Shown: positions 1-64,000 of the stretch, piece after piece
Position numbering within the stretch: the stretch's first letter is position 1
How the letters are laid out: each line of letters begins with the position of its first letter
From: a virus
Length of the DNA stretch: 64,000 nt
Direction: 5' to 3' (one strand)
Virus record (IMG/VR): IMGVR_UViG_3300036770_005052
Coordinates: 1 to 64,000 of that record
Made by a program: the position numbers and the translations under genes
Notes under the pieces: generated by a model
What the model was told of the DNA's origin: nothing
The model's database searches: none
The model's input: the letters and a program-made list of their open reading frames with translations, nothing else

Positions 1-1
1 A

Positions 2-217
2 TATAAAGGTGGTAAAGCTGTTTATAAAGCAGGACCAAGTGCTCAATCACTTGCTAAGACTTCTTCTAATCCATTAGAAAGAATTGGAAGATCTTTATTT
101 GCTGGTGCATATAAGAAATCTGACGCTACGAATGCAGCTAAGAACCTTGCTAAGGCAAGACAATCTGATGTTGCTCGCAATAAGGCACTTGGTGTAAAGT
201 TCAAACCAGGTGGTTGA
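2..217 (+). CDS. 3' end of a Lys/Ala-rich hypothetical protein (partial)
   Basis: Open frame from the window edge (YKGGKAVYKAG...VKFKPGG) to TGA at 215-217. Confidence 0.6.
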   Translation, partial: YKGGKAVYKAGPSAQSLAKTSSNPLERIGRSLFAGAYKKSDATNAAKNLAKARQSDVARNKALGVKFKPGG

Positions 218-221
218 TTTT

Positions 222-229
222 TATAAATA
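222..229 (+). promoter_or_regulatory. T4-type late promoter TATAAATA
   Basis: Exact consensus upstream of ORF 258; further exact copies at 6565, 9366, 11727 and 30335. Confidence 0.75.
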
Positions 230-257
230 CCTTATATAAGGTATTTAATTATAACAA

Positions 258-1808
258 ATGTCAAAAATTACACAAGAGTTTATTAATAATCTTGGTTCTT
301 TGTATGAAAATATTCATTCAAAGGATCAAGATTTTTTAAATGAAGAATCTGAATATTATGATAAAGAATCATATGAATTGGCTGAAGACATGATTCTTTC
401 TATAGCACTGTCAATGTTTTCTGAGGGATATACTGTAGAAACCTTCATTAAATTTTTAGCATATGCTGATGAAGAAGTTATTTTAGAAAAATATTTAAAT
501 TCGGATATAAGTTTTATTTCAGAAGAAGCAGTTTATACAAGTTTCGTTGAAGAGCAATTTGAACTTCTTGAAGCTGGTGGAATTTTAGGTCTTCTTGCAA
601 GAGGAGCTGGTGCTATTGCCAAGGGTGCTCGTGCTGGAGCATCAGTAGCTAAAGCAACTGCAAAGGCATCAAAAGGTGCGGTCAAAACAGGAATTGAAAA
701 AGCCGCAACTATTGGAGTTGAAAAGAGAGTTGGAAAGCAACTTGCAAGAAGCACTGACTTATCTAGAACTCAGAAAGCACTTGAAAAAGTAGCAAGAAAT
801 AAAGCCACAAAGGCTGGAGTAACTGCTCCACAGGGCGCATTAAATCCAAGACAATCCACTGACTTAATTAAGCAGGCAAGAGTTGCCCAAGCAACAAAAG
901 GCGTAAAAGATACTGCTAAACTTGCTTTAGCAGGTGGTGTTGGAGTTCTTGGTGGTTATGGTGGTGCAAAATTAGCAGGATCAGGTTCCGGAACTCAAGG
1001 AGCACCAAAAACATCACCTTCTGAAGCACCTTCACTTAAGGCAAAACAAGATTATGCCACATCAAAGGGGAAATATTATTCATCTTCTGATGGAAAAACT
1101 TATGCAAATTATAATGATGCATTGGCTGCTAGAAATTCTCGCCGTGGTACGCCTGGATTAGCTCCAGGTAGGGCTCCATCCAGCCCTACAACTCCAGGTG
1201 GAACAGCATCTACATCTAAACCTACACCATCTGCATCAGCAAAACCAAAAGATAAAAAATGGACCTTCCAAGGTAAGCAAGTAACTGATACCGAGGTAAA
1301 TAAAAAATATGACGAGTTGAGGAAAAAAGATCCTGAAGCAGCTGCAGATTATGGTAGAAATGTATGGTCTCAAAAATATGGACAACCAACTCAAGGACCT
1401 TCAGGTGCCAAAATTGATCCTAAACAAGTAGAAGATTCTATCAAAGCTGAGCAGGAAAAGATGAAGAAAAAGGCACAAGAAACCAAATCATCTACAACTT
1501 CAGAATCATATGATGCATATGACTTAGTTCTTGAGTATTTAATTGACACTAAACAAGTAGAAACTATCGAAGAAGCTCATTATGTAATGCTTGAAATGGA
1601 TTCGAGTGCTATTGGAAGTATTATTGAAGCAAAATATGGAACAGAAAAAGGTCGTAAAAAACTTGCTAAAAAAGTTCGTGCTGGAAAAGATGTTGGAGAA
1701 AAAGGATCTGGATTTGAAGATATAGTAAAAAAAGAATCTCCAAAATATGGAAAGAAAAGAGCAACTAAAATTGCAGCAGCTGCAATGTGGAAAAATCTTG
1801 GTAAATGA
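258..1808 (+). CDS. Hypothetical virion-associated protein (acidic N-terminus, Ala/Lys/Gly-rich middle)
   Basis: 516-aa ORF behind a late promoter; ESYDAYDLVLEYL...TIEEA motif typical of cyanomyovirus late proteins. Confidence 0.6.
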   Translation: MSKITQEFINNLGSLYENIHSKDQDFLNEESEYYDKESYELAEDMILSIALSMFSEGYTVETFIKFLAYADEEVILEKYLNSDISFISEEAVYTSFVEEQFELLEAGGILGLLARGAGAIAKGARAGASVAKATAKASKGAVKTGIEKAATIGVEKRVGKQLARSTDLSRTQKALEKVARNKATKAGVTAPQGALNPRQSTDLIKQARVAQATKGVKDTAKLALAGGVGVLGGYGGAKLAGSGSGTQGAPKTSPSEAPSLKAKQDYATSKGKYYSSSDGKTYANYNDALAARNSRRGTPGLAPGRAPSSPTTPGGTASTSKPTPSASAKPKDKKWTFQGKQVTDTEVNKKYDELRKKDPEAAADYGRNVWSQKYGQPTQGPSGAKIDPKQVEDSIKAEQEKMKKKAQETKSSTTSESYDAYDLVLEYLIDTKQVETIEEAHYVMLEMDSSAIGSIIEAKYGTEKGRKKLAKKVRAGKDVGEKGSGFEDIVKKESPKYGKKRATKIAAAAMWKNLGK

Positions 1809-2153
1809 CTAAATTCGAGTAACTGATTTTTTAACAAAAACTTTCCCTTCACTAACTTTAATTATACTATTATCAGTTGAGTTTTTTAAAAAGAAATCAT
1901 AAACATAATTCCCTGGCTTTAAATTTTCAGTTATTGATGAAGCCAGGGATATTTTCACTTGACCTAATAATCTATTTGTAAAGTTTACACTAAACGAAGT
2001 CTTTGTTAAGGATAGTTCATTAGTTTTCATTTCTGCGCAACCATTATAATTTGTTAAATCTAGAGGATTTAGATCATTTGCATTTTCTATATTAAATGTT
2101 TGCTCAAAATCAGTTCCAGTATGTATGGTTATGTTATTTACAAATATTGCCAT
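1809..2153 (-). CDS. Small beta-sandwich virion/fibre adaptor-like protein
   Basis: 114 aa, GTDFEQTF...LKPGNYVYD...EGKVFV; paralogue of 2184-2528. Confidence 0.6.
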   Translation of the reverse strand: MAIFVNNITIHTGTDFEQTFNIENANDLNPLDLTNYNGCAEMKTNELSLTKTSFSVNFTNRLLGQVKISLASSITENLKPGNYVYDFFLKNSTDNSIIKVSEGKVFVKKSVTRI

Positions 2154-2183
2154 TGATTATTCCTATAATAAAATATTTATTTT

Positions 2184-2528
2184 CTAAAAACATCCAGTAG
2201 ATATTCCAGATCTTATATTTACGGTTCCTTCTATTACGATAGATTTTGTATTGTAAGAATCTATTAATAGCACATCATAAACATGTCTTCCCGATTTTAA
2301 TGAACTAGTTATTTCACTCGTCATTGATAATTGAATTCTACCATTTGTCCTATCAATGAATGAAAGGTGAAATGGAGTATATGATGAACTTGATGGGCTT
2401 TTTCTTAAATGTGATGTTCCAGAATAACCTACTAAACTTTTTGGATCATTATTATTTGATAAATTAAAAGTTTGTGAAAAATCAACTCCCTTATCTATTA
2501 TTAAATTGCTTACGTATATTGAAGCCAT
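2184..2528 (-). CDS. Small beta-sandwich virion/fibre adaptor-like protein
   Basis: 114 aa, GVDFSQTF...LKSGRHVYD...EGTVNI; tandem paralogue. Confidence 0.6.
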   Translation of the reverse strand: MASIYVSNLIIDKGVDFSQTFNLSNNNDPKSLVGYSGTSHLRKSPSSSSYTPFHLSFIDRTNGRIQLSMTSEITSSLKSGRHVYDVLLIDSYNTKSIVIEGTVNIRSGISTGCF

Positions 2529-2643
2529 TATTATACTGCTTTATTAGATATTTATCAATAGCCCTTGACAAACACTCAAATTATAAGTAGAATCGCTTTG
2601 CTAAGGTTAAAGGATAAATAATAGCTCATAAAGATCTTATAAT

Positions 2644-3093
2644 ATGAGTTATGAAAACCCTTGGAGATTCAATGGGGAAATTTTTGAGTCTTCCGATATT
2701 CAAGATTATTTTGGTTTTGTATATCTAATATCTTGCCCTAAGACTCATCGCAAGTATTGGGGTAGAAAGTACTTTTGGTCTTTTCGAACTCCTCCTGGAA
2801 AGAAAAGAAAAGTTAGACAAGAATCTGATTGGAAGAGGTATTACGGATCTTGTCCTGAATTGAAACAAGACATAAAACAGTATGGTAAAGAGTTTTTTAA
2901 TAGGGAAATTATAAGTCTTCACAAAACAAAAGCGGATTGTAACTATGAAGAGACAAAACAGCTCTTTCTAAATAATGTGTTGAAGGAATCACTTGACGAT
3001 GGAACACCGGCGTTCTATAATAGCAATATTCTTGGGCGCTATTTGAGAAAAGACTATGGTAACTTTAGAAGAGACTCTTCAAACAACTCATGA
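2644..3093 (+). CDS. GIY-YIG-like nuclease
   Basis: GFVYLI...KYWGRK variant of the GIY-YIG motif, YYGS, conserved Glu and Asn. Confidence 0.65.
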   Translation: MSYENPWRFNGEIFESSDIQDYFGFVYLISCPKTHRKYWGRKYFWSFRTPPGKKRKVRQESDWKRYYGSCPELKQDIKQYGKEFFNREIISLHKTKADCNYEETKQLFLNNVLKESLDDGTPAFYNSNILGRYLRKDYGNFRRDSSNNS

Positions 3094-3235
3094 TTGGGCA
3101 ATTGATCGCATTCATTTTCTCAGTGAAAAAAAAGATTATGAGGATGCTCATGCGATTCAATCTGAATTTAGTGAATGGTTGAATCCAGATATTCCAGAGC
3201 ATGATGTTTTTTCACTACAGTGTATAGGAGAATAA
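3056..3235 (+). CDS. Hypothetical protein (59 aa)
   Basis: MVTLEETLQTTHDWAIDRIH...CIGE; overlaps the upstream gene and ends 1 nt before the next ATG. Confidence 0.65.
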   Translation: MVTLEETLQTTHDWAIDRIHFLSEKKDYEDAHAIQSEFSEWLNPDIPEHDVFSLQCIGE

Positions 3236-3236
3236 A

Positions 3237-3941
3237 ATGCAAATTGATCTTCATAACTTTTTTAAACATTTTGATGAGAAGAATCCAAAACACATTGCAG
3301 CAGTAGAGCAATTTGAGAAGGATCTTCTTGCAAAAGCATCAGACTTAATGGAAGATGATGCTAATTGGGTAAGAATTTTTAGAACAAAAATAGAAGCACC
3401 AAAAACTCCAGGAACTCTTCAAGTTCCATTTTTTCCACAGACAGATAATTACAGAGATGCCGATCGAACCTGTAATTCATCTGCCTGTGCAATGTGTCTT
3501 GAGTACTTTAAACCAGGAACACTTGTAGGATCAAAGGGCGATGATGCATACGTTCGCAAAGTATTCGCAGTTGGCGATACAACTGATCACACCGTACAGA
3601 CAAAAGTTCTTACGTCTTATGGTATTTCTTCACGATTTAGTTACAATTTGTCTTTTGCTGATCTTGATCGGGAGCTTGCCGCTGGCAGACCTGTTGTTAT
3701 CGGTATTCTTCATAGGGGTTCTTTATCTGCACCTACTGGTGGGCATATGCTTGTAGTAATCGGCAAGACACCCTCTGGCGATTATGTTGTGAATGACCCT
3801 TATGGTAGTTTGAATGATGGTTATACTGGACCTGTAACTAACGGTAGAGGTGCTGTATATAAGAAATCAGATCTTTCTAGACGCTGGTGCCCTGCGGGAA
3901 ATGATGGATGGGGGAGAGTATTTGATGCAAAAAAGTCGTGA
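3237..3941 (+). CDS. Peptidase C39-like (papain-fold) cell-wall protein
   Basis: VPFFPQTDN..C(NSSA), GGH(MLV) and VNDPYG catalytic motifs. Confidence 0.85.
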   Translation: MQIDLHNFFKHFDEKNPKHIAAVEQFEKDLLAKASDLMEDDANWVRIFRTKIEAPKTPGTLQVPFFPQTDNYRDADRTCNSSACAMCLEYFKPGTLVGSKGDDAYVRKVFAVGDTTDHTVQTKVLTSYGISSRFSYNLSFADLDRELAAGRPVVIGILHRGSLSAPTGGHMLVVIGKTPSGDYVVNDPYGSLNDGYTGPVTNGRGAVYKKSDLSRRWCPAGNDGWGRVFDAKKS

Positions 3942-4402
3942 AGATTCCAAATTCTGGAATCAGGTTAATTAAAGAATTTGAAGGTTGCCATCTAAAGGCA
4001 TATCCAGATCCTTTAACTGGAGGGCTTCCAATTACAATTGGGTGGGGAAGCACAAGAGACTTTGACTATACTCCATTTAAGAGAGATCGAGTCATTGCGC
4101 AAGAATACGCTGACCGTCTTTTAGAACACGATATATTGAATCGTTTTCTCCCCAAATTATCCAAGATTCCTTATTGGAGTGAAATGAATGAAAGACAACA
4201 AGGAGCATTGCTTTCTTTTTCTTATAATCTTGGTGCTGATTTTTTTAACTCTCCTGGATTCAATACGATTACCAAAAAGTTAAGAGAAAAAGACTGGAAA
4301 GCAATTCCTGCAACTCTTGAAATGTATCGCAATCCTGGTAGTAAGGTAGAGGCAGGACTTTTACGTAGAAGAAAGGCAGAAGGAAAACTCTGGGTTTCTT
4401 AA
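3938..4402 (+). CDS. GH24 phage lysozyme (endolysin domain)
   Basis: IKEFEG, AYPDP..TIGWG, ALLSFSYNLG, GLLRRRKAE. Confidence 0.9.
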   Translation: MKIPNSGIRLIKEFEGCHLKAYPDPLTGGLPITIGWGSTRDFDYTPFKRDRVIAQEYADRLLEHDILNRFLPKLSKIPYWSEMNERQQGALLSFSYNLGADFFNSPGFNTITKKLREKDWKAIPATLEMYRNPGSKVEAGLLRRRKAEGKLWVS

Positions 4403-4662
4403 TCTTCTATTTTAGTTCTTAGAGCAATTACAGTTGTTAAAATTGCCAATAAAGTTTCATATCCTCTTCTCTCAGATTCCTTACAATCTAGGGGAGGAGG
4501 ATTTTTCAATCCACCTAATACATTTGCACTAATGATAGATCCTGGAATCATAAAGTTGCAAGCAATAAAATTCAATCCAACAAAACCAACTGCTGATATA
4601 CAGACAATAAAGATGAGTTTGCTTAGATTGATTTTCATCTTCCTTCTTGTTGGTGAATCCAA
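4399..4662 (-). CDS. Small membrane protein
   Basis: Hydrophobic N-terminal and C-terminal segments; convergent with the lysozyme gene. Confidence 0.55.
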   Translation of the reverse strand: MDSPTRRKMKINLSKLIFIVCISAVGFVGLNFIACNFMIPGSIISANVLGGLKNPPPLDCKESERRGYETLLAILTTVIALRTKIED

Positions 4663-4826
4663 ACTTTTAAATCTTTCACATACTTTCTTAATATTTCTGC
4701 TTGTGATAAGTGCCAGTCATCTCCTGTTTTAACGTATGTCTTGATGTGCTCGTCAATTGCATCAAGACATTTTTTAATCACAGGATTCCAAGGTTCTCTA
4801 ATTGGAGTGTTCCACTCACGTGACAT
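4635..4826 (-). CDS. Hypothetical cyanophage protein (63 aa)
   Basis: MSREWNTPIREPWNP...; upstream AT-rich promoter region. Confidence 0.6.
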   Translation of the reverse strand: MSREWNTPIREPWNPVIKKCLDAIDEHIKTYVKTGDDWHLSQAEILRKYVKDLKVWIHQQEGR

Positions 4827-4853
4827 TGGAGAAAATGCTGACTCTGTATTTAT

Positions 4854-4906
4854 GTGCCATTTTACAAACTGTCATACTTGACAAACACTAAATATTAACT
4901 TATTAT
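4854..4906 (+). promoter_or_regulatory. Sigma70-like promoter preceded by an imperfect GTGNCA..TGNCA palindrome
   Basis: TTGACA(4878)-17 nt-TATTAT(4901); similar palindromes at 6763 and 14077. Confidence 0.65.
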
Positions 4907-4911
4907 GAAGA

Positions 4912-5030
4912 AATCCCTGTTATGAGCAGGGTATTCATTATGAGTCCTTGACCGTGACAATTAGAGCCGTGGAAGGTGCCTTTTGAGAAAGAGGTGGACC
5001 CCCCTTCTATACGGATGTAGAGTTCAATTA
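4912..5030 (+). ncRNA. Structured 5' leader RNA (candidate cis-regulatory element)
   Basis: Hairpin CCCUGU/GCAGGG; stem CCGU-GGAAGG/CCUUCU-ACGG enclosing the hairpin GCCUUUU-GAGA-AAGAGGU. Confidence 0.5.
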
Positions 5031-5036
5031 ATTTAA

Positions 5037-5678
5037 ATGCAAAGTATCTTTACAGTAACCCTGCCTCTTTTGGCAACGGTTACAACCAGTACGGCATCAC
5101 TGCCTTCAGTGTTTCCTCCTCCACCTGTGAGTGGTCCTCCACCGTTTTCTATCATTCAAGAGGAGCCTACATCAAAGACAGCAATCCGCGAGGTTGCTCC
5201 CGAAAAACCTAAAGAGACAAGGTTAATTTGTAAAGGGTGTAATGAACATGAGAATGCTACCCTGGCGTTTTTCCAGGATCGTGGTATTAAAGACAGAAAC
5301 GCCCTCGCTACCATCATGGGCAATATTCGTCAGGAATCTACTTTTATTCCTAACATTTGTGAAGGTGGTAGCAGAACCAGTTGGCGTAATTGCAGTGGCG
5401 GTTACGGACTGATTCAATGGACATCTGCCAACCGTTATTATGGATTGGGTGATTTTGCTAGGAAGTTTGGTGGTTCGCCATCATCACTTCACACGCAACT
5501 TCGTTATCTTACGAATGAAGTCCAATGGAAAGAGATTGAAGACCGAATGAAAATTCCCGGTAAGTCTATCAATCGTTATATGGACTATGCGTATAGTTGG
5601 ATTGGATGGGGGCATCATGGTGCTCGTACATCTTATGCTTATGATTATGCATCCCGTCTGATCAAGGTAGAAGTTTAA
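5037..5678 (+). CDS. Secreted phage-tail-lysozyme-like cell wall hydrolase
   Basis: Signal peptide, Pro-rich linker, ALATIMGNIRQES and GYGLIQWT motifs. Confidence 0.8.
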   Translation: MQSIFTVTLPLLATVTTSTASLPSVFPPPPVSGPPPFSIIQEEPTSKTAIREVAPEKPKETRLICKGCNEHENATLAFFQDRGIKDRNALATIMGNIRQESTFIPNICEGGSRTSWRNCSGGYGLIQWTSANRYYGLGDFARKFGGSPSSLHTQLRYLTNEVQWKEIEDRMKIPGKSINRYMDYAYSWIGWGHHGARTSYAYDYASRLIKVEV

Positions 5679-5750
5679 TCTATTGGAATAATGGGGAAAA
5701 TTCTTCCCCTTTTCTTGTATACATATAAAAGTATATTTACTGAAAACATC

Positions 5751-5948
5751 ATGTCAAACACAGTACAACAAATCACCGATGCCGTATCTGCTTGGCAAAC
5801 TGAAGATGAAAAGTTTGTAAGTGGAAATAGTGCAGCTGGTACAAGAGCACGTAAGGCACTTCAAGAAATTGCTAAACTTGTGAAAGCACGTAGAGCTGAA
5901 ATTTCCGAGGAAAAAAATGTTCGAAAAGCCAATAAAGAATCTGAATGA
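5751..5948 (+). CDS. Histone H1-like (Hc1-type) DNA-binding protein
   Basis: GNSAAGTRARKALQEIAKL motif; basic C-terminus. Confidence 0.7.
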   Translation: MSNTVQQITDAVSAWQTEDEKFVSGNSAAGTRARKALQEIAKLVKARRAEISEEKNVRKANKESE

Positions 5949-5980
5949 TAAGTATAGGGGAATTGCTTTCCCCTCTTTTT

Positions 5981-6385
5981 ATGATTAATTTCAATTTTGG
6001 TAAAAAGAAACCAGATAAAAAGCAACTTATAATACTCAGTGTTTTATTATCAACTCTTATTGCAACTCTCTCACAATGTACAGGAGTATCTGAAAATGGA
6101 CTTTGGGACTTATTGGACGAGATTCAAAGAAAGTATTTCCCACAAACTATTCTTAATGAGATTTTTATTCAAGATCCTGACAAAGTAGATCGTCGAATAA
6201 AACGTGATGTAGATCGAGCACTTGATGAAGCGATTCCAGAATATAATCGCTTCATTGAGGAAGCAGATAAACGTTATAAACCACGATACTCTGAAAAGCC
6301 ACCAGATGGCAGTGAGGCACAAAGACTGCTTGGTGGAGAAATGAGAATCTGTGCAGTATGGGTTGACGACTGCCCCAAGGAGTAG
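5981..6385 (+). CDS. Hypothetical membrane-anchored protein
   Basis: Basic N-terminus followed by a hydrophobic helix. Confidence 0.6.
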   Translation: MINFNFGKKKPDKKQLIILSVLLSTLIATLSQCTGVSENGLWDLLDEIQRKYFPQTILNEIFIQDPDKVDRRIKRDVDRALDEAIPEYNRFIEEADKRYKPRYSEKPPDGSEAQRLLGGEMRICAVWVDDCPKE

Positions 6386-6410
6386 TATAATATGAGGGTT
6401 GAGAGATCAA

Positions 6411-6462
6411 CTGCGACATTCCCCTTCAGTAGGTTCAGGAATGGCGGCGATAGGAACCTACT
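6411..6462 (+). ncRNA. H-type pseudoknot RNA ahead of tRNA-Arg
   Basis: Stem CUGC..CAUUCC/GGAAUG-GCGG; loop AGUAGGUUC pairs with downstream GAACCUACU; promoter TTGACG(6363)-17-TATAAT(6386). Confidence 0.55.
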
Positions 6463-6466
6463 TTAT

Positions 6467-6540
6467 GCCTCAGTAACTCAGTGGACTAGAGTATCCGCCT
6501 TCTAAGCGGTTAGCCGTTGGTTCGAATCCAACCTGAGGCG
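6467..6540 (+). tRNA. tRNA-Arg(TCT)
   Basis: Cloverleaf; anticodon loop CT-TCT-AA; TTCGAAT T-loop. Confidence 0.93.
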
Positions 6541-6593
6541 CTTGACTTTTTGAGAAAAAAGTCTTATAAATAAAAACACTTAGGTCGAAAACA

Positions 6594-6695
6594 ATGTCTT
6601 ACCCAATGCCCACAAAACAGTTTAGTATTCTCGATTGCCGCTATTGGCATATTGAGGGTGCTCCCCTGTTTGCGGATATGGATAGACATATGTAA
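6594..6695 (+). CDS. 33-aa peptide with its own promoter and terminator
   Basis: MSYPMPTKQFSILDCRYWHIEGAPLFADMDRHM; TATAAATA at 6565; terminator downstream. Confidence 0.5.
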   Translation: MSYPMPTKQFSILDCRYWHIEGAPLFADMDRHM

Positions 6696-6716
6696 GATAT
6701 GTAATTCATAAAAGCA

Positions 6717-6755
6717 AAGAGGGGAGAGAAACCAAAAAGTTTCCTCCCCTTTTTT
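6717..6755 (+). terminator. Intrinsic terminator
   Basis: AGGGGAG..GAAAC/GTTTC-CTCCCCT stem followed by a T run. Confidence 0.7.
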
Positions 6756-6881
6756 GTTGCTTGTGACAGTTTCCTAAGTGTCCACCAATCTCCCCCCAGA
6801 GACCAAACGGTGGTATTCTAATCAAGTGGTCGAGAGAGACCACACCGAACCTAGACAACCGAATATTTATCCATATTATGT

Positions 6882-6953
6882 GGGACATTAACTCAGCGGT
6901 AGAGTATCCGGCTTTTAACCGGTTAGTCCTCGGTTCGAATCCGAGATGTCCCA
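6882..6953 (+). tRNA. tRNA-Lys(TTT)
   Basis: Cloverleaf; CT-TTT-AA loop. Confidence 0.92.
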
Positions 6954-6957
6954 TCGT

Positions 6958-7048
6958 GGGAGAGTGCCTACTGTCGGCAATACGTGTAGGAGCGGTCTGT
7001 AAAACCGTCACATAGGAACCATCGGGGGTTCGATTCCCTCCTCTCTCA
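6958..7048 (+). tRNA. tRNA-Tyr(GTA) with enlarged D-arm
   Basis: GGGAGAG/CTCTCTC acceptor; GCGGT-CTGTAAA-ACCGT arm; long variable region. Confidence 0.8.
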
Positions 7049-7094
7049 CTGCATGATCTGCCCAATGATACCATTGGTAGTGGATTGTGCTCTT

Positions 7095-7167
7095 GACCCT
7101 ATAGTGAAGTGGTCTATCACGCCTACCTGTCTAGTAGGAATCTGGGATTCGAATTCCCATAGGGTCG
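7095..7167 (+). tRNA. tRNA-Asp(GTC)
   Basis: Cloverleaf; CCTAC-CTGTCTA-GTAGG. Confidence 0.88.
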
Positions 7168-7168
7168 T

Positions 7169-7343
7169 TGGAGATCATCAGTACGAATCTCCACGCATTC
7201 TTCAGAGGTTGCCAGTTTGCAGAAGAATGTCGTAGTAATAACTGGAATTGGGGAGGGATTCCTAACCACCATCGGATGATGGCAGGATTCATAAGGCTAC
7301 GAAGCGTAATCCGTAAGTAACTTCGTGTGGGATACCCCTCTCA
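7169..7343 (+). ncRNA. Non-tRNA structured RNA(s) with predicted pseudoknots
   Basis: Hairpin 7169-7193; stem GCAUUCUUC/GAAGAAUGU with CCAGUU/AACUGG pairing; closed multibranch 7250-7343. Confidence 0.5.
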
Positions 7344-7346
7344 TCT

Positions 7347-7421
7347 GGTCCTATCGTCTAGTGGTGAGGACATCACTCTTTCACAGTGAAGACACGGGTT
7401 CAAATCCCGTTAGGACTACCA
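7347..7421 (+). tRNA. tRNA-Glu(TTC)
   Basis: Cloverleaf; encoded CCA. Confidence 0.93.
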
Positions 7422-7422
7422 T

Positions 7423-7494
7423 CCAGGAGTAAGTCAGCGGTAGACGGCACCGTTTGGGGCGGTGAAGACGTTGGTTCAAATCCAACCTTCTGGA
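7423..7494 (+). tRNA. tRNA-Pro(TGG)
   Basis: CACCG-TTTGGGG-CGGTG anticodon arm. Confidence 0.9.
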
Positions 7495-7497
7495 CTT

Positions 7498-7571
7498 GGG
7501 AACATAGCTCCAATTGGTAGAGCACATGATTGAAGATCATGGTGTTATCGGTTCAAATCCGATTGTTCCCT
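7498..7571 (+). tRNA. tRNA-Phe(GAA)
   Basis: CATGA-TTGAAGA-TCATG. Confidence 0.92.
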
Positions 7572-7586
7572 CTTGACCTTATGGTC

Positions 7587-7686
7587 ACGGAGATTCACTT
7601 CCTCCGTTATGAAACTTCGGTTGGTTAGTGATAGGTTTTTCAGTCCGAAAACTGAAACTGGTAGGTTGTTGATATCGACTCCTACC
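7587..7686 (+). ncRNA. Non-tRNA structured RNA, three hairpins with two possible pseudoknot pairings
   Basis: ACGGAG/CUCCGU, UUUCAGU/ACUGAAA and GGUAGG/CCUACC stems; UCACU/AGUGA and UUCGG/CCGAA cross-pairings. Confidence 0.45.
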
Positions 7687-7691
7687 TTGAT

Positions 7692-7763
7692 GGAATCGTA
7701 GCTCAGTGGTAGAGCACACCCCTGATAAGGGTGCGGTCACAAGTTCAAATCTTGTCGGTTCCA
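7692..7763 (+). tRNA. tRNA-Ile(GAT)
   Basis: CACCC-CTGATAA-GGGTG. Confidence 0.93.
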
Positions 7764-7766
7764 CTT

Positions 7767-7856
7767 GGGAGAGCACCTTGGTTGGTGGGTACGACGGTAT
7801 CAGAGACGGTTCGATTCCGTCCATTGGCAATGGTGGTTCGATTCCACCCTCTCCCA
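7767..7856 (+). ncRNA. tRNA-like RNA with two T-arm-like hairpins
   Basis: Perfect GGGAGAG/CTCTCCC+A acceptor stem; GACGG-TTCGATT-CCGTC and GGTGG-TTCGATT-CCACC. Confidence 0.65.
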
Positions 7857-7860
7857 ACTT

Positions 7861-7932
7861 GGCAGTGTAGTTCAGTGGCAGAACAAGAGATTCATACCCT
7901 CTATGTCGGTAGTTCAATTCTACCCACTGCCT
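7861..7932 (+). tRNA. tRNA-Met/Ile2(CAT)
   Basis: Cloverleaf; TT-CAT-AC loop. Confidence 0.85.
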
Positions 7933-7933
7933 T

Positions 7934-8005
7934 GTGTCGTTAGCCTAGTGGTCAAGGCATCTGTTTGTGAAACAGAGGAGATGAGTTCAATTCTCATACG
8001 ACACC
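7934..8005 (+). tRNA. tRNA-His(GTG)
   Basis: TCTGT-TTGTGAA-ACAGA; C discriminator. Confidence 0.9.
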
Positions 8006-8007
8006 CC

Positions 8008-8081
8008 GTTCGGGTGGCAGAGTGGTCGAATGCGGAAGTCTGCAAAACTTCTTATCGTGGGTTCGAATCCCACCCTGAACT
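8008..8081 (+). tRNA. tRNA-Cys(GCA)
   Basis: GAAGT-CTGCAAA-ACTTC; U discriminator. Confidence 0.92.
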
Positions 8082-8086
8082 CCTAA

Positions 8087-8158
8087 TCCAGAATCGACTA
8101 ATTGGCAGGTCAGCACCCTTTGAAGGTGTACGTCTAGGTTCGAATCCTAGTTCTGGAA
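8087..8158 (+). tRNA. tRNA-Gln(TTG)
   Basis: GCACC-CTTTGAA-GGTGT; U1-A72. Confidence 0.92.
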
Positions 8159-8161
8159 CTT

Positions 8162-8235
8162 GTCCGTGTAGCCCAATTGGAAGAGGCACCACCTTGAGGG
8201 GGTGGGTGTTGGAGGTTCGAGTCCTCTCACGGACA
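8162..8235 (+). tRNA. tRNA-Leu(GAG), short variable loop
   Basis: CCACC-TTGAGGG-GGTGG; 5-nt variable loop; A73. Confidence 0.85.
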
Positions 8236-8238
8236 TAT

Positions 8239-8312
8239 GCCCGATTGATGGAATTGGCATACATACTTGCCTTAGAAGCAAGGTTTTACAGGTTCGAATC
8301 CTGTATCGGGCA
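8239..8312 (+). tRNA. tRNA-Leu(TAG), short variable loop
   Basis: CTTGC-CTTAGAA-GCAAG; 5-nt variable loop; A73. Confidence 0.88.
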
Positions 8313-8316
8313 CCTT

Positions 8317-8388
8317 GTTGGGATGGTGTAATTGGTAGCACGGAAATCTCCAAAATTTCTAGTTAGGGTTCAAGTCCCTATCCCTTCG
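8317..8388 (+). tRNA. tRNA-Trp(CCA), two U-U mismatches in the acceptor stem
   Basis: GAAAT-CTCCAAA-ATTTC; acceptor GTTGGGA/TCCCTTC. Confidence 0.8.
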
Positions 8389-8391
8389 CCT

Positions 8392-8468
8392 GCCCTCTTA
8401 ACTCAGTGGACCAGAGTGCTTGGCTACGAACCAAGAAGTCGCAAGTTCGAATCTTGCAGAGGGTGCCA
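8392..8468 (+). tRNA. tRNA-Arg(ACG)
   Basis: Cloverleaf; encoded CCA. Confidence 0.93.
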
Positions 8469-8505
8469 TTTAAATCTAAATAGCAACGAGAGGTGTGATA
8501 GGAAA

Positions 8506-8976
8506 ATGGAATTAGTAGAACCACATTCAACTATACTAGTTCTGAATAGTTCTTACGAGCCACTACACTTCACTAATTGGAAACGTGCAATTGGTTTACT
8601 TTTTAAACAGAAAGCAAAACTTATCTCCAAGAGAATTATTCGTTTGGTAAATTATGTGAAACTTCCATTTTCCTATGGGAAATCCAATTACCCAACGAGA
8701 GCACTCATCTATAAACGGGATGATTATGAGTGTCAGTATTGTGGGTCTAAAAATGACCTTACAATTGACCATATAATTCCCCGCTCAAAAGGTGGTCAAG
8801 ATACTTGGGATAATTTAGTTGCTTGTTGCACATCTTGTAATCTTAAAAAAGGAAATAAACTTCTTAAAGATACTAATATGGTCTTAAAAAGTATTCCACA
8901 AGCACCAATTAGTAGAGTGATACTTGATATTCAGAAAACAAAAGTTTCTGAATGGAAGGACTATTTGTTTCAGTAG
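8506..8976 (+). CDS. HNH endonuclease (McrA-like)
   Basis: VLNSSYEPL, RDDYECQYCG, LTIDHIIPRSKGG..W.NLVACC..CN; the longer ORF-track start runs through tRNAs. Confidence 0.88.
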   Translation: MELVEPHSTILVLNSSYEPLHFTNWKRAIGLLFKQKAKLISKRIIRLVNYVKLPFSYGKSNYPTRALIYKRDDYECQYCGSKNDLTIDHIIPRSKGGQDTWDNLVACCTSCNLKKGNKLLKDTNMVLKSIPQAPISRVILDIQKTKVSEWKDYLFQ

Positions 8977-9070
8977 GGGGTTGACAAATTTTTGAAAATA
9001 CCCTAATATATAAAAGACAGAGGTTAAGTCCCTGATATGTCCTTGAGGCATACCACACTTAACCCTTCAT

Positions 9071-9145
9071 CGTGGGGAAGTGTAACGGTTGCACAGAAGT
9101 CTCATAAGCTTCAGGTAGGTGGTTCAACTCCACCCCCCGCCTCCA
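9071..9145 (+). tRNA. tRNA-Met(CAT), initiator-like 1:72 mismatch
   Basis: C1xC72; CT-CAT-AA loop; encoded CCA. Confidence 0.85.
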
Positions 9146-9149
9146 ATTT

Positions 9150-9222
9150 GGGGAATTAGCTCATTTGGTAGAGCACCGCTTTTGCACGGCGGGGGTGAGG
9201 AGTTCGAGTCTCCTATTTTCCA
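9150..9222 (+). tRNA. tRNA-Ala(TGC)
   Basis: G3-U70; TT-TGC-AC loop. Confidence 0.92.
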
Positions 9223-9273
9223 CTGGGGAAGTGATCCTGCGGATTCGTCCAAGAGCTCTCCTTCTCCTTATAT

Positions 9274-9346
9274 TCCACACGACCGAGCAAGCGAACGGGC
9301 CCGTCTGTTAAACGGAGATAGCTAGGGGCAGTACCTAGGTGTGGAG
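9274..9346 (+). tRNA. tRNA-Asn(GTT) with non-canonical D/T loops
   Basis: TCCACAC/GTGTGGA acceptor; CT-GTT-AA; T-arm CTAGG-GGCAGTA-CCTAG. Confidence 0.8.
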
Positions 9347-9394
9347 TTTCTAACCTTTAAAATATTATAAATAATAATAAAGTTGGAGGTTAGA

Positions 9395-9937
9395 GTGTCT
9401 AGTAAAGCAGTAGTTGAATTTCGTCAAAGAAGAAAAAGATGGGCAGTTGAAGCATTTGGTGGTAAGTGTGGTATTTGTGGATATAATAAATGTGTTGAAG
9501 CATTGGATTTTCATCATATTGATCCTACACAAAAAGATTTTACCTTAACAGCATCAGTAGCAAATCGACAAATATTTGTTGAAGAACTTAAAAAGTGTGT
9601 TTGTTTGTGCTCTAATTGCCATCGTGAAGTTCATTCTGGCGTTACACAAATTCCCGATAATATATTAAAATTTGATGAAAGTTTTTCTAATAAACCTGTA
9701 CCAGAAAAACCAAAACATCCTTGTAAAGAGTGTGGAAAACTAACAACAGTTAATCATCTATTTTGCTCAATAAAATGTTCTAATAAAAATAAAGAAGTTG
9801 CCAAGTGGCCAAATAATCAAGAACTACAAAAGTTAGTTGATGAATATGGTTATCGAGGAACTGGTAGAATGTTTGGAGTTAGTGATAATGCGGTTAGAAA
9901 AAGATTGCAGAAACGAGGACTATTGACATCTGTTTGA
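9395..9937 (+). CDS. HNH homing-endonuclease-like protein with Zn finger and C-terminal HTH
   Basis: GGKCGICGY..ALDFHH..CLCSNCHREVH; GTG start after GGAGG; late promoter at 9366. Confidence 0.82.
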   Translation: MSSKAVVEFRQRRKRWAVEAFGGKCGICGYNKCVEALDFHHIDPTQKDFTLTASVANRQIFVEELKKCVCLCSNCHREVHSGVTQIPDNILKFDESFSNKPVPEKPKHPCKECGKLTTVNHLFCSIKCSNKNKEVAKWPNNQELQKLVDEYGYRGTGRMFGVSDNAVRKRLQKRGLLTSV

Positions 9938-9960
9938 GAATATGATAATATATAGATATT

Positions 9961-10080
9961 GGAAGGTCTGGAAATGTCTGGGTCTTCCTTTCTAAATCCT
10001 AACCTTGTTAGGTCGGGGATTTGATCACCCCCGCCAGTTGCAGAAAGTGTCTTCTGCGGGTGTCGGGCACTCGATACCCA
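9961..10080 (+). ncRNA. Multi-hairpin RNA ending in a kissing-loop pair
   Basis: Five hairpins; loops AGUGUC and GGCACU are complementary; promoter TTGACA(9923)..GATAAT upstream. Confidence 0.6.
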
Positions 10081-10083
10081 TTT

Positions 10084-10155
10084 GCCCTTGTAGCTCAGTG
10101 GTAGAGCAACGGTTTTGTAAACCGTTGGTCGCTGGTTCAAATCCAGTCGGGGGCT
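10084..10155 (+). tRNA. tRNA-Thr(TGT)
   Basis: ACGGT-TTTGTAA-ACCGT. Confidence 0.93.
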
Positions 10156-10233
10156 TGACATAATACCCATTATGTCTTATACTTCATATGTCCGTGTGAA
10201 GTGAAGTGCTGGGAGAGTCAAATCTCCCATTTT

Positions 10234-10305
10234 GCGGAGTTAGTTCAGTGGTAGAACGCTATCCTTCCAAGTTAGATGTCGTCGGTTCGAATCCGATACT
10301 CCGCT
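10234..10305 (+). tRNA. tRNA-Gly(TCC)
   Basis: GCGGAGT/ACTCCGC; CT-TCC-AA. Confidence 0.92.
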
Positions 10306-10362
10306 TTCCCCAAAATCATGGGGATACTAAATAATACTCGTAGTTGTAAATCTTAATACAAT

Positions 10363-11247
10363 ATGACTTTTCAAAATATTATTACTGCTAGTGTAGTTGC
10401 TACGACTTCTTTGGTTGCGCCTGCGATGGCGCAAGTCACTAGCGTTAAGCAACTGAGTGATGTTCAACCTACTCAGTGGTCTTATCAAGCAATCACTAAT
10501 TTGGTAGAGCGTTACGGTTGTGTTGCTGGTTATCCTAATGGCACTTTCCGTCCAGGTCAACCTGCAACTCGTGCCGAACTTGCTACTCTGACTAATGCTT
10601 GTCTTGATCGCATTAGTGAGTATCAAAGTGCTGCTGATGCTGCTCTTGCTTCTGCTCTTCGTGCTGAATTTGCCAAAGAACTCGCTGTTACCAATACTCG
10701 CGTGTCCGCTCTCGAAGTTGCCACTGCTCAAAAAGCTCAAGGTGTTGGTAACTATGTTGGTGTTGGCGTTCTTCTCAATCAGCAAGGCACTGCTGGTAAC
10801 GGTTTCAGTGCTCAGCGTACCATCTCCGGTGCTACCGTTCAGGCACGTTATGCCGTGAAGAACTTCACCAATCTGAATGCTGTTTCGGTTCGTCCTTATG
10901 CTAGCTTCGTAGGCACTCCTGCTGGTCAGTTGGGTTCTGGTGGTGGTGCTCTGGTGTCTTATGACTGGAGCATCTCTCGTGCCAAGTCTGGTGCGAGCCG
11001 TGCTAACGTCTACACTGGTGTTGGTTATCAGATCCCCTTCGTAAACAACACTGCTGCTAACTTCCAGTCTGCTGTTGGCAATCGTGGTCAAGTTGTTCTT
11101 GCTCTTGGTGTCGAAGGTCGTATCACTAACTCTCTGGTTGGTTTTGCTGATCTCAAGTTCCCTACCACCAATGCTTCTAATAGCTATGGTGTTACTAACG
11201 GAACTTATTCACCCGTATTCACTACTGGTTTGGGCATTAAGTTCTGA
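10363..11247 (+). CDS. SLH-domain outer membrane protein (cyanobacterial porin-like N-terminus, short beta-barrel)
   Basis: Signal peptide; QVTSVKQLSDVQPTQWSYQA..LVERYGCVAGYP..TRAE; C-terminal Phe. Confidence 0.85.
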   Translation: MTFQNIITASVVATTSLVAPAMAQVTSVKQLSDVQPTQWSYQAITNLVERYGCVAGYPNGTFRPGQPATRAELATLTNACLDRISEYQSAADAALASALRAEFAKELAVTNTRVSALEVATAQKAQGVGNYVGVGVLLNQQGTAGNGFSAQRTISGATVQARYAVKNFTNLNAVSVRPYASFVGTPAGQLGSGGGALVSYDWSISRAKSGASRANVYTGVGYQIPFVNNTAANFQSAVGNRGQVVLALGVEGRITNSLVGFADLKFPTTNASNSYGVTNGTYSPVFTTGLGIKF

Positions 11248-11328
11248 TATTTTAATACGTAGTGTAAATTGGGGGGAGTTGACAACGACTCCCCTTTTTA
11301 GTATAATAGGTATTGAATCAGGAGGTTT

Positions 11329-11487
11329 ATGTCTCTCATTTCTCAAATGGACCGTGAAATGGTCATTGAAGCACTTGAGTATTATATTGATAAATTAAAA
11401 GAAGATAATTGCACTCAAGCATCTATTACGGTGTTTAATACTCTTCTTCGCTGGATTGAACTAGAGCATTTTAAAAATGAAAATTAA
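11329..11487 (+). CDS. Hypothetical protein (52 aa)
   Basis: AGGAGG RBS; MSLISQMDREMVIEALEYY... Confidence 0.7.
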   Translation: MSLISQMDREMVIEALEYYIDKLKEDNCTQASITVFNTLLRWIELEHFKNEN

Positions 11488-11641
11488 TCTCTGGTACTGT
11501 AAAGATATGAATCTTTGGCGTTGGACTCTGATTGATGATCATCGACCAATAGTAAAACAAGAGTCTGGACAGAGAGAAAATCTACGAGATGCCATGAATG
11601 ATGTGGCTAATACAGTAGAATATCTTATGGGTCAGTTTTGA
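11477..11641 (+). CDS. Hypothetical protein (54 aa)
   Basis: MKINLWYCKDMNLWRWTL...; overlaps the upstream stop. Confidence 0.65.
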   Translation: MKINLWYCKDMNLWRWTLIDDHRPIVKQESGQRENLRDAMNDVANTVEYLMGQF

Positions 11642-11649
11642 CTTTTTAT

Positions 11650-11722
11650 GCCCGATGACCCAGCTAGTGAAGGGACCTGCCTTACAAGCAGGCAGCGGTA
11701 GGGGCGGAACCTATATCGGGCA
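11650..11722 (+). tRNA. tRNA-Val(TAC) with non-canonical D/T loops
   Basis: GCCCGAT/ATCGGGC; CCTGC-CTTACAA-GCAGG; T-arm GTAGG-GGCGGAA-CCTAT. Confidence 0.82.
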
Positions 11723-11751
11723 CTTTTATAAATACCTAAAAAACTGGTATA

Positions 11752-12186
11752 ATGGAAAAGTTATATAAATTACTTTCTGATACTCAAGCAACTCTTTTTA
11801 TGTTGTTTCAGAAAACTTGGGTCTATCACTGGAATGTGGTGGGTTCGGAGTTTTATCAGTTTCATAAAGTCTTCGGTAAACAATACGAAGAAATGTTTGA
11901 AGAGATTGATCGGCTCACAGAGCACATGAGATACCTGAAAATTAAACCTGTTAGCACTCTCACAAGAATTACTGAAGTTTCTCACGTTCTCGAAGCAAAT
12001 AACAAGCTTGATGATGTGGGAATGGTAAAAGACTTGATTGCTGATAACGAAACTTTGGTTGGTCTTTTTAAACAAGTTGCCGAAGAAGCAGAATTGCAAA
12101 AATCAAGAGGCACTACAAATCTTGTTGATGATTTGAATGAATCACACGGAAAATTTATCTGGATGTTAAGATCTTTTACTGAATGA
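11752..12186 (+). CDS. dps: Dps family ferritin-like DNA protection protein
   Basis: HWNVVG..F..FH..F..QY......ID.L.E and H.K..WML motifs. Confidence 0.9.
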   Translation: MEKLYKLLSDTQATLFMLFQKTWVYHWNVVGSEFYQFHKVFGKQYEEMFEEIDRLTEHMRYLKIKPVSTLTRITEVSHVLEANNKLDDVGMVKDLIADNETLVGLFKQVAEEAELQKSRGTTNLVDDLNESHGKFIWMLRSFTE

Positions 12187-12192
12187 AATACG

Positions 12193-12450
12193 ATGGAAAA
12201 TTTAAGAATCAGATGTCGCTCCTGTGGAAAGGAGTTAGAAGGGCATCCAACGAAAACTGTGACTTGTGGTTGTCCAAATATGGCAACTATTCGTGGAGAT
12301 AAGATTTCGGCAGTTGACTTGGACAACATAGTTATGCTAAACTCTTATCATAGAAAATCAAAGTCTGGTGTTCTCACTAACGAAGACCTTGCTTTTCAGG
12401 AAGCAAGAAGGCAACGTAAAGTAAGAAGACTTGATTTTGAAGTCCGTTGA
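12193..12450 (+). CDS. Zinc-ribbon hypothetical protein
   Basis: CRSC...CGC motif. Confidence 0.7.
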   Translation: MENLRIRCRSCGKELEGHPTKTVTCGCPNMATIRGDKISAVDLDNIVMLNSYHRKSKSGVLTNEDLAFQEARRQRKVRRLDFEVR

Positions 12451-12460
12451 GGACTTTATT

Positions 12461-12547
12461 GGAGAGTCAAACCGATAGGTGACGGTAGCTGTCTTGAAAA
12501 CAGTCGAGGTGTTAAAGCCCTTAGGCGTTCGATTCGCCTACTCTCCG
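12461..12547 (+). tRNA. tRNA-Ser(TGA)
   Basis: GGAGAGT/ACTCTCC; CT-TGA-AA; long variable arm. Confidence 0.92.
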
Positions 12548-12660
12548 TTACAAATATTACAAAATTTTAGATTTTTTTAATCTATATTTGAGTATCAACA
12601 CAAACTTGACAAGTTGAAACTATCGATTAGTATAACTAGTAGTATTCAACTTAAAACCTT

Positions 12661-12813
12661 ATGGATCAGCACACCTATGAGAACTGGGTGAAGATCAAGG
12701 AGACATTCGAATCTTCTGGTAACACTAACAATATGTTCTATAAAAGAGCAGTTGAAATTGTAAAAACCAGAAAAGATCCTTTGGCAAAATTTCTTGGAGA
12801 TGAGAAGTGGTGA
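12661..12813 (+). CDS. Hypothetical protein (50 aa)
   Basis: MDQHTYENWVKIKETFESSGNTNNMFYKRA...; TTGACA/TATAAC promoter upstream. Confidence 0.7.
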   Translation: MDQHTYENWVKIKETFESSGNTNNMFYKRAVEIVKTRKDPLAKFLGDEKW

Positions 12814-13010
12814 AACCTCAAGATGAATTGGTAAGTCGTTATGAAGTTCAGGGGATGATTGATGCAGCAATACGACGACACAATCGTAATGCTTCTATCA
12901 TTAGTATGTGCATCGGTTGGGTGGTTCTTGCTTTATTTGCTGAGGGACTCCTCCGACTGGTAGGTGTTATTCCACCATTATTACCGTTTTTAAAATTCAC
13001 GTTAAATTAA
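12807..13010 (+). CDS. Small membrane protein
   Basis: IDAAIRRHNRNASIISM followed by a hydrophobic helix. Confidence 0.7.
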   Translation: MVKPQDELVSRYEVQGMIDAAIRRHNRNASIISMCIGWVVLALFAEGLLRLVGVIPPLLPFLKFTLN

Positions 13011-13182
13011 CTATGTTAGAAGAAGATTATAAAGAACTTTATGATCTTATACAAAAACTAAAAATGCAAGAATTATTTGAAGAACCATCTACTTACGAAG
13101 ACGAGGAAGATGATTAAAACTGTTATATCTTCAATTTTACTTTTTTCTTCAATTATATTGTTTATCTGTTGGGGATTAACTA

Positions 13183-13377
13183 ATGCTTACCCACACTAAG
13201 CAAAGATATAATTTTGCTATGACTTGCTTTGTGAGGTCTTATGGCAGAAGAGTTTTGAATGATGAAAGTATCAAACAATTTTGCAAAGAGTGGTCTGAGT
13301 GGGATATAAATGCTCCACTAGACGATAGTGTAGATCAATACTTTCATTATGAATATAAGAATTGGAGAGGAGTATGA
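13183..13377 (+). CDS. Hypothetical protein
   Basis: 64-aa ORF in a run of small coupled ORFs. Confidence 0.55.
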   Translation: MLTHTKQRYNFAMTCFVRSYGRRVLNDESIKQFCKEWSEWDINAPLDDSVDQYFHYEYKNWRGV

Positions 13378-13511
13378 TTTTTCATATAGTAGAACTACTT
13401 GCATCAAATCCAGTATGGATAGGACTATGTGGAGGTGGATTAATTATTCCACCTATCATAGGTATAATGATTATACATAATAATAAACAAAAATAATTTA
13501 ATTAAAAATTT

Positions 13512-13949
13512 ATGGCAACCGTTAATTATACTATTACTAACTCAGTAAAAGATAGCTGGACTGGATATTTTGAAGTAAGTAGCTTATCTAGTACTGTAAG
13601 CGATTATAATTCAATTAGTGCTATTGGAGCTGGTACTGGATTATTTTCTTTTACTCCAACTCAGTTTGAAATGTATCCTGATAATCCAGGTACTAATGTA
13701 GGTAGAACTTATGTTACTTGGAGAAGTATTGCCTTTCCTGGAGAACAGTTTCCATCTTCTGGCTATAGTTTTGATATTTGGTCTGAGGGATTATATACTG
13801 CAATTAATTCTGGTGCAACATGGAGTACATTGATTAGTACTGGAACTTATAGTCTTTCAAATAATAAATGGACAGTAGTTTATAATTATGATCCTCCGTA
13901 TCCATTATTTCATGGACAGAATGGTACAATTACTTTTACTGCTGGATAA
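13512..13949 (+). CDS. Hypothetical Ser/Thr/Tyr-rich beta protein
   Basis: 145-aa ORF with phage-like codon use. Confidence 0.6.
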   Translation: MATVNYTITNSVKDSWTGYFEVSSLSSTVSDYNSISAIGAGTGLFSFTPTQFEMYPDNPGTNVGRTYVTWRSIAFPGEQFPSSGYSFDIWSEGLYTAINSGATWSTLISTGTYSLSNNKWTVVYNYDPPYPLFHGQNGTITFTAG

Positions 13950-14001
13950 TGTAGATTGACAATTCACGTTTATGGGAGTATAATTACTTCCATAAACATT
14001 A

Positions 14002-14075
14002 CGGGGTGTAGCGCAGTTTGGTAGCGCATCCGCTTTGGGAGCGGGAGGTCGTAGGTTCGAATCCTATCACCCCGA
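14002..14075 (+). tRNA. tRNA-Pro(TGG), canonical host-like copy
   Basis: CGGGGTG/CACCCCG; TT-TGG-GA; own TTGACA/TATAAT promoter. Confidence 0.95.
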
Positions 14076-14150
14076 TCGCCAGTTTCTTCACTGGCACACT
14101 TGACATAAAAAATTAAATACCTTATAATACATAAGTCAACATTCAAAACA

Positions 14151-14366
14151 ATGTCTCTGATTCAAAAATTCAAAAAAGATGTTAGCACTCTTCGTCTTGC
14201 CGCTAACGGGGAAATCTACCTTGATGTAAAGAATCCGAAACTTTATAAAAAGGTTCGTCGCTTCTACGAAAATGAAGGAGTGGTATTTTCTGGTGATCCT
14301 CTTGATGATTACGAAATGCTTATGGAGTACATCGATCAAGATCTTGAATCTATTGAGGTTGCATGA
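14151..14366 (+). CDS. Conserved cyanophage hypothetical protein
   Basis: 71 aa behind TTGACA-17-TATAAT. Confidence 0.7.
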   Translation: MSLIQKFKKDVSTLRLAANGEIYLDVKNPKLYKKVRRFYENEGVVFSGDPLDDYEMLMEYIDQDLESIEVA

Positions 14367-14498
14367 TAGAAAAACTAATCAAAGTAAAGTATCAGTTCAA
14401 AGAACATAAAAATGTTGTTCTTAGTAAGTTTTTTAAAACCGAAGAACAAGTTAATTCTTTTAAAGAACATCATCCAGATTATATCTACTTGAATTGAT

Positions 14499-14735
14499 AT
14501 GAAAACTAAAGTTCTTCTGGAACGTGAGGGATACCGTTTTATTGAAGCAGGTATTCTTGAGATAAACGGTAAACCCGATTATCGTCTGCAAAAGCAAAAT
14601 CATTACACCAAACGCTGGAATGACATTTATTTTTTTGATAATAGTCTACAATGTTCTACTGCAATGGAAGATTTTGAATATGCGCGTTGGCTTGACCCAG
14701 ACAGAGTACCTTGTTATGTAAGAGACGATGATTAA
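14499..14735 (+). CDS. Hypothetical protein
   Basis: 78-aa ORF. Confidence 0.65.
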   Translation: MKTKVLLEREGYRFIEAGILEINGKPDYRLQKQNHYTKRWNDIYFFDNSLQCSTAMEDFEYARWLDPDRVPCYVRDDD

Positions 14736-14737
14736 AT

Positions 14738-15072
14738 AGTCTCGGGATGACTATAAAAGCGCACTGGTCGGGAGCAAACCCCTTATGTCTAAATCTAGTA
14801 TCCTGAGGTATCTTGGGAACTTTCTTCTCATAATTGGTTATCAAACTATGTTGTGGGGAGATTTTAAATATGGTTTGCTGGTTAAAGTTATTGGAGGATT
14901 TCTAACAGTACCTTTTGCCATTAAACTTAAACTTTGGGATGTGCTATTTTTATGTGCATTCTTTGGTATTACCGAGATATCAAAGTTAACCCAACTTTTT
15001 TTGAGTCCTGGAATGACTTAAAACTTATACTGGTGGAGTCAATATGACCCTATGAATTGGTGGCGAGACTGA
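14738..15072 (+). repeat. Twice-repeated hairpin motif AGTC-N7-GACT..AAAA..CTGGT flanking a small ORF (possible manA/wcaG-like RNA)
   Basis: agtctcgggatgactataaaagcgcactggt (~14738) and agtcctggaatgacttaaaacttatactggt (~15004), upstream of gmd/fcl. Confidence 0.45.
14785..15021 (+). CDS. Small membrane protein
   Basis: Three short hydrophobic segments. Confidence 0.6.
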   Translation: MSKSSILRYLGNFLLIIGYQTMLWGDFKYGLLVKVIGGFLTVPFAIKLKLWDVLFLCAFFGITEISKLTQLFLSPGMT

Positions 15073-15137
15073 GTTATAAGGGTGGGTTGCATAAACCCAT
15101 CTTTTTTAGTATAATTATATTGTACATATATCTCTTT

Positions 15138-15800
15138 ATGATTATTAATAAATTTTATGTAAATAGTTTTGATAATAAAACTGATCTTTGTAAAATAGGA
15201 GCAAAGTATGGAACTGATAAGTCTCCGTATAATGATTTGACTGAAAAATATTATAGGCATTCTTATACACCTTTCTATTCTATTTTATTTTCAAAGTATA
15301 GATATCAAAAAATAAATTTTGGAGAAATTGGAATATTACATAATTCATCAATTAAAATGTGGAGAGAATATTTTTTAAATGCAACCATATATGCTTGGGA
15401 TGGGCATAATGGTCATATTGAAAATGGTAAAAGAAATAATTTAAATAATGTATTTTATGATTATATGCATACAACTTTTGAAGAATCAATCAAAGAGTCA
15501 TTTGTAAAATCTAATGTCAAATTTGATATATTAATAGATGATGCTAGTCATTTGTTTTGGGATCAAATTAGATTAATTAGAGGATGTGTTCAATACTTAT
15601 TACCTGGATCTCTTTTAATAGTTGAAGATATTGATAAAAATAATTCTGAACAGTTATATATTGATGAAATAAAAAATTATGGTCATGATAAGTATTATGA
15701 TGAAATTTCTTTTATAGAATTTAATCATAATAATAAAAATTTGATTGATTATGATAATGATAAAATTTTACTAATGACTAGATCAAACTATGATGTTTAA
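15138..15800 (+). CDS. Class I SAM-dependent methyltransferase (sugar O-methyltransferase-like)
   Basis: KYGTDK, EIGI, FDILIDDASH, LIVED motifs. Confidence 0.75.
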   Translation: MIINKFYVNSFDNKTDLCKIGAKYGTDKSPYNDLTEKYYRHSYTPFYSILFSKYRYQKINFGEIGILHNSSIKMWREYFLNATIYAWDGHNGHIENGKRNNLNNVFYDYMHTTFEESIKESFVKSNVKFDILIDDASHLFWDQIRLIRGCVQYLLPGSLLIVEDIDKNNSEQLYIDEIKNYGHDKYYDEISFIEFNHNNKNLIDYDNDKILLMTRSNYDV

Positions 15801-15809
15801 TATAAAATT

Positions 15810-16811
15810 ATGAAAACTGCATTAATTACTGGTATTACCGGACAAGATGGATCATATCTTGCGGAACTTTTATTGGAAAAAGGTTATGAAGTTCATGGAA
15901 TTATTCGTCGTGCTTCATTAATTAATACACATAGAATTGATCATATTTACGATCAGATTAAACTTCATTATGGAGATCTTACTGATTCTACAAATCTCGT
16001 AAGAGTTATTCAACAAGTTCAACCAGATGAGATTTATAATTTAGGTGCTCAGAGTCACGTTAAAGTCTCTTTTGAGATGCCTGAGTATACGGGACAAACT
16101 GATGGATTGGGAACTCTTCGTGTTCTTGAAGCGGTTCGTCTTTTGGGAATGGAGAACAAAACAAGAATTTATCAGGCATCTACGTCTGAGATGTTTGGTA
16201 AGGTTCAAGAAATCCCACAATCAGAAACAACACCTTTTTATCCTCGCTCACCTTATGGAGTTGCAAAAGTTTATGGATACTGGATCGTCAAAAACTACAG
16301 AGAATCTTATGGATTACATGCAAGTTCTGGAATTCTTTTCAATCACGAATCCCCTAGAAGAGGAGAAACTTTTGTCACAAGAAAAATCACTCGCGGATTA
16401 TCACGCATTTCAGTTGGCCAACAAGATGTATTATATCTCGGGAATCTGAATGCAAAGCGTGACTGGGGACACGCTAAGGACTTTGTAGAAGCAATGTGGT
16501 TAATGCTTCAACAAGATGAACCAGATGATTATGTGATTGCTACGGGAAATCAATACTCTGTGAGACAGTTTGTTGAAGAGGCAGCACCTTACTTTGGAAT
16601 GAAAATTGCTTGGGAAGGTGAAGGTATTGAAGAAGTTGGTATTGATAAACTTACTAAAAGAACCGTTGTCAAAGTGAGTCCTAAATATTTTAGACCTGCT
16701 GAAGTAGAAACCTTATTAGGTGATGCCACTAAGGCAAAAGAAAAATTAGGTTGGGAACCTAAAATTTCATTTAATCAATTAGTTGAGGATATGTGCATTT
16801 ATGGACAGTGA
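15810..16811 (+). CDS. gmd: GDP-mannose 4,6-dehydratase
   Basis: [40 protein letters not shown]. Confidence 0.97.
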
Positions 16812-17733
16812 TTCTAAAATATTTGTTGCGGGACATAAAGGACTTGCTGGTTCTGCAATTGTTAGAGCGTTATTAAAAAATGGATTTACTAATGTCATTA
16901 CTAAATCTAAAAGTGAACTTGATCTTAGAAGTCAAAGTAATGTAAGGGACTTCTTCGAACAAGAAAAACCAGAGTATGTCTTTGATGCTGCGGCAAAAGT
17001 TGGTGGAATACATGCCAACGATACTTATTCTGCAGATTTTATCTATGATAACTTAACAATCCAAACAAATTTAATTGATAGTGCATATAGGTCTGGAGTC
17101 AAGAAGTTTTTGTTTTTGGGTTCAGTCTGCATTTATCCAAAGTTTGCTCCTTTGCCTATTGTTGAGGATTGTCTTCTCACAGGATTTTTAGAACCAACTA
17201 ATGAAGCATATGCGGTTGCTAAAATCTCTGGAATCAAAATGTGCCAGGCATATAAAAAGCAGTATGGGTTTAATACAATTTCTCTAATGCCTACAAATCT
17301 TTACGGACCTGGAGACAACTATCATCCAGAAAACAGTCACGTAATGGCTTCTATGATACGAAAGTTTTCTCACGCTAAAGATAATAATTTAGATGAGGTT
17401 ATCTGTTGGGGAGATGGAAGTCCTAAGAGAGAGTTTTTGTATTCTGATGATTTGGCAGAAGCGTGTTTAATCGCTATGCAGAATCTCAGTGAATATGATG
17501 TTATGAATGTCAGTACTGGTGAGGAAGTATCGATCAAAGAAACTGCAGAAATTGTTTCTGAAGTAGTTGGTTATTCTGGTAAAATTTCTTGGGATACTAC
17601 AAAACCCAACGGTACTATCAAGAGACCTCTATACGTGGATAAAATTAAATCTCTTGGATGGAAACCAGAAATTACTCTTCGTGAAGGTGTTCAATCCGCT
17701 TATAATTGGTATAAAAAAAATGTTATCATTTAA
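16801..17733 (+). CDS. fcl: GDP-L-fucose synthase
   Basis: [37 protein letters not shown]. Confidence 0.95.
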
Positions 17734-18526
17734 TAGTATTGGTAATTTGGGAAGAATTGGAAATCAAATGTTCCAATTTGCATCATTAAAAGGTATATCT
17801 AGGAATCGTGGATATGATTTTTGTATTCCTCCACGCGAATACTTTGGTGTAAATGATGACAATGTAAAGTCATCAGATTTGATTATGTATGATTTATTTC
17901 ATATTGAAGAAAATAATAATATGTCTCTAGGTAATTTTCCGAGATTACCTGAAAGAATGTTTAGTTTTGACACTGAGTTATTTACTAATTGTCCAGATAA
18001 TGTTGACCTATTTGGATATTATCAATGTGAAAAATATTTTGAACATATAGAAGAAGAGATTAGAAAAGATTTTACTTTTAAAGATCAAATACAAGAGATT
18101 TCTAAAGATTGTTTTGATCAGTTGTTTTCAAATAAAGAAGTAATTTCATTACATATTCGTAGAGGTGATTATGTAATTAATCCAAATCATCCATTACAAA
18201 CTCTAAATTATTATGAAAGTGCATTAAAAAACTTTGATGAAGATATTCCTGTTTGTATTTTTTCTGATGATCCTGAGTGGTGCTATCAACAAAAGATATT
18301 TGAGTCTGATAGATTTTTTATATCAGATACTAAAAACACTGGGATTGATCTTTGCTTAATGACAATGTGTACTTATCATATAATTGCTAATAGTTCTTAT
18401 AGTTGGTGGGGTTCTTACCTTGCTAAAAGTAAGAAGACAGTTGCTCCTAGTGATTGGTTTGGTGATGAATTAAAAAAAACAAAAGATATTAAAGATTTGC
18501 ATCGACAAGGATGGGAGATTATTTGA
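17720..18526 (+). CDS. Alpha-1,2-fucosyltransferase (GT11)
   Basis: GRIGNQMFQFA, SLHIRRGDY, FSDD, IIANSSYSWWG. Confidence 0.92.
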   Translation: MLSFNSIGNLGRIGNQMFQFASLKGISRNRGYDFCIPPREYFGVNDDNVKSSDLIMYDLFHIEENNNMSLGNFPRLPERMFSFDTELFTNCPDNVDLFGYYQCEKYFEHIEEEIRKDFTFKDQIQEISKDCFDQLFSNKEVISLHIRRGDYVINPNHPLQTLNYYESALKNFDEDIPVCIFSDDPEWCYQQKIFESDRFFISDTKNTGIDLCLMTMCTYHIIANSSYSWWGSYLAKSKKTVAPSDWFGDELKKTKDIKDLHRQGWEII

Positions 18527-19257
18527 TGTCTGATCTCACTGTTATACTTCCTTGTGCTGGAGAAGGAACTCGTTTATCTCTCCCATTTCCAAAAGAAGTT
18601 TTTTCAATAGAAAAACATAAATCGTTAATTGATTATAGTTTTGATTTATTTTCAAACTATGGACGTAGAGATGTTCAGTTTGTTATTACTTTAAATGAAA
18701 ATAAGACTGAAATTATTAAGTACTTAAGTCGTTATAAGCATAGATTTAATATTTCATTTACATATTTTAATCCAACTGAAACCGAATATACTGGATCTAT
18801 CAAAAGTGCTAAACATCTTTTTGGTGAGAAAAATTTAGTTCTTCTTCCAGATACTTTCTTGAAAATGAAAACATCTGAAGATATTCTTGAATTAGTAAAT
18901 ACTAGTTTAAATGAAACTGGATTTACTTTCTTTTTTAAAAGAGAAAAATTTCATGATATGCTAAGGACAAAAGGAGCACTTATAATTTCTGAAGATAATT
19001 TAGTTCTTGATTATGAAGATAAACCACAAGAAAATCTTGATAGATTTAATTCTTTTTGGTGTGCTTTTGCATTTAGAAAAAGAGTTTTTGATTCCTGTAT
19101 AGAATTTATGGAAAAGTCAACTCTTAATCATAGATTATTAGTTGATGAGATTAAAAATACACCAATATATAATTCAAAGGCAATCGAAGTTGACGAATAT
19201 ATCGATCTTGGAACTTGGGAACAAATCTATAAATTCATTTCAGAAAAAAATGGATAA
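18526..19257 (+). CDS. Sugar-phosphate nucleotidyltransferase
   Basis: ILPCAGEGTRL..PK, LLPD, EDKP, YIDLGTW. Confidence 0.85.
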   Translation: MSDLTVILPCAGEGTRLSLPFPKEVFSIEKHKSLIDYSFDLFSNYGRRDVQFVITLNENKTEIIKYLSRYKHRFNISFTYFNPTETEYTGSIKSAKHLFGEKNLVLLPDTFLKMKTSEDILELVNTSLNETGFTFFFKREKFHDMLRTKGALIISEDNLVLDYEDKPQENLDRFNSFWCAFAFRKRVFDSCIEFMEKSTLNHRLLVDEIKNTPIYNSKAIEVDEYIDLGTWEQIYKFISEKNG

Positions 19258-19834
19258 AAAAATAATTGTTGATTGTGATGGTGTACTTTTAGATTGGGCA
19301 TATGCATTTGATGTTTGGATGGGTGAGCATGGATATCAGAGAATACAAAACACTAATCAACATTATGGGCAAGCGTTAAGATATGGAATAACTGAAGATG
19401 AAGCGTCTAGACAAATTAAAAAATTTAATGAGTCTGGATGTGTTGGATTTATCCCTGCTTATAAAGATGCTGTTGAATATGTAACTAAGTTACATAGATT
19501 AGGATGGAAATTTGAAGTTATAAGTTCTCTAGACAAAGATAAGTACGCTCAAAGACTTAGAGAAAAAAATTTATTTCATCTTTTTGGAAATGTATTTGAT
19601 TTTATTGATTGTGGTTTGGATTATAATATAGGTAAAGAAAAATATTTAATAGACAGATATTCTGGAAAAGAATATTATTGGATTGAAGATTCTGTTAAAA
19701 ATGCTGAGTCGGGATTGAAAGCAGGACTAATAAGTGTTATAATGGATAATGATTATAATAAGGAGTGGCAAGGACTCCGAGTTAAAAATTGGAAAGATAT
19801 TTATCAGTTAATACCAAATGACCCCACATATTGA
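19250..19834 (+). CDS. HAD-family hydrolase (T4 gp30.2 / 5'-nucleotidase-like)
   Basis: VDCDGVLLDW, WIEDS...N motifs. Confidence 0.82.
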   Translation: MDKKIIVDCDGVLLDWAYAFDVWMGEHGYQRIQNTNQHYGQALRYGITEDEASRQIKKFNESGCVGFIPAYKDAVEYVTKLHRLGWKFEVISSLDKDKYAQRLREKNLFHLFGNVFDFIDCGLDYNIGKEKYLIDRYSGKEYYWIEDSVKNAESGLKAGLISVIMDNDYNKEWQGLRVKNWKDIYQLIPNDPTY

Positions 19835-20501
19835 AGCAAAATTAGAAGATTACGCAGAAACAGTATTAATGCCTGGTGATCCACTAAGAGCAAAATACAT
19901 TTCCGAATATCTTGATAATGTTGTACAAGTAAATTCTGTTAGAAATTGTTTAGGATATACTGGATCTTACAAAGGGAAAATAGTATCAGTTCAGGCAAGT
20001 GGAATGGGTCAACCTAGTTTGGCAATATATGCTTACGAACTTTATTCTTATTATAATGTAAAAAGTATTATTAGAGTTGGAAGTTGTGGTGGAATATCTA
20101 AAAAATTAAGTGTTGGGGATATTGTGGTTGCTATGAGTGCTTCTACTGATAGTTCTATGACTCAAAATATTGTTCCTGGATTTAATCTTTCTCCGTGCTG
20201 TGATTATTCTCTATTGAAAAAATATATGAACATAAATCCATCAGCAACTGTAGGGCAAATATTATCGAATGATTATTTTTATCATCCAAATAGTAATTGG
20301 TATAAACCATTTGTTGATCTTGGTATTTTGGCAGTCGATATGGAAACTCATGTTCTTTATAGTCTTGCAATGAGGACAGGAAATAAAGCATTATCAGTTA
20401 ATACTGTTTCTGATCATTTACTTAATGGTGGGGAAATGACAAGTAAAGAAAGAGAAGTGGGATTAAATACTATGATTGAAACTGTACTTGAAAGTTTATG
20501 A
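19818..20501 (+). CDS. deoD: Purine nucleoside phosphorylase (DeoD type)
   Basis: MTPHI, VLMPGDPLRAKYI, GMGQPS, IIRVGSCG, VDME, TVSDH. Confidence 0.93.
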   Translation: MTPHIEAKLEDYAETVLMPGDPLRAKYISEYLDNVVQVNSVRNCLGYTGSYKGKIVSVQASGMGQPSLAIYAYELYSYYNVKSIIRVGSCGGISKKLSVGDIVVAMSASTDSSMTQNIVPGFNLSPCCDYSLLKKYMNINPSATVGQILSNDYFYHPNSNWYKPFVDLGILAVDMETHVLYSLAMRTGNKALSVNTVSDHLLNGGEMTSKEREVGLNTMIETVLESL

Positions 20502-21223
20502 AAATATCATTGTTTGTTTCTGGTTATCCTAGAACATTATTTTATAAATTCTCTGATAATTTAAAACTCATAAAAAACAAAGTCGGAGAATGTCAAATAG
20601 ATATTTTTTATTCATTATGGGATGATTTAGTTAGATATAATAAGATAAATGATCCTTGGCATTTTTTTGTCGAATCTTATAATCCACCAGAATTAACAAA
20701 AAATATTATTGATGAATATTTTATTGAATGTGGTGCAAGTAAAGTTGATGGTGAAATTGAGTCTATTGAATTGATGAGAGAAATTATGGAAGAAAGTCCG
20801 TTTGATTATCAAAAATCTCTTTCTTCGCAGTATTATAAAACATACAAAGTAGTTGAAAAATATTTCAACTTAGACTATGATTTTTATGTAAGAATAAGAC
20901 CAGATATTATTATTAATGATTTTCCGTCAAAAGATAAAATAAACGAAATGCAAAATAAAAAGTCATTACTTGTTAATGATTATTATTGGTACAACGCTCC
21001 ATACAAAGGAGATCATGTAAATGAAATGGTATGGGCATCTACAAAGGATGTATTTTATATTACTAATGCTATGTTTTTAGAACAAAATAATATAGAAAAA
21101 CAAAGAGGTGGTGGAGATGGATGTGGAGAACGTCATAGTGCCAGATATTTTAATAGTTTACTTGATTCGAATATTTTAAATTCAATAGAATCGTTTAATT
21201 TTGATTATAGGGTTTTCAGATGA
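20498..21223 (+). CDS. Putative glycosyltransferase
   Basis: KISLFVSGYPR and YDFYVRIRPD motifs; operon context. Confidence 0.55.
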   Translation: MKISLFVSGYPRTLFYKFSDNLKLIKNKVGECQIDIFYSLWDDLVRYNKINDPWHFFVESYNPPELTKNIIDEYFIECGASKVDGEIESIELMREIMEESPFDYQKSLSSQYYKTYKVVEKYFNLDYDFYVRIRPDIIINDFPSKDKINEMQNKKSLLVNDYYWYNAPYKGDHVNEMVWASTKDVFYITNAMFLEQNNIEKQRGGGDGCGERHSARYFNSLLDSNILNSIESFNFDYRVFR

Positions 21224-21876
21224 AATTAGATCTTAGAGAAGTTCCAGCAGTATACATGAACTTGGAAAAGCATACTGAAAAAAATGAAAGTATGTATTCA
21301 ATGTTAAATGGAATGGGATTTAAAAATATCAATAGAGTTGAAGGTGTTTTAGATTCTGAAAATTCTGTTGCTGGTTGTTCTAAAGCACATCATAAAGCAC
21401 TTTGTAATTTTAAGACTCCATTTATTCTTTTTGAAGATGATTGTGGAATTGCTTATGATGACTATAATTTAGAAATTGAAATTCCTGATAATGCTGATGC
21501 AGTTTATTTGGGTGTCTCTGACTGGGGAAGGATGAATAGCCATAATGGATTTTATAATCAATATGATCTCAATGAAGATCATAATAATTTATTGAGAATA
21601 TATAATATGCTTGGTGGACATGCAGTATTATATTTGTCTGAAATTTATAGAGAAATGTGTGTTAGAATTGCATATCATGCGGGATATGTAATCAAAAACT
21701 ATCAAGATGTTGGATTTGCAGAAATACAAAGATGGTTTAATGTCTATTGTTTTAATAGACCAATGTTCTATCAAGTAGATCATCCTATTGGAACTAGGAA
21801 TCTTCTTACTTCATATCAAACTACAGCATGTATGAATATTAATCCCTCACAGTTTTATCCTTATACAATAAAATGA
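21220..21876 (+). CDS. GT25-like glycosyltransferase
   Basis: YMNL, GCSKAH, ILFEDD. Confidence 0.7.
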   Translation: MKLDLREVPAVYMNLEKHTEKNESMYSMLNGMGFKNINRVEGVLDSENSVAGCSKAHHKALCNFKTPFILFEDDCGIAYDDYNLEIEIPDNADAVYLGVSDWGRMNSHNGFYNQYDLNEDHNNLLRIYNMLGGHAVLYLSEIYREMCVRIAYHAGYVIKNYQDVGFAEIQRWFNVYCFNRPMFYQVDHPIGTRNLLTSYQTTACMNINPSQFYPYTIK

Positions 21877-22790
21877 ATAATAGAAAAGTAATTATCTGGG
21901 GGCATAAATTCCCAAGCGATACATATTTTTATATTCAAAATGCCTATCATAGGGCATCAAAATATATTGGTTTTGATACCCATTGGTTTGATGATAATGA
22001 TGATGTTTCTTCATTTGATTTTTCAAATTCAATTTTTATTACGGAACATCGTGCTAGAAATAATATGCCAATCTTAGAAGATTGTGTATATTATGATCAT
22101 TTTTCGGACGAACCTTTTGAAAATAAAAATAGACCAGAGCACCCAAATTATTATAACTTTGCATTTTTTGGAGACAGTTGGAATTGGCCTCCAGAAGAAG
22201 AGTTAGTAGAAATCGGTACAAAACATTTTTTCCATAAAAAAACAAATACTTTAATTACTATTTGGGGTACAGATCTTCTTCCTTCAGAAATTAACTCTTT
22301 AGAACCTAAATTGCATGACGAAAGTTTAAATAACATTTATTTCGTTGGAACAATTCACGGAGAAAATAATTTAAACTTTGAAAGAATATGTAATTCAAAT
22401 GGTAAATATTTTACAAGAGCAGGTGGATGGTTTGCGATTGATTATGGAACTCCTTTAACTATAGAACAAAATATAGAAATAGTTAGAAATTCTTATATTT
22501 CTTTTGATATTAGAGATACTGCTCATCTTTATGAGCATGTAAGATATTATCCTTGTCGTTTATTTAAAAATATTAGTTATGGTAAGTGGAGTGGATCTAA
22601 TGTTCCTGCAATTGCAGATGTTTTTGGAGACTACTACACTACAGATTCTGACTTAGAAACTTTGTATCATAAGTTGGTTGAAGATTCTAGAAATTGTACT
22701 TATGAAAAAATGAGAAGTGCTATGGACTTCGTTAGGGATCATCATACATATGTTAGTAGATTAAAAACAATGTTTTCTATTTTGGTTTGA
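21873..22790 (+). CDS. Putative GT-B glycosyltransferase (CgeB-like C-terminus)
   Basis: YYPCRLFKNISYG...HHTYVSRL. Confidence 0.6.
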   Translation: MNNRKVIIWGHKFPSDTYFYIQNAYHRASKYIGFDTHWFDDNDDVSSFDFSNSIFITEHRARNNMPILEDCVYYDHFSDEPFENKNRPEHPNYYNFAFFGDSWNWPPEEELVEIGTKHFFHKKTNTLITIWGTDLLPSEINSLEPKLHDESLNNIYFVGTIHGENNLNFERICNSNGKYFTRAGGWFAIDYGTPLTIEQNIEIVRNSYISFDIRDTAHLYEHVRYYPCRLFKNISYGKWSGSNVPAIADVFGDYYTTDSDLETLYHKLVEDSRNCTYEKMRSAMDFVRDHHTYVSRLKTMFSILV

Positions 22791-22794
22791 ATTT

Positions 22795-23499
22795 ATGAAA
22801 ATTTGTATTCTGAACATTGCGACAAACAAATATATTCAGTTTGTTGAACCTCTTCTCGATTCTATCGAAGAGAATTTTTTAAACGGTCATGACATCTCTG
22901 CATTAGTTTTTACTAATCATGAAATTGAAGAGACCTCTGATAATGTAAAAATTTCTCAAATAGAACATGAGCAGTGGCCCATTCCCACTTTAAAAAGATA
23001 TCATTATTTTCTAAAAGAAAAGGAATATATCTCTCAGTTTGATTACTGCTTCTATATGGATGTAGATATGCGAATTGAGGGTAAAGTTGGGGATGAAATT
23101 TTAGGAGATCTTGTTGCAACTCAGCATCCTGGTTTTTGGTTTAAGACCAATCAAGAATTTTCATATGAGCGTCGTTCAGAGTCAACTGCATATGTTCCTT
23201 TTGGTGAAGGAAAGATGTATTATGCTGGAGGATTTAATGGTGGAAAAACAGAACATTTTTTGAAGATGACGGAAACTATTGTTTCTAATATTGAAAAAGA
23301 TTTTAAAAATGGTCTGATTGCAGTTTGGCATGACGAATCTCATATGAATCGTTATTTAATTGATAATCCACCATCATTGGAATTAAACCCATCATATTGT
23401 TATCCTGAAGCAGTTAGATTCAATCCTGATGGATGGAATGTTCCTTTTGAACCTAAGATTGTTGCTCTTGAAAAAAATCACTCGGAAGTTAGAAAATGA
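22795..23499 (+). CDS. GT6 family (ABO-type) alpha-1,3-Gal/GalNAc transferase
   Basis: IATNKY, VFT, YMDVD, HPGF, YYAGGFNGG, WHDESH.NRY. Confidence 0.92.
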   Translation: MKICILNIATNKYIQFVEPLLDSIEENFLNGHDISALVFTNHEIEETSDNVKISQIEHEQWPIPTLKRYHYFLKEKEYISQFDYCFYMDVDMRIEGKVGDEILGDLVATQHPGFWFKTNQEFSYERRSESTAYVPFGEGKMYYAGGFNGGKTEHFLKMTETIVSNIEKDFKNGLIAVWHDESHMNRYLIDNPPSLELNPSYCYPEAVRFNPDGWNVPFEPKIVALEKNHSEVRK

Positions 23500-24407
23500 T
23501 TAAAAAAGTTGTTATTTGGGGTTATCCTCCTGATACTCATACACATTCTTATATTCATTTAGGATTTGCAAAAGCTTTTTCTGAAATGGATTATGATGTT
23601 GTTTGGTATGACGATTCTCCAGAATATTCAAATGAAGATTTGCAAGATTCGATAGTTATTACTGAACATAACTGTTGCAAATATATGCCTTTTGAAAAAA
23701 CATCAAAATATTTTATTCATAATATTGAAGATGGTTTTTATAAGCAAAATAAGTTTGAACAAGAAAATGTTTATAATCTTTTAGTTTATCATGAAAATTA
23801 TAATTGGAATGAAAATATAAGTAAATTAAATGATTTCTCGTGGTTTGATAGTGAAACCAATACTGCTGTTATTATGTGGGCATCTGATCTGACCTCTAGT
23901 GAAATTGATGAACAAGTGGAAGTTTTATTTGATTCGACAAAAAACAATGTAAATTATATTGGATCAATCACGTATGAGTATTCAAAGGATTTAATTGAAA
24001 CTGTAAAATCCAATAATAAGAAATTTATTAATTATGGTGGATATACGGGGACAAGAAGTAAAACTACAACATCTGGATTTACAAGTAATGGTGAGATGAT
24101 GGAACTTACTAAAGAATCTTATTTGAATTTTGACATTAGACCGAAGTGTCATCTTGATAATGGATATGTTCCTTGTAGAATATTCAAAACAATGAGTTAT
24201 GGTTGTTGGGTTGGGTCGAATTCTGAAAAAATTTCTAAATTTTTTGGTGATAGAATAACTGTGAATTCTAACCTTACTGATTTGTACTATCAGACAGAAC
24301 AAGATAGTAAAAAAGCTACTAAAGAAATTTTAAGAGATAACATGAATTATATAAAACAACACCACACTTATATTAATCGAGTTGAAAGTATTTTATCCGT
24401 TTTATGA
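23496..24407 (+). CDS. Putative GT-B glycosyltransferase, paralogue of 21873-22790
   Basis: VVIWG...YVPCRIFKTMSYG...HHTYINRV. Confidence 0.6.
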   Translation: MIKKVVIWGYPPDTHTHSYIHLGFAKAFSEMDYDVVWYDDSPEYSNEDLQDSIVITEHNCCKYMPFEKTSKYFIHNIEDGFYKQNKFEQENVYNLLVYHENYNWNENISKLNDFSWFDSETNTAVIMWASDLTSSEIDEQVEVLFDSTKNNVNYIGSITYEYSKDLIETVKSNNKKFINYGGYTGTRSKTTTSGFTSNGEMMELTKESYLNFDIRPKCHLDNGYVPCRIFKTMSYGCWVGSNSEKISKFFGDRITVNSNLTDLYYQTEQDSKKATKEILRDNMNYIKQHHTYINRVESILSVL

Positions 24408-25156
24408 AATTAAATTTACTTGATATTCCAATTTATTATGTAAATTTGGATGATGAAGATCAAAAAAGAAAAAATACTGAATCGATGCTTAAATGTATTG
24501 GATTCAAATATGTCAATAGAGTTTCTGCCATAAAACACGAAAAGGGCAGAATTATTGGATGTGCAAGATCCCACTATGAAGTTTTAAAGGACACAAAACC
24601 TCCTTTTATCATTATTGAAGATGATTGTGCTCTCAATAAAGACTTTGTAAATGAAATCGAAATTCCAGATGATGCCGATGCTCTCTATCTTGGAATTTCA
24701 CATTGGGGTAGGTATCTCAATCATTCTGGACCTTATGTCCATTATCAAAGTGTAAATGATGAGATTGTAAGAGTTTACAACATGCTTGCAACTCATGCAA
24801 TTATGTATTTGTCACAACAGTATGTTGACATTTGTAAAAGGATATCTTATCATTATGGTTATGAAGTAGAAGGTCATCTTGATATTGGATTTGCAGAAAT
24901 CCATAAGTTTTATAATGTTTACAGTTATGATGAACCTCTCTTTAGACAATATGATTGGAGTGCAGTAACGTCTGGAAAACTGAGTGAAGTTTCAATTGAT
25001 AAGGAAAAATCTGAGTCCTTATTCAATAACATTTTGAAGTCAGATGAAAATTATTATAAACTCAATTCGGAATTCAAATCTCCAATCAAACCTCTTATCG
25101 AAATGAGAGATGTAAATGGAATTCCAGGATACTATTTACCAACGAGGATAATGTAA
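24404..25156 (+). CDS. GT25-like glycosyltransferase, paralogue of 21220-21876
   Basis: YVNL, GCARSH, IIIEDD, RVYNML. Confidence 0.7.
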   Translation: MKLNLLDIPIYYVNLDDEDQKRKNTESMLKCIGFKYVNRVSAIKHEKGRIIGCARSHYEVLKDTKPPFIIIEDDCALNKDFVNEIEIPDDADALYLGISHWGRYLNHSGPYVHYQSVNDEIVRVYNMLATHAIMYLSQQYVDICKRISYHYGYEVEGHLDIGFAEIHKFYNVYSYDEPLFRQYDWSAVTSGKLSEVSIDKEKSESLFNNILKSDENYYKLNSEFKSPIKPLIEMRDVNGIPGYYLPTRIM

Positions 25157-26053
25157 ATGAAAAGTTTAGTTACAGGTGGTGCGGGATTTATTGGTTCTAA
25201 TCTTGTCGATAGACTTCTAGAACTTGGTCATGAAGTTGTCGTTATTGACAATGAGTATTCTGATGCTCATGATCATTTTTATTGGAATGAGAAAGCGCAA
25301 AATTATAAGTATGATATTCGTGACTATGAAAATACACGATCTCTGTATGATGATGTAGACTATGTATTTCATTTTGCTGCAGAAGCACGTATTCAACCAG
25401 CAATTTTAAATCCAATTGAAGCTGTAAGTATCAATGCAGTTGGAACTTGTACAGTGTTACAGTGTGCAAGAGAAGCTGGTGTAAAAAGAGTGATGTATTC
25501 GTCAACATCATCTGCTTATGGTATGAATGAAACTCCAAATATAGAAACACAATATGAAGATTGTTTGAATCCTTATTCTGTTTCTAAAGTTTCTGGTGAA
25601 AAGTTGTGCAGGATGTATACTAAATTGTATGGACTTCCTACTGTAATTTTTAGATACTTTAATGTTTATGGTGAGCGTCAACCTCTTCGTGGTCAATATG
25701 CACCAGTAATTGGAATTTTCCTCAGACAAAAATCTAATAATGAACCTTTAACGATTATTGGTGATGGAAATCAGAGAAGGGATTTTACTTATGTTGGTGA
25801 TGTATGTCAGGCAAATATCTTGGCGGCAACAACAGAAGTTGATTTTGATTCCTTTGGACAGGTATATAATGTTGGAACTGGTAATAATTATTCAGTGAAC
25901 CAAATCGCAAGAGTAATTTCTAATAATACTGTCAATATTCCTCCTCGTCCAGGTGAAGCACGAATCAGTCTTGCTAATAATAAAAAACTTCGTGAGACTT
26001 TTGGTTGGGAACCAACAATGAATCTTTATGAGTGGATTGTAAAAAATTCATAA
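25157..26053 (+). CDS. NAD-dependent NDP-sugar epimerase/dehydratase (GalE/WbpP-like)
   Basis: LVTGGAGFIGS, YSVSK, RYFNVYG, RDFTYV. Confidence 0.9.
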   Translation: MKSLVTGGAGFIGSNLVDRLLELGHEVVVIDNEYSDAHDHFYWNEKAQNYKYDIRDYENTRSLYDDVDYVFHFAAEARIQPAILNPIEAVSINAVGTCTVLQCAREAGVKRVMYSSTSSAYGMNETPNIETQYEDCLNPYSVSKVSGEKLCRMYTKLYGLPTVIFRYFNVYGERQPLRGQYAPVIGIFLRQKSNNEPLTIIGDGNQRRDFTYVGDVCQANILAATTEVDFDSFGQVYNVGTGNNYSVNQIARVISNNTVNIPPRPGEARISLANNKKLRETFGWEPTMNLYEWIVKNS

Positions 26054-26059
26054 TAAATT

Positions 26060-27055
26060 ATGAAAATATTTCATTATTCAATGCACGATGGATGTGCTAG
26101 TGATATAAAAAATTTTTTAAAAAAATATGACGCATCATTAAAGACTATTTTACCAAAAGAAAGACCAACTGAAAAATATATCATTACAAAAGAAAAGGCA
26201 GATGAATTGTGGAATTTGTATAATGAAGATTTTTTAAATTCTGATGTTCTTATTTTTTCCGATACAATTCCATTTTCAAGACCAGTTCTTGAAAATTTGG
26301 AATCTATACCAAAAAATACAAAAATTATTTTGTGGGTTACTAATAGATTTAATTATGCAATTGAATCGGATCAAAGTTATTATGATCTTTTAGATCGGGT
26401 TAAAAATGATTATAGGATTTATTTTCTATATTCAAACAAATTTGAAAAAGTTTACTTGAATAATTTTGTAAAAATACCCGAGAATAAACAATTCTTTTTT
26501 ACTCCTTATGGTAAAAGAAGTAGGATAGATTTTAATTTTAAAAATAAAAAAGACCATAACCAAAAACTTTTTGTGATGTCATATCAAAATGAAAAGGAAT
26601 TTTATCCACTTTTTGATGAATTAAATAATTTGGATATAGATTTTTATTGTAAGAAAGATTGGATTCCCAATGAAGAATATTGTGGTCCATATGATATTGA
26701 AACATGCTCTGCGGTTTTACATATTCCTTATGCATGGGGGACAATAGCACTGTGGGAATATATGTCCTTAGGTAAAACTTTTATACTTCCAAGTTTAGCG
26801 TGGTTAAATAGAACATATCAAGAGCGTTATTTATTCTTTCAAACTAATAAATCAATTGATATGATATCAATTTTCAGTGATTGGTATTGTAAAGAAAATG
26901 AAAATTTATTTGTTTATTTTGATGAAATATCTCAGATTAAAGATATTATTCAAAATAAACAAATGCTTATTAATAAAGGAAAACTTTGTTTTAAAAAAGT
27001 TCAAGAAAGTAACTTGATTAATCATGCAATATTTGAAAATATTATAAATTTATAA
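26060..27055 (+). CDS. Hypothetical protein, possible glycosyltransferase
   Basis: LHIPY..E.MSLG GT-B-like motif; operon context. Confidence 0.5.
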   Translation: MKIFHYSMHDGCASDIKNFLKKYDASLKTILPKERPTEKYIITKEKADELWNLYNEDFLNSDVLIFSDTIPFSRPVLENLESIPKNTKIILWVTNRFNYAIESDQSYYDLLDRVKNDYRIYFLYSNKFEKVYLNNFVKIPENKQFFFTPYGKRSRIDFNFKNKKDHNQKLFVMSYQNEKEFYPLFDELNNLDIDFYCKKDWIPNEEYCGPYDIETCSAVLHIPYAWGTIALWEYMSLGKTFILPSLAWLNRTYQERYLFFQTNKSIDMISIFSDWYCKENENLFVYFDEISQIKDIIQNKQMLINKGKLCFKKVQESNLINHAIFENIINL

Positions 27056-27058
27056 ATT

Positions 27059-27853
27059 ATGGATAAAAATAAATCTTCTTACAAACTCAAAGGCATTCCC
27101 CCAATTTATTATATCAATCTGGACGATCAGCCAGAAAGAGCACAATATATGGAGGAACAATTTAAATACTGGGAAATAGAAAATTATACTCGTATTTCTG
27201 CATATGATGGAAGAGATGATAAAGACCTTGGAGATATTTTAAAGGGTCGTTATCCAGATATGATGTCATCTGGTGAAGTTGGGTGTACAACCTCACATCT
27301 CAAAGCCATTCATCATTTTCTTGAAAACACTGATCATCCATGTGTATTAATAATGGAAGATGATTGTGATTTAGAGACTGTTAAGTATTGGCCTTTTACT
27401 TGGAAAGATTTTTATTCAAAAATACCATATGCATATGATGTAGTTCAACTTGCAATTATTAGTACAACTCCGGTGCATATATCACTTCATAGAAGATTTG
27501 TAAATGATTTTTCAACAGCTTGTTATTTAATTACTCGTCATCATGCACAAAAATTAGTTAATCTTCATATACGTGGAGATAAGTATAAAATTGATAACGG
27601 GGTAAAACCACGTGCTGTTGCAGATGACTTGATTTATAATTCTGGTAACACCTTTGCAATTCCATTATTTCTTTATAAAATTGAACTTGGGTCATCCATT
27701 CATGATGACCATATTGATACTTATCATAAAAAAACTTATGATAGTCTTTGGAATTTTTGGAAATATGAAGCGGTAGATGTTGAAAATTGGGAAAAAATAT
27801 TTGATTATAATCCATATTATGGAACACTTCCACCAGGATATGAAAGTGAATAG
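27059..27853 (+). CDS. GT25 family glycosyltransferase
   Basis: YINLD...R, ISAYDG, GEVGCTTSH, IMEDD. Confidence 0.85.
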   Translation: MDKNKSSYKLKGIPPIYYINLDDQPERAQYMEEQFKYWEIENYTRISAYDGRDDKDLGDILKGRYPDMMSSGEVGCTTSHLKAIHHFLENTDHPCVLIMEDDCDLETVKYWPFTWKDFYSKIPYAYDVVQLAIISTTPVHISLHRRFVNDFSTACYLITRHHAQKLVNLHIRGDKYKIDNGVKPRAVADDLIYNSGNTFAIPLFLYKIELGSSIHDDHIDTYHKKTYDSLWNFWKYEAVDVENWEKIFDYNPYYGTLPPGYESE

Positions 27854-27953
27854 TAAGTAATTTTACTTATATTTTTATATTAAAACAAAGGGGGGGCTTG
27901 ACACCCCTTTCTTTTTGCTATATAATTGTGTAACAATTCTTAACGAATTTACA

Positions 27954-28148
27954 ATGACTGTAACAACTAATGATCGTGGGCAACAGAATATGTGGGCAAA
28001 AGAACCCACTATGTACTACGAAAACTACGGGATGGATACTCCCAATCAAGTAAAGGAGAGGTATAATGGGCGTTGGGCAATGGTCGGCATTATTGCTGGT
28101 GCTATTTCTTATGCTCTCACTGGCAAACTCTTCTTCGGAATCTTCTGA
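27954..28148 (+). CDS. hli: High-light-inducible protein
   Basis: ERYNGRWAMVG chlorophyll-binding motif; NMWAKEP N-terminus. Confidence 0.9.
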   Translation: MTVTTNDRGQQNMWAKEPTMYYENYGMDTPNQVKERYNGRWAMVGIIAGAISYALTGKLFFGIF

Positions 28149-28233
28149 TGACTGAACTTATTTGGACAGTAACCACTGTTGCTTTTTTTGTGACTTTGGG
28201 TTATGCTGTGGAGAAACTTGCTGAAACTTATTG

Positions 28234-28431
28234 ATGAGTGCTAATATGCTTGGGCAACTTGGAGTTGCTCTTCAAGAGGTTGGTTGGGATCGAGATGTAG
28301 AACTAGAAGTCAAAGTCGCAGGCACCCTCAAAAATGATAAGTTTATTGTAATTAAACCTATCAAAGAAAAACTGGTTTCTAATCTAGATCCAAGTCTTAA
28401 ACAACAACACCCTTATAAAGGAGAAAACTAA
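28234..28431 (+). CDS. Hypothetical protein
   Basis: Coupled ORF between hli genes. Confidence 0.6.
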   Translation: MSANMLGQLGVALQEVGWDRDVELEVKVAGTLKNDKFIVIKPIKEKLVSNLDPSLKQQHPYKGEN

Positions 28432-28550
28432 TGGAAAAAATTTTTACTGAAAAAGCAGAACGCCTGAATGGTCGTCTTGCAATGCTAGGATTTGTTGCCG
28501 CTGTTGGTGCATATCTCACTAGTGGGCAAGTGATTCCGGGAATTTTTTGA
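28431..28550 (+). CDS. hli: High-light-inducible protein (39 aa)
   Basis: AERLNGRLAMLGF...GQVIPGIF; AGGAG RBS. Confidence 0.93.
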   Translation: MEKIFTEKAERLNGRLAMLGFVAAVGAYLTSGQVIPGIF

Positions 28551-28632
28551 GTATTAGAAAATCAACACACCTTTGAAATAACACTTAATGATTCTTAACT
28601 CTGCCCCTAAATAAGGCAGAGTTTTTTTGTAT

Positions 28633-28794
28633 ATGCCACGAGGACAACTGACCAAGCAAGAAATAAAGAGAATATTGTTGATGTATAAAAACGAATTATA
28701 CGAAGAAAATATCGGATACACTTCAGACCCAAAGGGACTTGCTCACAAGTATTTGAACAAGGTATTGGATAAAATTGAGGAGTATGCCAGATGA
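28633..28794 (+). CDS. Hypothetical protein (53 aa)
   Basis: MPRGQLTKQEIKRILL...LDKIEEYAR. Confidence 0.6.
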   Translation: MPRGQLTKQEIKRILLMYKNELYEENIGYTSDPKGLAHKYLNKVLDKIEEYAR

Positions 28795-28892
28795 GCAATT
28801 GGACCTATTGACAGGATTTCCTGACAATGCTATGATAAATAGGTAAACAAATGTTAAGAAATCCTCATAATTCTTAACATTGTTCCTCTACC

Positions 28893-28960
28893 TAACCGAG
28901 ACCTATGGGGAGGTTAAACACAGTCTCTCATACCCACAATGGAGGGTGTTGTGGGAAATA
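28893..28960 (+). ncRNA. PhotoRC-II-like psbA leader RNA
   Basis: GAGAC/GTCTC stem, TCATA linker and CCCACAA/TTGTGGG stem directly upstream of psbA. Confidence 0.7.
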
Positions 28961-29007
28961 CTATACTATCCAGTTCCCCCTGGACTTTATTTACCCTTTA
29001 ACGAAAA

Positions 29008-30300
29008 ATGACTGCTACTATTGCTACACGCCGTTCTGGCGAAAACCTCTGGGAACAATTTTGCCAGTGGGTTACTTCAACGAACAACCGTCTTTATGTC
29101 GGTTGGTTCGGAACTCTGATGATTCCTACATTGCTTGCTGCTACTGTATGTTTCATCGTCGCCTTCATTGCAGCCCCACCAGTGGACATTGATGGCATTC
29201 GTGAACCTGTTGCTGGTTCACTCATGTACGGAAACAACATCATCTCTGGTGCCGTTGTTCCAAGTTCTAATGCGATTGGATTGCATTTTTACGCAATCTG
29301 GGAAGCAACAAGTCTTGATGAATGGCTTTATAATGGCGGACCTTTCCAACTGATTGTGTTCCACTTCCTCATTGGCATCTATTGCTATATGGGTCGTGAA
29401 TGGGAACTCTCATATCGTTTGGGTATGCGTCCTTGGATTATGGTTGCTTACAGTGCTCCTGTTGCTGCTGCATCTGCTGTATTCCTAGTATATCCTTTTG
29501 GACAAGGTTCATTCTCTGATGCGATGCCTCTTGGTATCTCTGGTACTTTCAACTATATGTTTGTGTTCCAGGCAGAGCACAATATCCTGATGCACCCATT
29601 CCATATGCTTGGAGTTGCTGGTGTCTTCGGTGGTTCTCTGTTCAGTGCTATGCACGGTTCTCTTGTTACTTCTTCACTGGTTCGTGAAACCACTGAAACT
29701 GAATCGCAGAACTACGGTTACAAGTTCGGTCAAGAAGAAGAGACTTATAACATCGTTGCTGCTCACGGTTATTTTGGTCGTCTAATCTTCCAATATGCAT
29801 CGTTCAACAACTCTCGTAGTCTTCACTTCTTCCTTGCTGCCTGGCCCGTTGTAGGCATCTGGTTTGCTGCTCTTGGTGTGAGCACCATGGCATTCAACCT
29901 GAATGGTTTCAACTTCAATCAGTCAATTCAAGATAGTCAAGGTCATGTTATTAACACTTGGGCGGACATCTTGAATCGTGCTGGACTCGGAATGGAAGTT
30001 ATGCATGAGCGTAGATTTGGGTATTGCGCTCTTTAAATCGGATGAATTGCTGGAAACCCCAAGTGGGCAATCAGCAGCCAAGTCTTAGATACATCTAAGA
30101 AAGGTTCAGAGACTACCTGAGGAATAAAGTTTCCTTAATAACAGGGTTAGCGTCCGACACCAGAAATGGTGATGATATAGTCCAATCCTGGTAGTAATAC
30201 CAGATTTCAAGAGGTTTATAAGAATGCCCACAATTTCCCTCTTGACCTTGCATCAGTTGAAGCAACTCCTGTTGCCTTGACTGCTCCAACCATCGGTTGA
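29008..30300 (+). CDS. psbA: Photosystem II D1 protein, join(29008..30012,30223..30300)
   Basis: Typical D1 sequence; ...VMHER continues as [11 protein letters not shown]...APTIG* after intron removal. Confidence 0.97.
30013..30222 (+). mobile_element. Group I self-splicing intron (210 nt, no internal ORF)
   Basis: 5' exon ends in U and the intron ends in G; IGS GCGCUC pairs GAGCGU and GGGUAUU pairs AAUGCCC (P10); core AAUCAGCAG, GUUCAGAGACUA, GAUAUAGUCC. Confidence 0.93.
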
Positions 30301-30309
30301 TATAATTAG

Positions 30310-30335
30310 GAGGAACTCTTCGGAGTTCCTTTTTT
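30310..30335 (+). terminator. psbA terminator overlapping the late promoter of the endonuclease gene
   Basis: AGGAACTC-TTCG-GAGTTCCT + T run, then TATAAATA. Confidence 0.85.
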
Positions 30336-30365
30336 ATAAATAATTATGCACGAAAGAAAACACGA

Positions 30366-30794
30366 ATGACTAAACTTTACTCCGAACTTTATAGAAACTG
30401 CATGACCTGTGGCAAGGAAAAACTTGCTACGGATTTTTATGTGAGAAATAAAGTGAATATGGTTCGTCATTCATCTTGCAAAGAATGTGATAAAGCAAGG
30501 GTTAGAAAAAGACATCAAGATAATCCAGAACGCACAAGAAATAATGACCTAAAAAGAAACTATGGTATAACTCTCCAAGAACATCAGCAGATGTTTGACG
30601 AACAAAAAGGTGTTTGTGCTATTTGTAAAGGTGAAGGTGATGGTAAATGGAAAAAACTTTGTGTAGACCACGATCACGAAACTGGTAAAGTTCGTCAACT
30701 TCTTTGTAGGAATTGTAATATGGTATTGGGACAGGTTGGAGATAATATAAATCTTCTGGAGGAAATGATTAAATACTTACAAAAGCACTCATAA
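30366..30794 (+). CDS. Free-standing EndoVII-type homing endonuclease (F-CphI-like)
   Basis: RNYGIT, CAIC, LCVDHDHETGKVRQLLCRNCN; immediately 3' of intron-containing psbA. Confidence 0.85.
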   Translation: MTKLYSELYRNCMTCGKEKLATDFYVRNKVNMVRHSSCKECDKARVRKRHQDNPERTRNNDLKRNYGITLQEHQQMFDEQKGVCAICKGEGDGKWKKLCVDHDHETGKVRQLLCRNCNMVLGQVGDNINLLEEMIKYLQKHS

Positions 30795-30896
30795 AAATGC
30801 TACTCATCCTACTACTCTTCCAACTCTTTGGATTCTTCCTTTTCCTGATGTCCCTCACACAAGAACTTTAATACATACAATAGTTACTCTTTAACT

Positions 30897-31058
30897 ATGA
30901 AAACCCTAACCTTCACAGAAGAACAAGTTAAACTTTTGGTAGATGCTGTGTGGATGCGCCAGAGATGTTTTATCGCAGGAGATAAAAGATTCAGAGAATA
31001 TGGGGAAATGCTGGATAACCTAACCAAAGATACGGAATATAAACCATCAAGATTTTGA
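30897..31058 (+). CDS. Hypothetical protein (53 aa)
   Basis: MKTLTFTEEQVKLLVDAVWMRQRCFIAGD... Confidence 0.6.
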   Translation: MKTLTFTEEQVKLLVDAVWMRQRCFIAGDKRFREYGEMLDNLTKDTEYKPSRF

Positions 31059-31060
31059 TT

Positions 31061-31768
31061 ATGACTTACGATACAGTTTTTATTTCTGATGTACATTTGG
31101 GAACAAACAGATGCAATATCAAAAAGTTTTTACAGTTTTTAAAACAACTTAAAACAAAGAAGTTGGTGTTAGTCGGAGACATTATTGACATTGCTTGTTT
31201 GGAGACGCATCATACGCATTGGAAGAAAGATCATACAGAAGCTCTTCATCAAATTTTAAACCTTGCCAAGAAAGGCACAGAAATCGTTTATGTTTTAGGA
31301 AATCACGAAGGGCAGATTCGTCGTTACTGTGATTTTGAGCATAAGAATTTTAAAATGGTAAATGAATACACACATAAAGATTCGAAGGGTAATAAATTTC
31401 TTTGTGTGCATGGAGACAAGTATTCAGAGTATTCTTCTGGATCTTGGAAGCAACTGATATTCAATAAGGGATATGAATTCATCACACCATTGAGTTTGTT
31501 TCTAGAAAGATTCTTTCGTTTCTCATTGGTGTATGCTCTGAAGAATACCATTCGTGGAAAGAGATACATCAATCAATATGAGACTGATATTGCATCATAT
31601 TGTGTGCAAAGATATAAGAAGTATAATGGTGTAATCTGTGGGCATATTCATCACGCAAACATTCGTTACTTTAATAAACTTCTTTATATGTGCTGTGGTG
31701 ATTGGTGTGATACCTGCTCTGCGATTGTGGAGAAGAATGGAATCTATGCTCTTGAAAAATACAAATGA
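31061..31768 (+). CDS. Metallophosphoesterase, LpxH-like
   Basis: ISDVHLG, LVGDIID, GNHE, VHGD, CGHIH, GDW. Confidence 0.85.
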   Translation: MTYDTVFISDVHLGTNRCNIKKFLQFLKQLKTKKLVLVGDIIDIACLETHHTHWKKDHTEALHQILNLAKKGTEIVYVLGNHEGQIRRYCDFEHKNFKMVNEYTHKDSKGNKFLCVHGDKYSEYSSGSWKQLIFNKGYEFITPLSLFLERFFRFSLVYALKNTIRGKRYINQYETDIASYCVQRYKKYNGVICGHIHHANIRYFNKLLYMCCGDWCDTCSAIVEKNGIYALEKYK

Positions 31769-31873
31769 TTAGTTCGGAGACACCTTATAAACTCGCAGAA
31801 ATTATAAGGGATACTTTTCCAAACCTTTACAGAAAACCAGAAGTACCTTATAATGAAGAAAAGAAATCAAAAG

Positions 31874-32179
31874 ATGAAAAAGTATAATGAAGAATATTTT
31901 TCAGTGATTGACAAAAGAACTGGAAGAAAGATTGTTGATTGTGGTGATGAGATGGACGCACTGACAATGGTTTCCTTTGATTCACAAAACCGAACGATTA
32001 CAAGAAATAAGATTTTGATGAGTCCTGTGATTGATATAGAAATGCCAAAGGCACTTCCAACCAGTTTGATTGATACTACTGGTTATAAGGAGCATCAGGA
32101 CAATTGGATTGTGGATAAAATTAATGAACTGCCACAAATTAAACTTCCAGAAGGTCAAGGAGAACCTGTGGTGGTATGA
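31874..32179 (+). CDS. Hypothetical protein
   Basis: ORF track; coupled to the next ORF. Confidence 0.6.
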   Translation: MKKYNEEYFSVIDKRTGRKIVDCGDEMDALTMVSFDSQNRTITRNKILMSPVIDIEMPKALPTSLIDTTGYKEHQDNWIVDKINELPQIKLPEGQGEPVVV

Positions 32180-32373
32180 ACCATCGTAAACATAAACAAG
32201 CAGAGAATCTCAAAAAGAAAAAGATGTATACACCTGAGGGTTACGTTGGAGACCCCCCAGATGCTAAATGTCCACACTGCGGGGAATCTAAAAAATCTTG
32301 TTCTTATGTAAATAATTTAAGTCGTGCTTGGGCGAGAGATGCTTGTGCTAAAAAAAATTCAAAATCTTCTTGA
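32176..32373 (+). CDS. Small Cys-containing hypothetical protein
   Basis: CPHC..C..C; ATGA overlap. Confidence 0.55.
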   Translation: MNHRKHKQAENLKKKKMYTPEGYVGDPPDAKCPHCGESKKSCSYVNNLSRAWARDACAKKNSKSS

Positions 32374-32486
32374 AAGAGATAGTGACATAACATATTATGA
32401 TGAGTTTCATTATATTTTTATAACATTGTATGAATTAATAAAAGTTATTATTCGTAGAAATAAATAATTATAAGTCGCAGATACTT

Positions 32487-32858
32487 ATGGTTCCTCTCCA
32501 TTCGCCTCAAGACTATTTGTTTAATCTTTATGCGACAAATTCTGGAGAAGCAAAACGAATATGGAGAAAACATATTAAAGAACAATGGAATTATCAATGT
32601 GCTTATTGTGGATCTGTAGAAAATTTAACCATTGATCACATAGTTCCACAATCAAAGGGTGGAAAGGACATTACTAAAAATGTAGTCTGTTGTTGTCATT
32701 CTTGTAATCAAGATAAATCACATACCCCTTGGGAACAGTGGTACTTATCACAAGAATTTTTTTCTGAAGAAAGATATGAAAAAATAAATGATTGGATGAA
32801 ACCAGAACCTCCTACGAACTTGTTTACTTATAAGCAAAGAAAGACTATTTCCGGTTAG
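32487..32858 (+). CDS. HNH endonuclease
   Basis: CAYCG..LTIDHIVPQSKGG..NVVCCC.SCN.DK. Confidence 0.88.
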   Translation: MVPLHSPQDYLFNLYATNSGEAKRIWRKHIKEQWNYQCAYCGSVENLTIDHIVPQSKGGKDITKNVVCCCHSCNQDKSHTPWEQWYLSQEFFSEERYEKINDWMKPEPPTNLFTYKQRKTISG

Positions 32859-32907
32859 ATAAATAACTTTAATAAAGCACATACTCATAATCTAAGAGTA
32901 TTCTAGA

Positions 32908-35900
32908 ATGCCTGATATTAGAGTAAATGTAAATCCATCAAATGTTACTAATGTAAGAGTTGGCCCGGAAAATGCTATTAAAGTAGTATCTAGTGCTACT
33001 GGACCTTCTGGTGCTCAAGGAATTCAAGGCACTCAAGGATTTACTGGATCTGGTGATCAGGGTGTTCAGGGAACACCTGGAGGTTTTGCTGGTAAGGGAG
33101 ATCAAGGAGCTCAAGGTCTTCAGGGATATCAGGGGATTCAAGGACTTGGTGCCCAAGGACTTCGGGGTGATCAAGGTACTCAAGGTTTACAAGGTACTCA
33201 AGGTTTACAAGGAACTCAAGGATCACAAGGTACTCAAGGTGTTGGATCACAGGGTACTCAAGGTTTACAAGGAACTCAAGGATCACAAGGTACTCAAGGT
33301 GTTGGATCGCAGGGTACTCAAGGACTTCAGGGTTATCAAGGTACTCAAGGTTTACAAGGAACTCAAGGATCACAAGGTACTCAAGGACTTCAGGGTTATC
33401 AAGGTCTTCAAGGACTCCAAGGTTCTCAAGGATCACAAGGCACTCAAGGACTTCAAGGTGATCAAGGTATTCAGGGAACTCAAGGACTTCAGGGTTATCA
33501 AGGTCTTCAAGGACTCCAAAGTTCTCAAGGTCTTCAAGGACTCCAAGGTTCTCAAGGTTTACAGGGTTCTCAAGGTCTTCAAGGTACTCAAGGACTTCAG
33601 GGTGATCAAGGTATTCAAGGAATTCAAGGTTCACAAGGAATTAAGGGTGATCCTGGAATTGCTGGTGAAACATATTGGGAAAAAAATTCAACAGGAATTA
33701 ATACCTCTTCTAATGTTGGTATTGGAACTACAAATGCTCAATATACACTTTCTGTTACTAATAACACATCATCAACACAAGATCTATCAAATGTTCTTGC
33801 GGATTTTAGTGGAAATGTAAATTCATTTACCCAAGTCAATATTCGTAATGCGTTTTCTGGATCAAATTCATCATCTGATTTAGTTTTTACTGCAGATAAT
33901 GGTAATAATGAATTAAACTTTTTAAATCTTGGAATTAATAATACTGGATTTGGAACTGATACTTGGACTATTAATGGACCAACTGATGGATACTTATATG
34001 CTTCTGATGGTAATCTATCTTTGGGTGTTGGAAAAACTACATCATATCTTTCATTATTTTCTGGTGGAACATTAGCAGAAAATGAGAAAGTTAGATTTAC
34101 TAATAATGGAGTTGGTATTGGTACTACATTAACTCCAGCATTCCTTAATGTTTCTGGTGATGTTATTTTTGAAGGTGTAACAACTACAGAACTTCTTCGT
34201 GTAACACAACTTGGAACTGGTCCTGCTTTTCTTGTTGAACATGGATCACGTAATGATACAAATGCATTTACTATTTTAAACAGTGGTCAAGTTGGTATTG
34301 GTGTTCTGACTCCTGCTGAACAATATGTTCTAGAAGTTGATGGTGGAGATATAAGATTTGTAAAAGGAGGTGAAGGTGATGTTGTAATTACTCATGAAAA
34401 TTTAGTATCTAATGTACGTGCGGAAGGAACTGTCCAACTTGGTCTAGGTGCCAATGGACAAAATGATGCTATAAGAATTGACTTAAATCAAAACGTTGGT
34501 ATAGGTTCTACACTTCCAAAATCAAAATTGGATGTTACTGGAAATGCAAGAATTTCTGGTATTTTAACAGTTGGGTCTTCAAGTATTACTCTTGATGGTA
34601 ATACTAATATAATGAATGTTGGTGCTGGTGTTACACTTTATGGTAATACTGGGATTGTAAGTGCAACTAGTTTTTATGGTGATGGATCAAAATTAACTGG
34701 GGTCGGGTCATCACTTACTGTTAGTACCAGAACTGGATATGCTGGAATTAATAGTACTGATGCTATAACAAATGTAAGTGCTATTAGATTTGATAAAAAT
34801 ACTGGATTTGCAGTTACCGATCTTGGAAACGGTGAAGTTTTTGTTGAATTTGGAAGCACTTTTAAAACTTGGACTGTTGATGGGCAAACTTCACTTGAGG
34901 CAGTTGGTGAAGATACTGTTGAGTTTGTTGCTGGTCCTGGAATCGCAATTACAACTAGAGCTAGTGATCCTAAAAAAATAACTTTTTCAACAACTTCTGG
35001 TATTGGTTCAACAGGATCTCAAGGCACTCAAGGACTTCAAGGATCTATTGGTTCTCAAGGATTCCAAGGACTTCAAGGATCTATTGGTTCTCAAGGATTC
35101 CAAGGACTTCAAGGTGATCAAGGTATTCAAGGTATTCAAGGATTACAAGGTAGCCAAGGTCTTCAAGGTGATCAGGGATCTCAAGGATTACAGGGAACCC
35201 AAGGACTACAGGGTATTCAAGGTATTCAAGGTCTTCAAGGACTCCAAGGTGATCAAGGTATTCAGGGAACTCAAGGTCTTCATGGTGATCAAGGTACTCA
35301 AGGACTCCAAGGTTCTCAAGGATCACAAGGATCACAAGGCACTCAAGGACTTCAGGGTATTCAAGGTTTACAAGGTTTACAAGGTTTACAAGGAACTCAA
35401 GGTCTTCAGGGATCTCAAGGATTTCAAGGTCTCCAAGGTCTCCAAGGAACTGGTTCTCAGGGAAATCAAGGTCTTCAGGGAGTTGGGTCTCAAGGAAATC
35501 AAGGTCTTCAAGGTCTTCAAGGATCTATTGGTTCTCAAGGATTCCAAGGTCTTCAAGGTGATCAGGGTATTCAAGGTTCACAAGGAACTCAAGGTCTTCA
35601 AGGATCTATTGGTTCTCAAGGATTTCAAGGTCTTCAAGGTCCTATTGGACCAAAGGGTACTGATGGTACTTCTGTTACTATTAAAGGATCTTTGGCATTA
35701 ACTCCAGGTAATGAGCAAACACAATTAAATGATTCTGGAAACTCTTGGTATCCACCCCAAAGTGGAGATGGTGTTATTGATAGTAATACTGGAAATTTAT
35801 GGGTTTATAATGGTTCTACATGGAATAATGTTGGAAGTGTAAGAGGTCCTCAAGGAACTCAAGGAACTCAAGGATCACAAGGATCGCAAGGTAACCAAGG

Positions 35901-38900
35901 TCTTCAAGGTGATCGGGGAGTTCAGGGAACTCAAGGATTGCAAGGTCTTCAAGGTACTCAAGGACTTCAAGGTGATCAAGGTACTCAAGGTACTCAAGGT
36001 ACTCAAGGTATTGGATCCCAGGGTACTCAAGGGCTACAAGGTAATCAGGGAACTCAAGGTTTACAAGGTGATCAGGGTACTCAAGGATTACAGGGTACAC
36101 AAGGTTTACAAGGTGATCAGGGTACTCAAGGATTACAGGGTACACAAGGTTTACAAGGTGATCAGGGTACTCAAGGACTTCAGGGTACTCAAGGTGTAGG
36201 TACTCAAGGTACTCAAGGTACTCAAGGATTACAAGGTCTTCAGGGAACACAAGGTACTCAAGGACTGCAGGGTGATCAAGGTACTCAAGGATTACAGGGA
36301 ATTCAAGGTACTCAAGGTCATCAAGGAACCCAAGGATTCCAAGGTACTCAAGGATTACAAGGTCTTCAAGGTCTTCAAGGTCTTCAAGGTCTTCAAGGTC
36401 TTCAAGGTAATCAAGGAATTCAAGGATTACAAGGTACTCAAGGTGTTGGAGCGCAGGGTAATCAAGGTTTACAAGGATTGCAGGGTACTCAAGGATTGCA
36501 GGGTAATCAAGGTACTCAAGGACTACAAGGTAATCAGGGCACTCAAGGATTGCAAGGATTGCAAGGTAATCAGGGTACTCAAGGATTACAAGGCACTCAA
36601 GGTTTACAGGGTGTTCAAGGATTAAGTAATCAAGGTGTTCAAGGTTCTCAGGGATTACAAGGTACTCAAGGTCTTCAAGGTACTCAAGGTGTTGGATCGC
36701 AAGGTACTCAAGGATTGCAAGGTGATCAAGGTACTCAAGGTTTACAGGGATTTGAAGGTTCTCAAGGAACTCAAGGACTGCAAGGTAATCAGGGTACTCA
36801 AGGAGTTCAAGGACTCCAAGGTACTCAGGGTGTTGGATCACAGGGTTCTCAAGGACTTCAAGGACTTCAAGGTGATCAGGGTACTCAAGGCACTCAAGGT
36901 ACTCAAGGAGTTCAAGGTGATCAGGGTATTCAAGGATTAAGTAATCAAGGTGTTCAAGGTTCTCAAGGATTACAAGGTACTCAAGGATTGCAAGGTGACC
37001 AGGGAACTCAAGGTAATCAAGGTGTAGCTGGTCCAGTAGTAGGTTCTGCAAATCAGATTGTTTATAAGGATGCTTCTAATAATCCTACTGGTTCAAATAA
37101 TCTAACTTTTGATGGGAATAATCTCTTTGTTAATGGAAACATTACTATTGGTGGAACCACGGCATTTCTTGCAGTAAATGAACTTAAAGTAAAAGATAAA
37201 GATATTATAATTGGTATTACTACAGATGCTTTTGGAAATGATGTTTCAACTGATACGTCAGCAAATCATGGTGGTATCGCAATTGCTTCTACTGAAGGTT
37301 CTCCATTAGTTAATTTTCCAATATCCGGAATTAATAGTTTACCTACCACATATAAACAAATTATGTGGGTTAAAGGGGGAACTTATGGTGCTGAAACAGC
37401 AGATGCTTGGCTATTTAATTATGGTGTTGGTATTGGTTCTACTCAAGTTCCTAGTGGAGTTGTATTGTCTGTTGGAGGACCAATTAAATTTGATAGTACT
37501 ATTCGTGATATTTACAATAATGTTGGTATTGCAGGATCTATACTTATTTCAACAGGAATTGGAGTAAGTTGGGCAACTCCTTATGATGCTGGATTGCAAG
37601 GGTCACAAGGAACCCAAGGTCTTCAGGGATCACAAGGATCGCAAGGTAACCAAGGTACTCAAGGTGTTGGATCACAAGGTACTCAAGGTACTCAAGGTCT
37701 TCAAGGTGATCAAGGAATACAAGGTCTTCAAGGTTCTCAAGGACTTCAGGGAGATCAAGGTACTCAAGGTGCTCAAGGTTCAATTGGTTCTCAAGGAACT
37801 CAAGGATTCCAGGGAATACAAGGAAATCAAGGTCTCCAAGGTAATTTTGGTAATCAAGGAGTACAAGGAGCACAAGGATCTCAAGGAGTTCAAGGACTTC
37901 AGGGAGATCAAGGTACTCAAGGTGCTCAAGGTATTCAAGGTGGAATCGGTATAGGAACTACATCTTTATGGAAAGGTGTTAGACAAAGTTTTACCGCTGC
38001 TAATTTAACTGCGACTAGTTCTTGGACCAAATTTGTAGGCTATGCTTCCACAGACATAGATACGGATTCTTTTGCAAATGGAAATTATGGATATACTATA
38101 CCTGCTAATGTATCAAAAATAAAATTTACAGTAAGTGTCAGACCATCTTCTTCGGTAAGTAATCAATGGGCATTATATAAGGATGGTAATGTAGTTAGTC
38201 CTAGTGCATTTTTTATTGAAGCAGAATCTGGAGCTGGATATAGTAATGGTAGTGCGACAGGAGTTAGTGCAACATTAGATGTTTCTGAAGGTGAAATATT
38301 TGATCTTAGATATTTTGTATCATCAACTACTCCAACATGGACTGGATTTTTTGAAATGCAAGTTCTTGAAGGAAAACTTCTGGGAACATATTATGGTGGA
38401 ATAGGTCCACAAGGTACTCAAGGTCTCCAAGGTCTTCAAGGTGTTGGATCCCAGGGTACTCAAGGACTCCAAGGTGATCAAGGAATTCAAGGAGTTCAAG
38501 GATTCTTAAGTAACTTCCAAGGAACGCAAGGTATTCAAGGTTCTCAAGGTACTCAAGGACTTCAAGGTGATCAAGGTACTCAAGGAATGCAGGGTACTCA
38601 AGGAATGCAGGGTACTCAAGGAACCTTTATTCAAGGACTTCAAGGACTTCAAGGTGCTTCTATTCAAGGTGCTGCAGGATCTGGTGGTGGGGGTGGAGGA
38701 TCAATTGCTATTCTTGACGACACCTCTACAAATGATACATTTTATGTTGGTATTGCATCAACCACGACTGGAAATCTTGCGACTTTAAATGTATCCTCAT
38801 CTAAACTTACATTTAATCCATCAACAGGAAATCTTGTTGCGGGTGGTACAGTTACTGCAAACTCTGATGAAAGACTCAAGACAAATGTTAAGACGATTTC

Positions 38901-39132
38901 AAATGCTCTTGAAAAAGTATTATCATTACGTGGAGTAGAATATGATCGTATAGATAATGGAGATCATCAGATTGGTGTGATTGCTCAAGAAGTCGAACAG
39001 ATTATTCCCGAAGTTGTATATCCAAAATCACCAAGTCCAGATTATGAAACAAAATCTGTTGCTTATGCAAACTTAGTTGGTCTTTTGATTGAAGCAGTCA
39101 AAGAATTGAATGAAAAGATAGAGAGGAAATAA
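32908..39132 (+). CDS. Collagen-like (Gly-X-Gln) tail fibre with C-terminal intramolecular chaperone (peptidase S74)
   Basis: Five GXQ tracts, VGIGT beta repeats, SDERLKTNV...IGVIAQEVE...LIEAVKEL. Confidence 0.88.
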   Translation: MPDIRVNVNPSNVTNVRVGPENAIKVVSSATGPSGAQGIQGTQGFTGSGDQGVQGTPGGFAGKGDQGAQGLQGYQGIQGLGAQGLRGDQGTQGLQGTQGLQGTQGSQGTQGVGSQGTQGLQGTQGSQGTQGVGSQGTQGLQGYQGTQGLQGTQGSQGTQGLQGYQGLQGLQGSQGSQGTQGLQGDQGIQGTQGLQGYQGLQGLQSSQGLQGLQGSQGLQGSQGLQGTQGLQGDQGIQGIQGSQGIKGDPGIAGETYWEKNSTGINTSSNVGIGTTNAQYTLSVTNNTSSTQDLSNVLADFSGNVNSFTQVNIRNAFSGSNSSSDLVFTADNGNNELNFLNLGINNTGFGTDTWTINGPTDGYLYASDGNLSLGVGKTTSYLSLFSGGTLAENEKVRFTNNGVGIGTTLTPAFLNVSGDVIFEGVTTTELLRVTQLGTGPAFLVEHGSRNDTNAFTILNSGQVGIGVLTPAEQYVLEVDGGDIRFVKGGEGDVVITHENLVSNVRAEGTVQLGLGANGQNDAIRIDLNQNVGIGSTLPKSKLDVTGNARISGILTVGSSSITLDGNTNIMNVGAGVTLYGNTGIVSATSFYGDGSKLTGVGSSLTVSTRTGYAGINSTDAITNVSAIRFDKNTGFAVTDLGNGEVFVEFGSTFKTWTVDGQTSLEAVGEDTVEFVAGPGIAITTRASDPKKITFSTTSGIGSTGSQGTQGLQGSIGSQGFQGLQGSIGSQGFQGLQGDQGIQGIQGLQGSQGLQGDQGSQGLQGTQGLQGIQGIQGLQGLQGDQGIQGTQGLHGDQGTQGLQGSQGSQGSQGTQGLQGIQGLQGLQGLQGTQGLQGSQGFQGLQGLQGTGSQGNQGLQGVGSQGNQGLQGLQGSIGSQGFQGLQGDQGIQGSQGTQGLQGSIGSQGFQGLQGPIGPKGTDGTSVTIKGSLALTPGNEQTQLNDSGNSWYPPQSGDGVIDSNTGNLWVYNGSTWNNVGSVRGPQGTQGTQGSQGSQGNQGLQGDRGVQGTQGLQGLQGTQGLQGDQGTQGTQGTQGIGSQGTQGLQGNQGTQGLQGDQGTQGLQGTQGLQGDQGTQGLQGTQGLQGDQGTQGLQGTQGVGTQGTQGTQGLQGLQGTQGTQGLQGDQGTQGLQGIQGTQGHQGTQGFQGTQGLQGLQGLQGLQGLQGLQGNQGIQGLQGTQGVGAQGNQGLQGLQGTQGLQGNQGTQGLQGNQGTQGLQGLQGNQGTQGLQGTQGLQGVQGLSNQGVQGSQGLQGTQGLQGTQGVGSQGTQGLQGDQGTQGLQGFEGSQGTQGLQGNQGTQGVQGLQGTQGVGSQGSQGLQGLQGDQGTQGTQGTQGVQGDQGIQGLSNQGVQGSQGLQGTQGLQGDQGTQGNQGVAGPVVGSANQIVYKDASNNPTGSNNLTFDGNNLFVNGNITIGGTTAFLAVNELKVKDKDIIIGITTDAFGNDVSTDTSANHGGIAIASTEGSPLVNFPISGINSLPTTYKQIMWVKGGTYGAETADAWLFNYGVGIGSTQVPSGVVLSVGGPIKFDSTIRDIYNNVGIAGSILISTGIGVSWATPYDAGLQGSQGTQGLQGSQGSQGNQGTQGVGSQGTQGTQGLQGDQGIQGLQGSQGLQGDQGTQGAQGSIGSQGTQGFQGIQGNQGLQGNFGNQGVQGAQGSQGVQGLQGDQGTQGAQGIQGGIGIGTTSLWKGVRQSFTAANLTATSSWTKFVGYASTDIDTDSFANGNYGYTIPANVSKIKFTVSVRPSSSVSNQWALYKDGNVVSPSAFFIEAESGAGYSNGSATGVSATLDVSEGEIFDLRYFVSSTTPTWTGFFEMQVLEGKLLGTYYGGIGPQGTQGLQGLQGVGSQGTQGLQGDQGIQGVQGFLSNFQGTQGIQGSQGTQGLQGDQGTQGMQGTQGMQGTQGTFIQGLQGLQGASIQGAAGSGGGGGGSIAILDDTSTNDTFYVGIASTTTGNLATLNVSSSKLTFNPSTGNLVAGGTVTANSDERLKTNVKTISNALEKVLSLRGVEYDRIDNGDHQIGVIAQEVEQIIPEVVYPKSPSPDYETKSVAYANLVGLLIEAVKELNEKIERK

Positions 39133-39133
39133 T

Positions 39134-41917
39134 ATGCCAGTAGGAATTGGATCTACTCAGATTACTGGAATCAGCGTAGTTGCTAATCCAGCAGACGCTG
39201 CAAATAAACAATATGTGGATTCTTCTTCCGGTGGATTGCCATCTATTGATGGTAATGAAAATGAGTTTTTATTCACTGATGGTTCTACTGTATCGTGGCA
39301 ACCAATACAAGGTTATCAAGAATATACGACTGCGGGAAATTATGTATTTGATATCCCAACACAAGCAAAAGAACTGTTCATAGAAGCAACAGGTGCCGGA
39401 GGTGGTGGAGCACCAGGTTCGGCAACTACATCAACAACTTATACAAGTCGTGGAGAATTTTGGTTTTTAAGAACTTCTGGAACAACAAGCAATTTTACTG
39501 GAAATGGTAATGTTGGAAATCCACTCGGATCCTATGGACTTGGTTTTTATGTAATGGGAACTGGTAGTGGGACAATATTTGCATCTACAGACTCAATTAC
39601 TTGGGTTGCAAGAACTTCTGGGTTTGGAACTTCCGTAATTTGGACTGTAAATTATGGATCAAATATTTTTATAAGTACGTGTGCCATTACTGGTACTGGT
39701 CCATTAAGAACTTCAACGGATACGATTCACTGGATTTTGAGAACAAGTGGTTCTGTTTCACAAATAATAACGACAATATCAACTGATAATAATTTTCATC
39801 TGTATGCTGATCAAAATGGGCAGATTAGATCTTCCACAGATGGAATAACCTGGAATATCAGAACAACACCAACTAGGGCTACATTTTCTTTGTACGCTCG
39901 TGCATACTCTGCTTCTCCGAGTACTAATTATGTATTTGCGGGGAGTACGGGAATTGTTGCATCAACAGATGGAATAGTATGGCAATTAAGAACTTCTGGA
40001 CTAGGTTCTGTTACATTTTATCGTGGAACATATGGAAATGGCATATATCTTTTTGGAACTAGTGGTGGAACTTTAATTGCTTCTACCGATACAATTGTTT
40101 GGACTTCTAGAAATTATCCTAGTGGATCTTCTAATCAAATATCTGATGTAATTTTTGGAAATAATACTTATATTGTTAATCAGTATAACAATAGGTATTT
40201 AATTACCTCAACAGATTCTATAGTATGGATTGTAAGAACTTCTCCTGCAGTATCAGTTCACTACTGTGCAGGTATTTTTGGAAATTCAATATTTGTTTAT
40301 GGTTCTGAAACTGGTCGTATAATAGCATCTGATATACCATCAGGTAATGCTGGATCTGGGGGTGGTGGAGGGGCATCTATAGGATCTATAATCTCAAGAT
40401 CAAATATTTCAGGATCAACTCTTAATGTAAATGTTGGATCTGGTGGAACTTCAGGAACTGCTGGCGCAGCATCAACAGTATCTTGGACAAGTCCTGGAGG
40501 AAATTTTTCAATTACTGCAAACGGTGGATCTGCAGGAGTGAATACATTCTTAAGTACAAGTAATATTGTTCCTGGTGGTGCTGGCGGAACGGTAACAGTT
40601 TCAAATAATTATGTTTATTCTTCTGCAGGAACTGCTGGTGGTAATGGAGGATATTTTGAATCATCAACGAATAATATGCAAGGTTTAGCAGGATCGGATG
40701 CGACTTCAACAACTCTTGTATATCAAACTACTGGTGGTGGAGGTGGAGCATCTTCTTTATTTGATGGACAATTTGGAACTTTTGGTGGAACAATAAACTA
40801 TTATGGAAATACATATCAAAACTCAAAAACTATATCTGCTTTAATGAATGGTACAAGTTCATTACCAATAAGTGGTCTTTCTTATGGAAATGGTGGAAAT
40901 GGTGGTGGAGCACAACATGGTGCAGTTGCTTGGGTTTTAAGAACTTCTGGATTTGGAGCGACTGCTTATGAAATTGGTTATGGAAATGGAATTTATATAC
41001 TTTGTGGAAATGGAGGAAGATTATCTACTTCTACTGATACCATAACCTGGATCGCAAGAACATCTGGATTTGGAACATCTAATATAAATGCAACACTGTA
41101 TGCCAACAATAATTATCTTATATTTGGAAGTGGTGGAGCAATAAGTATTTCCACAGATTCTATTGGATGGACAGCAAGAACAACTGCCGGTGCTGCCACT
41201 GGTATTCTTGGAAATCCTAATAATGGTGGACCATCGGCAATTTATGCAAATGATTTATATTTTATTTGCGGTTCTTCTATGATATTATTAATATCTACTG
41301 ATTCAATTGTATGGACACAAAGAACAACAAATATGTCAACTTTAGATGTAAGATCTATTGCATATGGAAGTGATAAAACGGAAAAATATGTTATATCTGG
41401 TTCTAGTAGTAACATACGTAGTTCTACGGATACTATTGTTTGGACTTTAAGAACACTTGGTCAATCTGCAACAACTGTAGGATCTCTACAATATTTTAAT
41501 CAAAATTATTATGCATTTACCCAGGGAGGTTTATTTGTTACCTCAACTGATGCAATAGTTTGGACTTTACTTAGAAATAGTGGCGTTCAATATACTTCTG
41601 CAATTTCATCTAATTCATTAATAGTTGGTGGATCTTTAGGGTGGATTACAACATCTACAAATGGCATTTCGTGGGTATTGAGAACGTCTGGAGTTTCTAC
41701 AAATGCTTTTTCTTGTGCTTATGGTAATGGATTATTTTTAGCAACTTATGGTGCAGGTGCTCAAGTAATTGTTGCTGACTCAAATATAAATGGTGGAAAT
41801 GGTGGTGCTGGAACTAAAGGTGGTGGTGGAGGTGGTGGAGGTTATAATTTAGCAACAAATACTGTTGGAACTGGTGGAACTGGTGGTGATGGATATGTTC
41901 GTATTAGTTGGCAATAA
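39134..41917 (+). CDS. Glycine-rich virion protein with two 7-repeat beta-propeller modules
   Basis: DAANKQYVD; Gly-rich scaffold ending GGDGYVRISW; STDxIxWxLRT repeats. Confidence 0.75.
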   Translation: MPVGIGSTQITGISVVANPADAANKQYVDSSSGGLPSIDGNENEFLFTDGSTVSWQPIQGYQEYTTAGNYVFDIPTQAKELFIEATGAGGGGAPGSATTSTTYTSRGEFWFLRTSGTTSNFTGNGNVGNPLGSYGLGFYVMGTGSGTIFASTDSITWVARTSGFGTSVIWTVNYGSNIFISTCAITGTGPLRTSTDTIHWILRTSGSVSQIITTISTDNNFHLYADQNGQIRSSTDGITWNIRTTPTRATFSLYARAYSASPSTNYVFAGSTGIVASTDGIVWQLRTSGLGSVTFYRGTYGNGIYLFGTSGGTLIASTDTIVWTSRNYPSGSSNQISDVIFGNNTYIVNQYNNRYLITSTDSIVWIVRTSPAVSVHYCAGIFGNSIFVYGSETGRIIASDIPSGNAGSGGGGGASIGSIISRSNISGSTLNVNVGSGGTSGTAGAASTVSWTSPGGNFSITANGGSAGVNTFLSTSNIVPGGAGGTVTVSNNYVYSSAGTAGGNGGYFESSTNNMQGLAGSDATSTTLVYQTTGGGGGASSLFDGQFGTFGGTINYYGNTYQNSKTISALMNGTSSLPISGLSYGNGGNGGGAQHGAVAWVLRTSGFGATAYEIGYGNGIYILCGNGGRLSTSTDTITWIARTSGFGTSNINATLYANNNYLIFGSGGAISISTDSIGWTARTTAGAATGILGNPNNGGPSAIYANDLYFICGSSMILLISTDSIVWTQRTTNMSTLDVRSIAYGSDKTEKYVISGSSSNIRSSTDTIVWTLRTLGQSATTVGSLQYFNQNYYAFTQGGLFVTSTDAIVWTLLRNSGVQYTSAISSNSLIVGGSLGWITTSTNGISWVLRTSGVSTNAFSCAYGNGLFLATYGAGAQVIVADSNINGGNGGAGTKGGGGGGGGYNLATNTVGTGGTGGDGYVRISWQ

Positions 41918-41930
41918 GGAGGAACTATAA

Positions 41931-44639
41931 ATGACAACTGCAGGACCTAATTATATTTCTGGTATTACCACATCAACATTTGAGAATACTGACGTAGTGA
42001 ATAAATCTTATGTTGATAATCTTTCTAGTAGTTCTTTGCCATCACAGACAGGAAATAATGGAAAGTTTTTCACTACAACTGATGGTACTAATGTTTCTTG
42101 GGATTATGTTTCTAATTATCAAGAATTTACAACTTCAGGATCACAAACATTTACAGTTCCGTCTCAAGCAAATCTTTTATATATTGAGGCAGTTGGTGGT
42201 GGGGGTGGAGGGAGTACTGGAACGACAGGATTTACATATGCAAAGAATGGACTTACTTGGTCATTAAGAACTTCTGGATTTGGTTCATCTTCAATTACAA
42301 ATGTTTTATTTGGTGGGTCAACTTATGTTGCGAGTGGTGCTTCATATCTTGCAACATCTACAGATAATATTACTTGGATCTCAAGAACTTCTGGATTTGG
42401 AACTTCAAATATTAATGGATTGACTTATTCTAATAATGAATATTTGATTGGTAGTGTTGGTGGTAGTGGACAAATTTGGACTCAAAGAACAGTTGTTGGA
42501 ACTTCAACGGGTCTTGGTGCTCTTGCATATGGTAATGGATTTTACCTTGCTGGAGGTTATGGGACAAATGCTCATGTTCAGGTTTCTACAGATACTATTC
42601 GGTGGGTTTTAAGGACCTCTGCAAACAGGGCTACAGCATCAGTTATGCAAACGATGGTCTTTGGTGGAGGTATCTATGTTGTTGGAGACTCTTGGCCACA
42701 GATAAGAACTTCGACAAATACTATTCAATGGTCTTTAAGAACTGGTGGATTTCTTGGTTCTGGAGTAATTAATAGATTTGCTTACAGTGAAACGCCAACA
42801 GAAAAATATGTTGGGGGCAAAAGTGGAGGAGGAGTAATATCTTCTACAAATGCTATTCAGTGGACTTTAAGAACATCTGGATTTGGTACTTCTCCTATTA
42901 GTAGTCTTATTTACGGAACTGATAGTTATATTGCTGGTGGAGTCGGTGGAATAATAAGAATTTCAACTGATGCAATTTCTTGGACTTTAAGAACATCGGG
43001 ATTTGGAACTTCTACAATTAGTGCTCTTGTTTATGGGAGTGTTTATGTTGTTGCTGGAGTTTCTGGAACTTTATTATCTTCAACAGATACGATTGTTTGG
43101 TCTTTAAGAACATCGGGATTTGGAACTTCTACAATTAATTTCCTTACATATGGCAATAACTTTTATGTTGCTGGTGGTGCATCAGGAACTAATACATTTT
43201 CTACTGATGCGATTGTGTGGACTTTAAGAACTTCAGGATTTGGAACCACCTCCATTAACTCATTATTGTTTGATGGTGCTAGTACTTTTGTTCAGTCATC
43301 TATTGCTTCAAATACTCTTTCAACATTTTCAACTACTACTACTACTAGTGCTACATTAAGTTCATCTACTGATGCAGTATCGTGGTCTTTGAGAACTTTT
43401 AATACAGGTTCTCAAACAATCACATTATTGAATTCATTTGGTTCTTATTCCCTTGCTCATGGAACAGATTATTTTGCTGAATATAATTTATTGAGTGTAT
43501 CTACAGATAATATAAATTGGGAATTAAGAACATCTGGATTTGGAAGCAATCAAATTACTTCATTTGGATATGATGGTACTTCTTATCTTGCTGTAGGACA
43601 ATCTGGAGCATTAACTGTTTCGACTGATACGATTACTTGGATCTTAAGAACTTCTGGATTCGGAACAACTTTAATTGATGCATTAACTTATGGAAATGGA
43701 GTATATGTTGCTGGAGGTTTATCTGGCACTTTGACATCTTCTACAGATACAATAGTTTGGACTTTAAGAACTACTGGTAATGGAACATATACTATAAACT
43801 CTTTATCATATTCAAATACTGCAAGCAACTTTATTTTTGCTGGAGATTTTGGGGATATATTTACTTCTACTGATGCAATTGTATGGAGAATGAATACTTC
43901 TCTTACGACTGCAAATCTTTTAACTTCAGTTCATACAAATAATACTTATTTGGTTGCTGGAGCATCTGGAACTTTATCGCAAGCAGTTACTCAACTCTCT
44001 GGAATTGGCGGTTCTGGTGGATCTTATACTTCTTGGTATATTCCAAAACCTATTGTGACTTCTGATATAACTGTGAATATTGGCGTTGGTGGAACTGGGG
44101 CAACAACTGAAAGTACTTCCGGATCTGCTGGCGCGGGAACAACAATATCATGGACTGGACCTGGAGGAACTTATACACTAGTTGCAAATGGTGGTGGTGC
44201 TGCCGGAGTTGCTGGAATTGCTCAAACTAATATTACGAGTTATTTTTATACAACTGCTGGTGGATCTGGTGGTATTGCAACTAGTGGAATTGGAGTTACT
44301 GCAACTGCACAAATAAATCAATATCAATCAACAGGTGGTGGTAGTGGAGCAGGAACACCATCTTCCGCAGGGGGTTCTGGTGGTTCAATCACTTTTTATG
44401 GAAATACTATTTTCTCTGCTGGCGGTGATAATACGGGAACAAATGGTGCAACTGGTATTGCCATCACTTCATTACCTTATGGTTTTGGTGGAGGAGGTGG
44501 TGGTGCTGGAGCATCAACTGCAGGATCTGGCGGTAATGGAATTCGTGGAGGAGGTGGAGGTGGTGGTGCTGCCATTGGTTCTACCTTTGGAAATGGTGGT
44601 GATGGTGGTGATGGATTCGTGAGAATCACATGGTGGTAA
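41931..44639 (+). CDS. Glycine-rich virion protein with 14 propeller repeats
   Basis: Paralogue of 39134; ends GGDGFVRITWW. Confidence 0.75.
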   Translation: MTTAGPNYISGITTSTFENTDVVNKSYVDNLSSSSLPSQTGNNGKFFTTTDGTNVSWDYVSNYQEFTTSGSQTFTVPSQANLLYIEAVGGGGGGSTGTTGFTYAKNGLTWSLRTSGFGSSSITNVLFGGSTYVASGASYLATSTDNITWISRTSGFGTSNINGLTYSNNEYLIGSVGGSGQIWTQRTVVGTSTGLGALAYGNGFYLAGGYGTNAHVQVSTDTIRWVLRTSANRATASVMQTMVFGGGIYVVGDSWPQIRTSTNTIQWSLRTGGFLGSGVINRFAYSETPTEKYVGGKSGGGVISSTNAIQWTLRTSGFGTSPISSLIYGTDSYIAGGVGGIIRISTDAISWTLRTSGFGTSTISALVYGSVYVVAGVSGTLLSSTDTIVWSLRTSGFGTSTINFLTYGNNFYVAGGASGTNTFSTDAIVWTLRTSGFGTTSINSLLFDGASTFVQSSIASNTLSTFSTTTTTSATLSSSTDAVSWSLRTFNTGSQTITLLNSFGSYSLAHGTDYFAEYNLLSVSTDNINWELRTSGFGSNQITSFGYDGTSYLAVGQSGALTVSTDTITWILRTSGFGTTLIDALTYGNGVYVAGGLSGTLTSSTDTIVWTLRTTGNGTYTINSLSYSNTASNFIFAGDFGDIFTSTDAIVWRMNTSLTTANLLTSVHTNNTYLVAGASGTLSQAVTQLSGIGGSGGSYTSWYIPKPIVTSDITVNIGVGGTGATTESTSGSAGAGTTISWTGPGGTYTLVANGGGAAGVAGIAQTNITSYFYTTAGGSGGIATSGIGVTATAQINQYQSTGGGSGAGTPSSAGGSGGSITFYGNTIFSAGGDNTGTNGATGIAITSLPYGFGGGGGGAGASTAGSGGNGIRGGGGGGGAAIGSTFGNGGDGGDGFVRITWW

Positions 44640-44667
44640 TAAATACTCTTATATAAAAGTCGAATAA

Positions 44668-47600
44668 ATGGCAATATTAGACAGCAATCGAGTTACTGGT
44701 GTTAGTACTGTAGTAAATGCGACTGATGCTGCAAATAAGTCGTATGCCGATTATGTGTTGAGTGGTGGTGGAGGATCCGCATATCCAAGTACAACAGGTA
44801 ATGATGGTAAATTTTTGAGTGTTAGATCTGGATTGCCTTCTTACACTCAATGGACATCAATAAATTCAACTTCTTCATCTAACACTGAACCAACATATAA
44901 AGGTTATCAAGAATTTACAACTTCTGGAGCACAAACATTTTATATTCCACCAACTGCAACACAGTTTTATATTGAAGCAATTGGTGGAGGTGGTGGAGGA
45001 GCATCTGGAAGAACAACTGGAACTGTTGGATCTGGAGGTGGTGGAGGATCTGGTGCTTATAACTCGTGGTTAATTCGTCGTTCAGAACTTGGAAATGCTT
45101 CATCTATTACCGTAACTCCAGGTGCTGGTGGTGCAGTTGCATCTAGTGGAGGAAATACAACAGTAACTTGGACTGGAAATAGTCCAATAGGAACCGCAAC
45201 TTATACACTCACATCTTCTGGTGGAACTGGAGCATCCCCATCTGCTGTAACTGCAGGTAGTGCGGGTGCGGCGGCTGATGCGACTTTAAATCCACTTTAT
45301 ACAACTGCTGGTCTTGCTGGTGGTACTGGATTGACATCATGGTCAAGTGTAAATAATGTAACGCAAGTAAATCCATTTCAAGTTACTGGTGGTGGTGGGG
45401 GTGCATATAATACAAGAGAAGGTGGAAACTCTCTCACATATTATTATGGAAATGCTTATAATACTGCAGGAAGTGCTTCTGGTGGTGCAGGTTCAGATGG
45501 TATTCCAGGATCTTATACTGGATCTTATGGATCTGGTGGAGGTGGAGGTGGAGCACTTTCGACTGGAATTAATAGTTGGTATTTAAGAACTTCTGGATTT
45601 GGTTCAACCGCGATTGATTCTCTTGCATATGGTAATGGGAATTACGTTGCTGGTGGATTTTCACCAACGATTTCTTGGATTTTGAGAACTGTAGGATTTG
45701 GTAGTTCCTCAATACAAGGATTAATTTATGGAAATGGTCTTTATGTTGCTTCCGTAATCTCTAGTGGTTTCTTAAGAGCATCAACTGATGGTGTGACTTG
45801 GGTCGCAAGAACATCTCCTGCTATAGCACCTTTTAGTGATACTATGGGTGGAATTTATGATGGGTCTAATTACTTTATCTCTGGTGGTGCTGTAACACCT
45901 GGAGGTCTTCTTACTTCAACAGATACAATCTCTTGGACCTTAAGAACTTCTGGGTTTTTTACTTTATGGATGGGATCTATTTCTTATGGATCTGGTGAAA
46001 CGGAAAAATATATTATTGGTGGTCAAAGTGGTCGATTAAGTTCTTCTACTGATTCTATTTCTTGGGTTTCGAGAACTTCTGGATTTGGAACATCTGGTAT
46101 CATGTCCAGTGTGTATGATGGTTCTAATTATTATATTGGAGGTGCTGGACCACTTTTAAGAGTATCCACAAACGGAATTGCTTGGGTGACAAGAACAGCA
46201 CCTATGAGTGGATATTATGTAAATATGATTTATGGTTTAAACACTTATGTTGCTTCTGGTTCTAGTGGTTCGGTAATTTCTTCAACAAATGGTATTGAAT
46301 GGACTTTAAGAACTTCATCTCTGGGAGTTGCTGGAAGTGCAGTATATGCTTTATTATATAATAATAATCTTTATTATGCGGGAGACGGAACAGGTAGGAT
46401 CGTAACTTCTACAGATACGATTACTTGGATTACCAGAACTTCTGGAAAAAGTGTTGTTATACATGAAATAGCATCTGATGGAATTAACTATGTTGTTGTA
46501 GGTAATAGTGGAGTATCTCTTACATCAACGCAAAGCACTTTAAGTAATCTTGGAAATGGTGGATTACTAACTGCTTCAACTGACGGAATAACTTGGACTT
46601 TAAGAACAAACTTTAATATTCAGACAATTCAATTATTATCTGCAAGTAATAGTTATTATGTTGCGGCTGGATCAAACTATATTTCAGAACCAGCACTGAT
46701 TTCTTCTACTGATAATATCAATTGGTTTTCAAGAACTACTGGATTTGGTACTACTAGTATTTCTGCAGTTGGATATGGAAACAATGAGTTTCTGATTGGA
46801 GGATCTGCAAATAATGTCACTTGGACTTTAAGAACTTCTGGATTTGGTACTAGTCAAATTTCCAGCGTGATATATGGTGGAGATTCTTTTTTGATTGGTA
46901 CTCCTTTTGTAACTGGATTCATAAGAGCATCCACAGATGGTGTATCATGGGTAACTAGAACTTCTGGATTTGGATCTACTGGAATCAATTTTTATTCTTA
47001 TTTTAATGGCGAATATTTGATTGGAGGTAACTCAGCATTTATAACCTGGACTTTAAGAACTTCAGGATTTGGAACAACTAATATTTTTAGTGTAAATTTT
47101 GGCGGATCTCATTTTATTGCTCATGGAGTATCTGGAACTCTAACTGCATCAACAGATGGAGTTTCTTGGTCTTTAAGAACATCAGGATTTGGTACATCGC
47201 AAATTATTAATGCTACTTATTTTAATGGTGAACATTTAATTGGTGGTGCTGGAGCACTTATAAGAGCATCAACAGATACAATAGCATGGATATCAAGAAC
47301 TGCTCCTCTCAATACACTTTCTTTTTACAATTTTAATGGTATTAAGACTTTAAATTCTTCTGGATCTTATGTGTTTGGAATGACTCAAGATTCTTTAAAT
47401 AATTATGGAATGATAGCATCTACCGATAATATTAACTGGGAATTTAGAACTTCTGGAAGAGGAAATGTTATACACTATACAACTGCTTTTGGTGTAAGCA
47501 CATATGCTCTGGGTGTTAATGGTGGTGTTTCTACATCAACTGATAGTATTTCTTGGACAATAAGGACTGCCACTGCGTCACCACAGTATATGGTTTATGG

Positions 47601-49248
47601 TGATCAGTTTGTTACAACTACTGGCACATCTTTACTGGCATCAACAAATGGAATAGTATGGAGAATAAGAACTGTTCCAGGAAACTTGATGCAAAAAATA
47701 TCTTATAATAATAACTTATATGTAGTTTCTGTTGATGCTAATGATGCAAACACTGCAATATCCACTGATACAATTGTTTGGCAAATAAGAACTTCGGGAT
47801 TTGGAACTAGTCAAATTGGTGGAGTAACAAATAATGGAACAGTTTGGGTTATTGCTGGTAGAACAGGAACTTTAGCAACTTCTACACAAGATACATTTAG
47901 TTCTACTGGTAGCGGAGCATTCTTAAGAGCATCAACTGATAGTATATCTTGGATCACCAGAACTACACCACAAGGAACTTTAAATATTGGTTCAAATGGA
48001 GGATTTTCTTCTGCTGGTTCTTATACATTGGCATGGGGAACTAACTCAATATTTAATTATTTCTTAATAGCATCTACTGATAATATTGTTTGGCAAATGA
48101 GGACTGCAATATTCCCTACTAATATTTACAGTTTTACTTATGGAAATGGTATTTACTTATATACAACTCAAGGATCTGGTGGTGTTGCAACTTCTACTGA
48201 TACAATTGTTTGGAATTTAAGAACCTCTGGATCAACATCAGCATTATTTTCTTCTGTATATGGATCATTACCAACAGATACATTTATAGTTGCTGGTTCT
48301 TTAGGTTATCTTGCAACTTCTACTGATTCTATTAACTGGAGATTAAGAACAACGGGATTTGGAACAACAAATATTAATTCATTTGGATTAACTTATAATG
48401 ATGGTCTTTATACTGCAACGATACCTCAACAACAAAGAACATCGACTAATGGTATTACTTGGGTCTTAAGAACCTCTGGATTTGGATCTACATCAATTAA
48501 TGCTATTGCTTATGGTAATAATAATTATGTAATTGTTGGTCCTGTTGGTACTTTAGCAACCTCTACTCAAACTCTTTTGAGTTCTTATGGTACTGGTGCA
48601 TTATTACAAGCATCCACAGATACAATAATATGGACAACTAGAACAGTTGCAAATAATACTATATCAATCACTGCTTTAGCCGGTGAAAGTTCTTATTCGT
48701 TGGCATCGGTAACAAATATTATAAATGACAGTAGTGTTATGGTTTCTACGGATAACATTAACTGGGTTTTAAGAACTTCTGGATTTGGTACGACTGCGAT
48801 TAATGCCTTTACTTATGGCAATTTTTATGTTGCTGGCGGTAACAGTGGAACCATCTCTACTTCTACAGATACGATTGTTTGGTCATTAAGAACATCAGGA
48901 TTCGGTACATCTGCGATTAATGCTCTTGCTTTCAATAATAACATTTATGTCGCCGCTGGTGTAAGTGGATCAATCAGAACATCAACTGATGGAATTTTTT
49001 GGATTGTAAGATCTTCTGGATTTGGAACAACTAATATTAATTCATTAATTTATGGAACCGATTTTGTTGCTGGTGGTCTTGCAGGAACTCTTACTTCTGC
49101 ATCATCCACAACACAATCTGTGGCAGGAAATGGTGGCGCTGGAATTCGTGGGGGTGGTGGAGGTGGTGGAGGATACTCTCAGGAAACAAATCTTGCAGGA
49201 ACAGGTGGAACAGGTGGAACTGGATATGTTAAAATTTCATGGTGGTAA
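44668..49248 (+). CDS. Glycine-rich virion protein with 28 propeller repeats
   Basis: Paralogue; WTLRTSGFGT repeats; ends GGTGYVKISWW. Confidence 0.75.
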   Translation: MAILDSNRVTGVSTVVNATDAANKSYADYVLSGGGGSAYPSTTGNDGKFLSVRSGLPSYTQWTSINSTSSSNTEPTYKGYQEFTTSGAQTFYIPPTATQFYIEAIGGGGGGASGRTTGTVGSGGGGGSGAYNSWLIRRSELGNASSITVTPGAGGAVASSGGNTTVTWTGNSPIGTATYTLTSSGGTGASPSAVTAGSAGAAADATLNPLYTTAGLAGGTGLTSWSSVNNVTQVNPFQVTGGGGGAYNTREGGNSLTYYYGNAYNTAGSASGGAGSDGIPGSYTGSYGSGGGGGGALSTGINSWYLRTSGFGSTAIDSLAYGNGNYVAGGFSPTISWILRTVGFGSSSIQGLIYGNGLYVASVISSGFLRASTDGVTWVARTSPAIAPFSDTMGGIYDGSNYFISGGAVTPGGLLTSTDTISWTLRTSGFFTLWMGSISYGSGETEKYIIGGQSGRLSSSTDSISWVSRTSGFGTSGIMSSVYDGSNYYIGGAGPLLRVSTNGIAWVTRTAPMSGYYVNMIYGLNTYVASGSSGSVISSTNGIEWTLRTSSLGVAGSAVYALLYNNNLYYAGDGTGRIVTSTDTITWITRTSGKSVVIHEIASDGINYVVVGNSGVSLTSTQSTLSNLGNGGLLTASTDGITWTLRTNFNIQTIQLLSASNSYYVAAGSNYISEPALISSTDNINWFSRTTGFGTTSISAVGYGNNEFLIGGSANNVTWTLRTSGFGTSQISSVIYGGDSFLIGTPFVTGFIRASTDGVSWVTRTSGFGSTGINFYSYFNGEYLIGGNSAFITWTLRTSGFGTTNIFSVNFGGSHFIAHGVSGTLTASTDGVSWSLRTSGFGTSQIINATYFNGEHLIGGAGALIRASTDTIAWISRTAPLNTLSFYNFNGIKTLNSSGSYVFGMTQDSLNNYGMIASTDNINWEFRTSGRGNVIHYTTAFGVSTYALGVNGGVSTSTDSISWTIRTATASPQYMVYGDQFVTTTGTSLLASTNGIVWRIRTVPGNLMQKISYNNNLYVVSVDANDANTAISTDTIVWQIRTSGFGTSQIGGVTNNGTVWVIAGRTGTLATSTQDTFSSTGSGAFLRASTDSISWITRTTPQGTLNIGSNGGFSSAGSYTLAWGTNSIFNYFLIASTDNIVWQMRTAIFPTNIYSFTYGNGIYLYTTQGSGGVATSTDTIVWNLRTSGSTSALFSSVYGSLPTDTFIVAGSLGYLATSTDSINWRLRTTGFGTTNINSFGLTYNDGLYTATIPQQQRTSTNGITWVLRTSGFGSTSINAIAYGNNNYVIVGPVGTLATSTQTLLSSYGTGALLQASTDTIIWTTRTVANNTISITALAGESSYSLASVTNIINDSSVMVSTDNINWVLRTSGFGTTAINAFTYGNFYVAGGNSGTISTSTDTIVWSLRTSGFGTSAINALAFNNNIYVAAGVSGSIRTSTDGIFWIVRSSGFGTTNINSLIYGTDFVAGGLAGTLTSASSTTQSVAGNGGAGIRGGGGGGGGYSQETNLAGTGGTGGTGYVKISWW

Positions 49249-49293
49249 AACGTGCCTAGATATGTTATAATCATTCGTATCTGACTTTAGTTT

Positions 49294-50010
49294 ATGCTAA
49301 ATTATTCGAATCAACCGAAGACTGATTTCAAAGGAAAAACAATCGCATTTTGTCTTCCTGGATTTTCATATTCAGGAACCTTTATGACTCAGATGATCCG
49401 CCTTTTGTTTGATCTGAATCAAATGGGGATCAACTTTTATATTTCACAAAAATACAGTTCGATGGTTAACTTTGCCAGAACTGATTGTTTGCAGGCAGAT
49501 AACTTTGCAGGGACCATGCTGACTCCTTGGAGGGGTCAAGTTCCTTATGATTACATCATGTGGATTGATAGTGATATTATCTTTAAAACAGAAGATCTTC
49601 TAGAACTTCTAAAGATGGATAAGGATATTTCGACTGGATGGTATGTTCAGTCGAATGGAACTCCAGTATCCAATCAATCAACAGTAGTTGTGGATATGGA
49701 TAAAAAACTTCTTTTGGAGAAGGGTTCTTATTATTTTGAAACTATTGAAGATATGCAACGCCGTTCAGAACCATTTAAAATCGAATACTGTGGATTTGGT
49801 TGGGTTCTGATGAAAAAAGGTATTTTTGAAAAAATTCCTTATCCTTGGTTTGCACCAAAGAAAGTTCAACTCATTCGTGAGGATGGAATCGTTCTTGAAG
49901 ATATGTGTTCTGAAGATGTAGCAATGTGTGAAGATATTCGTGAGCATGGATTTGACATCTGGTGCAATCCAAAAGTTCGTGTCGGTCATCAAAAAATGGT
50001 AATTCTATGA
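49294..50010 (+). CDS. GT-A fold glycosyltransferase-like protein
   Basis: MWIDSDI, GFGWVL, SEDV, VGH.K. Confidence 0.7.
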   Translation: MLNYSNQPKTDFKGKTIAFCLPGFSYSGTFMTQMIRLLFDLNQMGINFYISQKYSSMVNFARTDCLQADNFAGTMLTPWRGQVPYDYIMWIDSDIIFKTEDLLELLKMDKDISTGWYVQSNGTPVSNQSTVVVDMDKKLLLEKGSYYFETIEDMQRRSEPFKIEYCGFGWVLMKKGIFEKIPYPWFAPKKVQLIREDGIVLEDMCSEDVAMCEDIREHGFDIWCNPKVRVGHQKMVIL

Positions 50011-50666
50011 TGCATTTTAATGTTGTTATTGCAACTCCAGGCAATAAACTTACAGCAGAATATGTAAAATCATTACTTGGAACAATTCAAGTAATGCAGG
50101 CAAATAATATTTCTTGGCACTTTCAAAATGAATATGCTTCTTTAGTTACAAATGCAAGAGAAGCAACAATTACTGGAAGTCGTCAATTAGAAGTTTTTAA
50201 TAAATCACCTGGTAAAGGTCAATATACATACGATAAAATCTTTTGTATTGATAGTGATATTGTTTGGAATCCCGATCATTTTCTTAAGTTGTATTCATCA
50301 GATAAAGATGTTATTTCTGGCGTTTACTTTGAGGCACAAGGTGCCGATGCGATGATTCACCAAACAAAAGAAAGTCATCGTCCTATGACTAGAGATGAAG
50401 TTTTTTCTCTTGCTCAAGTAGGAAATCCTTTTAAAGTATGGGGAGTTGGACTTGGATTTGTTTGTATAAAGCAAGGAGTTTTTGAAAGTATTCAACGTCC
50501 TTGGTATCGCCTTGGAAAAATTATTCAAGAAGTTGATGGTGTAGTTTATGAACTTCCTCTTGGTGAAGATCTAGATTGGTGTGAACGAGTTGCAGAAAAG
50601 GGACATGATGTTTATGTTGATCCAACTGTAGTAGTTGGACATATGAAAACTAATATGGTATTATGA
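50007..50666 (+). CDS. GT-A fold glycosyltransferase-like protein (paralogue)
   Basis: FCIDSDI, GLGFV, GEDL, VGHMK. Confidence 0.7.
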   Translation: MMHFNVVIATPGNKLTAEYVKSLLGTIQVMQANNISWHFQNEYASLVTNAREATITGSRQLEVFNKSPGKGQYTYDKIFCIDSDIVWNPDHFLKLYSSDKDVISGVYFEAQGADAMIHQTKESHRPMTRDEVFSLAQVGNPFKVWGVGLGFVCIKQGVFESIQRPWYRLGKIIQEVDGVVYELPLGEDLDWCERVAEKGHDVYVDPTVVVGHMKTNMVL

Positions 50667-51376
50667 AAAAACTTGCAGTCTTTTATCATCTAGGGGCAAT
50701 CAATAGTCTCTGGGATAAATTTTTGGATGAACAACTTGGTTTGATTAAATCATCTGGTCTTGCAGATGTGGCAACCATAAACATGTGCTATGCTTGCCCA
50801 GATCATGCTGTAAATGAAATCAAGATCTATGTTCGTCAGAAGTATCCTTTTGTAAATATTCTTTCTTCCAGAATCCTTGAAGGTAAAGGAGAACAGGAGA
50901 ACTTATTTGAAGGGCAAACATTAAAAGAACTTCAAACATATTCAAAAACAAACGATGGATATGTTCTTTATATTCATTCTAAAGGAATGCTTCATGCAGT
51001 AAATTCATATCAAACCATCCCAACAAGAGATTGGCGTCATTATATGAATTATTGGTGCATCGAAAGATGGAAGGACTGTATTCAAAAATTAGAAGATGAT
51101 CAGGTGGATGCAGTTTCGACAAATTGGACTCGTGATCCTTATCCACATTTTGCGGGAAACTTCTGGTGGGCAACGACTGATTATATTAAAACTCTTCCAA
51201 ATGTTCTGGACAGAAGTTTATATTATGATGAGAAGTTTACGGAAAAGTTTGATGGTCATCGATTCTGTTATGAAGTATGGATGGCAACCAATAGTCCAAA
51301 GGTAAGATCGATTCATTATAGTGCGATTGATCATTACTATGCACCCTATCCGAGAGAGCGTTATGTTACAGTATAG
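50663..51376 (+). CDS. Putative glycosyltransferase
   Basis: YIHSKG, WRHYM, HFAGNFWWA; domain repeated in the next gene. Confidence 0.55.
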   Translation: MKKLAVFYHLGAINSLWDKFLDEQLGLIKSSGLADVATINMCYACPDHAVNEIKIYVRQKYPFVNILSSRILEGKGEQENLFEGQTLKELQTYSKTNDGYVLYIHSKGMLHAVNSYQTIPTRDWRHYMNYWCIERWKDCIQKLEDDQVDAVSTNWTRDPYPHFAGNFWWATTDYIKTLPNVLDRSLYYDEKFTEKFDGHRFCYEVWMATNSPKVRSIHYSAIDHYYAPYPRERYVTV

Positions 51377-52796
51377 AAATCAAATCGAAAAACCAAAATC
51401 AATCACAGTTTTTTATCATCTATTCATTCCTGATACTAATAACATGTGGGTATGGTGGATTGATGAGCAGATGGGTTTGCTGAAATCTTCAGGACTTGCT
51501 GATAAGGCAAAGATTAATATGTGTATGACTCTTCCTCTTGGATTGTATAACTCCAAGACTGGGCATTCTTATGATGAAATGGTTATTGGTTATATTAAAG
51601 ACCGTTATCCTTTTGTGAATATTGTTGATATATGTCCAACAGGAGAACAACCAAATCTTTATGAGGGTCAAACTCTTGCGAAGATTTATGAGCACTGTCA
51701 AGAATATGATGGATTTGTTTTCTACTTCCATAACAAAGGAATGAGTTCTTATTCAACTCATATTCCTGGTGCCATTAAAGATTGGCGACACTACATGCAG
51801 TATTATAATATTGAAAAGTGGGAAGATTGCGTTGCCAAACTTGAAGAAGGATATCAGTGTTGTGGTGTTGATTGGGTTGAACGCCATGATATTAAACTTG
51901 ACTTTGTGGTTCAGCACTATGCTGGAAACTTTTGGTGGGCACGAAATGATTATATCCGTACTCTAAAGCATCCAATCAAGATCGAAGAGTACATGGATGT
52001 AGAAGCGATGATGCGAGAACTGCAAAACTATCGTTATTGTTTTGAACTTTGGATGGCAACTGGTAATCCAAAGCAACACTGCTTCCATTATCGCCGTCAT
52101 CATCAGTATGATAATCAGGGACTGGAAAGATACTTTACATACTTCCCACCCGAAATGTATCGTGAAGATGTTGAAACTGATGAAACGAAATATACAAGAA
52201 ATAAACTTGATGTATTGTTAGAAATTGGAAGACAAAATATGTTTAATTGGAGAGATCATCGTCGGTTTGCTGATTGGATTGTTCGTCGTAAGCAACCAGA
52301 AACGATTGTGGATCTTGGAGTTGATTATGGTTATTCGACATTCTGTTTCGCAATTCCCGAGATTGGACATGTTTATGGTATTGATAGTTTTGAAGGAGAT
52401 GTTTGTGCAGGAGAACGAGATACTTATGAATATGTGATTAATAAGCAAAAAGAACTTGACTTAAACAACATTACAATCATTAAAGGATTCTTTGATGATA
52501 TTGTGAAAACTTGGGATAAGCAGATTGATATTCTCCATATTGATGGTCTTCATACCTATGAGGCAGTCAAGAATGATTTTGAGAAGTGGTCGCCATTTGT
52601 AAAAGAAAATGGTATAATACTAATGCATGATACTATGGTTGAAGATCCAAAGTTTGGTGTGAGCAGATTCTTTAAAGAAATTAATCTTCCTAAAACTAAC
52701 TTTGGACATTGTAATGGACTGGGTGTTGTGAGTAAAGACATAAATCTTATTAACGAAATCAAAAATAATTTTGGAGAGTTTATTCGTGAAATTTAA
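51363..52796 (+). CDS. Putative glycosyltransferase fused to a class I methyltransferase
   Basis: YFHNKG/HYAGNFWWA plus VDLGVDYGYS, LHIDGLHTY, MHD. Confidence 0.7.
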   Translation: MLQYRNQIEKPKSITVFYHLFIPDTNNMWVWWIDEQMGLLKSSGLADKAKINMCMTLPLGLYNSKTGHSYDEMVIGYIKDRYPFVNIVDICPTGEQPNLYEGQTLAKIYEHCQEYDGFVFYFHNKGMSSYSTHIPGAIKDWRHYMQYYNIEKWEDCVAKLEEGYQCCGVDWVERHDIKLDFVVQHYAGNFWWARNDYIRTLKHPIKIEEYMDVEAMMRELQNYRYCFELWMATGNPKQHCFHYRRHHQYDNQGLERYFTYFPPEMYREDVETDETKYTRNKLDVLLEIGRQNMFNWRDHRRFADWIVRRKQPETIVDLGVDYGYSTFCFAIPEIGHVYGIDSFEGDVCAGERDTYEYVINKQKELDLNNITIIKGFFDDIVKTWDKQIDILHIDGLHTYEAVKNDFEKWSPFVKENGIILMHDTMVEDPKFGVSRFFKEINLPKTNFGHCNGLGVVSKDINLINEIKNNFGEFIREI

Positions 52797-53628
52797 TCTG
52801 TGTCGTATTGTACCTGATAATGGTTTTTATATTCATTCTCAAGTTTTCCATGAGATTGAAGCGGCGATGTTTTTTACCCTTCAAAGGATGGGGTATGAAG
52901 TTACGAATAGTGTAAATGACTTCAAAAGAGATGCTAGAAATATTGTGTTTGGAATGCACCACTGCCCCGTAGATGTTGTTCGGCATGATGTTCCTAAAGA
53001 TACAATTGTATATTCTTTAGAACAAATGAGAGATTCTCCAGAGTGTATTCGATGGTGTAGAAAATATCGTGGATTAGAAGTATGGGATTATTCTATGAGG
53101 AACGTAGATGTTCTTCGTAAGGCAGGTGTAGAAAATATCAAGCACTGTAAAGTTGGATATGTCCCAGAAATTTCTTACTTTGAAAGGAACAAACCAGAAG
53201 AAAGAGATATTGACATTCTTTTTTATGGTTCTCCATCTCCTAGAAGAGTTGCTGTAATGGATGTTTTTGATAAAGATCCAAACATCAACTTTGTTCATGT
53301 TCAATCAACTTATGGTGATGATCGTGATAAGTATATTCAAAGAGCAAAGTTGGTAATTAATTTGCACAATCACGATAATCAAATCTTTGAAATCATTCGC
53401 GTATCGCATTTGATTCAAAATAAAGTTCCTGTTCTTTGTGAGAGAAATTCTTATACAGATTTTCCAGATTATATGGAAGGAACAGTGTTTACTGCGCCAT
53501 ATGAACAGTTTGTTGCGAAGGCATATGAACTTCTGAAAAATACAAAAGAACTAGATGAGCAAGCAGAAAGGGGATTGGAAATTTTTAAAAAATCTCCCAT
53601 GGAAAATTTTCTTAAGGAGGTTTTATGA
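52786..53628 (+). CDS. Putative GT-B glycosyltransferase
   Basis: DIDILFYGS..RR, AKLVINLH, FEIIR. Confidence 0.65.
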   Translation: MKFNLCRIVPDNGFYIHSQVFHEIEAAMFFTLQRMGYEVTNSVNDFKRDARNIVFGMHHCPVDVVRHDVPKDTIVYSLEQMRDSPECIRWCRKYRGLEVWDYSMRNVDVLRKAGVENIKHCKVGYVPEISYFERNKPEERDIDILFYGSPSPRRVAVMDVFDKDPNINFVHVQSTYGDDRDKYIQRAKLVINLHNHDNQIFEIIRVSHLIQNKVPVLCERNSYTDFPDYMEGTVFTAPYEQFVAKAYELLKNTKELDEQAERGLEIFKKSPMENFLKEVL

Positions 53629-55478
53629 AAGTAATTGATGGTTTTTCATTCTTTAATGAATTTGATATTCTTAAGTTGAGATTGGAATATCTCCGCGATG
53701 TTGTAGATTATTTTGTTATTTCTGAATGTAACTATACACATTCTGGAAAACCAAAACCATATTATTTGGATCAAATAATTGATCAATTTGATGATGAATT
53801 AAAGTCTAAAATTATTCGTCTTAAATATGAACCCAATATTGATGGGTATGATTTTAGTAATAGGGATGAATGTAATTTTGAATCTGGTTTTTGGAAATTA
53901 GAACAGGGGCAACGAGATCATATCAGTAAAGGATTATTTCAATTTGGATTTGATGATCTTTTCATGTTAAGTGATGCTGATGAGATTCCGAAGAAAGAAT
54001 TGATTCTTTATATGAAAGATAATATTTCTAAAGAATCATTTGCCACTGCTATGTGTGAAAACTTTTATTATAATTTTAATACATATGAAAATGATACGTG
54101 GGCAGGAACAGTATTTACTACAGTTAAGAATGCACTAGAAAATGGATGCAATTACTTAAGAGCAAACTGTTTTACTTTTCCTTTTGCAGAAAAGTCTGGG
54201 TGGCACCTTACATTCTTTGGTGGAATTGAACAAATTAAAACAAAGTTGGAATCCTATGCTCATCAAGAATTTAATCGTGATGATATTAAAAATGAAGAGC
54301 ATATTAAAACCGCGATTAAAACTGGGACTGATCTTCTAGATCGTAAGCATGAACATAAACAGTTCATCAAGTATAATTTTTCAAACTTTCCAGAAGACTT
54401 TAAAAGTGCTATAATTAAAACATTCGCAGAAGAATACTATAAGATGCCAGAACCCGAAGTTGTAACACGACCAGAGTTTCTTCATAATAATATGCCACCA
54501 CTTCTTGAGGCATCGTTGAATCCTGATGGAACTGGTGGTACGGAGATTATGGGTCGTGCTTGGCAAGATCTTGTTCTTCCTGCGGCACCAGATCTTGCCG
54601 ATTGGCACTGGTGTGTGATTCCTGGTGATAATATTATTGCGCCAGATAATTCTAATATTGTTTGGTTGCATCCCCATCATAATGAGGTTGGTCTTGAACA
54701 GTTGATGGACAAGCAGTTCCAGAAACATTTTAAAGCATATGTTTTTGTTTCTGATTGGCAATATGGGAGATTTGGTGAAAAGTTTAATCTTCCCATGGAG
54801 AAATGTTTTGTTCTTAAGAATGCAATTCATCCTTTTGAACCTCATAAGAAACCTGAAGGAAAACTTCAACTGATGTTCCATCCTAATCCAATCCGTGGAT
54901 TGGATCTTCTTTTGGAAGGTATTAAATTGATTCCGGAAGAGGACTTTGAACTTCATATTTTCCATGAACTTGATCCTGATGAGCGTAAAAAACAATATGC
55001 TCAAGGGTTACAAACATATGAATATTCTCATGTTTGTGAACAAGAAGAAAAGTTTCTTCGTTACTGTTTAGCACTCGCAAATGATGATAAGCGAGTTGTT
55101 CGTCATACACGAACAAATAACTCTAAAATTCGTGAGCAATTGATGAAGACTCATATCTTTGCTTATCCATCATACTTTCAGGAGACATCTTGTATTTGTT
55201 TGATTGAAGCACTTTCTGCTGGATGTTCTGTAGTTGCAAGTAATCTTGCGGCACTTTCTGAAACTTCTCTGGGATTTGCTCGTCTTTATGGGTATATTCC
55301 TGATCGCCAAAAACATATTGAGCGTTTTGCGGAAGAACTTAAACAAACTATTACAGAATACCGAAATGGGCAGTTTGATAGCACCGCTCAAGTACAGGTA
55401 ATAAATAACTACTACAGTTGGGATACTAGAATCCAAGACTGGGTTAAATTTTCAAAAGAACTTTGGAGGAAATTTTAA
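53625..55478 (+). CDS. GT17 (beta-1,4-GlcNAc transferase-like) + GT4-like fusion
   Basis: FFNEFDIL.LR, SDADEIP, GWHL; GGTE...ETSCICLIEA. Confidence 0.8.
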   Translation: MKVIDGFSFFNEFDILKLRLEYLRDVVDYFVISECNYTHSGKPKPYYLDQIIDQFDDELKSKIIRLKYEPNIDGYDFSNRDECNFESGFWKLEQGQRDHISKGLFQFGFDDLFMLSDADEIPKKELILYMKDNISKESFATAMCENFYYNFNTYENDTWAGTVFTTVKNALENGCNYLRANCFTFPFAEKSGWHLTFFGGIEQIKTKLESYAHQEFNRDDIKNEEHIKTAIKTGTDLLDRKHEHKQFIKYNFSNFPEDFKSAIIKTFAEEYYKMPEPEVVTRPEFLHNNMPPLLEASLNPDGTGGTEIMGRAWQDLVLPAAPDLADWHWCVIPGDNIIAPDNSNIVWLHPHHNEVGLEQLMDKQFQKHFKAYVFVSDWQYGRFGEKFNLPMEKCFVLKNAIHPFEPHKKPEGKLQLMFHPNPIRGLDLLLEGIKLIPEEDFELHIFHELDPDERKKQYAQGLQTYEYSHVCEQEEKFLRYCLALANDDKRVVRHTRTNNSKIREQLMKTHIFAYPSYFQETSCICLIEALSAGCSVVASNLAALSETSLGFARLYGYIPDRQKHIERFAEELKQTITEYRNGQFDSTAQVQVINNYYSWDTRIQDWVKFSKELWRKF

Positions 55479-55724
55479 ATGGCTACAAAAACTGAAACCC
55501 TTACAATGCCTTTAATGCATGTATATCACTTAACTGCGGATCCTGCAAATGATACTGGTTATACGATTGAAGAGGTAACAAAGTTAATGGAAGAGCATGG
55601 ATCCGATTATAAGATTGAAGTAACTGTGACTCATCCAATTCCAGATCCACAACCAGAAGAAATAGAAGTATCTTCGGAAGTAGTAGAAGAAAATTCGGCA
55701 ACATCTCAAGAAGTAACAGAATAA
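55479..55724 (+). CDS. Acidic hypothetical protein
   Basis: 81-aa ORF with GGAGG RBS. Confidence 0.6.
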   Translation: MATKTETLTMPLMHVYHLTADPANDTGYTIEEVTKLMEEHGSDYKIEVTVTHPIPDPQPEEIEVSSEVVEENSATSQEVTE

Positions 55725-55741
55725 TTTTTATTTAAATCATT

Positions 55742-56728
55742 ATGAATTTTGTAAAATTTGCTTTGGAAAATGGTGGAAGTATTCATCCTCTTTTAATACC
55801 ATCTTCAGAATTAAAGGGACCTGCTCTCACTAATCCTTCAATATACAATGATAATGGTAGGATTTTATTAAACTTAAGGAATATTAATTATACCCTATAC
55901 CATTCAGAAAAGAAAAAGTTTGAGCACCATTGGGGACCATTAGTTTATATTCATCCAGAAAATGATCTTCGTCTTCGCACAAAAAATATTATGTGTGAAG
56001 TTGATGATAATATGAATATTAAATGGTATAATCATATCGATACTTCAAGTTTTCCTGATAAAGAATTGTGGGAATTCGTTGGTCTTGAAGATGCTCGAAT
56101 TGTTCGATGGGATGGAAAACTCTATATTTGTGGTGTAAGAAGGGACTTAGAAACTACTGGTATAGGTAGAATGGAACTTTCTGAAATTGAAATCACAGGA
56201 AGTGGAGTTAAAGAACTTGCTCAATATAGGATTCCTACACCAGGTCATACTGGTAATGAAGGTTCTTATTGTGAAAAAAATTGGATGCCAATTCTTGACA
56301 TGCCATATCATTTTGTAAAATGGACAAATGGTACAGAAGTAGTTAAATATGATATTGAATCTAATAAAACAGAACAAGTTTTAGTTAAAAACTGGAGAGA
56401 TTTAGGTTGTATAGATTTACGGGGAGGATCTCAAGTAATTCCTATTGGTGTTTATCGTTTTTGTCTTAATCATGAAACTTATCTTTTCCGTAGTCCTGCA
56501 GACAGAAAAGATGGAACATATCGTCATAGATTTATAGTCTGGGATGAAAATTGGGATATTGTAAAAGTTTCCAAACAATTTGCATTCTTAAATGCTGAAG
56601 TAGAATTTGCAGTCGGGATGTGTGAATATAATGATGACTATTTGATTACTTTTGGTTTTCAAGATAATGCAGCTTATTTGTTAAAAGTTCCACAAAAATT
56701 TGTTTATGATTTCATTTTTGAAGACTAA
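55742..56728 (+). CDS. Five-bladed propeller GH130-like glycosidase/phosphorylase
   Basis: NPSI, GLEDARI, EKNWMP, RGGS, VEFAVG. Confidence 0.65.
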   Translation: MNFVKFALENGGSIHPLLIPSSELKGPALTNPSIYNDNGRILLNLRNINYTLYHSEKKKFEHHWGPLVYIHPENDLRLRTKNIMCEVDDNMNIKWYNHIDTSSFPDKELWEFVGLEDARIVRWDGKLYICGVRRDLETTGIGRMELSEIEITGSGVKELAQYRIPTPGHTGNEGSYCEKNWMPILDMPYHFVKWTNGTEVVKYDIESNKTEQVLVKNWRDLGCIDLRGGSQVIPIGVYRFCLNHETYLFRSPADRKDGTYRHRFIVWDENWDIVKVSKQFAFLNAEVEFAVGMCEYNDDYLITFGFQDNAAYLLKVPQKFVYDFIFED

Positions 56729-56752
56729 TAAAATAATTTTTTATATTTCTAT

Positions 56753-58456
56753 ATGAATATTTCTGTACTTTTTTTAAATTTATCTTCTAGAGATGTAATC
56801 TTAACTCATGATTTCATATTGAATGACTTGTTAAATGATTATGAAAAATCAATTTCATATTTAAATTCTGATCAAATAACGGATCAAAAATTTGATGTGC
56901 TTGTTTATAGTTGTAGAAATCCAACAATTGAAGTTCACTTTGGGTATGCTCCACCATTTGAAGTTGTTTTAGATGTGGTTAAAAAAGTAAAACCAAAAAT
57001 TATTATTCAATTGTCTGATGAATTTTGGCAAGAAAATAATAATATTCATAATTCTCTTGCTGATCATTGCAAGTTGTTTATAAAAGAACATTTCCATTGG
57101 AATCATTCTTATACTTCAAATACAATTCAAAAACCATTAGGTTACTTAAATGATTTTCCTGTTGACTTAGAAAATATTAAACCAATTAATGATAGGAAAT
57201 ATTTTTGGTCATGGGTTGGTTATTTAAAAGGTGATCGACAAGACATGATTAATAAATTCATGAGAATCTGGTATCATGTTTGTGCGTCTAATGGTGGATT
57301 AAGTAGACCTGAAATTCATGAACTTTATAGTAATTCTAAATTTGTTCCTATTGGTAGAGGAAATTCATCTGTAGATTGTTGGAGAATTTATGAAGCAATA
57401 GTTTGTGGTGCTATTCCTGTAATAGTATCTTATGAAGATGAAATAAACTGGTCTTTTCAATATAAAGAAAAACTTCCAGCAATATATGCTTCAAATTGGG
57501 ATGAAGCATCTGATATCTGTATACGATTATCAGATGATCCTGAAGCAATGTCTGCTAAGCAGGAAGAACTTTTAAATTGGTGGAAAAATACAATAGCATA
57601 TACTAAAGAAGAAATTAAAAAAGTATTTTATGAAACATCAATAACTGTCATATGTGCATGTAAAAATAGAGATCCTGCTTTAAAAGTTTCTCTTAGATCT
57701 TGGTTAAATTTTGATCAAATATCTGAGATTATTATCGTTGATTGGAGTTCTGATAATTCATTAGAATATTTAACGTCTTGGGATAAAAGAATTAAAGTAG
57801 TATCAGTACCTAATCAAAATTATTTTAACCAACCACAACCATTAAATTTGGCAACAAAATTAGCCGAAAGTAAATATATTCTCAAGCTTGATTGTGATTA
57901 TATCTTAAATCCCTATTTTAAATTTTTTGAAAATAAAGAATATTTAATTGATGATCAATCTTTTGTTTGTGGACAAAATACAGTTGATCGGGGATTTGAT
58001 CCTTATTACAAGTATCTTTTCGGATTCCTTTATGTTTCTAAATCGAACTTTATGAAAATAAACGGATTTTCTGAACGTTTTTGTAAATGGTATGCATCTG
58101 AAGATCAGGATATTATGATGAGATTAGAAAATCTGGGTCTGAAGAAAAGGGGAATGGATTATGATCATAACGTAATTCATATACCTCATTCAGATAAAAA
58201 ACGGACAGAAAATTTTGAAGCGACAGTAATTGAAAAAGAATATGAAGACGACATAAGAGAAAGAATGAAGCATAGGGGATTTGATGGTGAAGAATTGCAA
58301 TGGCAAACTGAATTTTCTCTAGCTCAAATGCATGTGAATGCAAATCAAGGATGGCTTTCTCAAATGGGAAATGATTATGTTTGTACGGATCCAATGACCG
58401 AATGGGATATTGAAAGGATAAATTCACAATATTATATTGCAAAGAAACATGAATAA
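56753..58456 (+). CDS. Exostosin-like (GT47) + GT2/GT7-like fusion
   Basis: PIGRGN..DCWRIYEA..CGAIPV; IIVDWSS, KLDCD, EDQD. Confidence 0.7.
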   Translation: MNISVLFLNLSSRDVILTHDFILNDLLNDYEKSISYLNSDQITDQKFDVLVYSCRNPTIEVHFGYAPPFEVVLDVVKKVKPKIIIQLSDEFWQENNNIHNSLADHCKLFIKEHFHWNHSYTSNTIQKPLGYLNDFPVDLENIKPINDRKYFWSWVGYLKGDRQDMINKFMRIWYHVCASNGGLSRPEIHELYSNSKFVPIGRGNSSVDCWRIYEAIVCGAIPVIVSYEDEINWSFQYKEKLPAIYASNWDEASDICIRLSDDPEAMSAKQEELLNWWKNTIAYTKEEIKKVFYETSITVICACKNRDPALKVSLRSWLNFDQISEIIIVDWSSDNSLEYLTSWDKRIKVVSVPNQNYFNQPQPLNLATKLAESKYILKLDCDYILNPYFKFFENKEYLIDDQSFVCGQNTVDRGFDPYYKYLFGFLYVSKSNFMKINGFSERFCKWYASEDQDIMMRLENLGLKKRGMDYDHNVIHIPHSDKKRTENFEATVIEKEYEDDIRERMKHRGFDGEELQWQTEFSLAQMHVNANQGWLSQMGNDYVCTDPMTEWDIERINSQYYIAKKHE

Positions 58457-60317
58457 ATTTAAAAATTTTCCTACTGCATATTACTTATCTTTAGAGGAAT
58501 CAATTGAACGTCAAAAAAATATTGAGAACGAATTTCTTAAATATAATATAAAATTAAATCCTATAATTTCAAAAAGATTTTCAGAATCTAATGATAAAAT
58601 TTTTGGAAAACATCTGAATCAATTAAATTCTGGAACAGCAGGATGTTGTGTTTCTCATCTCAAAGCAATTAAAGATTGGTATGATAATTATAATGACGAC
58701 TATGCCTTTTTTTGTGAGGATGATCTGTCATTAGAAACTGTAAAGTATTGGAATTTTTCTTGGGATCAATTTATTGAAAATGTTCCTAAAGATTATGATT
58801 GTATTCAGCTATTGACAATTCGTAAAAATTTTGATACATTTACAATACGTGAAAGATATTGGGATGATTGGGCTGCAACCGCATACATCATTAGAAGAGA
58901 GTATGCAAAAAAAATTATAGATACTTACATAAAGGAAGACACTTTTAATTTAGAAATACCAAATGTAGAAGTGATGCCCTTAATTGAAAATATTTTATTT
59001 ACTATAGGTAAAACATATACTATTCCTTTATTTGTGGAAAATACAGAATTTGATTCTACATTTTCCAAAGCACAAGATGATGATGTAAATGAAGGGCAAA
59101 AAAATAATCATAAGATAGCACATGATATTGTTTTAAATTATTGGAAATCTAAAATGAATACTAATTTATCAACATTATTAACTGAATTTTCATTAGATAC
59201 TGAAAATGCAATTAATAATTTTAATCTTGGAGTTTGGTATGAAAATAGTGGACATACTGCTCCTGCTTTATCTTATTTTTTAAGATGTGCAGAAAGATCT
59301 GATGATGATCATCTTGCATATGAAGCTTTGATTCGAGCTTCATATTGTTATGATAAACAAGGAACTAGAGATGGAAGTGCAAAGTCTTTGCTTGAACAAG
59401 CATTGTGTTTGTTACCTACTAGACCCGAAGCATACTTTCTTTTAAGTAGATTTGCAGAGAGGCGTCAATGGTGGCAAGACTGTTATATTCATGCCAATAA
59501 TGGATTAATGTTTGCTGAGCATGATTCTCATCCAGATTTAATTACTGATGTTGAATATCCCGGATATTATGGATTGCTTTTTGAAAAGGCAATTTCTGGA
59601 TGGTGGTGGGGTAAAAATGAAGAATGTAAAAATATTTTGTTAGATATCAAAGATAACTATACATTAAATGAAGTATATCAAAAAAGTGTTTATGATAATT
59701 TAAAAAAAATTGGAGTAGAAATTTTAGAAGAATCTTCTAATTATTTTCACAATGAGTATTTGAATGCATGTAATACACCTAGTGATATAAATGAAAATCT
59801 TCACATTCTTTTTGATCTTGCTAATGAATGTGAACATGTTACTGAATTTGGAGTAAGATCTGGTGTTAGTACTAGGGCATTTTTAAATACAAATGTATCT
59901 TTAAGATCATACGATTTGGAAAAAAATTCGGTCGTAACTGATCTGTTTGAGATGGCAAATAGTATTGGAAAAGATGCCAAGTACTATGAAGAAGATGTAT
60001 TAAATGTCGAAATTGAAGAAACTGATCTTCTGTTTTTTGATACTTGGCATCATTATGAACAGCTAAAGCAAGAGTTGAATAAACACTCCAGCAAAGTAAG
60101 GAAATATTTGGTTTTTCATGATACACATACTTATGCGATGTCTGGTGAGAAATGTTCTAATGCAAGTAGTGGAAATATATTAACAGATACTATTGAAAAT
60201 CCTGAAGGTTTATTGCCAGCAATTATAGAATTTATGGTGTCTAATTCAAATTGGATTTTTAAAGTTTATAAAAAAAATAATAATGGATTAATTGTTCTTG
60301 AAAAAAAAACTTTATGA
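58449..60317 (+). CDS. GT25 + TPR + methyltransferase fusion
   Basis: GCCVSH..CEDD; PTRPEAYF helical repeat; EFGVRSGVST, FDTWH. Confidence 0.72.
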   Translation: MNKFKNFPTAYYLSLEESIERQKNIENEFLKYNIKLNPIISKRFSESNDKIFGKHLNQLNSGTAGCCVSHLKAIKDWYDNYNDDYAFFCEDDLSLETVKYWNFSWDQFIENVPKDYDCIQLLTIRKNFDTFTIRERYWDDWAATAYIIRREYAKKIIDTYIKEDTFNLEIPNVEVMPLIENILFTIGKTYTIPLFVENTEFDSTFSKAQDDDVNEGQKNNHKIAHDIVLNYWKSKMNTNLSTLLTEFSLDTENAINNFNLGVWYENSGHTAPALSYFLRCAERSDDDHLAYEALIRASYCYDKQGTRDGSAKSLLEQALCLLPTRPEAYFLLSRFAERRQWWQDCYIHANNGLMFAEHDSHPDLITDVEYPGYYGLLFEKAISGWWWGKNEECKNILLDIKDNYTLNEVYQKSVYDNLKKIGVEILEESSNYFHNEYLNACNTPSDINENLHILFDLANECEHVTEFGVRSGVSTRAFLNTNVSLRSYDLEKNSVVTDLFEMANSIGKDAKYYEEDVLNVEIEETDLLFFDTWHHYEQLKQELNKHSSKVRKYLVFHDTHTYAMSGEKCSNASSGNILTDTIENPEGLLPAIIEFMVSNSNWIFKVYKKNNNGLIVLEKKTL

Positions 60318-61087
60318 ATAAAAAATCAATTCCTGTTATTGGAGTTCCGATTGTAAATGGAGTTCATTGGTTAAAAAGATTAATCGATAGTATTGATTAT
60401 CCAACAGATAATCTTTTTATTATCAATAATAATGGGAGAGATCAAATAACCAAAGAGTTAGATGATCTAACAAAGATCGATCACAAGTTTATAAAACAAA
60501 TAAAAGTTTGTCATCTTCCATCAAATATTGGTTGTAGCGGGGCTTGGAATTTAATCATTAAGTGTTATATGATGTGCCCATATTGGATTATTGCAAATCA
60601 TGATATTTGTTTTTCTCCTGGGCTTCTTGAAAACATGGTTAATAGTTCTGAAAATGAAGATATTGGAATTGTAAAGGGTAAAAAATTTCAATGGGATTTA
60701 TTCTTGATAAAGGATTTTGTAATTCAAGAGTGTGGTTTATTTGATGAAAATTTTTATCCAGCATATGTTGAAGATTGTGATTATCATATCAGATTAATGT
60801 TAAAAAATATTGAAACTTCGGTAGTAGATATTCCTTATTTACATGGAGATGTTGATTATGAAACTACTGGATCTCAAACTTGGAGAACCGATTATTCATT
60901 AAAGGAAAAATTAGATTATTCTCACGATTGTAATATGTATTATATTGCTGAAAAATGGGGTAGTAATTGGAGAGATTCTAATTGGGAATATCATCCATAT
61001 GATTATCCATATAATAATTCAAGTATACCAATTTCATATACTACTTACGATTTAAAATTTGTTCGTAGAAAAAATATTGGTTTTTAA
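60314..61087 (+). CDS. GT2-like glycosyltransferase
   Basis: NIGCSGAWN, ANHD, GLFDENFYPAYVEDCDY. Confidence 0.75.
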   Translation: MNKKSIPVIGVPIVNGVHWLKRLIDSIDYPTDNLFIINNNGRDQITKELDDLTKIDHKFIKQIKVCHLPSNIGCSGAWNLIIKCYMMCPYWIIANHDICFSPGLLENMVNSSENEDIGIVKGKKFQWDLFLIKDFVIQECGLFDENFYPAYVEDCDYHIRLMLKNIETSVVDIPYLHGDVDYETTGSQTWRTDYSLKEKLDYSHDCNMYYIAEKWGSNWRDSNWEYHPYDYPYNNSSIPISYTTYDLKFVRRKNIGF

Positions 61088-61109
61088 ATATATAATAAAA
61101 AATACAATT

Positions 61110-61346
61110 ATGAACTTTACTGTCTATTCAAAACCAGGTTGCCCATATTGTGATAAAGTAAAAGAAGTATTAAACTTGACAAAACAAACGTATGTGGTTT
61201 ATACTTTAAATGATAACTTTACCAAAGAAGAATTTTATGCAGAATTTGGTGAAGGATCAACATTCCCACAAGTTTTGTGTGATGATAAAAAAATAGGAGG
61301 TTGCGTTGACACGATCAAATTCCTCAAAGAAAATAAAATTGTCTAG
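61110..61346 (+). CDS. nrdC: Glutaredoxin
   Basis: CPYC, TFPQV, IGG. Confidence 0.9.
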   Translation: MNFTVYSKPGCPYCDKVKEVLNLTKQTYVVYTLNDNFTKEEFYAEFGEGSTFPQVLCDDKKIGGCVDTIKFLKENKIV

Positions 61347-61545
61347 TAAAGATATAAATAACTCAGAGTCCCATGATATTAATCGTGGGTTTGATATTAT
61401 ACTTAATGGAGGAAAGAAAAAGCAAACCAAACCGTTTCATATCATTTTCGAGAAAATGGTTTGCTTTCTCAATCGGGAGACGACCATTCATTTCGAGTTT
61501 TTCTTTAATACTAGAAAGAAATAAAGTAGTTTTCCGGAGAAACAC

Positions 61546-61770
61546 ATGTTAGCACCCAGCTTAGTATTTGGTTCATTTTTAACCATATTATTTTTTATAG
61601 TTGGACTATTAGCGGGATGGGTTGCCAGAGAGTATATGTTAAATTATCAGGAAGTTCCGAAAATGCATCCTGAATTTTATGATAATCATGGGAATGTTAT
61701 TCCCGACGAAGTAATTGCATTTAGATTTGATAATAACTATGACTACGATGACACAGAAGACGAAGAATAA
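61546..61770 (+). CDS. Small membrane protein
   Basis: One TM helix followed by HPEFYD..GN.IPDE. Confidence 0.7.
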   Translation: MLAPSLVFGSFLTILFFIVGLLAGWVAREYMLNYQEVPKMHPEFYDNHGNVIPDEVIAFRFDNNYDYDDTEDEE

Positions 61771-62359
61771 CGTCTCAGCACAAAAAGAAAAAATTAATTC
61801 AAAAAAGGTAGTTGTTGAAAAACCAATTACCGAACTTCCTGCAAATCCATTTGCATTTGAAGTTTTAAATTTAATTTCCAAACAAAGAAGTAATTCTAAA
61901 AAAATTGAACTTTTAACGAAGTATTCTGACGATTCTTTAAAAACTATTTTTATTTGGAATTTTGATGAGAGTATTATTTCGCTTCTTCCTCCAGGAGAAG
62001 TTCCATATTCTAGCGTAAGTGAACAAAATTCTTTCAGTGGAACAATCAGTGATAAAATTAGTGATGCTGTTGGAAAAATGAATGAAATGGGATCTGCATC
62101 ATTGGGATCTCAAGATCAAGGATACTCTTCTATTCGTAAAGAATATTCTAAATTTTACAATTTTGTAAAAGGTGGTAATGATAGCTTGAGTTCTCTTCGT
62201 AGAGAAACAATGTTTATCAACATTTTGCAAGGATTGCATCCTCTTGAAGCTGAAATACTTTGTTTGGTTAAAGATAAGAAATTAGAAACAAAATATAAAA
62301 TTACAAAAGAAATTGTTTCACAAGCTTACCCAGATATTATTTGGGGTGGAAGATCTTGA
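61748..62359 (+). CDS. Conserved T4-like cyanophage protein
   Basis: SLLPPGEVPY...RRETMFINILQGLHP.EAE. Confidence 0.75.
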   Translation: MTQKTKNNVSAQKEKINSKKVVVEKPITELPANPFAFEVLNLISKQRSNSKKIELLTKYSDDSLKTIFIWNFDESIISLLPPGEVPYSSVSEQNSFSGTISDKISDAVGKMNEMGSASLGSQDQGYSSIRKEYSKFYNFVKGGNDSLSSLRRETMFINILQGLHPLEAEILCLVKDKKLETKYKITKEIVSQAYPDIIWGGRS

Positions 62360-62700
62360 GGAAAGAATTAGTAAAAACTAAGGAGGAACTTGATGTTGTG
62401 GAATGGACAACTGAAGAAAAAACAAATTTACCTCCTAAGTATGGATGTCAGATTTTAGTTGAAAATGCCTCATATGAAGAACAAAGAGATACTTCTTTTC
62501 CTACTGATGCACATTTAGTATATTACATTGTAAATGAAAAATCCTATGTTGATGTGTGCAGGGGAACTAGAGTAAAAATTTTTGATTTGTATTATGATAA
62601 ATTTGGTTCTGGTGCAATCAAAAAAATATATTGGGGATATGGGAGAGTTAATCCTAAAATTTGGGGATATAAAGCACCCGAAAAGAAAAAAAGAAAGTAA
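62341..62700 (+). CDS. Conserved cyanophage hypothetical protein (start uncertain)
   Basis: KIFDLYYDKFG...WGYGRVNPKIWG. Confidence 0.65.
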   Translation: MGWKILRKELVKTKEELDVVEWTTEEKTNLPPKYGCQILVENASYEEQRDTSFPTDAHLVYYIVNEKSYVDVCRGTRVKIFDLYYDKFGSGAIKKIYWGYGRVNPKIWGYKAPEKKKRK

Positions 62701-62760
62701 TTTTCCAAAAGCTGGAAAAAAAATTCGCCAAAATTTTTTCGCACGAAGGTTTTTTAAAAT

Positions 62761-62813
62761 TGTAACATCTTATACATAAAAAGCTTGCTATATAGATTGA
62801 ATAGGGTTATAAT
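62761..62813 (+). promoter_or_regulatory. NtcA box and sigma70 promoter
   Basis: TGTA-N8-TACA at 62761-62776; TTGCTA(62785)-17-TATAAT(62808). Confidence 0.7.
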
Positions 62814-62823
62814 AATCCTCTAA

Positions 62824-63035
62824 CGTTCATCCCTTTGGGACGGAAGTAAGCCGACTCGGAACGGATCGTTCATCTATGGAAACACTCATTCTGACATGCT
62901 TACAAGCACACTTAATTGCTGGGAGAGTTCATCAACAGAACATTTCCAAACAGGTAAAGAATGATTTAATTTGGGAAATAAAACAGATCTCTCCAAAGGA
63001 GTGTAAAATAGACGCAAAAGCCGACTGAAGGAACG
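62824..63035 (+). ncRNA. Tandem glutamine riboswitch (glnA-motif) aptamers
   Basis: Aptamer 1 CGUUCA-UCCC/GGGA-CGGAAGUAAGCCGACUCG-GAACG (62824-62863); aptamer 2 CGUUCA-UCUAU/AUAGA-CGCAAAAGCCGACUGAAG-GAACG (62867-63035). Confidence 0.8.
62876..63028 (+). CDS. 50-aa ORF nested in the second aptamer
   Basis: METLILTCLQAHLIAGRVHQQNISKQVKNDLIWEIKQISPKECKIDAKAD*. Confidence 0.55.
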   Translation: METLILTCLQAHLIAGRVHQQNISKQVKNDLIWEIKQISPKECKIDAKAD

Positions 63036-63067
63036 CTCTTTAACCTAAACCATTAAGGAGAAACCTA

Positions 63068-63202
63068 ATGTCTAAAGTCGTATATCGCGGTGTCGAATAT
63101 GATACCGAAGTTCGTCGCCAGCAACAGCAGGCACAACAGCAACCCCAACAATACAACGAAACCTATCGTGGTGTTAAGTTTGTGAAGGAGGGGCAAAAAT
63201 GA
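63068..63202 (+). CDS. DUF4278-like small protein, Gln-rich
   Basis: Two YRGV motifs around QQQQAQQQPQQ; AAGGAG RBS. Confidence 0.82.
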   Translation: MSKVVYRGVEYDTEVRRQQQQAQQQPQQYNETYRGVKFVKEGQK

Positions 63203-63300
63203 ATACTTACTTCGTTCGATATTTAAAAAGAAAAGCAAAGAAGGAACAACTCCTTCATAATGCACAACTGAATATGGCAAAGCAACCACAAATTGCTTGA
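63199..63300 (+). CDS. 33-aa basic peptide
   Basis: ATGA overlap; MNTYFVRYLKRKAKKEQLLHNAQLNMAKQPQIA. Confidence 0.55.
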   Translation: MNTYFVRYLKRKAKKEQLLHNAQLNMAKQPQIA

Positions 63301-63303
63301 TTT

Positions 63304-63332
63304 GGGAGGGGACTTGATCCCCTCTTTTTTTT
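63304..63332 (+). terminator. Intrinsic terminator
   Basis: GAGGGGA-CTTGA-TCCCCTC + T run. Confidence 0.8.
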
Positions 63333-63363
63333 ATGCTAAAATGAATTGAAGTAACTATAAAGT

Positions 63364-63516
63364 ATGGACAAAGAAAAACTAAAACTTATTGTTCGTAATC
63401 TTGAATTACTGATTGATTCTTTGAAAGTAGAAATTTACTCTGATACTTCTGCATCTAAAGCACCAAAAAGAGTTATTGATGATTATGACGAAATTTTCGA
63501 GGAATATGACAACTAG
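63364..63516 (+). CDS. Conserved cyanophage hypothetical protein
   Basis: MDKEKLKLIVRNLELLIDSLK.EIYSD. Confidence 0.7.
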   Translation: MDKEKLKLIVRNLELLIDSLKVEIYSDTSASKAPKRVIDDYDEIFEEYDN

Positions 63517-63676
63517 TAGAGCAAAAAAACTGGTTAAACTTCTGGAAAGAATGTTGAAACAAGATCATCTATTTTCAGAAGAGCAACTGGTAGAAATCAA
63601 ACAACAAATGCGAGTAGTAAAACAAGAACTTGCAGAATTTGAGACACAAACATCAAAAGGATTTGGAAAGAAATGA
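63506..63676 (+). CDS. Hypothetical protein
   Basis: Ends KGFGKK; coupled to thyX. Confidence 0.65.
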   Translation: MTTSRAKKLVKLLERMLKQDHLFSEEQLVEIKQQMRVVKQELAEFETQTSKGFGKK

Positions 63677-64000
63677 AACCCATTAAAGCAAAAGACCTTC
63701 TTGAACTGGATAAAAGACTTGAAGTTGTAAAACTTCAGGGATACCCAATCCCAGAACAAGTTATTTGGCAGGCAGGAAAGGGCGATTATTCTGAAGTTCC
63801 GATTCATAATGTTCCAGTTCCCAACCATCATGAATGTGGTCAGTGGATTGTTGAACAATTGTTAGCTAATGAGAGGGGGCATTGGGGTCCAATTGAGCAC
63901 CCTGGCATTACTTTTTCTTGTGCTGGATTTGTTCATAATGTTATCGTTCAGGCAAGAACTCATCGTATCGGAACCAGTTGGGATGTTCAGTCTCAGCGTT
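63673..64000 (+). CDS. thyX: FAD-dependent thymidylate synthase (partial, 5' end)
   Basis: GHWGPIEHP..F....F.H....QARTHRIG.SWDVQSQR signature. Confidence 0.9.
   Translation, partial: MKPIKAKDLLELDKRLEVVKLQGYPIPEQVIWQAGKGDYSEVPIHNVPVPNHHECGQWIVEQLLANERGHWGPIEHPGITFSCAGFVHNVIVQARTHRIGTSWDVQSQR

What the first reader, a model, noticed from the sequence alone, without database searches (positions are those of the whole stretch)
62867..63035. A protein-coding ORF nested inside a glutamine riboswitch aptamer
Seen: aptamer 1 has a 3-nt P2 loop, while aptamer 2 has the same CGUUCA..CG..AGCCGAC..GAACG frame with about 128 nt in the P2 loop. The ATG (62876) starts in the 5' strand of P2 (UCUAU). The frame stays open for 50 codons through the 3' strand (AUAGA) and stops at UGA inside the conserved 3' segment. 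Inference: ligand-bound folding and translation of this ORF are mutually exclusive, so ribosome transit could reset or gate the switch, or glutamine could toggle between this peptide and the downstream DUF4278 protein. I know of no described riboswitch with this layout.
Basis: partly seen in the sequence, partly recalled or inferred. Interest (0 to 1): 0.78.

Follow-up and report, generated by a model that had tools for sequence, protein, structure and literature searches.

The report
Gene nested inside interlocked glutamine riboswitch
A lake-type cyanophage starts a small operon with a glutamine-sensing RNA made of two sensor cores folded one inside the other, and one of its stems closes around a real 50-codon gene, so the folded sensor and a ribosome reading that gene cannot share one RNA molecule.

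Summary
The ORF at 62876-63028 starts in the 5' strand of a 5-bp helix (UCUAU/AUAGA). It runs through the 3' strand and stops at a UGA inside the conserved glutamine-riboswitch 3' segment.

The ORF is a real gene:
- dN/dS is 0.12.
- Codon-position variability is 0.63/0.28/1.12.
- The frame is open in 106 of 107 loci, and both other frames are full of stops.
- The protein family has 288 representative clusters and includes free-standing relatives.

The two "aptamers" are not a simple tandem.
- Each half lacks part of the consensus: AGUA occurs only in half 1, and GAA plus the linchpin C only in half 2.
- Covariation in 106 doublets shows crossed linchpin pairs (0 unpaired, against 65% unpaired for the tandem reading).
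- The same alignment shows one shared P3 helix formed between the halves.

So the RNA has an outer canonical glutamine-I core (62824...63036). Inside it sits a second, circularly permuted core, and the P2 stem of that inner core encloses the gene.

The outer 3' strand abuts a hairpin that hides the ribosome-binding site of a DUF4278-like (IF17-like) gene.

Mutual exclusion of folding and ORF translation follows from the anatomy. The regulatory logic is inferred.

This scan has noted the same layout before on other phage DNA. I found no paper describing it.

The parts
62785..62813 (+). Promoter-like site: TTGCTA, 17-nt spacer, TATAAT. The predicted start is about 62820, just before the RNA element.
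   Evidence: 10 of 12 matches. A TATAAT lies just upstream of the first CGUUCA in many relatives.
62824..62829 (+). a1: CGUUC(A), the 5' strand of the outer P1. It pairs with 63031-63035.
   Evidence: The sequence is invariant, so the partner is assigned from the linchpin and P3 covariation.
62830..62840 (+). h1: outer P2 hairpin UCCC-UUU-GGGA.
   Evidence: Its sequence and length vary with compensation among relatives. Some relatives have a second nested ORF here.
62841..62848 (+). j1: CGGAAGUA, the outer J2/3. G62842 is the equivalent of the triple G22. G62843 is the linchpin G, which pairs with C63036. AGUA is the 5' E-loop strand.
   Evidence: Crystal-construct numbering from PMC5393176 and PMC6698751. 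Linchpin counts are GC 67, CG 38, GU 1 and 0 unpaired.
62849..62856 (+). p3_1: AGCCGACU, one strand of the shared P3 helix. It pairs antiparallel with 63019-63026.
   Evidence: End pair: UA 76, GC 14, AU 13. Other end: AU 96, GU 5, CG 2, GC 1. Middle: GC 80, GU 16, AU 6.
62857..62864 (+). C + b1 GGAACG + G. b1 is the 3' strand of the inner P1 and pairs with a2 at 62867-62871. G62864 is the inner linchpin partner of C63015.
   Evidence: inner linchpin GC 97, CG 2, UG 1, other 6. The C before b1 is present in 143 of 144.
62867..62872 (+). a2: CGUUC(A), the 5' strand of the inner P1. The hairpin b1-GAU-a2 has only 2 nt between the linchpin partner and a2.
   Evidence: The linker is 3-6 nt in most relatives and 21 nt in three. 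In L029 it holds an insertion of about 590 nt.
62873..62877 (+). 5' strand of h2 (inner P2), UCUAU. It contains the A and U of the ORF start codon.
62876..63028 (+). Nested gene of 50 codons. The product is a two-helix protein with two invariant cysteines (C8, C43). The last codons, D-A-K-A-D-stop, are written by the riboswitch 3' segment.
63008..63012 (+). 3' strand of h2, AUAGA.
   Evidence: 98.9% paired; 4 of 5 pairs covary across 130-200 nt.
63013..63018 (+). j2: CGCAAA, the inner J2/3. G63014 is the G22 equivalent. C63015 is the inner linchpin. There is no AGUA.
   Evidence: CGCAAA is also kept in 29 of 38 ORF-less doublets, so the RNA itself constrains it.
63019..63026 (+). p3_2: AGCCGACU, the second strand of the shared P3. 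Its last U is the first base of the ORF stop codon.
63027..63036 (+). GAAG (3' E-loop strand) + b2 GAACG (outer P1 3' strand) + linchpin C63036.
63036..63066 (+). Expression platform. CUCUUUAA (63036-63043) pairs with UUAAGGAG (63053-63060), which is the Shine-Dalgarno sequence. AGG 63029-63031 can pair with CCU 63064-63066.
   Evidence: hairpin -5.3 kcal/mol. The same hairpin is predicted in all freshwater-type relatives.
63068..63202 (+). DUF4278-like 44-aa gene with two YRG motifs (IF17-like).
   Evidence: PF14105, E 0.001, 19.8 bits, below the cut-off of 25.3. (phrog_5049, 3e-13). (Y6 R7 G8 and Y33 R34 G35 are invariant).
63199..63300 (+). 33-aa ORF overlapping the stop of the previous gene (ATGA). 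It is the last ORF of the unit.
   Evidence: It is annotated in S-SRM01.
63304..63334 (+). Intrinsic terminator-like hairpin followed by a T run.

Best explanation
The leader of a small cyanophage operon (about 62820-63335) is one composite glutamine riboswitch built from two interlocked sensor cores.

The outer core is a canonical glutamine-I three-way junction:
- P1 is 62824-62828 with 63031-63035.
- P2 is the hairpin 62830-62840.
- The E-loop is AGUA (62845-62848) with GAA (63027-63029).
- The linchpin is G62843:C63036.

Its P3 is not a hairpin. It is an 8-bp duplex between 62849-62856 and 63019-63026. At the far end of this duplex sits a second, circularly permuted core:
- Inner P1 is the hairpin 62859-62863 with 62867-62871.
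- Its linking strand is CGC at 63013-63015.
- Its linchpin is C63015:G62864, which is the glutamine-II orientation.

The inner P2 (62873-62877 with 63008-63012) closes around a real 50-codon gene.

Shown here: the gene is coding and conserved, and the crossed pairs, the shared P3 and the stem around the gene are kept by compensatory changes.

Follows from the anatomy:
- The start codon and its 5' flank are buried in the folded form.
- The last 7 codons and the stop lie on the inner P2 3' strand, the inner binding-site strand and the shared P3.
- A translating ribosome must therefore unfold both cores, and the folded sensor must block initiation on the nested gene.

Inferred by analogy with the Synechocystis gifB leader:
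- Glutamine binding fixes the outer P1 and linchpin.
- That takes C63036 and AGG 63029-63031 away from the hairpin that hides the Shine-Dalgarno sequence of the DUF4278-like gene, and so turns that gene on.
- The likely net logic is reciprocal: the nested protein is made when the sensor is unfolded (low glutamine), and the IF17-like protein is made when it is folded.
- A ribosome terminating at 63026-63028 may also open the hairpin.
For: Coding:
- dN/dS is 0.12, against 0.62 and 2.9 in the other frames, which carry stops in 59/59 and 58/59 sequences.
- Entropy per codon position is 0.63/0.28/1.12.
- The frame is open in 106 of 107 loci, and length changes are in-frame.
- There are 169 clusters at 90% identity and 288 representatives at 50% identity when the RNA-dictated tail is left out of the profile.
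- Free-standing homologues exist.
- The AF2 model is a helical hairpin with pLDDT 84.

Interlock:
- The AGUA and GAA halves lie in different 'aptamers'.
- Outer linchpin: GC 67, CG 38, GU 1, none unpaired. Inner linchpin: 94% paired. P3 pairs show AU/GC/CG/UA exchanges.
- The tandem reading gives 34.9% paired linchpins and no compensatory change in the local P3 hairpins.
- Exchanges occur on several backgrounds.
- A short-P3 variant has perfect AGUCG:CGACU.
- Nested is -10.4 and tandem -6.8 kcal/mol.
- Each half scores only 20-36 bits on RF01739.

Stem around the gene: 98.9% paired, and 4 of 5 pairs covary.

Platform: an SD hairpin begins at the linchpin C. This matches the model for gifB in PMC6212724.

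One promoter and one terminator bracket the unit.
Against: - No binding, probing, toeprint or ribosome-profiling data exist for this RNA. Ligand binding by either core and the direction of control are inferred.
- P1 strands are identical in both halves, so they cannot tell the two foldings apart. Both may form at different times.
- Two of the eight P3 positions are usually C.A and A.C mismatches.
- The inner linchpin is C.A in the S-SRM01 type (5 of 144).
- My search patterns fixed AAGTA, GGAACG, CGTTCA and GAAGGAACG, so the invariance of those letters in my sample is not evidence.
- Sequences are related, so shuffle controls overstate significance.
- The nested gene has no clear Shine-Dalgarno sequence.
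- A ribosome terminating next to the SD hairpin could switch on the downstream gene at low glutamine. That would blur a simple toggle.
Confidence: 0.72

Rival explanations
1. Simple tandem. Two self-contained glutamine-I aptamers sit in a row. The second has the ORF in its own P2 loop, and each binds glutamine independently (pseudo-cooperative).
For: - P1 strands are identical, so a1:b1 and a2:b2 can pair.
- Rfam calls the first half alone at 36 bits.
- ORF-less second halves score 33.5-35.4 bits.
- The review PMC9481103 lists glutamine doublets as tandem pseudo-cooperative systems.
- a1:b1 is transcribed first and may form transiently.
Against: - Within-half linchpins are paired in only 34.9% of 106 sequences. 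In this window they are G.G and C.C.
- The local P3 would be a 2-bp hairpin whose closing pair is broken in 30 sequences without compensation.
- Cross-half pairs are kept by compensatory change.
- Neither half has both E-loop strands.
- The linker is only 2-3 nt, which leaves no room for a first expression platform.
Confidence: 0.08
2. Passenger gene. The RNA architecture is as in the best explanation, but the ORF is only a small gene that settled in a tolerant hairpin loop of a compact phage genome. Its overlap with the sensor has no selected regulatory role.
For: - The protein family has free-standing members with their own Shine-Dalgarno sequences.
- About 44% of representatives have tails not dictated by this RNA.
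- Other loops of the same RNA accept other inserts: a second ORF in h1 and an insert of about 590 nt in the b1-a2 loop.
- 36 of 77 doublets lack the ORF.
- One subgroup reads the 3' segment in another frame.
Against: - The association is old and wide: members with 20-30% identity all start 9-11 nt after a2, and 103 of 106 stop at the same UGA.
- Stems around the gene are kept paired but are shorter and poorer in G-C than in ORF-less forms (5.7 bp against 6.9 bp), as expected if a ribosome must open them.
- The physical overlap forces interference whether or not it was selected.
Confidence: 0.2
3. Single sensor with a decorated P3. Only the outer core binds glutamine. The inner junction is a structural cap or a folding decoy that merely resembles a binding site because it arose by duplication.
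For: - The inner core lacks the E-loop (CAAA and a single C instead of AGUA and GAA).
- Its linchpin is mismatched in the S-SRM01 type.
- No binding data exist.
Against: - All pocket-forming letters named for the solved structures are present: C1:G59, G2:C58 with the G of CGN, and the long-range pair (PMC6698751).
- CGCAAA is conserved in ORF-less forms too.
- The inner linchpin covaries (CG 2, UG 1 beside GC 97).
- Glutamine-II also binds without an E-loop.
Confidence: 0.25
4. The insert is not translated. It is conserved as RNA only.
For: There is no clear Shine-Dalgarno sequence before the ATG. DSL-LC03 does not annotate the ORF.
Against: - dN/dS is 0.12, with third-position variability at invariant residues.
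- Indels are in-frame.
- The insert folds no better than shuffles, z = -0.08.
- Free-standing protein homologues exist.
Confidence: 0.02

Closest known systems
Glutamine-I riboswitch (glnA RNA, Rfam RF01739), e.g. the Synechocystis gifB (IF17) leader (PMC6212724; structure summarised in PMC6698751 and PMC5393176)
   Same: - CGUUC/GAACG P1, a variable P2 hairpin, CGGAAGUA...GAAGGAACGC with an E-loop, and a long-range G:C linchpin.
- Sits before a DUF4278-type gene.
- The linchpin C adjoins a sequence that pairs with the ribosome-binding site.
   Different: - P3 is a duplex between two distant segments, not a hairpin.
- P3 carries a second permuted core.
- One stem encloses a protein gene.
- Rfam sees only a chimeric half.
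Glutamine-II riboswitch (Downstream-peptide motif, RF01704; PMC6698751)
   Same: The inner core has the CGC linking strand and the GGAACG-G partner, which is the C:G linchpin orientation. It has no E-loop. Both precede DUF4278-like peptides.
   Different: - There is no H-type pseudoknot or P2 of the glutamine-II kind.
- The inner P1 is a closed hairpin in a three-way junction.
- The Rfam score here is 17.6 bits against a gathering score of 33.
Tandem riboswitches as catalogued in PMC9481103: glutamine doublets are listed as pseudo-cooperative, and glycine is the dual-aptamer, single-platform case
   Same: Two sensor cores for one ligand lie before one gene. As in glycine riboswitches, the two domains depend on each other and share one expression platform.
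   Different: The cores here are not side by side. They are nested and share a helix, with strands exchanged between the halves. I did not find this described for glutamine doublets.
Leader ORFs inside sensing leaders, e.g. mgtL in the Salmonella mgtA Mg2+-sensing leader (PMC6460261); and homing-endonuclease ORFs in loops of group I introns (own knowledge)
   Same: An ORF lies within a structured regulatory or catalytic RNA, so translation and RNA folding interact. Peripheral loops tolerate whole ORFs.
   Different: - mgtL is a short regulatory peptide whose codons matter. Here a conserved 48-65-aa protein family with free-standing relatives is enclosed by a stem of the aptamer itself.
- The tail of the protein is written by ligand-pocket nucleotides.

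Membership tests
Glutamine-I riboswitch (RF01739) | Match to the Rfam covariance model at or above the gathering score | tested here: met
   62822-62867 scores 36.0 bits against 35. This hit joins the outer 5' half to the inner 3' strand. The second half is not hit because of the 130-nt loop. ORF-less relatives give 33.5-35.4 bits for that half.
Glutamine-I riboswitch (RF01739) | Three-way junction with P1 CGUUC/GAACG, a P2 hairpin and a P3 helix | tested here: met
   This is met only in the nested reading. P1 is 62824-28 with 63031-35, P2 is 62830-40, and P3 is 62849-56 with 63019-26. Compensatory changes occur at three P3 pairs.
Glutamine-I riboswitch (RF01739) | E-loop (AGUA opposite GAA) between J2/3 and J3/1 | tested here: met
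   AGUA is at 62845-48 and GAA at 63027-29. They lie in different 'aptamers', so this is met for the outer core only (motif as in PMC5393176).
Glutamine-I riboswitch (RF01739) | Long-range linchpin pair (G23:C60) | tested here: met
   G62843:C63036. Across 106 doublets the counts are GC 67, CG 38, GU 1 and none unpaired. The within-half alternative is 34.9% paired.
Glutamine-I riboswitch (RF01739) | Selective binding of L-glutamine and control of the downstream gene | not testable with these tools
   This needs in-line probing or ITC, and reporters.
Glutamine-II riboswitch (RF01704) | Model match and H-type pseudoknot with P2 | tested here: not met
   17.6 bits against 33. The inner core shares only the CGC...GGAACGG pocket letters.
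Simple tandem (pseudo-cooperative) riboswitch pair | Two self-contained aptamers, each with its own expression platform | tested here: not met
   The linker is 2-3 nt, the covarying pairs cross between halves, and each half lacks consensus parts.
DUF4278 / IF17-like proteins (PF14105) | Pfam match above the curated cut-off | tested here: inconclusive
   19.8 bits against 25.3, E 0.001. phrog_5049 gives 3e-13. Two YRG motifs are invariant in 29 homologues.
PHROG 504 (unknown function), for the nested protein | Profile match | tested here: inconclusive
   E 0.00097, 19.8 bits, residues 6-48. There is no Pfam family. BFVD fold matches are uncharacterised cyanophage proteins.

The most novel reading that the evidence does not exclude
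One mRNA leader couples a two-site glutamine sensor to a ribosome-operated reset. When glutamine is low the sensor is open and the nested two-cysteine protein is made. Each ribosome that reads it unfolds both cores and ends beside the hidden ribosome-binding site. When glutamine is high the interlocked fold locks, shuts off the nested gene and exposes the IF17-like gene. This would be a reciprocal, translation-gated toggle between two small nitrogen-related phage proteins.
Probability: 0.3. Interest if true: 0.9.

Novelty: new variant of a known kind. Interest (0 to 1): 0.78.

Why it matters
Riboswitches are taught as non-coding sensors placed ahead of genes. In this leader a conserved protein gene lies inside the sensor. 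The two "tandem" glutamine aptamers turn out to be one interlocked, strand-exchanged double core that standard family scans read as a single weak hit.

If the nested fold is confirmed, several consequences would follow:
- The catalogued glutamine doublets (157 in PMC9481103) may need re-reading as dual-site, single-platform devices like glycine riboswitches.
- It gives a natural case where ribosome traffic and ligand-dependent RNA folding compete on the same nucleotides.
- It points to an unstudied two-cysteine small-protein family that cyanophages express together with an IF17-like factor, which probably acts on host nitrogen control during infection.

The ORF-less 99-nt form in S-CREM1 is a ready construct for structure work.

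Tried and rejected
- Structured P2 extension. Folding 62865-63040 alone gives z = -0.08 against shuffles, so the insert is not a structured extension.
- Key papers. Ames & Breaker 2011 (PMC3127080) and Ren et al. 2015 (PMC4690532) are not held. I cannot exclude that the first describes the doublet architecture. The structure facts come second-hand from PMC6698751 and PMC5393176.
- Other literature searches found no description of a nested ORF or an interlocked doublet.
- Genome-contig scan with the doublet pattern. It returned 120 rows that were almost all chance matches in unrelated bacteria. Only L313 is a real doublet. This says nothing about cellular genomes.
- Complex prediction of the nested protein with the DUF4278-like protein gave no verdict (score 0.00). 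It is evidence neither for nor against binding.
- Function of the nested protein. A Foldseek search of the PDB found nothing below E 7, and the protein atlas gave no usable hit, so function remains unknown.
- RNA libraries. Contigs from four freshwater or estuary metatranscriptomes lie on the conserved parts. One 183-nt contig (87% alike) spans 62855-63037, and others are ORF-less relatives. They are contigs of relatives, with no strand, ends or levels, so they are not used as evidence of transcription or of a start site.
- Rfam tRNA-Sec hit at 12461-12546. ARAGORN calls it tRNA-Ser(UGA).

Full report
**What is there**

The window is the first 64 kb of a 119.6-kb IMG/VR virus record, estimated 52% complete. 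Its closest isolates are freshwater Kyanoviridae: S-SRM01, DSL-LC02 and DSL-LC03.

The finding lies in one short transcription unit:
- a promoter-like site, TTGCTA-17-TATAAT, at 62785-62813;
- a structured leader;
- a 44-aa DUF4278-like gene (63068-63202);
- an overlapping 33-aa ORF;
- an intrinsic terminator at 63304.

**Check of the observation**

- CGUUCA at 62867, UCUAU at 62873-62877 and ATG at 62876;
- AUAGA at 63008-63012, then CGCAAA, AGCCGACU and GAAGGAACG;
- the ORF stop UGA at 63026-63028.

The ORF has 50 codons. Rfam calls only 62822-62867, at 36.0 bits against a gathering score of 35.

**The ORF is a gene**

- The same ORF is annotated in S-SRM01 and DSL-LC02.
- It has 169 protein clusters at 90% identity.
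- In 107 loci with the element, the frame is open in 106. Length variants are in-frame.
- In 59 distinct nucleotide versions, variability per codon position is 0.63/0.28/1.12. Invariant residues such as C8, Q10, E35 and Q38 have variable third positions.
- Pairwise dN/dS is 0.12. The same alignment read in the other two frames gives 0.62 and 2.9, with stops in nearly every sequence.
- The insert has no excess RNA structure, z = -0.08.
- In a sample drawn without regard to the insert, 41 of 77 unique doublets carry such an ORF of 48-65 codons.
- Across all 106 insert-bearing doublets from both searches, identity to the window's protein falls to about 20%. The ATG starts 9-11 nt after the second CGUUCA in 101 of them, and 103 end at the same UGA.
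- Two cysteines are invariant. AlphaFold gives a two-helix hairpin with pLDDT 84. No solved structure matches it, and the only fold matches are uncharacterised cyanophage proteins.
- A profile built without the RNA-dictated tail finds 288 representative clusters. About 56% of the listed small ones have tails written by the riboswitch 3' segment. These are DAKAD, a DAND form with a shorter P3, or another frame through the same letters.
- The two other-tailed members that I fetched are free-standing genes with their own ribosome-binding sites.

So this is an autonomous protein family that is very often, but not always, housed in this RNA.

**The RNA is not a simple tandem**

Read as two aptamers, each half is defective.
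- Half 1 has CGGAAGUA. It has only a C where GAAG should be, and a G opposite its linchpin G.
- Half 2 has GAAGGAACGC. Its junction is CGCAAA, with no AGUA, and a C lies opposite its linchpin C (roles of G22, G23:C60 and the E-loop from PMC6698751 and PMC5393176).

Crosswise, everything fits.

Among 144 unique doublets, the third letter of the first junction and the letter after the second GGAACG are G/C in 88, C/G in 55 and G/U in 1. The first junction against the letter after the first GGAACG is mismatched in about 60%.

On a 106-sequence alignment:
- the outer linchpin is GC 67, CG 38, GU 1, with none unpaired;
- the inner linchpin is 94% paired and includes CG and UG;
- the two copies of AGCCGACU pair antiparallel, with UA/GC/AU at one end, AU/GU/CG/GC at the other, and GC/GU/AU inside.

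The tandem structure on the same alignment has 34.9% paired linchpins. Its local P3 hairpins are broken in 30 sequences without compensation.

Further support:
- The exchanges recur on different backgrounds.
- A variant with a 5-nt P3 has perfect AGUCG:CGACU.
- Nearest-neighbour energy favours the nested fold, -10.4 against -6.8 kcal/mol.
- ORF-less relatives (S-CREM1, P-TIM68) have the same crossed design. Their halves score only 20-35 bits on RF01739.

Caveats:
- The P1 strands are identical, so they are uninformative.
- My patterns fixed several motifs.
- The sequences are related.
- Two P3 positions are usually C.A and A.C.

**Resulting anatomy**

The outer core is a canonical glutamine-I junction. 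Its P3 is a long-range duplex.

At the distal end of that duplex sits a second three-way junction, which is a circular permutation of the aptamer:
- Its P1 is the closed hairpin GGAACG-GAU-CGUUC.
- Its linking strand is CGC, with the glutamine-II C:G linchpin orientation.
- Its P2 is the 5-bp stem around the gene.

That stem is paired in 98.9% of cells, and four of its five pairs covary across 130-200 nt. It is shorter and poorer in G-C than in ORF-less forms.

**How it probably works**

Directly after the outer linchpin C63036 comes CUCUUUAA. This pairs with the Shine-Dalgarno stretch UUAAGGAG of the DUF4278-like gene. AGG of the outer 3' strand can pair with CCU before the start codon.

This is the arrangement proposed for the glutamine-activated gifB leader (PMC6212724). 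I therefore infer an ON switch for the IF17-like gene.

- The nested start codon and its upstream 15 nt are inside the inner P1 and P2.
- The last seven codons cover the inner P2 3' strand, the inner pocket strand and the shared P3.
- The stop codon straddles the boundary between P3 and the E-loop.

Folding and translation of the nested gene therefore exclude each other. A terminating ribosome would also cover the outer P1 strand and the start of the anti-SD.

The simplest logic is reciprocal expression. Whether termination also opens the downstream site, and whether both cores bind glutamine, is open.

**Comparison and novelty**

The parts belong to the known glutamine-I and glutamine-II families. 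The review of tandem riboswitches lists glutamine doublets as pseudo-cooperative tandems (PMC9481103).

I found no paper that describes the interlock or the nested gene, but Ames & Breaker 2011 could not be read.

The closest working analogues are the mgtL ORF in the mgtA leader (PMC6460261) and ORFs in group I intron loops (own knowledge).

Earlier notes of this scan on other phage genomes reached the same nested reading. I had written it down before looking and tested it here independently.

Noticed in passing
L010, L012, L014, L018, L021, L042, L058, L062, L076, L082, L095, L106, L007 (relatives): In a subgroup of relatives the outer P2 hairpin (UCCUAU...AUAGGA) also encloses a gene. It is about 66-68 codons, with a signal-peptide-like N-terminus and two cysteines. 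Those leaders therefore hold two nested genes. The window itself has only a short hairpin there.
   Followed up: partly
L029:1500-2470 (relative): The 3-nt loop between the first GGAACG and the second CGUUCA is replaced by an insertion of about 590 nt that carries a larger ORF. So this loop also tolerates a whole gene.
   Followed up: no
L347 (metagenome contig): A short-P3 variant of the interlocked doublet. The P3 strands are AGUCG and CGACU (5 perfect pairs), UAAAGGAACG replaces UGAAGGAACG, and the nested protein ends in DAND with a UAA stop. 32 of the 147 listed small representatives have this tail.
   Followed up: partly
L348, L350 (marine metagenome contigs): Free-standing homologues of the nested protein, with their own Shine-Dalgarno sequences and no riboswitch motifs nearby. 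The protein family is therefore not confined to the riboswitch.
   Followed up: partly
window 63199-63300: A 33-aa ORF overlaps the stop of the DUF4278-like gene by ATGA. Its end (..AQLNMAKQ..) resembles the C-terminal part of the single longer downstream protein of S-CREM1 (..AQLAMAMK). It may be a split or fused form of one gene.
   Followed up: no
window 6467-14075: An array of 21 tRNA genes. The Rfam tRNA-Sec hit at 12461-12546 (47.1 bits against 47) is called tRNA-Ser(UGA) by ARAGORN, a long-arm tRNA rather than a selenocysteine tRNA.
   Followed up: yes
window 28875-28969 and 29963-30204: A PhotoRC-II RNA (77 bits) and a group I intron (89 bits) about 1 kb downstream of it, as expected around a cyanophage photosystem gene.
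   Followed up: no
L109:1057-1242 (P-RSM6): A manA RNA (188 bits) lies about 200 nt downstream of the glutamine-riboswitch operon in P-RSM6.
   Followed up: no
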